From: Nitrososphaerota archaeon
GTDB taxonomy: Archaea; Thermoproteota; Nitrososphaeria_A; Caldarchaeales; Calditenuaceae
Assembly: GCA_038845265.1 (NCBI GenBank)
Contig: JAWBQR010000004.1
Location: 1 to 44,878, forward strand
Direction of reading: 5' to 3'
Length of the DNA: 44,878 bases
Shown: positions 1 through 44,878 of the stretch, piece by piece
How positions within the stretch are numbered: the stretch's first letter is position 1
How the letters are laid out: each line of letters opens with the position of its first letter
The notes under the pieces: generated by a model
What the model was told of the DNA's origin: nothing
What the model saw: the letters and a program-made list of their open reading frames with translations, nothing else
The model's database searches: none
Translations under genes and position numbers: made by a program

Positions 1-780
1 TTCGATTATTATGGACGGATGTATAAAGTAATGAGTAGCGCCATACTTTACAAACAGCTTGCTGTCTCAGGGCTAGGACGAATATTCTTTTTCTCACCGA
101 ACATCAGGTTAGAACCACCAGAAACTATATCAACAAAACGACATTTAGCAGAATTTATCCAAATTGACTTAGAAGTAGCAGAAATTGATTATTTTGAAGC
201 TATGAAGATCGCTGAGCATCTCTTCAGCTATACCGTTGATGAGGTAATGGACAGGTGTGTTGCAGAACTCGAGCTCCTCGGAAGAAGGCTGAGGCATTAT
301 AAACCACCATTTAAGAAGTATTCGTATGATGAAATATTAAAGATACTGTGGAAGCATGGAAGAAAAACTAAGTATGGGATGGAAATTAGCTGGGAGGATG
401 AGGAGTTCTTATCTGCAATTCATGAAGAACCCCTCTTTATATATGACTATCCAAAAAGCGCTCGAGGATTCTATGACCGTGAGGATGAAAGTAGACCGGG
501 AATATTAAGAGACTTCGACATGATCTACCCATCAGGCTACGGTGAAGCAATATCAGGCGGAGAAAGAGAATACAAATATGAACGAGTAGTCAGTAGGATG
601 CTTAACAGTGGAGAAAACCCAAATAATTATGAATGGTACTTGGAGATGCTTAAAGACGGAGTACCACCGAGCGCTGGTTTCGGAATAGGTATCGAAAGGC
701 TCACTAGATTCTTATGCGGATTAGAAACAGTGTGGGAGGCAAGGCTATGTCCGAAGATACCTGGAATCCATACGCCCTGA
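1..780 (+). CDS. asnA: Archaeal asparagine synthetase A (AsnRS/AspRS catalytic-domain paralog), 5'-truncated by the window edge
   Basis: Frame open from base 1 (FDYYGRMYKVMSSAILYKQ). Class II aaRS motif 2 (SPNIRLE..RHLAEFIQIDLE), GEAISGGERE and motif 3 (PSAGFGIGIERL). The N-terminus is not visible, so absence of an anticodon domain cannot be confirmed. Confidence 0.75.
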   Translation, partial: FDYYGRMYKVMSSAILYKQLAVSGLGRIFFFSPNIRLEPPETISTKRHLAEFIQIDLEVAEIDYFEAMKIAEHLFSYTVDEVMDRCVAELELLGRRLRHYKPPFKKYSYDEILKILWKHGRKTKYGMEISWEDEEFLSAIHEEPLFIYDYPKSARGFYDREDESRPGILRDFDMIYPSGYGEAISGGEREYKYERVVSRMLNSGENPNNYEWYLEMLKDGVPPSAGFGIGIERLTRFLCGLETVWEARLCPKIPGIHTP

Positions 781-857
781 CTTCTACGAGAGAATTATTA
801 TTTCAGTGAAAGTCAATATACCGCTTCTATATCAATGGTATTAGGGCTACATAGTAA

Positions 858-1760
858 ATGAAGGTTCTATTGGTTAACCCGACGTTTGGTGGAGCAAGCG
901 GGACTGGAAGACATGTACAACTGCTCAGTAAAGGTCTACGAGAAGAGGATATCGATGTATCAATACTGGACGGAAGGAATACTTGGAGTCTCAACATACC
1001 TATGATGAAGTCAGCATCTTTCTTAGTGGGCCTCCTTTTCAAAAAATTCCAAGCTGACGTCGTTCATCTTCATAGTCCTAAACTATCGCCACTAATATTC
1101 AAACATCGCAACACGATAATTACTATTCACGGAGGAATGAATGAATATATGCAAAAATACGGACTCATGGGAAGGCTAGTTTCTTCTATATTTTTATCAG
1201 TAATGAAAAAGTCAAGAGTAGTCACTACTGTGTTGAAAACTGAGGCGGAAAGATATGGCTGGACATGGATACCAAACATGACAGATATTAGGACTATTGA
1301 TCAAATAAAACCGATCAATGAGTCATTTGTATTATTTGTGGGTAGAAATGATCCAATAAAGAATTACCAACTCTTTAAGAAAATAGTTACTCGCCTAAAT
1401 CTAAAATACAAAGCATTTGGTGTAGAGGAGATAGCAGATTGGAAAACCGTTATTTCATATATGAAATCAGCAAAATGCCTATTCATCACATCAATTTGGG
1501 AGGGAATGCCATCCGTATTATTAGAAGCATGGGCGGCGGAATGCCCAGTTATTGCAAGTGAGATAGAAGCTTTCCTTCCTTTTCGTGATGCATTGATATT
1601 GAGTAAGCCCAAATTAGAGGAGATGATAAACGCATATAACAATTTAGAATTAGTTAGGGATAAAATTGTTAAAAATGGCAGACGTTATTCAGAAATGTTT
1701 GACTATCCCAAAGTTGTAAAAAAATACTTAAGAATATATGAATACCTCTTGAGTAACTAA
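858..1760 (+). CDS. Glycosyltransferase family 4 (GT-B fold)
   Basis: N-terminal MKVLLV..GGASGTGRHV, LFVGRNDPIKNY, and SIWEGMPSVLLEAWA (E-x7-E motif). Confidence 0.9.
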   Translation: MKVLLVNPTFGGASGTGRHVQLLSKGLREEDIDVSILDGRNTWSLNIPMMKSASFLVGLLFKKFQADVVHLHSPKLSPLIFKHRNTIITIHGGMNEYMQKYGLMGRLVSSIFLSVMKKSRVVTTVLKTEAERYGWTWIPNMTDIRTIDQIKPINESFVLFVGRNDPIKNYQLFKKIVTRLNLKYKAFGVEEIADWKTVISYMKSAKCLFITSIWEGMPSVLLEAWAAECPVIASEIEAFLPFRDALILSKPKLEEMINAYNNLELVRDKIVKNGRRYSEMFDYPKVVKKYLRIYEYLLSN

Positions 1761-1762
1761 TT

Positions 1763-3001
1763 TTACTGTTCTGTCCTAAGCGCTACTACTGGATCGAGGC
1801 TTGCGGCTCTCCTTGCAGGGTAAATACCAGAGATCATGCCTATCATGATTGCGAAGAAAAACGTCTGTATTAATAAGAGGGGGGTAATCGTTGGCTCGTA
1901 AGGAATTGAGCCGAAGCTTGCCATAGAGCTGGTCGTTGACGATTGCTCAAAGTGGAATAAGCTACTTGTCATTATGCTGACTCCGTATGACAGCATTACT
2001 CCGAGCATTATCCCTAATATTCCGCCAATTGCTCCGGTCAATGAAGCCTCAGAAAGAAAGATTATCATTATGTCCCGCTTCGTCATGCCTATAGCTCTGA
2101 GGACACCTATCTCTCTGACCCGTTCCATGACAGACATTATCATCGTATTTGCAATACCTATTCCAGCAACTAGAAGGCTCACAGCCGCTATTACGGCCAA
2201 AAAGAAAGTGAATGAGCCAAGAATGCTTTGAACGGTCCTGAGGATGCTTGTAGGACTAACAATATTTGCATTCCTACCATACATTAATGAGAGCTGATCT
2301 ATGATATAGTCAACATCCCTTGGATCGATTGCCCGGACAAGTATGCCATGATAGAGGCTTTCACCGAAAAGGCGTCTACCACCAGGGATAGTGATGAGAA
2401 CCATTGTGTCAGCGTCTACGAATAGTGTTGCCCCAAATTCATCATAAACGCATGAAACGACATATGAAGCCTGTGTTTTTCCTTTAGGTGTAACTACCTC
2501 TACCGATATTGATTGCCCAGGCAATATTTTAACACCCGGATAGTCAGGTGGAAATGCAAGCTTGTAGCCAATGGCAGCTGACGTTGAATCACTCCGGATG
2601 GGTGGTGTTCCTTGAAGCACTGTTAATTGAGGAAATAGAATCTTAACACTTGCTGGATCTGTTGCGTATACTCGTCCATTGAGTGATATCCCGCCATATT
2701 TCACGGTGGCAGACGTCAAATAAAATGGCAAAACCGCCTCTACTCCAGGTATGAGAGATATCTTTTGTACGTCAGCGTCATTAAATCTCAATGATGATCC
2801 AGTTGACGGAAGTATGACTATATTGTTTGCCCCAAGCTCGAGCAGTTTATTTGTAATAGAATCATTTAGTCCCTGCCCGTTGGCTACCAGTGCTATGATT
2901 AAGGCGGTACCGATAGCAATGCCTAAGATTGTAAGTATGCTTCTTGTCCTTCTTTCCATTAAAGCCTTAAGTCCAAATTTAATGGCCTCTACTAGCTCCA
3001 T
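1763..3001 (-). CDS. ABC transporter permease, MacB/FtsX family
   Basis: RSILTILGIAIG, GIANTMIMSVMERVREIGVLRAIG, C-terminal YPARRAASLDPVVALR. Confidence 0.93.
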   Translation of the reverse strand: MELVEAIKFGLKALMERRTRSILTILGIAIGTALIIALVANGQGLNDSITNKLLELGANNIVILPSTGSSLRFNDADVQKISLIPGVEAVLPFYLTSATVKYGGISLNGRVYATDPASVKILFPQLTVLQGTPPIRSDSTSAAIGYKLAFPPDYPGVKILPGQSISVEVVTPKGKTQASYVVSCVYDEFGATLFVDADTMVLITIPGGRRLFGESLYHGILVRAIDPRDVDYIIDQLSLMYGRNANIVSPTSILRTVQSILGSFTFFLAVIAAVSLLVAGIGIANTMIMSVMERVREIGVLRAIGMTKRDIMIIFLSEASLTGAIGGILGIMLGVMLSYGVSIMTSSLFHFEQSSTTSSMASFGSIPYEPTITPLLLIQTFFFAIMIGMISGIYPARRAASLDPVVALRTEQ

Positions 3002-4931
3002 GTCTCCTCCTTCTCAATAGAATAGCAACTGATCCCACAATAGCAATTATAACCACGAGAACAATTATGAGGTTAAGAATCTCCTGACTAATTAATGGCT
3101 TCTCCTTCTCAGACAGGTGTGGTAAAGTAATCGTAAGGCTGACAGGTTGAGTATATACATGTTCCCTCCTCAGCTCATCTTTATATTTAATAATTATGAC
3201 ACCATCTAATCTAATGTTGTCAGAGATTAGATTATTGATGAGTTTAACATTAAAGGGTAGAGGCGCGTTTGGATTTAGATCGCCAATATAGATAGTTTGT
3301 CCAGGCGCTGTCAGGGGCGACTCAAATTCAACTGTCGTGAACAGAGCAGGGACATTGCCTTCATTAAGAATATTTCCCGTCAACATGGGTGACCCCGCAA
3401 GAAATATAACATTCAAGTCATAAACTCTCAAATTTATGAAACCTTCAATAATGAAGCCTACCTCCCTCTCCTCATTTATAGTCTCTCCATTATCACTTGT
3501 CACATACTGTATCTTCATCCGCAGCCTAGCGGGTGAACCTGCCAACGACGGTGACGCAAACAATGATACATTTATTGACTCTGTCTTAGCTGGATCGATC
3601 TTATCTATCTTCCAGTTATTTGAGCCAATAACTGATAATCCGGTCTCGATAGGACTGGCAATAATTACGACTTTATCAAGTCTCGCCCTATAGTTGTTTA
3701 ATATGTCGATCTTAATTGTCTCTACCTTACCGGCCGTAATCGAAGAGCTAGTTGAGAGGAGAATGTTTGGAGATTTTGGTTCTTCTTCACCGATAAATAA
3801 GGCTATAAATGATTGCTCAACATCCTGATTTCCATTTCTGTCCCTATACTTAATCGTGAGGGGCAACATCGTTACAGACCTAGAAATAGCGCTCGATATT
3901 GCCAGTTTGACCTTAATGACTGCCGTTTGTTTTGGGTCTAATTTTTTAAAGGTCCAAGAGGTCGGCTCACCTACGGGTAATACTTGTATTGAAGCAGGTG
4001 GATTAAAGGCCAGCCTAATGTCGTACGCAGATTCAATACCTTCATTCATTATGTAGAGTTCAGCAACTGATTCACTGTTTGGCTTAAGTGAATATCCAGA
4101 CAACCATACCTTAATGTCTATGTCCTTAGTGAATGTCTTAACAATCTGGATGCCATGAACACTTGAATGCGTGACTATCTGACCAACAGTATTTCTATAA
4201 ACTGCTTGGGCTTGAAGCAAAACAGTTGTGTCTGAGACCTGCTGATTAGCGTATATTGCACTTTCTAGCTCTACAGCCTTACCAGGCTCGAGCTTATCTA
4301 ATATCCAATAGGTGTCACCGATTAAGGAAACCGAAGGATAGTTAGAAATCTGACTGAGCTGAACTCTTACATCTGACGCAGCTGCCTCCCCTATATTTTT
4401 CACTTTCAAAAGAATTGGAGTAAGTCTTCCCGGCTCTACGTTATTTGGATACATCTCAAAGATAATTTTCGATTTCCCCATCAAGTTTATTCTTACATCA
4501 AAGAATTGTCTTCGAGTCTGCTCTCCAACCTCATCATATGTTAGATCAAGTTTGGCAGTATATTCACCTATTCGCGTATCTGCCCCTATATTTATATAGA
4601 ATGTAATTTCGAAGATACCGCCAGGAGGGACCGCTCCTAAATAGGTAGCTTCTGCGAGGTTGGGAGAGGAGGGATAAGTGGAGGAAAAACCATCAGGCAG
4701 ATAAAGCTTCGCCAAGATATTCGAAACTTTAGATTCTTCGTAATCACTTCCAAGAACTACTGTAAACGGCAGATACATATCTCCTGGGCATGCTTCTACC
4801 CTCGTCCCCCCAGACCCCCAGTAACTATCCAGCAATTTTATTGTGTCTGTAGAGGCATATACGGGCTGAAACATGATGGGTAGTATAAAGACGCAAATGA
4901 CCAAGATTGCTGCAATTATGTAGCTACGCAT
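2979..4931 (-). CDS. COG1361-type S-layer-domain/Ig-like repeat protein, membrane-anchored ABC partner
   Basis: N-terminal signal peptide, repeated beta-rich N-x-G-x3-A units, C-terminal TM helix followed by RRRR; lies between the ABC ATPase and permease. Confidence 0.8.
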   Translation of the reverse strand: MRSYIIAAILVICVFILPIMFQPVYASTDTIKLLDSYWGSGGTRVEACPGDMYLPFTVVLGSDYEESKVSNILAKLYLPDGFSSTYPSSPNLAEATYLGAVPPGGIFEITFYINIGADTRIGEYTAKLDLTYDEVGEQTRRQFFDVRINLMGKSKIIFEMYPNNVEPGRLTPILLKVKNIGEAAASDVRVQLSQISNYPSVSLIGDTYWILDKLEPGKAVELESAIYANQQVSDTTVLLQAQAVYRNTVGQIVTHSSVHGIQIVKTFTKDIDIKVWLSGYSLKPNSESVAELYIMNEGIESAYDIRLAFNPPASIQVLPVGEPTSWTFKKLDPKQTAVIKVKLAISSAISRSVTMLPLTIKYRDRNGNQDVEQSFIALFIGEEEPKSPNILLSTSSSITAGKVETIKIDILNNYRARLDKVVIIASPIETGLSVIGSNNWKIDKIDPAKTESINVSLFASPSLAGSPARLRMKIQYVTSDNGETINEEREVGFIIEGFINLRVYDLNVIFLAGSPMLTGNILNEGNVPALFTTVEFESPLTAPGQTIYIGDLNPNAPLPFNVKLINNLISDNIRLDGVIIIKYKDELRREHVYTQPVSLTITLPHLSEKEKPLISQEILNLIIVLVVIIAIVGSVAILLRRRRHGASRGH

Positions 4932-5643
4932 TACTGACCACCTCTATTGATTCGACTCTTCCATCTCTAATCCTAACTATTTTCTGACAGTTATTTGCTA
5001 CTTCTGGATTATGTGTCACAATAACTATTGTCGTGCCTAACTCTTCATTTATGTTCTTCAAGATGTCGACTACTAATTTGCTATTTCGAGAGTCAAGATT
5101 TCCAGTTGGCTCATCTGCAAGCAGTATTTCGGGCCTACCAACTATAGCACGAGCGATCGCAACCCTCTGTTGTTCTCCCCCACTCATCTCTGTTGGCTTA
5201 TTCATTAATCTCTCTTCTAAACCGACTAATGAAAGTGCTTGAATTGCAAGTTTTCTTCTCTCCTCCTTCCTTAAACCTCTGATTATTAATGGCAGCTCAA
5301 CATTTTCTAAAGCAGTCAATCTTGGGATTAGGTTGAATGTTTGAAATACAAAACCTATAATATTATTTCGAATTCTTGTAAGTTCTGCGTCATTTAACTT
5401 TGTCACGTCTTGACCGTTTATTATTACTTTGCCTGAAGTCGGCCTGTCGAGTGTTCCCGCAATATGTAAGAATGTAGATTTTCCACTGCCGCTGGGACCC
5501 ATTACCGACATCATCTCTCCTTTTCTTATCTTGAGGGACAACCCCCTTAGCGCTGGGAACTCAACTTTACCGAGTCTATATATCTTCCATACATTGTCCA
5601 TTATGATTATATTCTCTTGTCCATCTTCGTCATTCAATATCAT
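4924..5643 (-). CDS. ABC transporter ATP-binding protein (LolD/MacB-type)
   Basis: Walker A GPSGSGKST, signature MSGGEQQRVAIARA, LLADEPTGNLD, H-loop VTH. Confidence 0.96.
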   Translation of the reverse strand: MILNDEDGQENIIIMDNVWKIYRLGKVEFPALRGLSLKIRKGEMMSVMGPSGSGKSTFLHIAGTLDRPTSGKVIINGQDVTKLNDAELTRIRNNIIGFVFQTFNLIPRLTALENVELPLIIRGLRKEERRKLAIQALSLVGLEERLMNKPTEMSGGEQQRVAIARAIVGRPEILLADEPTGNLDSRNSKLVVDILKNINEELGTTIVIVTHNPEVANNCQKIVRIRDGRVESIEVVSNA

Positions 5644-5759
5644 TCACCGACGTTAATTAATGATTGCCCTTATAAATACCATTACCATGAATTATTCATT
5701 ACAATGAAATATGGTTAAATAATGAGTGTGATTCATTGATTTTACGGCGCAGTAAGTAG

Positions 5760-6023
5760 ATGGGAAAAGTAAGAACCAGAAAAGTAAAGGTCTATGCAAA
5801 AGATATACTCGAGAAGTTTCCATCAGAAGTTTCACATAATTTTGAGGAAAATAAAAGGCTAGTAGGAATAGCCCTCAGAGGACAGGTATCTAAAAAACTT
5901 AGAAATAGAGTTGCAGGTTATCTTACAGCTTTGGCGAAAAAATTAGAAGAGAAGCAGAAAAAGGAGGCTGAGGCTATGTCTGCAGATACTAATAATTTAG
6001 GGGTCAAAGAGGGTAATATTTAA
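5760..6023 (+). CDS. rps17e: 30S ribosomal protein S17e
   Basis: MGKVRTRKVK...FEENK...SKKLRNRVAGYLT. Confidence 0.96.
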   Translation: MGKVRTRKVKVYAKDILEKFPSEVSHNFEENKRLVGIALRGQVSKKLRNRVAGYLTALAKKLEEKQKKEAEAMSADTNNLGVKEGNI

Positions 6024-6044
6024 GCTAGTTTATTTATTGAGAGA

Positions 6045-7136
6045 ATGATGCCGAAGAATAAAAAAGAGGCGATTGAGAAGCGGAAATTAGATCACCTTAA
6101 AATTGTATTTGAAGAAGATGTGGGATTTTTAAAAACAAACTGGCTCGAGTATGTCGAACCTGTACATTCTGCTATTCCTGAATTAGATTTTATTTCAATT
6201 AATACTCAAGCAAAGTTTCTCAAAAGAGTATTTTCTGCTCCTATAGTTATCGAGAGTATGACTGGGGGAACAAAGGCGGCTGCAGAGATCAACGCTAGGT
6301 TAGCAAAAGTTGCTGAGATGGAAAATATACCAATGGGTGTTGGTAGTCAAAGAATAGCAATAGAAAAGCCTGAACTCGCCTATACGTTCTCCATCACGCG
6401 AGAAGTCGCTCCAAAAGCCTTTCTAATGGCAAATTTAGGCGCAGCGCAAGTCATTAAACATGGAGAAGAGTTTGCTTGGAAAGCCATCAAGATGATCGAA
6501 GCTGACGCTCTAATAATACACTCAAATCCCTTGCAAGAACTCATTCAACCATCAGGAGATACATATTTTTCAGGATTATTGCATTCACTTAAAAAAATTT
6601 CAGAGAATATTGATGTACCTCTTATTGTCAAAGAAGTTGGGTGCGGCATCTCATTGAGTGACGCAATTAAGCTTAGAGATGTGGGGGTAGCGGCCATCGA
6701 TACCGCAGGAGCAGGCGGTACGAATTGGGCAAAAATTGAAGGGATCAGGGCAAGAAAAGAAGGAGACGTTTTGAGAGAAAAACTCTCCATGCTTTTTCAA
6801 GAGTGGGGAATACCTACTGCTGCATCTGTTGCTGAAATATCACAACTAGATGGTATCGAAGTGATAGGTTCAGGGGGAATAAGAAATGGACTAGAAATAG
6901 CCAAGGTCATTATGTTGGGAGCCGAAATGGCAGGTCTTGCGAATCCGTTCTTAAAGGCTGCGAAGAAAGGAGAGAAGTCAATAAAAAAGTTAATTGAGCA
7001 ACTTCTGATTGAGCTCAAAACAACAATGTTTCTAGTGGGTGCAAAAGATATAGCATCCCTCTCAACTTCGCAGAGAGTGATATTTGGCCCTCTAAAGACA
7101 TGGTTAGAACAAAGATTAGGAAGCCTGAAGAGGTAG
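6045..7136 (+). CDS. fni: Type 2 isopentenyl-diphosphate delta-isomerase (FMN-dependent)
   Basis: RKLDHL, SMTGG, MGVGSQR, NPLQE, VKEVGCG, AGAGGTNW, WGIPTA, SGGIRNG. Confidence 0.96.
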   Translation: MMPKNKKEAIEKRKLDHLKIVFEEDVGFLKTNWLEYVEPVHSAIPELDFISINTQAKFLKRVFSAPIVIESMTGGTKAAAEINARLAKVAEMENIPMGVGSQRIAIEKPELAYTFSITREVAPKAFLMANLGAAQVIKHGEEFAWKAIKMIEADALIIHSNPLQELIQPSGDTYFSGLLHSLKKISENIDVPLIVKEVGCGISLSDAIKLRDVGVAAIDTAGAGGTNWAKIEGIRARKEGDVLREKLSMLFQEWGIPTAASVAEISQLDGIEVIGSGGIRNGLEIAKVIMLGAEMAGLANPFLKAAKKGEKSIKKLIEQLLIELKTTMFLVGAKDIASLSTSQRVIFGPLKTWLEQRLGSLKR

Positions 7137-7157
7137 TATTCTAATTGTTGACGAAAA

Positions 7158-7964
7158 CTATATGAAAAGACCATAATTAAATATTATTAAGAGACCAATG
7201 CTTAATCCGAACATCAACATCCAAATAGTTTTATTATAGCTGAATATCTTAAGCCCGTCAAGCTGACCGAGAGGGATCAAATTGAACATTGCTATATATG
7301 CATTCAACAACCCTAGAATTCGCAATCCCTGAAAAATTAATAATGTTTCAAAATTAATCGATATCAATGCTATAAAGAATGCAAAAGAGATTACTAAATT
7401 GGCCAGTGGTCCAACAAGGGCAACGATACATAGCTCACGGAGATTACTGATTCCTCTAACAACAACTGCTCCAGGCGCTACGAATTTTATCGGTAAAAAA
7501 ATCGATGCCAAAGTGATTATTACCCCGATTGTATTAAGTCTGAATCCCGCTGTTAATCCTTTCCAATTGCCTACAAACTTGTGAGCAAGTTCATGAACAA
7601 GGAATGACATAGCAAATCCAAGAGATAAAATTATCATTATAGTTATGTTGTTTAGGTCGAATCTTAAGAGGGAAAGCCCGACAGCCATTACGAGCAGGGT
7701 CCCGATGGTTAGGTGAGTAACCTCGTTTGTAAGAAAGTTGAAACGACCCTTGATGCTTACGGACTTAAAGGTCTGGGGAGCGGCCCATTCCCTTTCTCTC
7801 TTCCTTCGAGACTCTATCAAATTAATCTCTACGGGGCTCCTTGCTAGGTGGATCGCCTGGCATTCATGTTGTTCTGGCAGTCTATGGACAGCACAGTAAT
7901 ACTGATTGCAGTAGGCACATCGGAAAGGTAATATCTCCTCCTTCCCACACTTTGTACATTTCAT
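7158..7964 (-). CDS. AN1-type zinc finger fused to M50 (site-2) intramembrane metalloprotease
   Basis: CTKC-x9-CAYC-x4-CAVHRLPEQHEC; HELAH zinc motif; VGPLAN; NLIPLGQLDG. Confidence 0.88.
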   Translation of the reverse strand: MKCTKCGKEEILPFRCAYCNQYYCAVHRLPEQHECQAIHLARSPVEINLIESRRKREREWAAPQTFKSVSIKGRFNFLTNEVTHLTIGTLLVMAVGLSLLRFDLNNITIMIILSLGFAMSFLVHELAHKFVGNWKGLTAGFRLNTIGVIITLASIFLPIKFVAPGAVVVRGISNLRELCIVALVGPLANLVISFAFFIALISINFETLLIFQGLRILGLLNAYIAMFNLIPLGQLDGLKIFSYNKTIWMLMFGLSIGLLIIFNYGLFI

Positions 7965-8118
7965 ATATCGTTCTCACTCATCAGCAAGTCTCGTGGTAAT
8001 TGGTCAGAACATAGTTAAAACCCTTTTTCCATGGCCTCATCGTAGCTGTCAAAAACGGCCCAGAGATAAACTTTATGAATTACGATTAATGCTAAGTTTA
8101 TTTAGGATAGAGAAAGTC

Positions 8119-9270
8119 ATGCCTATATATGAAGCACTTAGCCCAGTAAACACCGTATCAGACCAGATAAGTGTATTACTTCAATTGTTATGGTTCGTCT
8201 TTTTCATCTCATTTTTCTTCTTGTACCCGATGTTTGGTCAACGCGCTCAGATGACTTTTCTTTTAAGAGACATAGAGAAAAAACTTAACAGATTAAAATT
8301 GATCCGTGACGAGGTAAAGCAACGAACAATTCAAGGCATCAAACAGAATGGAGGGATAGACTCTGAAGAAGTATTGAATCAAAAACTAGATGGACTACTA
8401 GAATATTTCTACATACAGCCAGAAGCAATGGATCCCATGGGCATAGTGTATAAACTTGAACATATACTAAACATTGGTGAAAATAGATTTGAGGAGCAGG
8501 TCATGTCTCTTGTTCCATCTGCGCCTCTACACAAGATCAAGTCTTTAACAAATTTAGTTGAAGTGGCTAGAGCTGTTAATCTCATTTATCGAGTGGTCCG
8601 TCATTACTACCTTGTCGGTAAAAAGACTGCGAATTATGTCTTAGCGCTTCAACTTCAAATGATTTTACCTCAATTGATAGAGATAGCTGAGGCTTATCGA
8701 AATGCATCATTCGCATTCCTAAACGGGCAACCCATAGGTGACGGAGTAGGTGTTTTGGTCGTTGCGAAGTTTGCACGAGAATCTAAGATAATATCATCAT
8801 CCGAAGTTGTTAAGGATACCTCTGTATCTCTAGCAGAGTTCGAGGGGAGGAAAGTTTACATCGTCAGAGCAATCGGCCCCGGAGGCACGGTTGGTAAGCC
8901 TGGCGACGCGGTCTTAAAAGTAATCAATGATAGCGAGGAGAAAATTGACTTAATAATTACTGTGGATGCTGCATTGAAGCTCGAGGGTGAAGAGACGGGA
9001 AAGGTTGCAGAGGGTGTAGGAGTAGCTATTGGAGGACCTGGCGTAGATAAATTCAAAATCGAGACCATTGCCCGGGAGAAAAATATCCCGTTGTATGCAA
9101 TAGTTATTTATCAATCGATAACTGAGGCCATCACTCCCTTAAAGGAATCGATCGTTAAGTCTGCAGAAACCGCACTAAATAGGATAAAAGAACTAATAAA
9201 AGAGAAAGCACCAGAGAAAGGAGTAGTTATATTGGCAGGTATTGGAAACACGATAGGGATAGGGATGTGA
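8119..9270 (+). CDS. DUF1512 family protein (N-terminal TM helix; start re-assigned to ATG 8119)
   Basis: DPMGIV, PIGDGVG, GPGGTVGKPG, IITVDAALKLEGE, GIGNTIGIG. The ORF-track extension from 7993 crosses the divergent promoter region. Confidence 0.85.
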   Translation: MPIYEALSPVNTVSDQISVLLQLLWFVFFISFFFLYPMFGQRAQMTFLLRDIEKKLNRLKLIRDEVKQRTIQGIKQNGGIDSEEVLNQKLDGLLEYFYIQPEAMDPMGIVYKLEHILNIGENRFEEQVMSLVPSAPLHKIKSLTNLVEVARAVNLIYRVVRHYYLVGKKTANYVLALQLQMILPQLIEIAEAYRNASFAFLNGQPIGDGVGVLVVAKFARESKIISSSEVVKDTSVSLAEFEGRKVYIVRAIGPGGTVGKPGDAVLKVINDSEEKIDLIITVDAALKLEGEETGKVAEGVGVAIGGPGVDKFKIETIAREKNIPLYAIVIYQSITEAITPLKESIVKSAETALNRIKELIKEKAPEKGVVILAGIGNTIGIGM

Positions 9271-9506
9271 ACATTATGAATAGTATAAGGTTTATGCCTT
9301 CAGTTCAAAAAGAGCAACTTAAGGGGTACATTCCTCCATTGACCTACCTAAAATGTGAGTCCTGTGGCACGATAAACTCTAGACCTCATATTGATGGTGA
9401 TTATATCTTTAAGAAAGTAGAAGAAAAGTGTCCTAAATGCGGCGGAACAGATATGATAATAATAAGCATCCATGTTGAAGAGAGAACAAAACATTCCATT
9501 AAGTAA
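9267..9506 (+). CDS. Small zinc-ribbon protein coupled to the DUF1512 gene
   Basis: CESC...GDYIFK...CPKCGG; GTGA overlap with the upstream stop. Confidence 0.8.
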   Translation: MNIMNSIRFMPSVQKEQLKGYIPPLTYLKCESCGTINSRPHIDGDYIFKKVEEKCPKCGGTDMIIISIHVEERTKHSIK

Positions 9507-10392
9507 CTACTTCGCATCCTTCTTCGAGTACAATAATTGTATGCTCTGCTTGTGCAACAGGAGCGCCAACCTTCTCAACCAGCACAGGATACCCTTTAAT
9601 TACTCCCCTCTTCACTAATTTTTCATGTAGTTGCCATTTTTCTCTTTCTATCCAGCGAAGAGTATATGGAAGCCCCCTAGTTGATGTTTTAAGTTCTCTT
9701 AACAGATTTAATTCGTCGTGTGATAGACGTTCTTCATCCAGATATTCCATTTGTATGCTAAAAATGTTTACTGTACTTGAACTAACGACTAATCCTGAAC
9801 CTGTTCCTAGTGTAACGAATGGTTCAATTGCATAGATCTTCCCGTATTCAAGTTTGGTAGTTTCTTTTGTTTTAACATTTGGTATTGAAGTACCTGAATG
9901 TAAGCTATATTTTTTAATCTCGTGGCCACTCAAATTTCTAATAGGTTTAAAGCCATACTGAGATACAGTTTCATTGATAACATTTCCAATCTCAGATGCC
10001 CTTATACCTGACCTTACTATTTTGATAGCATTTCTAAGTGCGTTTTCAGCAGCTTCTATCAGCTTCACCTGCGAGTTTGGGAGCCCGACAGTAACTGCGG
10101 TATCAGCAATATATCCACCACACTCAACTCCTAGGTCAACCTTAACAAGCGCACCACTAGGAATTATTATATTTTCGACGGGTGTAGGTGTAAAATGTGC
10201 CGCGACTGAGTTTACGCAGATGTTACACGGAAATGCAGGGCGTCCTCCATACTCAACTATCTTGTCTTCGACCGTTTGGGCTATCGTTAATGCATCAACA
10301 CCCTCTCTTACAAGTGCTGGGACTACGCTCCTCACTTTCTTTGCAATCTCACCAGCAGTTCTTAATAGTCGGTAATCTTCCTCACTCAGCAT
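9499..10392 (-). CDS. map: Methionine aminopeptidase type II
   Basis: AFPCN, AAHFTP, KVDLGV, DTAVT, NLSGH, AIEPF, AQAEHT. Confidence 0.95.
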   Translation of the reverse strand: MLSEEDYRLLRTAGEIAKKVRSVVPALVREGVDALTIAQTVEDKIVEYGGRPAFPCNICVNSVAAHFTPTPVENIIIPSGALVKVDLGVECGGYIADTAVTVGLPNSQVKLIEAAENALRNAIKIVRSGIRASEIGNVINETVSQYGFKPIRNLSGHEIKKYSLHSGTSIPNVKTKETTKLEYGKIYAIEPFVTLGTGSGLVVSSSTVNIFSIQMEYLDEERLSHDELNLLRELKTSTRGLPYTLRWIEREKWQLHEKLVKRGVIKGYPVLVEKVGAPVAQAEHTIIVLEEGCEVVT

Positions 10393-10482
10393 CTCTATGA
10401 AATATCTGATTGAGGGTCCTATTTCTCATTATTGATTATACTGTTCATATGGGGTATATATCTTGGGAATTTATGATAGCTT

Positions 10483-11655
10483 ATGGGAATGTCGAGTAAT
10501 AATCAAGAAGAGGAATTCAAGGTAACGCCTTGGACAGTAGAGGGAAAAGTAGATTATAATAAGTTAATCAAATTGTTCGGAACAGAAGAGTTGAACGACG
10601 ATCTTCTCGAAAGACTTCAAAGGCTAGCAAATGAAGAGCATTTTATGTTAACCAGGCGTATCTTTTTTTCTCATAGAGATTTAAGCAAAGTATTAGATGA
10701 TTATGAAGCTGGGCGTGGCTTCTTTCTATATACTGGAAGAGGACCAAGCGGGCCGATGCATGTTGGACATATAATTCCGTTTTACTTTACAAAGTGGCTT
10801 CAATCAAGGTTTAAGGTTAATCTCTACATTGAAGTCACAGATGATGAAAAGTTCTTAGAGGAGGGCAGAGGACTTACATATAAAGAGGTTAAGCACTGGA
10901 CCAACGAGAATATTCTCGACATTGCTGCCGTAGGACTTGACCCAGACAGGACTTTCATATTCAAAGACACGGAATACATCGGAAATATGTATCCCCTCTT
11001 GCTAAAGATAGCTAAGAGAATTAATTTTAGCCTAGTTAGAGCTGTTTTTGGTTTTGATAATCAGACAAATATCGGCCTTATATTTTATCCAGCACTTCAG
11101 ATCGCTCCTACGATGTTTGAACGTAAAAGGTGCCTAATACCATCGGCTATCGATCAAGATCCATATTGGCGAATTCAGAGAGACATTGCTGAACAACTAA
11201 ACTACTATAAGACGGCGGCTATTCATAGTAAATTTTTAATGCCACTGACCGGACCGTGGGGAAAAATGAGTTCCTCCAGCCCTGAGAGTGCAATCTTTCT
11301 GACGGATTCCCCTGAAGTTGTGAGAAAGAAGATTTGGAAGGCCTTTTCTGGTGGACAACCAACAGCTGAGCTCCAGCGTAAGCTCGGAGGGAACCCTGAG
11401 ATAGACGTGGCCTTCCAGTGGTTATACTACTTCTTCGAGCCTGACGATTCTAAGATTGAAAAATTGAGGGAAGATTACAAGTCTGGAGCAATTCTTTCTG
11501 GCGAATTAAAGGAGTACCTCATAGAAAGGGTGACCGAGTTTTTGGATGAGCACCAGGCGAGCAGAGAAAATTCTCGAGAAATGGTCAAATTATATCTCAG
11601 AGACGGTGAACTTGCCTCGAAGATGTGGAAAACACTGTATGGAGATGAAGATTAG
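10483..11655 (+). CDS. trpS: Tryptophanyl-tRNA synthetase
   Basis: VTPW, YTGRGPS, HVGH (HIGH), AIDQDPY, KMSSS (KMSKS), AFSGG. Confidence 0.97.
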   Translation: MGMSSNNQEEEFKVTPWTVEGKVDYNKLIKLFGTEELNDDLLERLQRLANEEHFMLTRRIFFSHRDLSKVLDDYEAGRGFFLYTGRGPSGPMHVGHIIPFYFTKWLQSRFKVNLYIEVTDDEKFLEEGRGLTYKEVKHWTNENILDIAAVGLDPDRTFIFKDTEYIGNMYPLLLKIAKRINFSLVRAVFGFDNQTNIGLIFYPALQIAPTMFERKRCLIPSAIDQDPYWRIQRDIAEQLNYYKTAAIHSKFLMPLTGPWGKMSSSSPESAIFLTDSPEVVRKKIWKAFSGGQPTAELQRKLGGNPEIDVAFQWLYYFFEPDDSKIEKLREDYKSGAILSGELKEYLIERVTEFLDEHQASRENSREMVKLYLRDGELASKMWKTLYGDED

Positions 11656-11673
11656 TAATTCGTTTTCTAATGG

Positions 11674-11680
11674 TTATAAG
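11674..11680 (+). promoter_or_regulatory. TATA box of the SRP RNA gene
   Basis: TTATAAG ends 22 nt before the predicted 5' end of the SRP RNA. Confidence 0.55.
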
Positions 11681-11702
11681 AAGGGAAAATACTAGTTTTA
11701 TT

Positions 11703-12024
11703 GGGCGGCGGGTAGGGCCGGGGGGCTAGCCCTCCCCTGCAACCCGAAATGGGCTACTCGCGGGGGCCAGTAACCCCTAGGAAGGCGAAGACACGAACTG
11801 GCAGACAGTTAGGTGCCCCTTAAATGATCCAGCACCTGGACGGAGCTTGGGAGCGTGTCATGCCTCTCGTAGGAGAGGCCACTGACATGCTTACGGGTCG
11901 AACCGTGTCAGGCCCGGGAGGGAGCAGCACTAAGACCCGACTAAGCTGCTGTCCATAAGTGTTGGTGATGAGGACCTAGCTGGGATGCCGGCCAGTGTCC
12001 GCCGACCTGGGGGAGCCGCCGCCC
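11703..12024 (+). ncRNA. ffs: Archaeal signal recognition particle (7S) RNA
   Basis: GC-rich 322-nt island. Terminal helix GGGCGGCGG/CCGCCGCCC; Alu domain with kissing loops TAGCCC/GGGCTA; helix 6 GCCTCTC-GTAG-GAGAGGC (11862-11879); helix 8 GTCAGGCCC-GGGA-GGGAGCAGC SRP54 site. Confidence 0.95.
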
Positions 12025-12072
12025 ATTAAAAAAGACTTTATGAGATGTCACCCTCTCAATTATTGTATAGAA

Positions 12073-12555
12073 ATGTCTACGGAGGAGAGGAACGAGTTAG
12101 AGGAACTGAAGAAAGAGAATCAAGAATTGAAGACACAGATACTTTACCTGCAGGCAGAGCTTGATAATATGAGAAAATTAATTGAGAAAGAAGTTGACCG
12201 AGCAAAACAGCAAATTACTGAAAAATTAGTAGTAAACCTGATATACGTTTACGAGGGACTTGAAAGAGCTTTGAGCACAGTTCGGGAGGATAAAGAAGAT
12301 CCCTTTATTGAAGGGATAAAAATTCTATTTAAAGAGATTGAGAAAATGCTGGAAGAAGAGAATGTGAGAGTTTTGGAGAGTGTAGGTAAAAAATTTGATC
12401 CATTTATTCATGAGGCCGTTGGATATGTCAATAACGAAGAATTGGAAGATGGCACGATTGTCGCTGAGGTCGCCAGAGGATACACACTAAAGGGAAAATT
12501 ATTACGTCCCGCAAGGGTAATAGTTGTAAAAAATAAAAAATCAGATAATAGATGA
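12073..12555 (+). CDS. grpE: Nucleotide exchange factor GrpE (start re-assigned to ATG 12073)
   Basis: Coiled coil with LQAELDNMRK, GKKFDPFIHEAV, GYTLKGKLLRPARVIV. Confidence 0.92.
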   Translation: MSTEERNELEELKKENQELKTQILYLQAELDNMRKLIEKEVDRAKQQITEKLVVNLIYVYEGLERALSTVREDKEDPFIEGIKILFKEIEKMLEEENVRVLESVGKKFDPFIHEAVGYVNNEELEDGTIVAEVARGYTLKGKLLRPARVIVVKNKKSDNR

Positions 12556-12620
12556 AATCATCAATTAAGAAAGTTTATCCTTATTTATTCCTACCTCCCT
12601 AATATTGATAGGCTCTAGGA

Positions 12621-13283
12621 TTGTCAAAGCACAAATGGCTAGCTATGAGGATGTCTGACCCATGGTATAGATTGGCTAAACAAGAAGGTTACCCATCAAG
12701 GGCAGCCTATAAACTATTGTATATACAGGAGAAATACGGAATAATTAGAGAAGGCTATACAATAGTAGATATTGGGTCAGCGCCCGGCGGAATGCTCTCG
12801 GTCGAAGCCAAATTGGTTGGAAGCAAAGGCACTGTCTTAGCAATAGATACCAAAGAGATCAAATACAACGCGAATAATATAAGGAAGTTATCACTCAATA
12901 TTTTTGATGAAGAATCACCCAGAGTAATTGCTGATGCACTTAATTGGAAACGATGCGATGTTTTAATTTCTGACGCCTCTCCAAATCTCTCAGGTATTAG
13001 AGAACTCGACACTATTAAACAACTTGACTTAGTACTGAGGGTAATAGAGATATCTGACCTAATCCTCAGAAATGGTGGCAATCTATTGGTGAAGGCATAC
13101 GAATGCAGGGAATTAATGGATATTGAAAAAGGATTAAAAAAGGGATTCAGTCTTTATAAACGTGTAAAACCACCTCCATCGACTTGGAAGCGCAATTCCG
13201 AAGTTTACTTAATGGGGCTTGAAAAAATCCGCGAAGGCATTCATAATCTTATTTTAACAATCATTGAAAGAAATCATGGGTGA
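12621..13283 (+). CDS. rlmE: 23S rRNA Um2552 methyltransferase RlmE/FtsJ
   Basis: DPWYRLAKQEGYPSRAAYKL, DIGSAPGG, SDASPNLSG, RNSEVY; TTG start. Confidence 0.93.
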   Translation: MSKHKWLAMRMSDPWYRLAKQEGYPSRAAYKLLYIQEKYGIIREGYTIVDIGSAPGGMLSVEAKLVGSKGTVLAIDTKEIKYNANNIRKLSLNIFDEESPRVIADALNWKRCDVLISDASPNLSGIRELDTIKQLDLVLRVIEISDLILRNGGNLLVKAYECRELMDIEKGLKKGFSLYKRVKPPPSTWKRNSEVYLMGLEKIREGIHNLILTIIERNHG

Positions 13284-14274
13284 CCTTTTTCTTCTGGACA
13301 TATAAATTAACAACAATCTCAGATATATCTGCGCTATACTCAATGATTCTTTTAAGACTTTCAAAAGCGTTCCGAGTTAACAAACTTATGTTGATGTTCT
13401 TTGCGGTGTGCAGTTCTGCCTGCTCGGTCTCAGATAAGACTTTAAATACTTTAGTAAGTACCTGATTTGCTAATACATGGTCAAGCACTAACATTGATTT
13501 TAGTGAATCCTCGAATATCACATTTGCAGTAACTCCGAAATCTATGACTTTTTTAGGTACTCTAATCTGGCTTTTTTCGTTGGCTATGATTGATTTCGCG
13601 ATTAGTACAGCATGGTCTGCTGATCTTTCTATACTTTTTGAAGCGAGCATGTATCCTAGACATGATTGCTTTGTTGGTGGTTCAATCGTGTTCAATACAT
13701 TATAGTTTGACAGCGCTATATTGAGCTGCCGGACTATAAAATGATAGAATCTGTCTACCTCATCGTCTCTTTCAATAATGCTACGGGCAAGATCCACATC
13801 TTCGTTTTCAAGAGCGATTAATGTTTCTTTCTGCATACTTGAAGTTATGCTACCCATTCTTTCTAAAGCCTTTTTTAACGGCATATTAGTATGAGCGGGT
13901 AAAACCTGAGTAGAGACTTCGATTGAGCTTTCCTCAATTATTTCCACACCTATGAGGTACCTCCTTATCATTTCTTTAACCTCCTGAATTATGCTATGTT
14001 TCGCACCTTGAAGACGAAACTTGATTAATTCATATCCGGCCAAATACCAAGAAACATACTCTCTAAAAACTTGTACAGATGAGCTTTCATTATCAATCAA
14101 AACCACACCTTCTTCAGTTTGCTGCTTTTTTGGGACTATTACAAGTGAGTTATCAATCTGCGGAATCAGCAATACTTCATCCAATTTTTTCAAATTCACA
14201 CTGTCGACCCATTCTTTGGGTAACGAAACTATTAATGTAGAGCCCCCAGATAGCTGGACCCTCCTCACGTACAT
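13261..14274 (-). CDS. phoU: Archaeal phosphate-uptake regulator (AbrB + PhoU domains)
   Basis: RRVQLSGGSTLIVSLPKEW (AbrB); RDDEVDRFY, IERSADHA, RIIEYSADI (PhoU repeats). Confidence 0.9.
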   Translation of the reverse strand: MYVRRVQLSGGSTLIVSLPKEWVDSVNLKKLDEVLLIPQIDNSLVIVPKKQQTEEGVVLIDNESSSVQVFREYVSWYLAGYELIKFRLQGAKHSIIQEVKEMIRRYLIGVEIIEESSIEVSTQVLPAHTNMPLKKALERMGSITSSMQKETLIALENEDVDLARSIIERDDEVDRFYHFIVRQLNIALSNYNVLNTIEPPTKQSCLGYMLASKSIERSADHAVLIAKSIIANEKSQIRVPKKVIDFGVTANVIFEDSLKSMLVLDHVLANQVLTKVFKVLSETEQAELHTAKNINISLLTRNAFESLKRIIEYSADISEIVVNLYVQKKKVTHDFFQ

Positions 14275-14354
14275 TTCAAATATATAAATAATAATGGCTC
14301 TATATAGATGTCTCTTAATCTACAAAGACATTAAAAATCAACAAGATTACTTAA

Positions 14355-15314
14355 CTATGAGTATAGATTTCTAAACTTTCTTAGTAGCAAGCTAGCTGCT
14401 GCAGCATCCTGAATTGATAATCCTACACTCTTAAAGATTGTAATCTCATCCATATTCGCTCTCCCTTGCTTCATACCCGCAATTATTTCTCCAATCTCGG
14501 CGTAGATGTAGTCCTTAGTTATGTATCCTTTTTTTATTGCCTGGATTATATCGCCTGCCTCTGATAATGCCGCCTCTCTCGAATCTACAACGAGTTTAGA
14601 AACAGCGATAAGCTCCGCCTCGATTTCCGCCATATCGGGCGTATATGCACCTATTGCCGAGATATGGGTGCCTGGTTTAACTTGCTTCTTCTTAACGAAG
14701 GGATACCTCGAAGTTGTAGCCGTAATTATCACGTCGCTCGAATTCACAAGGTCATCAACAGAACTCATTAGTTTAATTCTATCATCAAAAACCTCCTTGA
14801 AATTCTGCTTGAAGTTGAGCATTTTTTCACGGTCAATATCGTATATCTTTATTTCTTCGAAATTTAGCATTTTTGTTGCAGCTAGTAGTTGCCATTTGGC
14901 TTGGTAGCCACATCCTATGATCCCAAGTACCTTACTGTCTTTCCTGGCAAGATACTTTATTGAAATTGCTGTTGCAGCTCCTGTTCTTAATCCGGTTAAT
15001 GCCTTAGCGTCACAAATTAGATGGGGCGCACCGTTCTCAGGATTAATCGCGACTAAAATCGCATGGATCGTCGGCATACCTTTTGATAAATTCTGTGGAT
15101 AAACTGTAACAATTTTTGTGCTGAATATATTGAGGTCTGCTGATAGACAAGGCATGATGAGTATATCTCCTCCTGCATAGTCTACAGACACTTTCATTCT
15201 ATGTGGCGTAACTGTTTTACCCAAACTATACAATCTGAACCCTTCTTCGACTACACCTATCACGTCTTCAATTGCTAATAATTTCTGTACATCCTCATCG
15301 GTCAATGCCCTCAT
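14355..15314 (-). CDS. Ornithine cyclodeaminase/mu-crystallin family protein (possible archaeal alanine dehydrogenase)
   Basis: KIVTVYPQN, LTGLRTGAA, GIIGCGYQA, GTHISAIGA, FKSVGLSIQDAAAA. Confidence 0.9.
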   Translation of the reverse strand: MRALTDEDVQKLLAIEDVIGVVEEGFRLYSLGKTVTPHRMKVSVDYAGGDILIMPCLSADLNIFSTKIVTVYPQNLSKGMPTIHAILVAINPENGAPHLICDAKALTGLRTGAATAISIKYLARKDSKVLGIIGCGYQAKWQLLAATKMLNFEEIKIYDIDREKMLNFKQNFKEVFDDRIKLMSSVDDLVNSSDVIITATTSRYPFVKKKQVKPGTHISAIGAYTPDMAEIEAELIAVSKLVVDSREAALSEAGDIIQAIKKGYITKDYIYAEIGEIIAGMKQGRANMDEITIFKSVGLSIQDAAAASLLLRKFRNLYS

Positions 15315-15348
15315 TTCAAATATTTTCGTTTTTGAACCAAGATATAAG

Positions 15349-15927
15349 TTAGCTAGAGTTTCTATCTTCTTTTATTTGTTTAATGATTTGGTCAAGCTTA
15401 ACCAGTCTGCTCCTTTTAATACAAGCGCAATTAGAGTTTGTTACATTACTGAGGGATGGTTTATATTTGTATATTCGATGTACCCGAGAATCATGACTCG
15501 ACCACGCCTCCAATACCTCTATCGGCCGCCATCCTGGAATCAAATAGTCATGTGTGAGTATGATGGCATCTTTTTTAAGATTACAAAATAGCGGCTTCAT
15601 AGCTGTAAGTGCCTTTCTTGACAGATATGCCGTCACTACGTCAACCGGACTTAAGTCTAACCTCCTCATGTCCTCGTTAATTATGAATACGTTGTAAGGC
15701 TTCTCCTTTAATTTTTTATTTGCTAGCCTTACTAATTCCTTATTTATCTCTACCCCTAATGCTATGCACCCAGTCATTAATGATGCAGTTATTGGAATTC
15801 TTCCATCTCCGGAGCCTAAATCCAATAGAACCTTTCCTTCTGATAATTCCGCGAACTCGACCATTTTCTTAACAACATCAATTGGTGTAGGCACGAAGGG
15901 ATCGAGCCTCTTGACCCGTCCCGCCAT
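15349..15927 (-). CDS. Class I SAM-dependent methyltransferase, aKMT/FAM173-like (putative protein lysine methyltransferase)
   Basis: PFVPTP, LDLGSGDGRI, GVEIN, THDYLIPGW. Confidence 0.8.
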   Translation of the reverse strand: MAGRVKRLDPFVPTPIDVVKKMVEFAELSEGKVLLDLGSGDGRIPITASLMTGCIALGVEINKELVRLANKKLKEKPYNVFIINEDMRRLDLSPVDVVTAYLSRKALTAMKPLFCNLKKDAIILTHDYLIPGWRPIEVLEAWSSHDSRVHRIYKYKPSLSNVTNSNCACIKRSRLVKLDQIIKQIKEDRNSS

Positions 15928-16030
15928 CCAATAGTTATAATAATTTATGAGTAATTTTAATGTATTTTCATGCTTTATATAGACTCTATGGCTTTTTAGA
16001 TTTATTTTTCGGGATTATTTACAATTAATC

Positions 16031-17860
16031 ATGTGTGCAGAAAGGCAAAAGATTGTCGTTGACACTAGCGCCATTATAAACGGCGAAGTTACTAGATTGA
16101 TACAGAGCGGAGAGTTATCAAATGTCATTATCATAATTCCAGTTGCTGCGCTCGATGAGCTTCAAGCACAGGCCTCCAAGGGACGTACAGAAGGGATGAT
16201 GGGACTATCTGAGATAAAGAAAATCAGGGAACTAGGTATTGAAAAAGGTGTTGAGTTACAGTTCGTTGGCGAGAGACCGAGTCTTGAGGATATAAAGCTG
16301 GCTAAGGGTGGCCGAATAGACGCAATAATCAGAGATGTGGCAAAGAAAGAAGGAGCGACACTTTATACCTCTGATTATGTGCAGTTTTTAGTAGCAGAAG
16401 CCGAAGGAGTTCCGGCTAGATTTCTAATGCCTGAGGAAAAAGTCAAAAAAATAGGCTTTGAATCATTTTTCACCGATGATACAATGAGCGTCCATCTCAA
16501 GGTCGGTGTACCTCCACTTGCTAAAAAAGGTAGGCCAGGAAGCATCAGGCTAGTTAAGTTAAGAGAAGATCCTTTAACTGTTGACGAGATTCAAGGAGTT
16601 ATCTCAGATGTAATGTGGGCTGTGAGACACGCAAATGAGGGATCACTAGAAATTGTTAGAAACAACGCTATAGTTGCACAAATAGGACAGTATAGGGTAG
16701 CTATTACTAAACCACCTTTTAGCGATGACCATGAAGTGACAATAGTTAGACCCATAGTTAAGCTACGGCTAGAAGATTATCATCTAAGCGAGAAACTAAT
16801 GAACAGACTCTCAACCAAGGCAGAGGGGTTACTCATAGCAGGCCCACCGGGCTCAGGTAAAAGCACCTTCGCAAGTAGTTTAGCAGAATTTTATTCGGGA
16901 CTTGGAAAAATTGTTAAGACCTTTGAATCTCCCAGAGACCTTCAAGTAAGCCACGAGATAACCCAGTATGGACCTTTAGAAGGAGATTTCGAGAAAACAG
17001 CCGAGATACTGCTCTTGGTGAGACCGGACTATACAATATTTGATGAAATGAGAAGACCTAAAGATTTTCAAATTTATGCAGATATGCGTCTTGCGGGAGT
17101 AGGCATGGTTGGTGTAATACATGCAAGCGATCCAATAGATGCTATTCAGAGATTCTTGGGCAAAACAGAACTTGGCATGCTGCCGCATATCGTTGATACT
17201 GTAATATTCATTAAAGATGGAATGGTGCAGAGTGTTTATGAGCTCAGACTTGCAGTAAGGGTCCCGACTGGTATGAAGGATGAAGACCTCTCAAGACCGA
17301 TAGTTGAAGTAGTAAACTTCTTGAATGATGAATTAGTTTATGAGATCTACAAGTACGGAGAAGAAACAGTGGTTGTTCCTATAGTATCAGACGAATTATC
17401 AAATGAAGTAGTGGATGAAATCAAGAATAAGATTCTCCGGGCCATTTCTAGAATCACAAAGGATCCATTAATCGAGGTAGTGGCAAAAGACAAAGTAATA
17501 GTAAAAGTTAGCAAGGAAGATATTCCAAGAATTCTTGGTAAAAAAGGACAGACAATTCGGAGCCTTGAGAAAAAACTAAATGTCAGTATATTGGTCGAGC
17601 CAAAAGTTCCGACACTAGGGAAGGAGATAAAATTCAACATCTATGAGAGCGGCAACTCAATAGAGATAAATGTCGATGAGAAATTGCAGGGAGAGCATAT
17701 CAATATTTACTTAAATGATAGATTCTTATTCTCCGCAATAGTGGGGAAACTGGGTAAGATACGCATAAATAAAAATTCAGATATAGGGCGAAGATTGATG
17801 AAGCATCTCATGGCAGGCGAATCGATCAAAATTTATACTGATAAGCAAATAGAAAAATAA
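16031..17860 (+). CDS. PIN-domain + ATPase + KH protein (PINA/VapC-ATPase family)
   Basis: PIN motif VVDTSAII and ELQAQA; GPPGSGKST; RPDYTIFDEMR; KH motif ILGKKG. Confidence 0.92.
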   Translation: MCAERQKIVVDTSAIINGEVTRLIQSGELSNVIIIIPVAALDELQAQASKGRTEGMMGLSEIKKIRELGIEKGVELQFVGERPSLEDIKLAKGGRIDAIIRDVAKKEGATLYTSDYVQFLVAEAEGVPARFLMPEEKVKKIGFESFFTDDTMSVHLKVGVPPLAKKGRPGSIRLVKLREDPLTVDEIQGVISDVMWAVRHANEGSLEIVRNNAIVAQIGQYRVAITKPPFSDDHEVTIVRPIVKLRLEDYHLSEKLMNRLSTKAEGLLIAGPPGSGKSTFASSLAEFYSGLGKIVKTFESPRDLQVSHEITQYGPLEGDFEKTAEILLLVRPDYTIFDEMRRPKDFQIYADMRLAGVGMVGVIHASDPIDAIQRFLGKTELGMLPHIVDTVIFIKDGMVQSVYELRLAVRVPTGMKDEDLSRPIVEVVNFLNDELVYEIYKYGEETVVVPIVSDELSNEVVDEIKNKILRAISRITKDPLIEVVAKDKVIVKVSKEDIPRILGKKGQTIRSLEKKLNVSILVEPKVPTLGKEIKFNIYESGNSIEINVDEKLQGEHINIYLNDRFLFSAIVGKLGKIRINKNSDIGRRLMKHLMAGESIKIYTDKQIEK

Positions 17861-17885
17861 ATTTATTCTAAGATTTCAACAATTT

Positions 17886-18146
17886 TTAGACTTCTTTTAG
17901 TTTGAATTCTTTTCCCTCGCAGTGAACAACTCCTTTCACTCTTCTTATATGAGATACACAGTTAAAACAAACCAGAAAGACAACATCTTGTTTTGCTACT
18001 GGACACTCGACATACTCCTTCTTCATCATAGTTATCATTTTTGAACTTAATGACTTTTTTAAGTATTCAACTAACTGTGAATTTACTTTGAATGCTTTTG
18101 TTCCTTTTTTCACTTCGACGAAGTAGATCGGGGTTCTGTTCAGCAT
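17886..18146 (-). CDS. Small Cys-rich hypothetical protein (putative metal-binding)
   Basis: 86-aa ORF filling the gap, with C-x11-CxxC-x12-C. Confidence 0.7.
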   Translation of the reverse strand: MLNRTPIYFVEVKKGTKAFKVNSQLVEYLKKSLSSKMITMMKKEYVECPVAKQDVVFLVCFNCVSHIRRVKGVVHCEGKEFKLKEV

Positions 18147-18189
18147 ATTTTAGAGTTAGATTATCGAAACAGATTTTTATGTTTATTTC

Positions 18190-18209
18190 TTCGTCACATT
18201 CTTGACGAA
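18190..18209. promoter_or_regulatory. Perfect 7-bp inverted repeat, putative transcription-factor operator
   Basis: TTCGTCA-cattct-TGACGAA ending 3 nt upstream of the TATA box, between divergent genes. Confidence 0.5.
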
Positions 18210-18212
18210 ATA

Positions 18213-18220
18213 TTTATATA
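18213..18220 (+). promoter_or_regulatory. TATA box of the leuA-ilv operon
   Basis: TTTATATA preceded by purine-rich GACGAAA (BRE-like); predicts a TSS near 18244-18246. Confidence 0.65.
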
Positions 18221-18258
18221 AGACACTATTGTCATAATCTTCAAGCGGTGGGGGAATT

Positions 18259-18363
18259 ATTGCTTACAGGCAAAATAACATAACATTAGATGGAACCGAA
18301 AAAACAATAATTATCTTACCCCCACTCGTCATTATTGTAATTCTCCTTCTTGTAGTACTTTAA
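18259..18363 (+). CDS. Putative Ile/Leu/Val-rich leader peptide of the leuA-ilv operon (start uncertain)
   Basis: Frame reads ...IAYRQNNITLDGTEKTIIILPPLVIIVILLLVVL-TAA. There is no in-frame ATG/GTG/TTG. Candidate starts are ATT 18256/18259 after a GGTG SD, or ATG 18290 via a -1 shift at A6. Confidence 0.5.
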   Translation: MAYRQNNITLDGTEKTIIILPPLVIIVILLLVVL

Positions 18364-18373
18364 GGTGGTTCGA

Positions 18374-19921
18374 ATGATTTGGCGTCCTTTTTTGTCTAGA
18401 GAATATGTCTTGCCTGAGCGAGTATATATTTTTGATACCACACTACGCGATGGAGAACAGACTGCGGGCGTCTCCCTTTGCATCGATGATAAATTATCAA
18501 TTGCAGAGGCATTGTCAGATATCGGAGTGGATATAATTGAGGCAGGGTTTCCAGCCGTATCTCCTGGTGAGCTAGATGCAATAAAGCAGATTGTGGAAAT
18601 GGGATTAAGGCCGAAAATTTGTGTTCTCAGTAGATGTGATGAGCGAGATATAGATTTGGCGGCCAATACAGGAGCAGACTGGATTCACTTATTTATTGCT
18701 ACCTCAGATCTACACATGAAGTATAAATTAAGGCTAGCTCCTGAGCAAGTTCTTAGCCGTGCAGTAGAAATGACTCAGTATGCAAAATCATATGGGATGA
18801 CTGTTCACTTCTCTGCGGAAGATGCTACGCGATCTGATTTTGATTTTCTCTTAAAAATATACAGGAGCGTCAAAGAGGCGGGTGCTGAGAGTATAGATAT
18901 ACCTGATACTGTCGGAATTGCTATTCCATATATTATGCGAAATCTAGCACGGATGATTAAAGAAGCTACAGGTATCCCTGTTGCGGTCCATTGTCACGAT
19001 GATCTAGGACTCGCAACGGCCAATACTTTGGCCGGTGTTGAAGGAGGAGCTGAGATAGTGCATGTAACAGTTAATGGAATTGGAGAAAGAGCAGGGAATG
19101 CAAGTCTTGAAGAAGTTGCTGCAGCTCTCAGATTCTTATATGGAATAGATATACGTATAAATCTCTCGAAAATTTGCGAGCTCTCTAGATTGGTTTCTTT
19201 AAAGACAGGCATATTGATACCTAAGAATAAGGCAATCGTAGGTCGTAATGCTTTTTCTCATGAAAGCGGAATACATGTCCATGGCGTAGTAAGCAATCCC
19301 ATCACATATGAGCCAATACTCCCAGAAGAGGTTGGACAATCAAGAAGAATAGTTATTGGCAAGCATTCAGGTACACACGCGGTACAAAAAATCCTAAAGG
19401 AACATGGTTATGATCTCGATCTTTTTCAAGTTAAACAGATTTTAGAAAAAGTAAAAGAGCTAGGCGACAGGGGTGAAAAAGTTTCTGAATACACGCTCCT
19501 AACACTGGTAAAAGAGGTCCTTAAAGGGGAGGCTAAACCTGCTGCATCCGTCATCGATTTCAAATTCTGGGGAGATAATAATATGAATAGAATTATAGTT
19601 GAAATGGATTTTTTAGGTAAAAAGGTTGTTGGGGAGGGTGAGTCTGAACATCTCGTTCATGCATCTATTAATGCAGTCTTATCTGCGTTGAAGGAGATTG
19701 CCAATGATGTTGAGTTTGTTGATTACGATATTTATTATCCACCTAGTGAGGAACGGCACCCGGTCGAGGCAGAAGTTATCCTGAGAATAGATGGACACGA
19801 CTTTATAGGTAGAGGATTAGGCCGAGGAATAGTACACAGCATTTTGAATGCAATGACAAGTGCAATTGGACAATATCTCATGCTCTTTAGGAGGCAAGGC
19901 CTGTTGAGGGAGAATACATGA
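18374..19921 (+). CDS. leuA: 2-isopropylmalate synthase (LeuA; citramalate synthase not excluded)
   Basis: DTTLRDGEQ, HLFIATSDLH, HCHDDLG, GIGERAGNA, HESGIH, GKHSG, C-terminal allosteric domain. ATG 18374 follows an AGGTGG SD; GTG 18365 and TTG 18410 are alternative starts. Confidence 0.85.
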   Translation: MIWRPFLSREYVLPERVYIFDTTLRDGEQTAGVSLCIDDKLSIAEALSDIGVDIIEAGFPAVSPGELDAIKQIVEMGLRPKICVLSRCDERDIDLAANTGADWIHLFIATSDLHMKYKLRLAPEQVLSRAVEMTQYAKSYGMTVHFSAEDATRSDFDFLLKIYRSVKEAGAESIDIPDTVGIAIPYIMRNLARMIKEATGIPVAVHCHDDLGLATANTLAGVEGGAEIVHVTVNGIGERAGNASLEEVAAALRFLYGIDIRINLSKICELSRLVSLKTGILIPKNKAIVGRNAFSHESGIHVHGVVSNPITYEPILPEEVGQSRRIVIGKHSGTHAVQKILKEHGYDLDLFQVKQILEKVKELGDRGEKVSEYTLLTLVKEVLKGEAKPAASVIDFKFWGDNNMNRIIVEMDFLGKKVVGEGESEHLVHASINAVLSALKEIANDVEFVDYDIYYPPSEERHPVEAEVILRIDGHDFIGRGLGRGIVHSILNAMTSAIGQYLMLFRRQGLLRENT

Positions 19922-21651
19922 AAGCAATAAATTTGTTAGTTAAGAAAATGGAAGAAATGGGAGTAGATGTAATTTTTGGCATACCCGGGGGGTCTAATTT
20001 ACCACTCTACGACGCCCTGTACGACTCAGATATAAATAGCATATTGATGAGACATGAGCAACAGGCCGCTCATGCTGCTGATGGGTATGCCAGAGTTAAA
20101 AAGAAGCCAGGAATAGTTACTGCCACCTCCGGTCCAGGAGCGACAAACCTGATTACTGGATTAGTAAATGCCGCAATGGATAGCGTGCCTATAGTTGCCC
20201 TGACAGGCCAAGTCATTCGTCCCTTCATGGGCACAGATGCTTTTCAGGAAGCCGATATTGTTGGACTAGTGCTTCCTCATGTTAAATATGCAACTACAGT
20301 GACAGACTCTATGAGATTGGTTAAGGAATTTGTTAATGCATATCACTGCGCCATTTCAGGTAGACCTGGACCAACGCTATTAGATATTCCGAGGGACGTT
20401 ATGCAAGAAGACATTAGTGAGGATAACAATATTGAGATTGGCCCCGACGAGGAGTTCCGCAGAAAGGCTGGGAAGCCTTCCGAATCAGAGCTCGAGCTGG
20501 CCGCTTCTCTAATATCATCCGCACATAGAATAACTATTCTTGTCGGCGGAGGAGTGCATTTCAGTGGCGCTACTAATGAAGTATTAAGATTGGCAGAGAT
20601 TATAGGAGCTCCAATCGTGACGACTATGCCTGGAAAAACATGTATTCCACAAGATCACCCGTTGGCTATGGGTGTCGTCGGCATGCATGGCAGACTAGAA
20701 GCGGATATGGCAATAATTAATTCTGACCTAGTTATATGCGTAGGTACGAGGCTATCAGATAGGGCTATCGGCCCTCCAACCGAGTTTCAAAAGAACCGAA
20801 AGATAATCCATATCGATATAGATGCGAGCGAGCTGGGTAAGAACGTCTCACCTACAGTCAAGCTAAATGGTGATGCTAAAGAGATTTTACAAAATTTGAT
20901 AAGTAAACTCAGCACCTACAAATTACCAAAAAATGATGCTGAATGGGTGGAAAAGTTACGAGAGCTAAGAAGAGCATATGAAGAATACATTATGAGCCAG
21001 GCGGACGAGTCAAGGATAAATTCATGGAAGCTTATTAAACTTATTAGAGAGGAGCTCCCTAGGTCAGCCATCGTCACGACTGGGGTCGGCCAGCATCAGA
21101 TGTGGGCTCAGCTCTTCTTCGAAGTCCTTGAGCCCGGAACATTCATAACTAGTGCTGGTTTAGGAACCATGGGTTTCGGACTCCCCGCCGCCTTTGGAGC
21201 CAAAGTAGCGGCACCCGATAGACTGGTTGTAAATATTGATGGGGATGGAAGTTTCCAAATGACATGTCAGACATTAAGCAACATCGCAGAGTACAATTAT
21301 CCAGTAATAACGGTTATTTTTGACAACCGTGCACTCGGAATGGTGAGACAGTGGCAAGACCTCTTCTACATGAAAAGATTCAAGGACGTTGACCTAACCG
21401 AGATAACAAACTTTGTTAAGCTCTCGGAAGCCTTTGGAGTTGAGGGAGTTCTAGCACAGAGCTATGACGAAGTTAGAAAAGCCTTGAGAAGAGCAATTAG
21501 AAATGATTATGCAATAGTTATAGATGTCCCAATTGATAAAAATGAAAAAGTTTTTCCAATGGTTCCACCAGGGAAATGGTTAGCCGAGTTTATTGGTCCT
21601 CCGGGGTTTGAGGCACATGGCAAAATATCAGCTTCAGTTATTACTAAGTAA
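19918..21651 (+). CDS. ilvB: Acetolactate synthase large subunit
   Basis: FGIPGG, RHEQQA, TSGPGATN, AFQEAD, GQHQMWA, GLGTMGFGLP, GDGSFQM, GMVRQWQ; ATGA overlap with leuA. Confidence 0.96.
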   Translation: MKAINLLVKKMEEMGVDVIFGIPGGSNLPLYDALYDSDINSILMRHEQQAAHAADGYARVKKKPGIVTATSGPGATNLITGLVNAAMDSVPIVALTGQVIRPFMGTDAFQEADIVGLVLPHVKYATTVTDSMRLVKEFVNAYHCAISGRPGPTLLDIPRDVMQEDISEDNNIEIGPDEEFRRKAGKPSESELELAASLISSAHRITILVGGGVHFSGATNEVLRLAEIIGAPIVTTMPGKTCIPQDHPLAMGVVGMHGRLEADMAIINSDLVICVGTRLSDRAIGPPTEFQKNRKIIHIDIDASELGKNVSPTVKLNGDAKEILQNLISKLSTYKLPKNDAEWVEKLRELRRAYEEYIMSQADESRINSWKLIKLIREELPRSAIVTTGVGQHQMWAQLFFEVLEPGTFITSAGLGTMGFGLPAAFGAKVAAPDRLVVNIDGDGSFQMTCQTLSNIAEYNYPVITVIFDNRALGMVRQWQDLFYMKRFKDVDLTEITNFVKLSEAFGVEGVLAQSYDEVRKALRRAIRNDYAIVIDVPIDKNEKVFPMVPPGKWLAEFIGPPGFEAHGKISASVITK

Positions 21652-21862
21652 TAAGCCAGAGGCTTTAGGAAAACTCATCCTGCTAATAAAGCAGGCACGA
21701 CTCAATTTGATGGAAGCAAACATCAAACGGCAGACAGACGAAATAATAAAGGCACAATTACTAATTGAGGGGAGAGAGGAGAAAGTGAACTGGTTAATTA
21801 CCAAACTAATGTTCTTCCCCTATTTTAAAAGAGTTGAGTATGTCAGTTCAGAGGCGACATAA
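21617..21862 (+). CDS. ACT-domain protein, putative AHAS regulatory subunit 1 (IlvN/IlvM-like)
   Basis: 81 aa; ACT-like pattern YQLQLLLSNKPEALGKL; overlaps the ilvB 3' end. Confidence 0.7.
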   Translation: MAKYQLQLLLSNKPEALGKLILLIKQARLNLMEANIKRQTDEIIKAQLLIEGREEKVNWLITKLMFFPYFKRVEYVSSEAT

Positions 21863-22156
21863 ATGAGTGTGGAAGAACCAAAAAAATTTATAATCAAAAT
21901 AGTCTTAAGCAATAATCAGAACGTTCTCGATGTTATCAAGCAAGTTATAAACTTCCAAGAAGGTGAAGTTAGGAGTTTATATTTAAGTCCAAAAGGATTG
22001 AACGGTGAAAGGGAAATGATAATTGAGTTCGAGGGTAAGGCCCCTTCAGTCAATTCATTGGTGAAAAATATAACTCAAATCGAGGGATGCGTCGAGTCGG
22101 TAGTCACAGAGTTTCCAGCCGCACTTATACAGACAGATGAAGAGGTGGGTAAATAA
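21863..22156 (+). CDS. ACT-like protein, putative AHAS regulatory subunit 2
   Basis: 97 aa; beta-alpha-beta-beta-alpha-beta-like pattern ending LVKNITQIEGCVESV; TAAATG junctions on both sides. Confidence 0.6.
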   Translation: MSVEEPKKFIIKIVLSNNQNVLDVIKQVINFQEGEVRSLYLSPKGLNGEREMIIEFEGKAPSVNSLVKNITQIEGCVESVVTEFPAALIQTDEEVGK

Positions 22157-23137
22157 ATGGCCAAGGTTTATTATGACAAAGACGCAACACTAAGGCCTTT
22201 ACAAGGCAAGACAATATCTGTAATTGGTTATGGAAGCCAAGGAAGAGCACAAGCATTGAATATGAGGGATTCAGGACTAAACGTAATAGTTGGATTACGA
22301 AGAGGGGGAAAAAGCTGGGATGAGGCCGTCAGGGATGGTTTTTCACCAGTAATGATAAAGGAAGCCGCCGCCTTAGGAGATGTCATAATGATGCTAGTGC
22401 CAGATGTGCCGATGCCGGAAATATATGAAAACGAGGTAGCAAAACAACTGACTAATGGGAAGACGCTCGTATTCGCGCATGGTTACAACGTGCATTTCAA
22501 GAGGATTATACCTCCAAATTTCGTAGATGTCGTCTTAGTGGCTCCGAAATCTCCAGGAGCATTGTTAAGACAAAAATTCCTAGAAGGAAAAGGAGTACCC
22601 TCATTGATAGCTGTTTATCAGGACAGGTCTGGTGAAGCTAGACAGACTGCATTGGCAATAGCGAAGGCTATAGGCTCTACTAGAGCAGGCGTCATAGAGA
22701 CGACATTTGAAGAAGAGACAGAAACAGACCTCTTAGGTGAGCAGGCGGTTCTAGTAGGCGGCGTTATGGAGCTTATCAAGAAAGGCTTCGAAGTACTCAT
22801 AGAGAATGGCTACCAGCCGGAGCTAGCTTATTATGAAGTATGCAATGAATTGAAGCTTATAGTAGACCTTATCTATGCCGGAGGACTTACAAACATGCTG
22901 AAGGGTGTTTCAGATACTGCTAAATTTGGTGGATTACTCGTAGGGCCAAGAATAGTTGATGAGCACGTGAAGAAAAATATGATCGAGGCTCTTAAAAGAA
23001 TAAAGAGTGGTGAATTCGAAAAACAATGGACAGGCAATCCTAATGCTTATCAAGATCTTTCAAAAATGATGGCTGAGATTGAGAAGCATCCAATCGAAAT
23101 AGTTGGTAAAGAACTCAGGAGACTAGCATTAATCTAA
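22157..23137 (+). CDS. ilvC: Ketol-acid reductoisomerase
   Basis: VIGYGSQGRAQALNMRDSG, FAHGYN, APKSPG, ETETDLLGEQAVLVGG, VSDTAKFG. Confidence 0.97.
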   Translation: MAKVYYDKDATLRPLQGKTISVIGYGSQGRAQALNMRDSGLNVIVGLRRGGKSWDEAVRDGFSPVMIKEAAALGDVIMMLVPDVPMPEIYENEVAKQLTNGKTLVFAHGYNVHFKRIIPPNFVDVVLVAPKSPGALLRQKFLEGKGVPSLIAVYQDRSGEARQTALAIAKAIGSTRAGVIETTFEEETETDLLGEQAVLVGGVMELIKKGFEVLIENGYQPELAYYEVCNELKLIVDLIYAGGLTNMLKGVSDTAKFGGLLVGPRIVDEHVKKNMIEALKRIKSGEFEKQWTGNPNAYQDLSKMMAEIEKHPIEIVGKELRRLALI

Positions 23138-23344
23138 CACTTTTTCTACTTTACCGTATATTTCTGCTTTTCCGCCTCTTGGTTTAGCAATTACTTCTTT
23201 ACATACCATGCATGTAACTATAGTCTTAGCTGTGTCTAGTATTATCTGTTTATTACCACAGTAGTTGCACATAACTATTAAAAATTTGGATGTTGGGCGT
23301 GGAATTAGCTTAGAGACATTGATTCTTGACAAGTATTGTATCAC
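23129..23344 (-). CDS. rps27e: 30S ribosomal protein S27e
   Basis: IPRPTSKFLIVMCNYCGN...CMVC...PRGGKA. Confidence 0.95.
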   Translation of the reverse strand: MIQYLSRINVSKLIPRPTSKFLIVMCNYCGNKQIILDTAKTIVTCMVCKEVIAKPRGGKAEIYGKVEKVLD

Positions 23345-23619
23345 CTCGCGATCTCAAGCTTTCTTAATCTTACTCCGGTTCTCATTGATTTCCTGCCACA
23401 TTTTTTGCATGTAAGAACCAATGTCTTCTTATCGGTTGTCTTCGCTTTATTTCTCTGGATTGGGTATTTTTGTCCACCGTATCCATGCAGCTCTCTTTCA
23501 TGTCTACGCGCACCTATTGCTAATCCCCTCTCCTTCCCCTTCCTATAAAGCGCAACCGTATGTTCAGTATGTTCATTGCACTTTGGACAATACGTGTTTA
23601 TCGAGTCCGGTACTTTCAT
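23341..23619 (-). CDS. rpl44e: 50S ribosomal protein L44e (start re-assigned to ATG 23619)
   Basis: MKVP...TYCPKCNEHTEH...GYGGQ...KAKTTDK...CKKCG. Confidence 0.96.
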   Translation of the reverse strand: MKVPDSINTYCPKCNEHTEHTVALYRKGKERGLAIGARRHERELHGYGGQKYPIQRNKAKTTDKKTLVLTCKKCGRKSMRTGVRLRKLEIAR

Positions 23620-23669
23620 CTTCTTGTATGACTGTGCATTGACCAAAATATAAATGATTATTAAAAATA

Positions 23670-25061
23670 CTACGCTGGCAGCCCTAATGATTTAAGTATT
23701 GAAACATGAAGTTCAGACTTTACGGGGAACCACATAAATAACCACCATAACTGTACACCTACGATCATTATTAATATCAATTTTCCAAATCGGTCATCCC
23801 ATAAGCTATGGGGTAGAGCTAATGCAATTGCAGGGACAGTCTGGATAAAATAGAATGTATAAACCCACCTATGTAGAAGATATCCAATTGGGAAGTATAC
23901 AAAGTAATTTAAGCAAATCCAAATAAATAAAAAGAAATCTATTAGTCTTTTTTCATCAACTGCTAAACGTCTTGATAAAAACATATATAAAAAGAAGTTC
24001 AGCGCTCCCGGCGCGGTTATTATCAAAATTATCCAAGTCAACCACCATATAGGCGAGTATATGCCATAATAGGCAATGGGCTTATATGAATATCCATCAA
24101 TGGTTACTTCTGTCACATAGTAAGGTGATGGAGCAAAAGTGTTGATCGGAATAGTCCACCTTAATGGCAGATCGATAATAACGCCTTCTTCTGAATAAGG
24201 ATTATCCTTATGAACGCAATAGAGATAAGCAAAATTCTCAACACAACGATAACTCAGAGAGGAGTGATAGTCCAAAATAAAATCGAGGTGGTCGAAAGGA
24301 CTTGGAAAGGCGCCATACGCATAGTCATAGACAGCTAATCCCGAGATAAATACTACTGCAGAAATTATGACTGAGAATGCAGCTGTGTTTAATCCTTTTT
24401 CTATCCTTTTACGTGGTTGTTCCTGTTTAAGTGCCGAATTAAAAGCATCTACAATAACAATAGCTGCTACACCGAAGGCAGATGATGTTTTACATAACAT
24501 TGAAAGCCCAAGCGAGATAGAACCGAGGACGCGTCTTTTGCTGAGAATTAGTAAAACGCCGAGTAAAAGAAACATGAGAGCAGGTGCATCAAGCATAGCT
24601 ATTGATGTTAGGTTGAAAGTCATAACATCGCCTATATATATAAGAGCCGTTGCTAATGCTAATTCTATTTTTCTTGTTAATCTATAAGATATTAGTAGCA
24701 ATAGTGCAACACTTATAGAACCTGATAAGGCGGAGAAAAATCTCCAACCAAGTGGATTATCTCCAAAAATTTTTATTCCTAACATAATCAAAAATTTACT
24801 GAGGGGGGGATGTTCATTATTTGAAGCTTCACCCATTAATAATTTTCTTACAGCAGGTATGTAATGAGCTTCATCAAAAACAAATCCGCATCCATCAAAA
24901 TTAGAAATGCACTCGCTAGGTGGCTTCTCCGGTGCGGGGTAATTTATAATCGCTAATTTTATCGCTAAAATGATAAATAAAAATAATAATGCGAGTACTT
25001 TTGGATTCTTGAGAAGTATTAATAACTTATCGGTATTTTTCTTAGTTTTAACATCCTTCAT
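23670..25061 (-). CDS. GT-C family 39 (PMT-like) lipid-phosphate-sugar:protein glycosyltransferase
   Basis: FVFDEAHY (DE motif), NNEHPPLSK, FGDNPLGWR, AMLD; multi-TM. Confidence 0.85.
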   Translation of the reverse strand: MKDVKTKKNTDKLLILLKNPKVLALLFLFIILAIKLAIINYPAPEKPPSECISNFDGCGFVFDEAHYIPAVRKLLMGEASNNEHPPLSKFLIMLGIKIFGDNPLGWRFFSALSGSISVALLLLISYRLTRKIELALATALIYIGDVMTFNLTSIAMLDAPALMFLLLGVLLILSKRRVLGSISLGLSMLCKTSSAFGVAAIVIVDAFNSALKQEQPRKRIEKGLNTAAFSVIISAVVFISGLAVYDYAYGAFPSPFDHLDFILDYHSSLSYRCVENFAYLYCVHKDNPYSEEGVIIDLPLRWTIPINTFAPSPYYVTEVTIDGYSYKPIAYYGIYSPIWWLTWIILIITAPGALNFFLYMFLSRRLAVDEKRLIDFFLFIWICLNYFVYFPIGYLLHRWVYTFYFIQTVPAIALALPHSLWDDRFGKLILIMIVGVQLWWLFMWFPVKSELHVSILKSLGLPA

Positions 25062-25070
25062 TTGCTCTCA

Positions 25071-25343
25071 TCACCGAGTTATTCGAATTTCTATGTAACT
25101 GATATATCTGTATTTGTCGCTTTCCTTTAATATTTCCGTTCCTATGATGATTTCCTTTATTGATAAATTAGTTATGAAACTCTTTTTTAACAAGTTAACG
25201 ACGTCTACACAGTTAGCAATTCTCTTTCCACGGGCCCTTAATAGTATTGATCTCTCTCCACGATTAAAGACTGTGATACAGGCAGTTACATATTTAATTA
25301 TTGGTTTTTTACCAACAATTATTAGTGGTTCTCTCGATAGCAA
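25071..25343 (-). CDS. albA: Alba DNA/RNA-binding protein
   Basis: IIVGKKP..YV, LRARG..I..CVDV, IIIGTE, ISYIEI. Confidence 0.88.
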   Translation of the reverse strand: MLSREPLIIVGKKPIIKYVTACITVFNRGERSILLRARGKRIANCVDVVNLLKKSFITNLSIKEIIIGTEILKESDKYRYISYIEIRITR

Positions 25344-25384
25344 GATTACCCCAATATGATTAAAATATTTTAAGAATTAAATCT

Positions 25385-27124
25385 TTAGAAAATTAATATT
25401 GGTATAAAAAAGGACAACACCATCAAGACAAGGTAAATAGTCAATAAATAACTGGATTTCTTCGCTAATCTAGCTAACATATCCTCGGAAAATATTTTTG
25501 AAAATTCGTGCCTGATCTTAATGTACTTTACTTCTGCTTCTTTAAGATCTGCTAGAAGATCCTTAGATAACTTTCCAAAGGTTTCAGAGACCTCTTTAAC
25601 GGTAATCTTTTCACCTATTGCGTAATACCCTTTCCCTCCAAGTGATACGCCATTAACTATGTGAGTATCAGTAGTTAATAATTCTACCATGTCCCAGCCA
25701 TCATTTCTTAATCTCTCAACGACGGCATTCCTCACAGAAGGTAGTGCATTGTTTCCATCAACTACAGCCAGCGCTAATCTCTTACCGGAGATTGAGAAAC
25801 CAAGTAAGGAAAATCCCCCTATTCCCACCCCGTCAGACAGCCCGTAATTTATTGGGACCGTTCTTTTAAATCCTATCAAAAACTTTCCACATACTTTTCC
25901 ATCATTTTTTATAGTAAAGTCAATTGCTTCAATGATAGAAGTTACATCCTCTTCTGTTAGTTCGTAAAATTTTTCCGAGTATGAATTGTGTGGATCCACT
26001 ATTAAGACATTATAATGATTCGCCATGTGCGAGATTATTTCTGGCAAGTCTTCCATTGGTTCTGGGTGAAGAGTCGGGATTAATATTGTTTTGCCATCTA
26101 AGACTAACCCCAATATACTCACTCGTCCATACTTAGATTGGGGATAGTAGCAGATTGTATCTGAGAAGACTGAATAACTATTTGTTACATTTTTAACTAT
26201 CTCTTCACATATCTTTTTTGACTGCTCATTTGAAACTAGATTTGCATGATGTCCAGTGCAACCTTTCAATACAATCCCCTCGATACCATATTCTTGTAGT
26301 TTATTCTCAATGTATGCATTGAGCATCGAGCTACCGACTGATCTGAAAGGCCCAAAATGGTAAGGTGGAATTATTACGGCGATCTTCTTTCCATCGATCC
26401 TCCTAAATAAAAAAGCCTCTGAAGTGCCACTATACTCTGAGCTAAGCCTCTCCAGCATATTCTCTAAAAAACTTTCATCACCACATAGAAGGGCATTTAC
26501 GAATCCACCTGCGAGCCTCAATGGACTGACATCCTCTTTAATAGGCCTTAACAGGATAAATAAGGAGAAAGCGGAGAATACACTACCCAGACATGCAGAT
26601 AAAGCAATCGCTGTCGAGTTAAAAAAGTCAGGATACAAAATTGCGAGCCCTAGGCCTCTGAATATAGGTTCTATAAATCCAGATAAATATCCCCTTAGCA
26701 ATGACCCCTGTGTAAACGTGGTGAGAATTGTCGTCCTGATAAATATGTTGAGTGATAATGCCGAATAGATCATAATCGTGTAAGTTTGGGCAGAATTTTC
26801 CAGATAGCTAATTAAGGCGCCTACACTTGCCCCAGCTAGGAAAAAATAGTTTTCCAAAAGTGACAAGTGATTAAGTCTTCTAAAACTTGTGACTCTAAAG
26901 CTTTTAAGAATAAATCGCTTCGAGAATACATTTACTGAAATTGGCAGAAGTCCATTAACCAGAACATTGTATAAGACTGGATATAAATAATTTATATGGG
27001 CTGCAACTCCCTGTAGTAATCCCATGAGCATTCCAGTAAGTATTAAGAAGAAATAGGCATAACCTGATCCCGGAACTTTAAACAAGAAACGATACTTTGA
27101 AGCCATCGAACTCGTCGGCTGCAT
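25385..27124 (-). CDS. DUF2070 family membrane protein
   Basis: Multi-TM N-terminus; HFGPFRSVGSS, VDPHNS, VDGNN, TTDTHIVNG. Confidence 0.85.
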   Translation of the reverse strand: MQPTSSMASKYRFLFKVPGSGYAYFFLILTGMLMGLLQGVAAHINYLYPVLYNVLVNGLLPISVNVFSKRFILKSFRVTSFRRLNHLSLLENYFFLAGASVGALISYLENSAQTYTIMIYSALSLNIFIRTTILTTFTQGSLLRGYLSGFIEPIFRGLGLAILYPDFFNSTAIALSACLGSVFSAFSLFILLRPIKEDVSPLRLAGGFVNALLCGDESFLENMLERLSSEYSGTSEAFLFRRIDGKKIAVIIPPYHFGPFRSVGSSMLNAYIENKLQEYGIEGIVLKGCTGHHANLVSNEQSKKICEEIVKNVTNSYSVFSDTICYYPQSKYGRVSILGLVLDGKTILIPTLHPEPMEDLPEIISHMANHYNVLIVDPHNSYSEKFYELTEEDVTSIIEAIDFTIKNDGKVCGKFLIGFKRTVPINYGLSDGVGIGGFSLLGFSISGKRLALAVVDGNNALPSVRNAVVERLRNDGWDMVELLTTDTHIVNGVSLGGKGYYAIGEKITVKEVSETFGKLSKDLLADLKEAEVKYIKIRHEFSKIFSEDMLARLAKKSSYLLTIYLVLMVLSFFIPILIF

Positions 27125-27183
27125 TTTTCTCTGGGACTAACTTGAAATATGGACGCTTAAAAACTCTCCTTACCTTAACAACC

Positions 27184-28209
27184 TTATCTTCCTAACGCCG
27201 TTCCTCGAGCTTCAGATAGTGAATAAAAGCCAGCTTTCCTCAACTCTGTTAGTAGTTCTCGTGCAATGGTTAATGCAGAAAGTGCTCCTCTATACACAAG
27301 GGCAGTGTATATCTGGACTGATGTGGCACCGTACATAATCGCCAGTAGGGCATCTTGTCCGGTGAATATTCCTCCAACTGCGTTAATCTCGATAGAGCCA
27401 TCAGTAAGTCCCCGAACCAATTTCACATTTTCTATCATGTATTTAAATAAAGGCCTTCCGCTCATTCCTCCCGTCCCTGTTGAGAGTCTTGGCTCTTGAA
27501 CAGCCAAGGTATTAACGACCGTCACCCCTTCAAAACCAGCATCATGCCATGCCCTAATCATCTTAGTCACCATATCTTTCTCATCAGTCGAGCTGATAGG
27601 TGGTAGCTTAAGATAGGTTGGCTTAGTTTTGTGTTCTCTTAATCTATCTATTAGATCTTTAAATACCTCTAATTCGAAATAGTGTCTCAAAGCAGGAGTA
27701 TTTGGTGAGCTTATGTTTATCTCAATTGCCGCTGCCTCTACTTGTGCTAGTTTGTAGCATTCTAGCAAATTATCTGGAAGTTCATCACTGACACTAATAA
27801 TCAATGGTGTAGCCCTTGATCTATTCTCTCTAACATTTTTTAGAAATTGAGTTATCCCGGGATTTGGAAAACCCATCGAGTTAATTATTGCCAACTGATC
27901 TACTTTCCTAATTATTCTGGGCTTTCTGTTGCCTTTCCTAGGATTTCTTGTCACGGTCCCAGCGATAAGATATCCAAAACCAAGTTTTTCCAAATGTCTT
28001 ATGTATTTACCTGTCTTATCAAAGCCAGCGGCGAGCCCTATTGGGTTATTCAACACGCCGAATTTTGTATTTATTTTTAGAGCATCGTCGAGAAAGGGCT
28101 CAACTCTGGGCATCATTCTCATCAGTCTCAAGCCAAGGGAATGAGAAGTTTCTGGAGGTAACTTGAGCAAAAAGCTGTGGACGATAGATTCTAATCGCGA
28201 CATATTCAT
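27184..28209 (-). CDS. pyrD: Dihydroorotate dehydrogenase, class 2 (quinone-type)
   Basis: PETSH N-terminal helix, NPIGLAAGFDK, GNRKPRI, NSMGFPN, NISSPNT (catalytic Ser), GGMSGRPL, VQIYT. Confidence 0.92.
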   Translation of the reverse strand: MNMSRLESIVHSFLLKLPPETSHSLGLRLMRMMPRVEPFLDDALKINTKFGVLNNPIGLAAGFDKTGKYIRHLEKLGFGYLIAGTVTRNPRKGNRKPRIIRKVDQLAIINSMGFPNPGITQFLKNVRENRSRATPLIISVSDELPDNLLECYKLAQVEAAAIEINISSPNTPALRHYFELEVFKDLIDRLREHKTKPTYLKLPPISSTDEKDMVTKMIRAWHDAGFEGVTVVNTLAVQEPRLSTGTGGMSGRPLFKYMIENVKLVRGLTDGSIEINAVGGIFTGQDALLAIMYGATSVQIYTALVYRGALSALTIARELLTELRKAGFYSLSEARGTALGR

Positions 28210-29537
28210 GGCAACTTCTTTCCATAATGTTCTTCAATTAGTCCTTTAAATTTATCCGACATATTGGCTAAACTGTAAAGCTCAACTCCTTCTTTTGCAA
28301 GTAATTCAGAGGCCCCTTCAAGTCGATCGAAGATAACAAAGTATTTGTCTATTATGCCGCCTTTTTCCCTCACTGCCTTTATACATTCTAGGGCTGTTTT
28401 TCCAGTTGTAGTTAAATCGTCAACCCCTACAAAATAATCACCATCCTTGATTATTCCTTCAATCTTCTTGGAGAGACCGTACTCTTTCTTATCTGCTCTA
28501 TAGTATATAAGACCCACTCCAAATTTATCTGCAATAATGCTGGCCAACGGTATTCCAGCGCTAGCAGTTGTGACAACCTTAAATCTCTCTTTTCCCATCT
28601 TTCTCTTGATCAATCTAAACATTGATTTAACAATGATCTGACGCGAATCTGGATCTGAGTATATTGCGCGACAATCAATGTAATAATTAGATAGCTTTCC
28701 ACTAGAAAGCCTTATTGGTTCTTTTGACAAATTAAATGCTCCCTCGGTCTTTAAAATAATATTCGAAACTTCGTAAAACTCTCTTAAACTCATGATCTTA
28801 TCATTGTACTTCATTGACTCTTTTTCTGGATCTTTTGATAAGATTATAGCTCTGCCCACATTAATCAGGATTCTGTTACCACCATGCTTAATGGCCATCT
28901 CTAAGTCTCCACCCTGCACACCCACTCCTGGGAATAATATGATTACGTCATCTCCTAATCTATCTCGAATAGATGATATTTCTGAGGGGTTTATGTCTCG
29001 TCCTAGGCCAATTACTATTCCATCTGTTCCAGATTTCATACAGTCAATTATAAAATAATTGTAAAATTCTTCACCATCCTCCATCTTTTTTCTATAATAA
29101 TTCTTGGACTCTGGATTTGAGGGGAGGACCAAGGCGAGTACACCTAGTCCTACTTCATGTGCCTCTTTTGTTATATCTGAGAGATTTCCAAGTATGGGGT
29201 TAACGGTAAGGGCATCATAGCCCATCTTTTTAATTAAATACATCCCGGATATTGCAGAATTAGTAATGTCGCCAATTTTACAATCATATATGCTAATAAG
29301 GTTATTCTCCTTTATTTTTTCTGTGATTTCTTTATGCTGTTCAAGTGATAAATCCCTCACAAAATTCTCGTTTATCTTTATTGCGCAGCAATTTTGACTT
29401 ACCTTTTCAATTATTTCTAGACAAAATTTCATTTTTTCCACAGGAGTGTTAAACTTATCGACTGGGGGGTCGAGTCCTACACATAAAATGCTTCCCTTGT
29501 TTTCCACTATTTTGTCATAGATTTCTATGAACCTCAT
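28206..29537 (-). CDS. pyrF: Bifunctional OMP decarboxylase-orotate phosphoribosyltransferase (PyrF-PyrE fusion)
   Basis: LCVGLDP, DCKIGDI, PGVGVQGG, NVGRAI, then LSSGKLSNYYIDCR, KEYG and PRPP motif VDDLTTTG in one ORF. Confidence 0.92.
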   Translation of the reverse strand: MRFIEIYDKIVENKGSILCVGLDPPVDKFNTPVEKMKFCLEIIEKVSQNCCAIKINENFVRDLSLEQHKEITEKIKENNLISIYDCKIGDITNSAISGMYLIKKMGYDALTVNPILGNLSDITKEAHEVGLGVLALVLPSNPESKNYYRKKMEDGEEFYNYFIIDCMKSGTDGIVIGLGRDINPSEISSIRDRLGDDVIILFPGVGVQGGDLEMAIKHGGNRILINVGRAIILSKDPEKESMKYNDKIMSLREFYEVSNIILKTEGAFNLSKEPIRLSSGKLSNYYIDCRAIYSDPDSRQIIVKSMFRLIKRKMGKERFKVVTTASAGIPLASIIADKFGVGLIYYRADKKEYGLSKKIEGIIKDGDYFVGVDDLTTTGKTALECIKAVREKGGIIDKYFVIFDRLEGASELLAKEGVELYSLANMSDKFKGLIEEHYGKKLP

Positions 29538-29670
29538 AACCCTTTGAATTATAATGTGTTTAACTACTTATTAATCAATATTACCGATAGAAATCGAGAA
29601 GAAGAGAAATCTCACGGCAAGTATAAATAGAAAAGGTTAAGTCAAGCATGGGCGTCCTAGTTGATTCAGG

Positions 29671-30648
29671 ATGGTTGCTATTCAACTTGACAGAGAGACA
29701 ACGATTCTAATAGGTCAAAAGACGATAGTTTCTGGCCAGTCTGTTGAGAGTGATATAACCTGCGTTACTCATGGACATTTAGACCATTGGGGAGGTAGAA
29801 AAAAACCCTCCATCATGACAAATGAGACGTATAACATACTAAGAGCGAGAAAAATAGGAATTAGTAACTATTTAAGTGCTAAACATGGCGAAACAATAAA
29901 TCCTTTTGGAGATATCAAAATTACTTTAATGAACTCCGGACATATGCTCGGCTCAAGTTTATTCAAGATTGAGACACCTGAGCTCGACGTTGTGTATACT
30001 GGAGATTTAAACACGGTCGAAACCATGCTCGATAGACCTGCGAAAGTAGTTAATGGTGAGGAGTTAATAATAGAAGCGACTTATGGAGCGCCTCTTTATA
30101 AGTTCGGACCTAGGGATAATATATACGCACAGATAGTTAGGTGGATTTTAAAAACAATAAAAGAAGGATTTATCCCTTGTTTTAAGGTCTATTCAGCCGG
30201 AAAGGCTCAAGAAATAATTGCTCTCGTCAATAGATTATTAGACATTGATGTAGTTGTAAGTCAGAATGTATATAGGGTGTCTTCTGTTTATAAAATGACG
30301 TATCCATGGATGAATTTCGAGCTAATAGGATCAATTGAGTCTGGCGAGATTCTTAGAAATGGGGAATTCGTATATGTAAGTAGCAGTAGAAGTTACGTGC
30401 CGACTTGGAAGAGAACAAAATGGGCAGTTGCGACTGGATGGGCTCTTACTAGTTTGTTCCCAGAATTCGATGCTGCTTTTCCGCTTAGTTCACATGCAGA
30501 CTTTAAGGGACTGCTCGACTATGTGGAGGCTGTATCACCTAGAAAGATATTTACATTGTTCGGTCACTCAGTAACCTTTGCTAAGTTCTTGAGAAAGCTT
30601 GGCTACAGTGCCTACGCTTTGGAAGAAAAGCCGCGCGTCGAAATCTAA
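29671..30648 (+). CDS. Metallo-beta-lactamase/beta-CASP family nuclease
   Basis: THGHLDH, SGHMLGS, YTGD, IIEATYG, GKAQE, LSSHADF, GH. Confidence 0.9.
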   Translation: MVAIQLDRETTILIGQKTIVSGQSVESDITCVTHGHLDHWGGRKKPSIMTNETYNILRARKIGISNYLSAKHGETINPFGDIKITLMNSGHMLGSSLFKIETPELDVVYTGDLNTVETMLDRPAKVVNGEELIIEATYGAPLYKFGPRDNIYAQIVRWILKTIKEGFIPCFKVYSAGKAQEIIALVNRLLDIDVVVSQNVYRVSSVYKMTYPWMNFELIGSIESGEILRNGEFVYVSSSRSYVPTWKRTKWAVATGWALTSLFPEFDAAFPLSSHADFKGLLDYVEAVSPRKIFTLFGHSVTFAKFLRKLGYSAYALEEKPRVEI

Positions 30649-30652
30649 GTAC

Positions 30653-30766
30653 CTACTGAGTGGAGCATGAAATACAGAGTCCGCATCTGTAGCATCTATG
30701 AGCATTTGGTGGCAATTCTGCGTGACATCTAGGGCATTCCTCGATTTGTAGTAATCTTTGACTCAT
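30653..30766 (-). CDS. 37-aa zinc-finger microprotein (not in the ORF track)
   Basis: MSQRLLQIEECPRCHAELPPNAHRCYRCGLCISCSTQ*; three CxxC motifs; TATA-like TATATAAA about 30 nt upstream on the minus strand; convergent with the beta-CASP gene. Confidence 0.8.
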   Translation of the reverse strand: MSQRLLQIEECPRCHAELPPNAHRCYRCGLCISCSTQ

Positions 30767-30994
30767 GGCCAACCCAATAATAAGTTGTTTTCTTAATTTA
30801 TATATTTTTAGGATTTATCCCTTATTTTTTATTCAAATTTTGCACAAATGGTTAAAAAATCGAGAATTCAGTAATTGTTTATATTCTATGAATGGTTTAA
30901 AGTTTTAAGCCTCTCCTAATCTGATGATTCGTGGTTTATGACAAACATAGGGTATATATTTATAAGTGTAGGATAGTTTTGGTTGGCATAAATA

Positions 30995-31660
30995 ATGCAG
31001 GTGTCAATCATAGAGGAGGACGATAAAAGAATAAAGTTATCACTGCGAGATGTACCTTTATCAATTGTAAATGCATTAAGACGAATCATAATTAATGAAG
31101 TCCCAGTAATGGCCGTAGATGATGTATTAATAATTGAAAATACATCATCGATGATGAATGAAGTTCTAGCATATAGAATCTCATTAATTCCTTATGTTAC
31201 TGACCTGGAGAATTACAAGCTTCCAGAAGAGTGCGATTGTAAAAGCGCGGTAGGATGCGAGAAATGTACAGTTAGATTCTCTTTAAAAGCTGTCGCAAGC
31301 GACTCAGTGATAACTGTTTATTCCAGAGATATTCAACCAGTAGGCGAAACTGGAAAAGTAAGACCAATTAATGGTGATTTCCCAATCATAAAACTTGCTC
31401 CAAACCAAGCCATCGAACTCGAACTATATGTTAGATTAGGAAAGGGGAAAAAACATGCAAAATGGCAGCCAGGAATAGCTACACTCTCATATGATGATAA
31501 AGGAAAGTATCTATTTGTAGAATCGTTCGGTTTTTTGGAGCCAAGAAGAATAATTTTGGAGGCAGTAAAGATTTTTGAAGAGACATTGACAGGGCTTAAT
31601 CAAGCTATAATAGATGCAATCAGGGGTGAGAAAAATGAGGAGAAAGATGGAAAAGTATAG
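30995..31660 (+). CDS. rpoD: DNA-directed RNA polymerase subunit D (Rpo3)
   Basis: NALRRIIINEVPVMAVDDV, NTS, CDC..GCEKC, PIIKL, GKKHAKW; TTTATAAG promoter at 30959-30966. Confidence 0.95.
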   Translation: MQVSIIEEDDKRIKLSLRDVPLSIVNALRRIIINEVPVMAVDDVLIIENTSSMMNEVLAYRISLIPYVTDLENYKLPEECDCKSAVGCEKCTVRFSLKAVASDSVITVYSRDIQPVGETGKVRPINGDFPIIKLAPNQAIELELYVRLGKGKKHAKWQPGIATLSYDDKGKYLFVESFGFLEPRRIILEAVKIFEETLTGLNQAIIDAIRGEKNEEKDGKV

Positions 31661-31982
31661 GCACCTGATACGGACAGTGAGTAGGCTCTCAAAAGAGGAG
31701 AATTTTTGGGAGGTTATAGCTAATAATCTACAGACTCCTAGACGTAGAAGAAGAGTAGTAAACCTCTACGAGCTAAATAGATTAACTTCTCCAAACGACA
31801 GAGTCATTGTACTTGGAAAACTGCTGGGCACGGGCGTATTAAAGCATCCATTAACCATTGTTGCATTTGATTTCTCCTCGAAATCGTATCAAAAAGTCAA
31901 AAGTATTGGGGGTACACCTATCTTTTTAGAGGACTTTATAAAAACAAAACCGAGTATTTCTGGATTTAAAATTATTGGGTGA
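31635..31982 (+). CDS. rpl18e: 50S ribosomal protein L18e
   Basis: PRRRRRVVNL, VLGKLLGTG, AFDFS; ATG 31635 follows a GGTGA SD. Confidence 0.92.
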   Translation: MRRKMEKYRHLIRTVSRLSKEENFWEVIANNLQTPRRRRRVVNLYELNRLTSPNDRVIVLGKLLGTGVLKHPLTIVAFDFSSKSYQKVKSIGGTPIFLEDFIKTKPSISGFKIIG

Positions 31983-31991
31983 AAAAAAGAC

Positions 31992-32465
31992 ATGATCGTT
32001 AAGAACAAAGATGAATTATTGATTATTGATGGGTCAGGACACAGGTTAGGTAGACTTGCTTCAAGAGTCGCGAAGATGCTTCTAGAGGGTAAAAAAGTCG
32101 TGATTGTAAATGCTCGAGATGTTGTAATTACAGGAAGTAAATCAGCAATACTCGAGAGATATAACAAGTTGATAGGTAGGACCTGGTATTCATCTCTTAG
32201 TAAGATACAGGTCTGGTTTCCGAGGAGAAGTGATAGAATACTATGGTATACTATCGCTAGGATGCTACCTAGGAAGAAAGCTAAGGGGAGAGAAGCACTG
32301 AAAAGACTAAAAATATACTCTGGCACACCAGAAAAATATATGAACGCAAATAAAATGAAGATAGATGATGCGCTTCACAAAAGCGAAGTCTCAAGGTCTG
32401 GCAAGATCATTAGAGCCTATAGACTAATAGAGATAGCTAAACTTATAGGGAGTAAGGAAAAGTAA
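31992..32465 (+). CDS. rpl13: 50S ribosomal protein L13
   Basis: IDGSGHRLGRLASRVAKMLLEG, FPRRSDRI, RMLPRK, ALKRLKIYSG. Confidence 0.95.
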   Translation: MIVKNKDELLIIDGSGHRLGRLASRVAKMLLEGKKVVIVNARDVVITGSKSAILERYNKLIGRTWYSSLSKIQVWFPRRSDRILWYTIARMLPRKKAKGREALKRLKIYSGTPEKYMNANKMKIDDALHKSEVSRSGKIIRAYRLIEIAKLIGSKEK

Positions 32466-32473
32466 TATTTGGG

Positions 32474-32890
32474 ATGTCAAAGAACGTCGAAGATCCAAAA
32501 AAGAGTTGGGAGAACCCTATATTGCTGTTGCTATCGCGTGGCAGGAGGTATCTAAAGGAAGAGCATATTGCCGCAGTTATAAGTGCGGTCTCGAATATGG
32601 AGACTGACCCATTCATGCTGAAAGATCTTGATAACTTCCTTCCTGAAGAAATAAGAAATAAAAAAGGATTTAGACGAAGCGTCGCTGGTCTTCTTGAGAC
32701 GCTAGTAGAAATCGGTTATCTTTCCAAACCTACTCAAAGGAAATACCTTAAGCTTCATCCCACACTCTCTCAGTATTTATCATCTTCACTCTTTGAGCTT
32801 GCAGAATTAGAACGAAGAAAAGAGCCTAAAATTTCAAAAGAAGAAAAAATAATAAGACTAAGTAATAATCGAGGAGGCAAACACAAGTAA
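32474..32890 (+). CDS. Hypothetical protein, possible winged helix
   Basis: 138-aa ORF with a helix-wing-like segment RRSVAGLLETLVEIGYLSKPTQRKY; no S9 motifs. Confidence 0.65.
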   Translation: MSKNVEDPKKSWENPILLLLSRGRRYLKEEHIAAVISAVSNMETDPFMLKDLDNFLPEEIRNKKGFRRSVAGLLETLVEIGYLSKPTQRKYLKLHPTLSQYLSSSLFELAELERRKEPKISKEEKIIRLSNNRGGKHK

Positions 32891-32939
32891 AGAAAGTGAG
32901 GAAAGGTATTTTTAGAGTCCTCTATAATATTTTTAAGAA

Positions 32940-33413
32940 ATGAGAGTAAGACTAACGCTGGGCCTAGTAGATAGGCCTGGCACATTGTTAAATGTATTAG
33001 AGCAGATAGCGATTCATGGAGGAAATATAATTTCGATAATTCATAATAGAGATAGGATAACCGCTGGATATGTTCCAGTAAGTATCAATGTTGAGTTTCC
33101 CAGCATCGAGCAGTTGGAAAAAGCAAAAATAGGTATTGAGTCGATAGGTGTTCCAGTAATGGAGGCAGAGACGCTTGAGAAGAAGATCGAGACTCTCCTC
33201 CTGATCGGCTCAATAGATATTGACTCAACTACTGAAGCAATTCAGATGGAAGGAGGAAAGGTCGTTGGGTTATCCCTAACAGGTAGTCCATCGTCGGCAT
33301 GTCTTAAATTAATCGTTGAGACACCACTTGAAAAGAGACAACGACTTATAAAATCACTGGAAACACTTGCTGAAAGTCAAGGCTCACTCCTAATAAGGGA
33401 AGAGGAGAGTTGA
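32940..33413 (+). CDS. ACT-domain protein (COG2061-like, putative homoserine dehydrogenase regulator)
   Basis: LVDRPGTLLNVLEQIAIHGGNIISIIH; TTGA overlap with hom. Confidence 0.85.
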   Translation: MRVRLTLGLVDRPGTLLNVLEQIAIHGGNIISIIHNRDRITAGYVPVSINVEFPSIEQLEKAKIGIESIGVPVMEAETLEKKIETLLLIGSIDIDSTTEAIQMEGGKVVGLSLTGSPSSACLKLIVETPLEKRQRLIKSLETLAESQGSLLIREEES

Positions 33414-34387
33414 TCAAAGCATTAATTCTCGGATATGGCTTTCTGGGAAAGTCACTTATTAAAAGACTAATAATAGAACCGGTACCTGGATTATTAATCG
33501 TTGGTATCGCTAATAGCAAAGGTTACATATATAGCAGTGAGGGGATAAAGCTTAAAGATTTAAAGGACAAGCTCGAGGAAAACAAAGAGTTCGAAACAGG
33601 GCGGGCAAGCGACCTCATAAGTAAAGATTACGTGGATCTGCTAATCGAGCTAACTCCCACAAACATAATTACCGGAGAGCCTGGTTTATCTCACGTAAAG
33701 AAAGCGATAACGCAGGGTATTGATGTTGTGACTGCAAATAAAGGCCCAGTTGTCTTGGCTTTAAATGAATTGAAAAAGATGGCCGATGAAAATGGTGTAA
33801 TTTTTAGGTATGAAGGGACAGTGGGTGGAGGTATTCCTATTTTTTCTCTGATTGATAAGTGTCTCAGGGGCGATAAGGTTATCTCGATAAGAGGCATACT
33901 TAATGGCACGACTAACTACATACTCACTAGGATGCATTTTGAGGGATTGACATTTGAATTAGCACTTAGAGAAGCTATGATGCTAGGGATAGCTGAAAGG
34001 AATCCTACACTTGACGTTGAAGGAATAGATACAGCGATAAAAATTGTGATACTCGCAAATTCAATAATTGGATTAAATAAAAAATTAAGCGATGTTAAGA
34101 TCAGAGGAATAACTAAGATTACTCCAGAAGCCATCTCAGCGGCTAAAGAGAACGGGATGACAATAAAACTTATAGGCAGTATAGAAGACGGTGAGCTAAG
34201 CGTGGAGCCGAGGCTTATTAGGCTAAATCATCCACTCTGCGTTCATGGAACGTTGAATGCAATCAATATCAGAACCAGTATCCTGAAAAACTTGACATTA
34301 ATAGGTGAAGGCGCGGGAGAGTCAACAATTGCATCAATAATAAATGATATATATGACGTCATTACGCATAAGTCAGCCTCAATTTAA
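33410..34387 (+). CDS. hom: Homoserine dehydrogenase
   Basis: GYGFLG, VVTANKGP, EGTVGGGIP, GILNGTTNYIL, DVEGIDTAIK, GEGAG. Confidence 0.95.
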   Translation: MIKALILGYGFLGKSLIKRLIIEPVPGLLIVGIANSKGYIYSSEGIKLKDLKDKLEENKEFETGRASDLISKDYVDLLIELTPTNIITGEPGLSHVKKAITQGIDVVTANKGPVVLALNELKKMADENGVIFRYEGTVGGGIPIFSLIDKCLRGDKVISIRGILNGTTNYILTRMHFEGLTFELALREAMMLGIAERNPTLDVEGIDTAIKIVILANSIIGLNKKLSDVKIRGITKITPEAISAAKENGMTIKLIGSIEDGELSVEPRLIRLNHPLCVHGTLNAINIRTSILKNLTLIGEGAGESTIASIINDIYDVITHKSASI

Positions 34388-35172
34388 GGCAAACCCTTGA
34401 ATACCTGGAGGTAATATGCTGTCATGATTGATATGAATAAAATAGATGCAAATACTGCTATGAAGATCTCTATATTTCTAATTTTTAGCTCTTTGTAACT
34501 AGTTCTTTTTTTGGAGGCACCGAAGCACTTTATTTCAAGTGCTTCCGCCATCTCATACGATCTTCGGATTATGCTTATTAATAATGGCACAAATATGTAA
34601 GTTAGGTTCTTTAATCTGATAAATATGTTTCCTTTTTCAAACTCCAACCCTCTTGACCTCTGGGCGTCTACTATCTGCTGTATCTCATCTGCTATTACTG
34701 GCGTGAAGCGTATTGCCGCTACTAGGGCAAAACTATAGTTGTATGGCACCTTTAAGAATGTCAAGACTTTTCCCACCTCATCAGGCGATGTAGTTAGAAA
34801 GAATAGTGAAAAAGATGCCAAAAATGCTAAAAACCTAATTGTATATCCAATCGCACGATAAAGTATTAACTCAACTGGAAGACTATTATTAAAAAATTGT
34901 ATTAATTGAAGTAAGCCAATAAATAAAATAATTGGTAAGGCTCCTCTTAATGTGTTAAGCATAGAGATTACCGTCCTCCCTATTACGAGCATAAAAATTT
35001 CTATTAAAATTACTATAATGGAAATCGTGAGCATACCATTCCACTCCGCGCCGAATGTGATTACAGTTATGAAGAGATATATCGAGAGAAGCAACTTGAC
35101 ACGCGGGTCGAGTCTATGAATTGGGGTATTAATGTTTTTAAATTTTAGCCCCTCAATAATTTTGAGCGACAT
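34384..35172 (-). CDS. ecfT: ECF transporter transmembrane component T
   Basis: IHRLDPRVK, AIRFTP, AQRSRG. Confidence 0.92.
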   Translation of the reverse strand: MSLKIIEGLKFKNINTPIHRLDPRVKLLLSIYLFITVITFGAEWNGMLTISIIVILIEIFMLVIGRTVISMLNTLRGALPIILFIGLLQLIQFFNNSLPVELILYRAIGYTIRFLAFLASFSLFFLTTSPDEVGKVLTFLKVPYNYSFALVAAIRFTPVIADEIQQIVDAQRSRGLEFEKGNIFIRLKNLTYIFVPLLISIIRRSYEMAEALEIKCFGASKKRTSYKELKIRNIEIFIAVFASILFISIMTAYYLQVFKGLP

Positions 35173-35176
35173 GTAT

Positions 35177-36007
35177 TCATCCCAATGATTTAGGTGGTTT
35201 TACTTTAGTACCTATCTCCATAAGTGCCTCCTCGACAGTAATACATCCAGGATTAACTCCAATCATAGATAATTTTTTCATCAGTAGGGGGATCTGGGGT
35301 AGGAGGAGAGAAGCTTTTTCTAATTTATCTTCATCTGTTAGTATAGATTCAGCAGGACCATCCGCTAATAATTTACCCTTTGATAAGAGAATTACTCTTG
35401 GACGCAAGTCTATCACAAACTCTACGTCGTGAGATGAGAGAATTATAGTAATTCCCTCACCTCTTAATTCTTGTATTAGTTGTTCTAATCTTCTCCTGCT
35501 TGGTGCATCTTGCCCCACTGTCGGTTCATCTATCACTATGTATTTGGGTTGCCATGCCAACACAATAGCTATTGATAATCTCTTTTTTTCCCCTCCGCTC
35601 AGCGTGAAGGGTGACCTATCCTTATAGTTCCATAAATCCATGAATTTTAAAGCATACTCTGCCCTGCTTGCTGCTTCATCCTCCGGATACCCCATCACCT
35701 TCAAGGAGAAGTAAATCTCCGACCAGACCGATTCAGTAAAAAACATTGTATCTGGAGTTTGAAACACTATGCCAACCTTTCTGGACAATTCTGCTACCGA
35801 TACTTTACGAGTATCCTGACCATCAACTAGGACCCTGCCCTCCGTCGGTTTAAGCAATCCATTAAGATGCTTCAAAAGCGTTGTTTTTCCTGACCCATTT
35901 TCACCCATAATTGCGATAAGTTCTCCTTCCCATATCTTGAGCGATATATTTCTAAGAGCCTCTACACCATTTGGATAAACATATCGGAGATTCTCTAATT
36001 GAATCAC
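35177..36007 (-). CDS. ecfA2: ECF transporter ATPase A'
   Basis: GENGSGKTT, PFTLSGGEKKR, DEPTVGQD. Confidence 0.9.
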   Translation of the reverse strand: MIQLENLRYVYPNGVEALRNISLKIWEGELIAIMGENGSGKTTLLKHLNGLLKPTEGRVLVDGQDTRKVSVAELSRKVGIVFQTPDTMFFTESVWSEIYFSLKVMGYPEDEAASRAEYALKFMDLWNYKDRSPFTLSGGEKKRLSIAIVLAWQPKYIVIDEPTVGQDAPSRRRLEQLIQELRGEGITIILSSHDVEFVIDLRPRVILLSKGKLLADGPAESILTDEDKLEKASLLLPQIPLLMKKLSMIGVNPGCITVEEALMEIGTKVKPPKSLG

Positions 36008-36013
36008 TAATCA

Positions 36014-36847
36014 TCAACCTATTAACAAATTCACGAACTCATCAATTGTTAAAGGCATAGAGCTAGGGAAACCAAATTCTTCCCTCATTCTCCTCGCTAG
36101 GTAAATTATTTTAGGGATTGGTACCAGCGGGTCATTCAGAGCAATATTTTCTAATACTTTTCTAGGATCATCATTGTTAACTATTTTGCCCGAGTCCATT
36201 ACCACAAGCCTGGTTACGTGCTGAAGTAACAAATCAAGACGATGCTCGGTAATAATTACTGTCAATTTTTCACTTTTACACAGCATTTCTAAGAGCTCAA
36301 TAATTGACTTTGCTGACGCAGGGTCGAGAAAAGACGTCGGCTCGTCAAGTAGGAGGATTCTTGGTTGAAGCGCAAGGACAGAAGCAATGGCAACTTTCTG
36401 TTTTTGTCCCCCTGATAACTCAAATGGTGACTGATGTCTAAGATCTTCAATATTCAAAATCCTCAATACTTTGTTGACCCTCTTTACAATCTCAGAGCGT
36501 TCTAGGCCTATGTTTTCCAATGCAAAGGCAATGTCTTCCTCGACCGATAATGAAAAGAGCTGAACTTCTGGATTCTGTAGAACCATTCCCACATGTTGAG
36601 ACATTATATGTGGAGGCGTAGTGGCGGGATTTAGGTTCATTACTCTGACCGAGCCGGTATACCTGCCGCTGTAGATGTTAGGTATTAGGCCATTTATACA
36701 TTTTAATAGCGTCGATTTTCCGCATCCTGTTGGGCCAGCAATCAATACGAATTCTCCCTCATCGATTGATAGACTAACATTCTGCAGAGCCATCTCCTCA
36801 GTACCCGCGTAACTAAAACTAAGATCTTTTATCTCTATTATCGCCAT
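36014..36847 (-). CDS. ecfA1: ECF transporter ATPase A
   Basis: GPTGCGKST, QNPEVQL, LSGGQKQK, LDEPTSFLD, EHR. Confidence 0.9.
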   Translation of the reverse strand: MAIIEIKDLSFSYAGTEEMALQNVSLSIDEGEFVLIAGPTGCGKSTLLKCINGLIPNIYSGRYTGSVRVMNLNPATTPPHIMSQHVGMVLQNPEVQLFSLSVEEDIAFALENIGLERSEIVKRVNKVLRILNIEDLRHQSPFELSGGQKQKVAIASVLALQPRILLLDEPTSFLDPASAKSIIELLEMLCKSEKLTVIITEHRLDLLLQHVTRLVVMDSGKIVNNDDPRKVLENIALNDPLVPIPKIIYLARRMREEFGFPSSMPLTIDEFVNLLIG

Positions 36848-37849
36848 CTAATCCTCGACCTTGACTGGTAATTCGCCTAGAGAATATGATATTTGCTTTA
36901 GACACTTATTCATGACGTCTGAGAAATTTCCCTTTACTCTAATTCTAGCTACAGAGGCATGTCCTCCTCCATCACCTCCAAAAAGCTGCACAATCGGAGA
37001 TACAACATCTCTTGCTAGATTTAATGAATATCTATCTGAGACTTCTGGTGTTTGTCTAATAGTAATGTCTACGGTATCATCAGCTACGTCTCCCACTATT
37101 GCTATGTGTGCCCCTAATCCTAATAGCGCCTTCGCGCCAGACGATCTATATGCGCCTAGTCTACTTATGGCTACTATTAATTCTCCGCATCTGTAAATTT
37201 CCGAGCGTTTTGCAGCCTTGAGACGAGCTATTCTCTCAGAATCGTCTACGGGCATCTCCAGATAATTGAGGATATTTTTAGGGGAGGCATGCAGCTCTCC
37301 AAGCATTCCGACCTTCCTTAAAGTTTCATCATCTGCTATACTGAGCCTCACTGTATCGAAGTATATTCCAATGAATAGCGCAGTTGCCTCTTCAGGACTC
37401 AACACATAATTTAACATTGAGGCAATTTCAAGTATTATTTCAGCAGTTGATTGATAATTAGTAGAGGTAAAAGTATGCCAGCCCTCCATTTCTTCCATCA
37501 ACTCATGATGGTCTATTAAAATTATTGGTGGATGAACATGCTGCCTCAGAGTTCCAAGCTGGGCCGGAGAACCGAGGTCTAGTGCCACGTAAGAATCGAC
37601 GTCAATCAATCCTGTCGAAACGTTCACTCCTAGCATACGCACTAAACTACTAGTTAACTCAGTTAATTGATCTGGTATTATTATATATACTGCTTTTTTA
37701 TTGAATCTTTTGATCAGAATGTTTTGTAAAACCAACGATGATGTTAATGAATCAGCATCTCCTCCGACATGAGTAATTATCCCAATTCTTTCTCCACTCA
37801 GTTCTTTAAGTTGCTTAATTATCGAGGCAATGAAATCATGATTTCTCAT
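36848..37849 (-). CDS. DHH/DHHA1 family phosphoesterase
   Basis: THVGGDADS, IDHH, GIYFDT, GGGH; located after pfdB as in the archaeal exosome superoperon. Confidence 0.88.
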   Translation of the reverse strand: MRNHDFIASIIKQLKELSGERIGIITHVGGDADSLTSSLVLQNILIKRFNKKAVYIIIPDQLTELTSSLVRMLGVNVSTGLIDVDSYVALDLGSPAQLGTLRQHVHPPIILIDHHELMEEMEGWHTFTSTNYQSTAEIILEIASMLNYVLSPEEATALFIGIYFDTVRLSIADDETLRKVGMLGELHASPKNILNYLEMPVDDSERIARLKAAKRSEIYRCGELIVAISRLGAYRSSGAKALLGLGAHIAIVGDVADDTVDITIRQTPEVSDRYSLNLARDVVSPIVQLFGGDGGGHASVARIRVKGNFSDVMNKCLKQISYSLGELPVKVED

Positions 37850-37901
37850 GCTATCTATGAGTAGAGGTTAGCCGGGTTCTCATAAATATATGTAGATTAC
37901 G

Positions 37902-38261
37902 CTATGCCTGTTTTTCTCCTCCAAGCATCGATTGAATCTCCCGTTGAAGACTCTCAATCTGTGCACGCGTTCTTGATTCTTGTTTCTCGATTACCTTCAG
38001 CCTAGTATCGTCTAGGTCACGTTTCTCCGTAAGTTCGTTCAGGACTTTTTCCTTCGTGGTTTGAACAAGCACTGGGCCGACGGCCTTGTAAACTGTGATG
38101 TTTTCGTCGGACTTGCTAAGCTCTTCAATCGCAAGCTTTATCTCTTCGAGTTCAGCCTGTATTTTTTGCTTTTCAGCCAATAGCACACTCAAGGTCTGCT
38201 GTAATTGCTGTAACCTTGCCAACTGTTGCTGGACACTTAGTGGTAATTCATTAGTGCCCAT
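37902..38261 (-). CDS. pfdB: Prefoldin beta subunit
   Basis: Coiled coil-beta hairpin-coiled coil, VYKAVGPVLV; ATG 38261 follows a GAGGTG SD. Confidence 0.94.
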   Translation of the reverse strand: MGTNELPLSVQQQLARLQQLQQTLSVLLAEKQKIQAELEEIKLAIEELSKSDENITVYKAVGPVLVQTTKEKVLNELTEKRDLDDTRLKVIEKQESRTRAQIESLQREIQSMLGGEKQA

Positions 38262-38502
38262 CTCCAACCACCTCTCTTATGCACCTCATAATCGCTACGT
38301 ACCACCTAATAAAAGAGTTAACTGCTGCCCTGAGGGCAGTAATATCCCTTGCTCTCAACTCTATTATTAATTTATCGCCGTTTACTGATACACTTGCGCA
38401 TGACCGACCACCCGGCAAAATGCCCTCTTCTGGACTCAATGCTCCATAATAAATCATTACATCCTTAGAATAAACTTCTATTTTTACTGAGGATTCATGC
38501 AT
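38251..38502 (-). CDS. pcc1: KEOPS complex subunit Pcc1
   Basis: ALSPE, L.I...ARDITALRAAVNSFIRW. Confidence 0.9.
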   Translation of the reverse strand: MHESSVKIEVYSKDVMIYYGALSPEEGILPGGRSCASVSVNGDKLIIELRARDITALRAAVNSFIRWYVAIMRCIREVVGDGH

Positions 38503-38511
38503 ATCGGATCT

Positions 38512-38736
38512 TTATTTAACCGTAGTGAGGGGTACCCATGCTCCTCCAGCAAATTTATATCCGCATTTTTTACATTCCCATACTCCGACGGCGATTCTTC
38601 TGACCGATCTTGATCCACATTTGTCACACGGATAGAGGGCTCTCTGGGATAATTCTATTTCTTGTACTTTTTTTCTAAGTCTGGCGCCATACCTTGCGCC
38701 AAACCTCTTAACCATGCTGCCCTTTCCAGCCCTCAT
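38512..38736 (-). CDS. rpl37ae: 50S ribosomal protein L37ae
   Basis: RFGARYGARLRK, CDKCG..VRRIAVGVWECKKCG..FAGGAW. Confidence 0.96.
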   Translation of the reverse strand: MRAGKGSMVKRFGARYGARLRKKVQEIELSQRALYPCDKCGSRSVRRIAVGVWECKKCGYKFAGGAWVPLTTVK

Positions 38737-38783
38737 GTTATAGGCCCTTTAATCGGCACTTAATATATTGTATTTGGTGAGAG

Positions 38784-39623
38784 TTAAGACATTAACTCAG
38801 GGCTCCAGCCTATATTCTCGATAAGTTTCTTTCTATACCTAATTGACACTTCTCTTGAAATATTAATTGCCTCCTCCAAGATATTGAATGGTAATCTTCC
38901 AGGTGTATTTTTCTGAATTGCGGCGATCTCATCCTCGGTGCTCCATCCAACTATTAGAGATGTATCGAGCGCGCTTTCTTCGATGGCCGTGGGGTCAACA
39001 ATAATTTTATCCATGAAAAGACCGAGAGTGACCGAGACAGGAAGCCTCCTCATCGGAATATTTATGTATTCTCCCTCGACGAGCTTTAATATCCCATTCG
39101 TCACTTCAAATTTTTTAATCTTAGCCGTTGCAAGTGCCGCTACAGCTGCTAAAACAGAGGGATCGAAATAATTTCCGTCATAGTCCAGCACGTAGATGTC
39201 GATGTATAAAACGGCTACTTTTTGTCCTGGGATATATACAAGCTTTTCAAGGTCTATTGCTTTTGATTCTCTAATGCATCTATCAACGACTCGAGCAAGC
39301 TCTATTGCTCTCTCATCAGGTGGTCCGGGCTCAAATGACCTAGATGCGAGCGGCAGCAATTCCGCATTAACTGTCATGTTCGCCTGATTTGGCGTATCTG
39401 GATATGGCGAGCCGACTTCTGCCTTAATACCCGCAATAATCTTAGTCCCACCAATCGAGACCTGCGCAGAGCCATCAGCCTTCTCTATCACGTTTGTTTG
39501 TAAAGTGATCTGACGACTCTCATAGGGCGACCTGCCGTCAAGTCTTTTTTCATGAAGAATGAGCTCGTAAAGTTTGTCATGCAGAATCTTAGTTGGATAT
39601 GGTTTACCGCCTATTCTATACAC
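38784..39623 (-). CDS. rrp42: Exosome complex component Rrp42
   Basis: RLDGR, KADGSA, FEPGPPDERAIELARVVDR, DYDGN. Confidence 0.95.
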   Translation of the reverse strand: MYRIGGKPYPTKILHDKLYELILHEKRLDGRSPYESRQITLQTNVIEKADGSAQVSIGGTKIIAGIKAEVGSPYPDTPNQANMTVNAELLPLASRSFEPGPPDERAIELARVVDRCIRESKAIDLEKLVYIPGQKVAVLYIDIYVLDYDGNYFDPSVLAAVAALATAKIKKFEVTNGILKLVEGEYINIPMRRLPVSVTLGLFMDKIIVDPTAIEESALDTSLIVGWSTEDEIAAIQKNTPGRLPFNILEEAINISREVSIRYRKKLIENIGWSPELMS

Positions 39624-39626
39624 GAC

Positions 39627-40361
39627 TTATTCTACCTCCGGTTCTTCTATACTGGCAAATTTGCTCTTCAAAGCCTTTCTTTGAAGCTCATAAAGAGTCT
39701 CGATTCCTTTTCTAGCTAGGTTTAACGCCTCTTTGAATTCTGCAATTGTTAATCTTCCATTGAGCTGCAGTAAGACGATAGTGTTAAGACGAGGCGCCAT
39801 CGCAATGGGCATGTCTGCCTCGCCGTATTTGTCTTCTTCCTCACTTGGGTCAAGGACGAGTTTACCCATTACTTTGCCGACAGCTATGCCTGCGCAGAGA
39901 TCCATCATAGGTATTCCGGCATCAGCCAACGCGAGTGATGCAGCCGTTATCCCGGCGGTCCGGGTCCCTGCATCAGCCTGCATGATCTCAATAAAGACGT
40001 CAATTGCGGAACGTGGAAATTCATCGAGAAATATAAGTGTCTCTAGTCCCTCCTTAATCACCTTAGTGAGCTCGATTTCTCTCCTAGTCATTCCAGCCGG
40101 CTTTCGGTCTGCGACGCTGAAAGTGGCCATGTGGTATCTGCAGTTGAGGATTGCTCTGTGCGGTTGGGCTAAGTGTCTCGGATGAGCCTCCCTCGGACCA
40201 TATACAGCAGCAAAGATCTTCGTCCTGCCAAGCTCAACGTATGCTGAACCATCACATTTGTCCAAGACGCCTACCTCCATTCTCACCTTCCGCATTTCAT
40301 CGAGTCCTCTTCCATCAAGCCTCTTACCATCCTCTGTGAAGAGGTTAACTACTTCACACAT
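39627..40361 (-). CDS. rrp41: Exosome complex exonuclease Rrp41 (start re-assigned to ATG 40361)
   Basis: [44 protein letters not shown]. Confidence 0.96.
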
Positions 40362-41031
40362 CTTCCTCATCCCCTGAAAGTAGTATCTTCCGAATATGAG
40401 CAGATACACGGTCTGATAATCCTTTCAAATGTGATTCTTCTTCGATTAGCTTTATTGCAGATGCCGCTGCAAATTCGTTCTTAGAATCTGGACCAATGAT
40501 GGCTATAAGACCATTTCTCCCGACATAAAATTGACAATTCGTCTCTCTCTTTAATAAGTTAAGCATGCTGCCTTTTTTCCCGATCAATCTTGGGATTTTT
40601 ACAGGATTGATCATCACTAGTAGCCCCTTTTCTATCTTTTTTAATGACTCACCGCCATCCAGGAATACGCCTCTTATGCCGCAATATTTAACAGTAGTAT
40701 ATACGACGTCTCCGACCTGGAGTTTCAACGACGTTTTTCTCCTCTTGCTCCTACTTTTCATTAATCCAATAACGTGCCAACCCAAGTCTACCTCATACAT
40801 ATTTGGTTTGATATCAATAACTATACCGATGATATCGTCATCTTCTTGTGGCCTGTAAGGCCCCTTTGCGGGAATGACATTGATTTTAGCATTTCTAAAG
40901 TTGACTACGCCGGTAACTGCTGAGTATACCTTTCCTCCATAAATATATGTATGACTGCCTGCTTTTTTGGGCTCGTCGCATAATAATTGTCCAGGCGTCA
41001 CCACTTCCCACTCACTTACATAGTCAGACAA
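40354..41031 (-). CDS. rrp4: Exosome RNA-binding cap protein Rrp4
   Basis: VVTPG, Y.P..DD.IIG (S1), [14 protein letters not shown] (KH), GRNG. Confidence 0.92.
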
Positions 41032-41037
41032 GCATCA

Positions 41038-41727
41038 TCACCCTTTAGGCCTGACTTCTGCTTTACCAGCACTCATCTTTGCTAACTTTTCCACAAGTTC
41101 AACCTGCATACCTGATGGAGCCTCCAACTCACACATCCAGCTACCATCACCTTTCCACTCCTCCCGTAAAATTCTACCTACACTCTTAAGATATGTACTT
41201 GCCTTGGGCTGTACATCGCCAGGCACCCTTATCTCGAAGACCATCGTCCCTATCTTTAACGGCAAAATTAGCCTTAGTTTTTCTATTATTTTAGTAACTT
41301 GTTGCTTAGCGTCAATAAATGGATCGATTGATACGCCCGCCTCATCAAGTGCTAGAAGAATTCTTTGAGGAGGTATAGGCATATTTGTCCTCGGATCTAC
41401 GGCGTTTTTACTTATAAAATCAACAATTTGCTTCTTTTTATCCTCAATTAATCTCCTTCTCTGATCAGCCGTAACTTGGAGTTCTCCTTCTTTGACTATT
41501 TTAATAGCAATGGCGACAGGGTCTGTAGTTCCAAAAATCTTTTTTAGATCTTCTTCTTTTGCTCTTATTCCTTTCTTTGCATCTTTGTATACCTGTTCGT
41601 ATACTAGAATTTTAGAAAGCGCAACGTTCTCTCCTAGCCTCAGCCTGAGTGATAATTCCGGATCTACTAATACCTCAAATGTTTCTTTTCCCTTTGTAAT
41701 TCTTGCGACTGTATATGGCCTACTCAA
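41038..41727 (-). CDS. Ribosome maturation factor SBDS/Sdo1
   Basis: FEVLVDP, VYKDAKKG, FGTTD, GELQVTADQRR, DPRT..P.PPQRI. Confidence 0.95.
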   Translation of the reverse strand: MSRPYTVARITKGKETFEVLVDPELSLRLRLGENVALSKILVYEQVYKDAKKGIRAKEEDLKKIFGTTDPVAIAIKIVKEGELQVTADQRRRLIEDKKKQIVDFISKNAVDPRTNMPIPPQRILLALDEAGVSIDPFIDAKQQVTKIIEKLRLILPLKIGTMVFEIRVPGDVQPKASTYLKSVGRILREEWKGDGSWMCELEAPSGMQVELVEKLAKMSAGKAEVRPKG

Positions 41728-41783
41728 CTTCTATAATCCTCTAAACCATCATGATATTACCCTTATTTATAAGTTAGATTCTT

Positions 41784-42518
41784 TTATTTACGTTCCTCTA
41801 AAATCTTCTTTACTATCTTTTCAACTTCGCTTTGCGGTTCAATTGTATATTTTCTAGTGTCTGAGGGGATAGATACTAATTTTGCTGTCCAATTCTCATC
41901 TAATTTGTCGACAGAGTAAATAAGTGATTTTATCGCCATTTTCTTCGCATCATCAAGACTAATATCTGAAGAATAATTGTTCTCAAAGAACTCCTTTACT
42001 TTTTCAGCTCCCCTGCCAATGCCCCATGCCAAGTATTCTACAACAACACCACTGGGCTCCGTATAAAATAGTCTTGGACCATCGGCACTCACACCACCGA
42101 TCAGCAATGCAACTCCAAAAGGCCTAACTCCTGCATGTTGAGTATAAAGCTGCATAGTGTCGCCAATTCTCTTCGCGATAGTTTCTACAGAGGGAGGCTC
42201 ATCATATGACAATCTGAATACTTGAGCATATATTCGCGCACTATCTACTAAGACTCTAGCATCCGAGATGAGGCCGGATGCCGCAGCACCTATATGCTCA
42301 TCGATCTGAAACAACTTCTGAGAATAAAGCGGACTCTGCAACTTGCTATGAGTCTTTTCCTCGACCGCTAAAATTACTCCCTCATTAACCCTCAACCCCA
42401 CTGATGTTGAACCAGATTTGACTGTCTCTAAGGCATACTCTACTTGGTAGAGCCGGCCCTGTGGTGAAAAAACAGTAATTGCGCGGTCATAAGCTCCCGC
42501 CATTCCTAGTGCAGCCAA
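41784..42518 (-). CDS. psmA: Proteasome alpha subunit
   Basis: YDRAITVFSPQGRLYQVEYA, GVRPFGVALL. Confidence 0.97.
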   Translation of the reverse strand: MAALGMAGAYDRAITVFSPQGRLYQVEYALETVKSGSTSVGLRVNEGVILAVEEKTHSKLQSPLYSQKLFQIDEHIGAAASGLISDARVLVDSARIYAQVFRLSYDEPPSVETIAKRIGDTMQLYTQHAGVRPFGVALLIGGVSADGPRLFYTEPSGVVVEYLAWGIGRGAEKVKEFFENNYSSDISLDDAKKMAIKSLIYSVDKLDENWTAKLVSIPSDTRKYTIEPQSEVEKIVKKILEERK

Positions 42519-42687
42519 TGCTTAACACCTAATTATTTTATTAAAATACGAATTTAAATATCCTCCTCTACAAAAAGATGGTGACATAGCCTATAACCGA
42601 CATCCTACCAATAATCAAATGATTTAGACATTCATCAATGTCGTTCAAGTAATTATTTATATATGGGTTAATTGAACTACCCTCGGA

Positions 42688-43689
42688 TTGTCGCAAAACA
42701 AAGAGATGCTCGTCGATTCTTATGGAAGAGTTGCTAGAAAGTTACGCTTATCAATTACCGATCGATGTAATTTTCGATGTAATTTCTGTATGCCTGCAAC
42801 TCCTGTATGGCTTCACAAGAATGAACTATTAACATTTGACGAGATTGTTAGGGTTACAACGATACTTGCGTCCCTCGGCGTCGATAAGATAAAGATAACT
42901 GGGGGCGAGCCTCTTCTTCGAAGAGATGTAGATATACTCGTCGAGCTACTAGCCCAGATACCTGGAATAAATTCGCTTTCAATGACTACTAATGGATACT
43001 ACTTAGAGGACTTTGCCTGGAAGTTAAGAAAAGCGGGGTTGAAAGCTATTACAATAAGTTTACATAGCCTGAAGGAAGAGAGGTATGAAAAGCTGGTTGG
43101 AAGAACCGGAGTCTTTAGCCGTGTCCTCAGAGGGATTGAAGAGGCAAAGAAAGCAGAGTTTAATCCATTAAAGATAAACGTAGTAATAACTAGAGGATGT
43201 AATGATGACGAAATCTTGGATTTTGTTGAGCTCTCAAGAGCCTCAGGGCTAATCATTAAATTTATAGAATATATGCCATTTGATGGAAATAAGATATGGG
43301 ATAGAAAGCTCGTAGTTACTGGCGAAGAAATAATTTCAAAGATAAAATCTAAATATGAATTAATCAAGGTTGAAAGAAGCCCTGGCGACACAGCAATAAG
43401 TTTTAAGTTTGCAGATAGTATCAATGGTGGAATATCAATAATAACTTCAATGAGCTCTCCCTTCTGCAAAGATTGCGACAGAATACGTATAACTGCTGAT
43501 GGAAAATTAATTCCATGTCTTTTCAGCGATGATTCTTATGACCTCAAATCACTTATAAGGACGGATGCATCTGATGAAGAAGTAGCTAATTTCATCAAGG
43601 CATCATTTAAAAAGAAATTTAGAGGCGTTGAATCAATATTGAATAGAGATCTTGAAAACATAAGGCCAATGTACAGTGTGGGCGGATAA
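42688..43689 (+). CDS. moaA: GTP 3',8-cyclase MoaA (radical SAM)
   Basis: LRLSITDRCNFRCNFC, TGGEPLLR, CKDCDRIR..C, C-terminal GG; TTTATATA at 42656-42663 suggests a leaderless TTG start. Confidence 0.95.
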   Translation: MSQNKEMLVDSYGRVARKLRLSITDRCNFRCNFCMPATPVWLHKNELLTFDEIVRVTTILASLGVDKIKITGGEPLLRRDVDILVELLAQIPGINSLSMTTNGYYLEDFAWKLRKAGLKAITISLHSLKEERYEKLVGRTGVFSRVLRGIEEAKKAEFNPLKINVVITRGCNDDEILDFVELSRASGLIIKFIEYMPFDGNKIWDRKLVVTGEEIISKIKSKYELIKVERSPGDTAISFKFADSINGGISIITSMSSPFCKDCDRIRITADGKLIPCLFSDDSYDLKSLIRTDASDEEVANFIKASFKKKFRGVESILNRDLENIRPMYSVGG

Positions 43690-43693
43690 CAAT

Positions 43694-44143
43694 TCAGGAA
43701 TTATTCCTAACTTTTTTCAGTCTTTTCAATACAGCACTTGCTAATGCGTCCGCCTCTGCGTTTCTATCCCTAGGCACATAGATAATCTTCACGTATTCGA
43801 AAATTTCCATCAATATCTTTGCTTTTTGGTAAAGGATCTTTAATTCTGGGTCTCTAACAGCGTATTCATTGTTAAGTTGCTTTACCAATAACTGACTATC
43901 AGAATAGATCGTCAATTTTCTGCAGCCTATCTTTTTTGCTCGAATTAAAGAATTTATTAACGCTGAATATTCAGCCTTGTTATTAGTCGAAATTCCAATG
44001 TATGATGAACCTATATATTTTTCACCCGAAGAAGTTACTAGTACATAGGCATAGGCAGAAGGTCCTGGGTTTCCTCTTGAAGCACCATCAATGTAAACCT
44101 GACAGTGATCAATCCTCTTTCTTGAACTTCTATTAAAAACCAT
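43694..44143 (-). CDS. rnhA: Ribonuclease HI
   Basis: YIDGASRGNPG, TNNKAEY, SDSQL, RNAEADALA. Confidence 0.92.
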   Translation of the reverse strand: MVFNRSSRKRIDHCQVYIDGASRGNPGPSAYAYVLVTSSGEKYIGSSYIGISTNNKAEYSALINSLIRAKKIGCRKLTIYSDSQLLVKQLNNEYAVRDPELKILYQKAKILMEIFEYVKIIYVPRDRNAEADALASAVLKRLKKVRNNS

Positions 44144-44195
44144 ATTAGAAGTCGGTAATACTAAAATATGAGTCTATAAAGCATCAATATTGAAA

Positions 44196-44357
44196 ATGGT
44201 CGAGTTAAGAGAAGTCTTATCTGTATTGGCCATTTTTGCTTTTTTCCTACTAATGGCGATGTTGGTCGTAGTGTTGGCTGACTTTATGCGTGGAATTAGC
44301 AGACAGTTATTTATAATTCCATTGTTATTATCATCAATTATACTTTACCAATCATAA
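44196..44357 (+). CDS. 53-aa putative small membrane protein (not in the ORF track)
   Basis: MVELREVLSVLAIFAFFLLMAMLVVVLADFMRGISRQLFIIPLLLSSIILYQS*; fills the rnhA-rhomboid gap. Confidence 0.6.
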   Translation: MVELREVLSVLAIFAFFLLMAMLVVVLADFMRGISRQLFIIPLLLSSIILYQS

Positions 44358-44878
44358 ACATAATAGAATCTTTGATATCTTAGTTTATAGTATCTACTGA
44401 TAATGTAACCAGCAGCGAATCCTCCAACGTGTGCAGTATATGCAATAGAGCTAAATGGCATTAATAGTGCTAGCATTGTCTGGATGAGCGTAATTATTCC
44501 AATTACAACATAGGCAGGAGCGACGATTGGAATGAAGTAGAAAAACACTGCTAGGGGTCTGTGAGGGAAGAGCACTGCGAATGACGCCATAAGTCCAAAT
44601 ATGGCGCCTGACGCACCTACAGCTGGAATTAACTTTCCGTAGGGAGAGGCAGAAAAGTAATATCCATAATATGCGTATACAATTCCTCCGACAATGCCAC
44701 TAATAAAATATAGAAATAGATACCGAGACTTTCCAAATACTAACTCAACATCCCTGCCAAATATGAATAGAGCCCACATGTTAAAAAAGAGATGAAGAAA
44801 GTCTGCATGAATAAACATAGATGTGATCAACGAAATGATGTCGGCATCTTCTATCAGATACTTAGGAATGACACCGAA
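44345..44878 (-). CDS. Rhomboid intramembrane serine protease, 5'-truncated by the window edge
   Basis: Frame open to 44878; HADFLHLFFNM, GASGAIFG (catalytic Ser), AHVGG (catalytic His). Confidence 0.93.
   Translation of the reverse strand, partial: FGVIPKYLIEDADIISLITSMFIHADFLHLFFNMWALFIFGRDVELVFGKSRYLFLYFISGIVGGIVYAYYGYYFSASPYGKLIPAVGASGAIFGLMASFAVLFPHRPLAVFFYFIPIVAPAYVVIGIITLIQTMLALLMPFSSIAYTAHVGGFAAGYIISRYYKLRYQRFYYVYDW

Follow-up and report, generated by a model that had tools for sequence, protein, structure and literature searches.

Introduction

Leader-peptide sensing of tRNA charging by ribosomes is a textbook bacterial mechanism. The enterobacterial leaders leuL, ilvL and ivbL are classical attenuators with AUG starts and mutually exclusive terminator and antiterminator hairpins, followed by a U-run, and the ermC and cat leaders represent translational attenuation by a stalled ribosome. 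The AUU start of E. coli infC serves the autoregulation of a full-length gene by IF3. To our knowledge, no leader-peptide attenuator is known from Archaea, and a literature search returned no archaeal example of ribosome-mediated leader attenuation in the titles and abstract openings of its best matches.

Amino-acid codon runs have also been presented as the cue in mycobacterial polycysteine leaderless upstream ORFs (uORFs) (bioRxiv 10.1101/834739). Closest to the present case is the actinobacterial LEU element (Seliverstov et al., 2005), outlined in PMC1262725 as a uORF whose run of Leu codons pairs with the Shine-Dalgarno sequence (SD) of leuA. According to the same source, mutations of its Leu codons in Streptomyces did not behave as attenuation predicts.

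Here we describe the leader of the leuA operon of a Caldarchaeales (Aigarchaeota) archaeon from a hot spring. It carries a small frame ending in a Leu run and kept open in all relatives examined, and from its sequence it looks like a bacterial-style amino-acid sensor. With leuL, ilvL and ivbL it shares a short leader ORF with consecutive end-product codons (LLLVVL here; at least three Leu among the last eight codons in 29 of 47 leaders) before leuA or ilvB, but it has no such hairpins and its codon run abuts the ribosome-binding site. As in infC, a conserved AUU lies behind an SD and would give weak, regulatable initiation, although in the archaeon this AUU would begin a leader ORF, and a UUG of the next frame overlaps it. 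In common with the ermC and cat leaders and with the mycobacterial uORFs as summarized in their source, the uORF lies just 5' of the regulated gene and ends at the leuA ribosome-binding site or beside it, and a stall would fall a few codons before that site; unlike in those systems, the candidate start is non-canonical and SD sequestration is inconsistently predicted.

In its anatomy, the archaeal leader resembles the LEU element more closely than a terminator-type attenuator. Both, following the description in PMC1262725, have a uORF with a run of Leu codons directly before the leuA SD and no obvious terminator; the run is complementary to the SD in the LEU element and partly so in the archaeal leader. 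However, the LEU element is bacterial and is described there as a conserved pseudoknot, and homology is not expected. Conversely, only the archaeal leader has an SD-like block at its 5' end, an invariant UAUUGCU that offers a non-AUG candidate start, and a mini-ORF overlapping that start.

Results

The leuA locus and its promoter

The window (the whole stretch of 44,878 nucleotides that was analysed) carries an operon of the order leuA-ilvB-(two small ORFs without assignment)-ilvC, reaching to 23137. The products are 2-isopropylmalate synthase (leuA; NF002085, 536 bits against a cut-off of 517), the large subunit of acetolactate synthase (ilvB; TIGR00118, 646 bits) and ketol-acid reductoisomerase (ilvC), and leuA adjoins ilvB in 65 of 65 ingroup loci.

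18213-18220, + strand: TATA box TTTATATA of the leuA operon promoter (sequence)
18243-18246, + strand: probable transcription start AAGC, about 23-26 nt past the TATA box (inference)
18374-19921, + strand: leuA, 2-isopropylmalate synthase, first gene of the operon (Pfam, NCBIfam)

A BRE-like, purine-rich CGAAAT lies directly 5' of the TATA box, and TATA-like boxes are found 27-34 nt 5' of the GTG of an SD-like motif in the leaders of 38 relatives. Transcription probably starts at 18243-18246, given the TATA-to-start spacing of this genome and a conserved A(A/G)GCG just 5' of the SD-like motif. The leuA gene begins with ATG at 18374, behind the SD GGTGG at 18364-18368. An earlier note on this DNA, whose coordinates all proved correct (its end, 18376, is the G of the leuA ATG), had pointed to an unusually long leader. 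We arrived at the same view: the gap from TATA box to leuA start is 153 nt, against 20-34 nt between a TATA-like box and the start codon in 63 of 187 cases of a crude genome-wide survey. The note had also named a transcription start downstream of 18360 as something that would refute its proposal. RNA-library contigs (two runs) cover 18299-18796, and their 5' reach, ending at 18299, is consistent with a start 5' of 18360 but does not prove it.

A leader frame rich in Ile, Leu and Val codons

18259-18363, + strand: long leader ORF with a candidate AUU start, in the frame of the earlier note (open frame in relatives)
18343-18360, + strand: terminal codon run CTC CTT CTT GTA GTA CTT (LLLVVL), pyrimidine-rich and partly complementary to the leuA SD (relatives)
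18361-18368, + strand: leader stop TAA and leuA SD GGTGG (sequence; stop positions of relatives)

The long frame opens past a TAA at 18235-18237 and contains no ATG, GTG or TTG within 18235-18363; an ATG at 18290 belongs to a different frame (MEPKKQ*). Read from AUU, the peptide would be (AUU) A Y R Q N N I T L D G T E K T I I I L P P L V I I V I L L L V V L, stop. Codons 18307-18360 (ATA ATT ATC TTA CCC CCA CTC GTC ATT ATT GTA ATT CTC CTT CTT GTA GTA CTT) encode IIILPPLVIIVILLLVVL, with Ile, Leu or Val at 16 of 18 positions as had been reported, and the stop (TAA, 18361-18363) directly abuts the leuA SD (GGTGG, 18364-18368), again as reported, and lies 10 nt from the leuA ATG.

The density of Ile, Leu and Val (ILV) codons in this segment is far beyond chance, since it is the extreme of the genome among both intergenic and genic windows. 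It was the sole window with 16 ILV codons among 86,208 intergenic stop-free 18-codon windows in six frames of this genome, where the runner-up locus had 15, and the in-frame maximum among 382,883 windows of called genes was also 15. A crude genome scan for leaders of other amino acids, a search that the earlier note had suggested for His, Trp and Thr, gave 144 run-containing frames; none of the six W- or T-run candidates among them lies before cognate biosynthetic genes.

Conservation across the Caldarchaeales

The ingroup consisted of 47 distinct leuA leaders of Caldarchaeales, namely 38 leaders, four of a Terraquivivens type and five found with a motif model (R1, see below); the 5' motif is present in 43 of them, the remaining four being those of the Terraquivivens type. 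The long frame has no internal stop in any of the 47 (38/38, 4/4 and 5/5); across the 38 leaders, the two remaining frames have 62 and 55 stops. The frame singled out in the earlier note is the one frame kept open throughout the order. Counted from ATT, the ORF ranges from 24 to 37 codons, with at least 11 distinct values, and the CTN run stays in phase with ATT. Within this genus, indels inside the long ORF measure 3, 6 and 3 nt, gaps of 1 nt and 3 nt occur in the spacer between SD and ATG, past the leader stop, and changes in ILV codons are synonymous or conservative (ATT/ATA, GTA/GTT, CTC/TTG). A conserved ILV frame with synonymous or conservative variation, for which the note had proposed a test, is found at the level of the genus. 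Codon-position entropy showed neither periodicity nor an excess of variability at third positions, which speaks for no selection on the amino-acid sequence.

In most leaders not of a Caldarchaeum type, the leader stop ends 9-11 nt 5' of the leuA ATG (extremes 5 and 16 nt). The Caldarchaeum-type leaders (13) have an open frame, a stop 14-22 nt inside leuA, and no Leu run. In the Terraquivivens-type leaders AGT replaces ATT and there is no consistent start.

At least three Leu occur among the last eight codons in 29 of the 47 leaders (25/42 including the tail of leader L063, and 4/5 of the new ones). In a stricter test, a frame ending in LLL at the gene start was found in 19 of 42 ingroup leaders versus 1 of 120 outgroup loci, the latter being distant leuA loci taken from a metagenome scan with a LeuA alignment and generic patterns. 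G is confined to third positions of the Leu run (CTG), and CTC is exchanged with TTG within the genus. CUY makes up 99 of 114 tail Leu codons (87%), against 37% in the genes of the genome, a bias that fits a nucleotide-level constraint on a pyrimidine-rich or anti-SD tract as well as it fits coding for Leu. The earlier note had proposed sensing of all three branched-chain amino acids. The signal that is conserved is Leu, whereas the enrichment in Ile and Val is mainly a trait of this AT-rich genus. The comparison shows the frame, its phase, the 5' motif, the Leu run and the position to be conserved.

The start region and an overlapping mini-ORF

18247-18254, + strand: SD-like purine block GGTGGGGG with which the leader begins on its 5' side, a candidate ribosome-binding site for both leader ORFs and the 5' strand of a predicted long-range helix, P1 (conservation)
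18258-18264, + strand: invariant motif TATTGCT, with the candidate AUU at 18259-18261 and an overlapping UUG at 18260-18262 (seven invariant columns in 38 sequences)
18260-18283, + strand: mini-ORF TTG CTT ACA GGC AAA ATA ACA TAA (MLTGKIT*) (stops and codon 2 of relatives)

The SD-like block reads GGTG(G/A) or GAGTGAG in 38 of 38 leaders. Its GTG was considered as a conserved start and rejected: 19 of the 38 leaders have it in frame 0, 16 in frame 2 and 3 in frame 1, and a GTG spread over all three frames in different lineages does not qualify as a conserved start. It is in frame with the long ORF in 16 of 38 relatives. The AUU of U-AUU-GCU is invariant in the 43 motif-bearing leaders, 5-8 nt past the SD-like GGUG, and is the best candidate for the start of the long frame. 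A second ATT is present at 18256.

Model R1, built on the sequence of the 5' motif only, gave 42 matches in 41 of 76 genomes of the order, with at most one per genome except for two in a genome with two leuA copies; 28 of the 30 match loci that were fetched lie directly 5' of leuA. The genome studied here has 17 sites that combine the SD with TATTGCTY. Of these, four were inspected: two are intergenic (the leuA site and one next to tRNA-Cys), and the other two fall within ORFs.

The mini-ORF runs one base downstream of the long frame and has 5-9 codons, beginning with UUG-CUY in 43 and led by GUG in 4 of the 47 leaders. Where it begins with UUG, its second codon is always Leu (CTT or CTC), and a stop follows 5-9 codons past the UUG in 38/38 leaders and in 5/5 new ones. 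Terraquivivens-type leaders carry an SD-led GTG AGC CAA CTC GAW TAR (4/4). Read from the GTG at 18248, the mini-ORF of this genome becomes MGELLLTGKIT*, and an in-frame GTG or TTG three codons 5' of the mini-ORF start yields M-x-(L/I)-L-L in 19 of 38 leaders. The peptide varies conservatively within one genus, g4 (MLGA(V/L/M/I)N*), and is not conserved between genera. A programmed -1 frameshift that would carry ribosomes from the mini-ORF to the long frame was discarded, as no slippery site is common to the TATTGCT and Terraquivivens types; it survives only in the improbable start-frame idea described below.

Folding of the leader

18319-18328, + strand: CCCCCACTCG, predicted 3' strand of helix P1, read as the PP of the peptide (RNAduplex)

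RNAduplex paired 18319-18328 with 18245-18254 at -19.1 kcal/mol (z = -3.0), and the partner strands co-vary in other genera, for example GCGAAGGG/CCCTTCGC and GCCGG/CCGGC. The PP, for which a dependence on aIF5A had been suggested, is not conserved; it corresponds to the C-rich partner of the G-rich, SD-like element at the 5' end. RNAalifold on a MAFFT alignment of 11 leaders found no consensus fold (-0.28 kcal/mol) and did not recover P1, which is misaligned between genera. An Rfam scan of 17800-18500 (E up to 10) gave three matches, all far below the gathering thresholds (E 2.3-5.3, 15.5-18.5 bits versus 37-100).

Pairing of the leuA SD with the leader takes the form of hairpins of 4-6 bp of CCUC/GAGG type, in some leaders only. 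The modelled mean unpaired probability of the SD over 22 leaders, without and with a stalled ribosome, was 0.41 versus 0.41 at 37 C and 0.47 versus 0.61 at 70 C; it rose from 0.24 to 0.39 in the leader of the window, and rose also in two congeners. Local folds around the ribosome-binding site had a mean z of -0.45 relative to shuffles, with values below -1.5 in only 6 of 42. On these models, sequestration of the leuA SD by the leader is ambiguous.

No hairpin followed by a T-run was detected between 18221 and 18373; the two terminator-like matches lie at 18190-18209, 5' of the TATA box, and at 18409-18422. There is accordingly no terminator/antiterminator pair between leader stop and leuA, and the anatomy does not show the classical transcription attenuation that the term attenuator in the earlier note implied.

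A candidate mechanism and its alternatives

We favour a Leu-sensing, ribosome-stalling leader ORF (18259-18363) within the leader of about 130 nt, acting at the leuA ribosome-binding site, and put the probability of this reading at roughly 0.45. Translation itself, the use of AUU as start, the stalling, and the direction and level of the output are what we infer. A ribosome placed by the 5'-terminal SD-like GGUGGGGG would start at the invariant AUU or, in some lineages, at an in-frame GUG three codons 5' of it. It would read about 34 codons and come to the run of Leu codons (Leu, Ile and Val in this genus), which ends at a stop directly next to the leuA SD. Under a shortage of charged tRNA-Leu, above all of tRNA-Leu(GAG), which reads CUY, the ribosome would stall on the run and cover the pyrimidine tract and the C-rich P1 strand, both of which can pair with SD-like purines, while staying at least 9 nt short of the leuA SD. 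Such a stall would favour leuA initiation, and perhaps shield the mRNA from decay from its 5' end or from factor-dependent termination. With ample Leu, the ribosome would run through to the stop, which overlies the leuA ribosome-binding site, and then depart. The overlapping conserved mini-ORF is not needed by this model.

Several observations would suit a switch made of RNA only, in which the SD-like block, the C-rich anti-SD strand and the pyrimidine tract are rivals for the leuA SD, the balance is set by a protein or another cue, and the open frame and Leu codons are by-products of a CUY-rich anti-SD tract. The 5' block and the downstream C-rich strand change in a complementary manner across genera, 99 of 114 tail Leu codons are CUY, short CCUC/GAGG hairpins occur at several leuA SDs, third positions are not excessively variable, and the long frame has no canonical start codon; protein binding is, moreover, what the authors of PMC1262725 favour for the LEU element in their account. 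However, such a switch leaves unexplained a frame free of stops in 47 of 47 leaders where the other frames have 1-2 stops each, the phase of CTN with ATT over at least 11 spacings and the in-genus indels in multiples of three, and it would have to operate with no RNAalifold consensus, no match to an Rfam family and an inconsistently predicted sequestration of the SD. We regard it as unlikely. Quite unlikely, in our judgement, is that the mini-ORF (UUG-CUY..., here GUG GGG GAA UUA UUG CUU..., MGELLL...) is the working element and the long frame secondary, a ribosome awaiting Leu-tRNA at codon 2 or at codons 4-6 holding the 5' end and altering downstream folding or ribosome loading. All 43 motif-bearing leaders offer it an SD-like block, a canonical UUG, an invariant Leu at codon 2 (CTT/CTC) and a stop within 5-9 codons, and the SD-led GTG frame of the Terraquivivens type (4/4), the conservative peptide variation in g4 and the M-x-(L/I)-L-L from an upstream GTG or TTG in 19 of 38 point the same way. 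Yet it accounts neither for the open long frame nor for the Leu run at its end; stalling at the 5' end would put the ribosome on the very block to which the anti-SD strand pairs, and there is no consistent alternative fold by which this would act on leuA; the peptide is not kept between genera, and the early stop could equally serve to remove ribosomes initiated at UUG in the wrong frame.

Classical transcription attenuation, in which a stall on ILV codons would select an antiterminator or block a termination factor, as in tna, and so allow read-through into leuA, appears very unlikely to us. The codon run, its place before a biosynthetic operon and the long leader would all be expected, T4-T5 runs occur 15-35 nt 5' of the ATG in Caldarchaeum-type leaders, a T6 run lies inside leuA at 18388-18393, and the pyrimidine tract could load a termination factor that prefers U and C. 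But a hairpin with T-run is absent from 18221-18373, the 10 nt from the end of the codon run to the leuA ATG leave no room for alternative hairpins, the leaders of high-GC relatives are devoid of T-runs, and the best literature matches included no archaeal case. That the frame encodes a small hydrophobic protein with a single transmembrane (TM) helix, or is open by chance and has no regulatory role, is barely credible: the C-terminal 18 residues do resemble a membrane helix in this genus, but the peptide is not hydrophobic in other genera (e.g. IAWGYELNPQSPCGAAHTDNARLPLRILLL), what is kept is limited to the Leu tail, the phase and the place before leuA, the 16 ILV of 18 exceed every genic window (maximum 15), and 47 open frames out of 47 rule out chance.

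A bolder extension concerns the overlap of A-UUG-CUY with AUU-GCU, which could act as a start-frame selector read by Leu-tRNA. The initiator tRNA, placed by the SD, could match either UUG or AUU at two of the three bases. If Leu-tRNA is plentiful, the CUY in the A site would be filled at once, committing the ribosome to the mini-ORF and an early exit; with an empty A site, the initiator would re-pair one base back on AUU and GCU would be read, whereupon the ribosome would travel along the long frame to the leuA ribosome-binding site and be held there by the Leu run. That this is so, and that it constitutes the first archaeal ribosome-mediated attenuator, we consider a long shot.

Returning to the stalling leader ORF, what comparative analysis offers is an archaeal candidate supported across a whole order and, having a defined motif, frame and codon run, one that is directly testable. 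If it is true, the use of codon runs to couple translation to gene control either arose or was retained outside Bacteria, and codon-run control can act at a ribosome-binding site without a terminator. It would also warn annotators that short ORFs without an AUG in the 5' leaders of archaea can have a function, and place AUH starts behind strong SDs at two or more branched-chain amino-acid genes, namely at the leuA leader and at cimA. The archaeal factor aIF1 is reported in PMC6237735 to discriminate against non-canonical starts. AUH starts are made plausible in this order by cimA (citramalate synthase; TIGR00977, 629 bits), which begins at a conserved ATC, 5 nt past GGGTG, in 19 of 21 genomes; in five of those genomes a stop codon stands directly before the ATC.

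A long open leader upstream of leuA

The leuA gene of the Calditenuaceae contig encodes a 2-isopropylmalate synthase (NF002085, 536 bits; cut-off 517) and is followed by the gene for the large subunit of acetolactate synthase (TIGR00118, 646 bits), by two small unassigned ORFs and by the gene for ketol-acid reductoisomerase. An earlier note had described a long leader in front of it, rich in Ile, Leu and Val codons. Its description of the TATA box, the codons, the stop adjoining the Shine-Dalgarno-like ribosome-binding site (SD) and the leuA ATG was confirmed by re-reading the coordinates.

Features of the leuA leader
18213-18220, + strand: TATA box of the leuA promoter, TTTATATA
18307-18360, + strand: codon run from 18307, IIILPPLVIIVILLLVVL
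18361-18363, + strand: leader stop TAA, adjoining GGTGG
18364-18368, + strand: leuA SD, GGTGG
18374, + strand: leuA start ATG

The leader is indeed unusually long, with 153 nt from the end of the TATA box to the leuA start; in a crude genome survey, the commonest distance from the end of a TATA-like box to a start codon was 20-34 nt (63/187). The codon richness also holds at the scale of the 1.37-Mb genome: with 16 Ile/Leu/Val codons out of 18, the run is the sole top among 86,208 stop-free 18-codon intergenic windows, and the maximum in called genes is 15 (382,883 in-frame 18-codon windows). A point absent from the note is that this frame, which opens after a TAA at 18235-18237, has no ATG, GTG or TTG.

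Conservation of the 5' motif and of the reading frames

leuA was matched at E ≤ 1e-100 in 39 of the 41 genomes searched, including the window's own, and ilvB directly follows it at all 65 ingroup loci (duplicates counted). Once duplicates were removed from the regions upstream of leuA, 38 distinct leaders carried an invariant TATTGCT, 74-125 nt 5' of the leuA ATG, with an SD-like GGTG(G/A) or GAGTGAG in front of it. TATA boxes lie 27-34 nt 5' of this block in the relatives' leaders, which would place it about 4-11 nt from the inferred mRNA 5' end. A sequence-only covariance model built from 34 nt of the 5' motif gave 42 matches, spread over 41 of 76 Caldarchaeales genomes; each had a single match, apart from one genome with two leuA copies and two matches. 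Of the 30 match loci fetched, 28 lie directly 5' of leuA, so the motif is specific to the leuA operon. One of the two off-target matches (L245; genome G022, contig 17, ~924-952, minus strand) lies in AT-rich intergenic DNA behind a TATA-like box and combines an SD-like block with a 6-codon mini-ORF (TTG CTT GAT CGC CTC ACT TAA); it lacks a long open frame, and leuA is not nearby.

Frames were numbered from the invariant A-TTG. The TTG frame encodes a mini-ORF in 38/38 leaders: UUG is always followed by a Leu codon (CTT or CTC), and a stop comes after another 3-7 codons that are not conserved. The ATT frame, one base 5' and identical to the frame of the earlier note, is free of internal stops in every one of the 38 and runs for 24-37 codons from ATT. 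Its stop adjoins or overlaps the leuA SD and in most leaders ends 9-11 nt ahead of the ATG; in those of the Caldarchaeum type the frame ends 14-22 nt inside leuA. Totals for the three frames across the 38 leaders are 25, 62 and 55 stops, and all 25 of the ATT frame are terminal. The four distinct Terraquivivens-type leaders lack TATTGCT and carry GGTGAGCAAAGTGAGCC with a GTG AGC CAA CTC GAW TAR mini-ORF; the frame lying one base 5' likewise remains open, down to LALLLL*, LLLLLL*, VVALLL* or LVLLLL* at the SD. In a held-out test, all five further distinct leaders from the model search fitted this arrangement, four of them with a Leu tail.

The start codon of the long ORF

The start codon is the weakest link of the case for the long ORF. 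The only candidates in the window are ATT 18256 and ATT 18259, 5 and 8 nt past GGTG; the latter is invariant across the 43 leaders that carry the motif, where U stands at -1 and the second codon is GCU. Terraquivivens-type leaders have no AUU, AUC or AUA (AUH) at the equivalent position. The GTG of the SD-like block, three codons upstream, was ruled out as a conserved start, since it is in the long frame in 16 of 38 leaders, in that of the mini-ORF in 19 and in neither in 3; it therefore belongs to the SD or to a pairing element. In Pyrococcus, initiation complexes prepositioned by the SD are described as scanning locally for a start, and aIF1 as disfavouring non-canonical ones (PMC6237735).

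Elsewhere in the same genome (contig 8, 78481-80067, minus strand; L112:179-1768:-), a citramalate synthase gene (TIGR00977, 629 bits) lacks a canonical start and opens with ATC GAT TAC, 5 nt past GGGTG. Of 21 Caldarchaeales genomes, 19 share this ATC, five of them with a stop codon immediately in front; the two with TTC instead have a GTG three codons upstream. Starting from the first canonical codon, the protein would lose its DTTLRDG motif. As a second branched-chain amino-acid gene with an apparent AUH start, it provides independent support for such starts in the clade.

Leu codons or a pyrimidine tract

Across at least 11 different spacings the CTN run remains in phase with ATT, and in the window's genus gaps inside the ORF measure 3, 6 and 3 nt, and those in the SD-to-ATG spacer past the stop 1 and 3 nt. 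Purines within the Leu run sit at third positions (CTG); one congener has TTG in place of CTC, and the ATT/ATA and GTA/GTT changes are synonymous. At least three Leu occur among the last eight codons in 29 of 47 leaders, and a stricter LLL test is positive in 19/42 ingroup leaders versus 1/120 outgroup leuA loci. Column variability showed no excess at third codon positions, which counts against codons or is neutral, and the Leu tail is absent from the 13 Caldarchaeum-type leaders. CUY makes up 99 of 114 tail Leu codons, versus 37% in the genome's genes, and a tRNA-Leu(GAG) gene is present; this bias fits dependence on a single tRNA-Leu isoacceptor and a purely nucleotide-level anti-SD constraint equally well. 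Within the Ile/Leu/Val run the conserved signal is Leu; Ile and Val stand beside it in many lineages (RILLL, LVLLL, IILLL) and reach high density in this AT-rich genus alone, and the PP of the peptide is not conserved among relatives.

RNA structure and proposed mechanism

In Calditenuaceae, the 5' purine block is predicted to pair with a C-rich strand just 5' of the Leu run, forming in the window a helix, P1 (18245-18254 with 18319-18328, -19.1 kcal/mol, z = -3.0). The partners change together between genera (GCGAAGGG/CCCTTCGC, GCGGG.GGGGC/GCCC.CCCCGC, GCCGG/CCGGC), and in Caldarchaeum the partner directly follows the mini-ORF instead. P1 did not emerge when RNAalifold was run on a MAFFT alignment, so its support comes from inspection only. 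Folding did not consistently predict sequestration of the leuA SD, and a modelled stalled ribosome freed it only modestly.

The best-supported reading is that the leader ORF is translated and that its terminal Leu run would report tRNA-Leu charging through stalling. When stalled, the ribosome would cover the SD-complementary tract that borders the leuA ribosome-binding site on its 5' side. The output would be leuA initiation or mRNA survival rather than terminator choice; alternative hairpins have no space in this layout. The mini-ORF could act as a decoy removing wrong-frame UUG-initiated ribosomes, as a first sensor or as part of start-frame choice. The leader shares the codon-run logic of the classical leuL/ilvL attenuators and lacks their type of terminator: a scan between the TATA box and leuA found no terminator-like hairpin, which argues against classical transcription attenuation. 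Among known systems the leader comes nearest to the actinobacterial LEU element (PMC1262725), described as a uORF whose Leu run is complementary to the leuA SD, which lacks a terminator and whose mechanism is unresolved. No archaeal leader-peptide attenuator appeared among the best 12-15 of 28, 83, 356 and 61 literature matches, and neither 'attenuation' nor 'leader peptide' occurs in a 2026 review that covers termination across domains.

A single metatranscriptome contig of 500 nt, at depth 15, spans 18299-18796, consistent with an mRNA 5' end upstream of 18299, DNA carry-over being a possible source; two raw RNA-read runs contained no reads of this organism and gave no test.

Other features of the locus

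A T6 run at 18388-18393 (+), in leuA codons 5-7 (CCT TTT TTG) about 40 nt past the Leu run, could be an archaeal pause or termination signal. Directly 5' of the leuA BRE/TATA, an inverted repeat (TTCGTCA-N6-TGACGAA, 18190-18209, +) could be a transcription-factor site; the palindrome is not preserved in the two congeners. The place between ilvB and ilvC where ilvN is normally sought is taken by two neighbouring small ORFs (21617-21862 and 21863-22156, +; 81 and 97 aa). Pfam matched neither of them at E ≤ 0.001, and NCBIfam yielded only a faint match of the 97-aa ORF to the C-terminal region of RelA/SpoT (E = 0.12); the pair may represent a split or divergent regulatory subunit. A divergently oriented 86-aa ORF (17886-18146, -), with no Pfam family match, has Cys scattered in its C-terminal half (ECPVAK..., VCFNCVSH..., VVHCEG). 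Upstream on the same strand as leuA, a 609-aa protein (16031-17860, +) combines a PIN domain, a T2SSE-type ATPase and a KH domain, each matched only weakly by Pfam.
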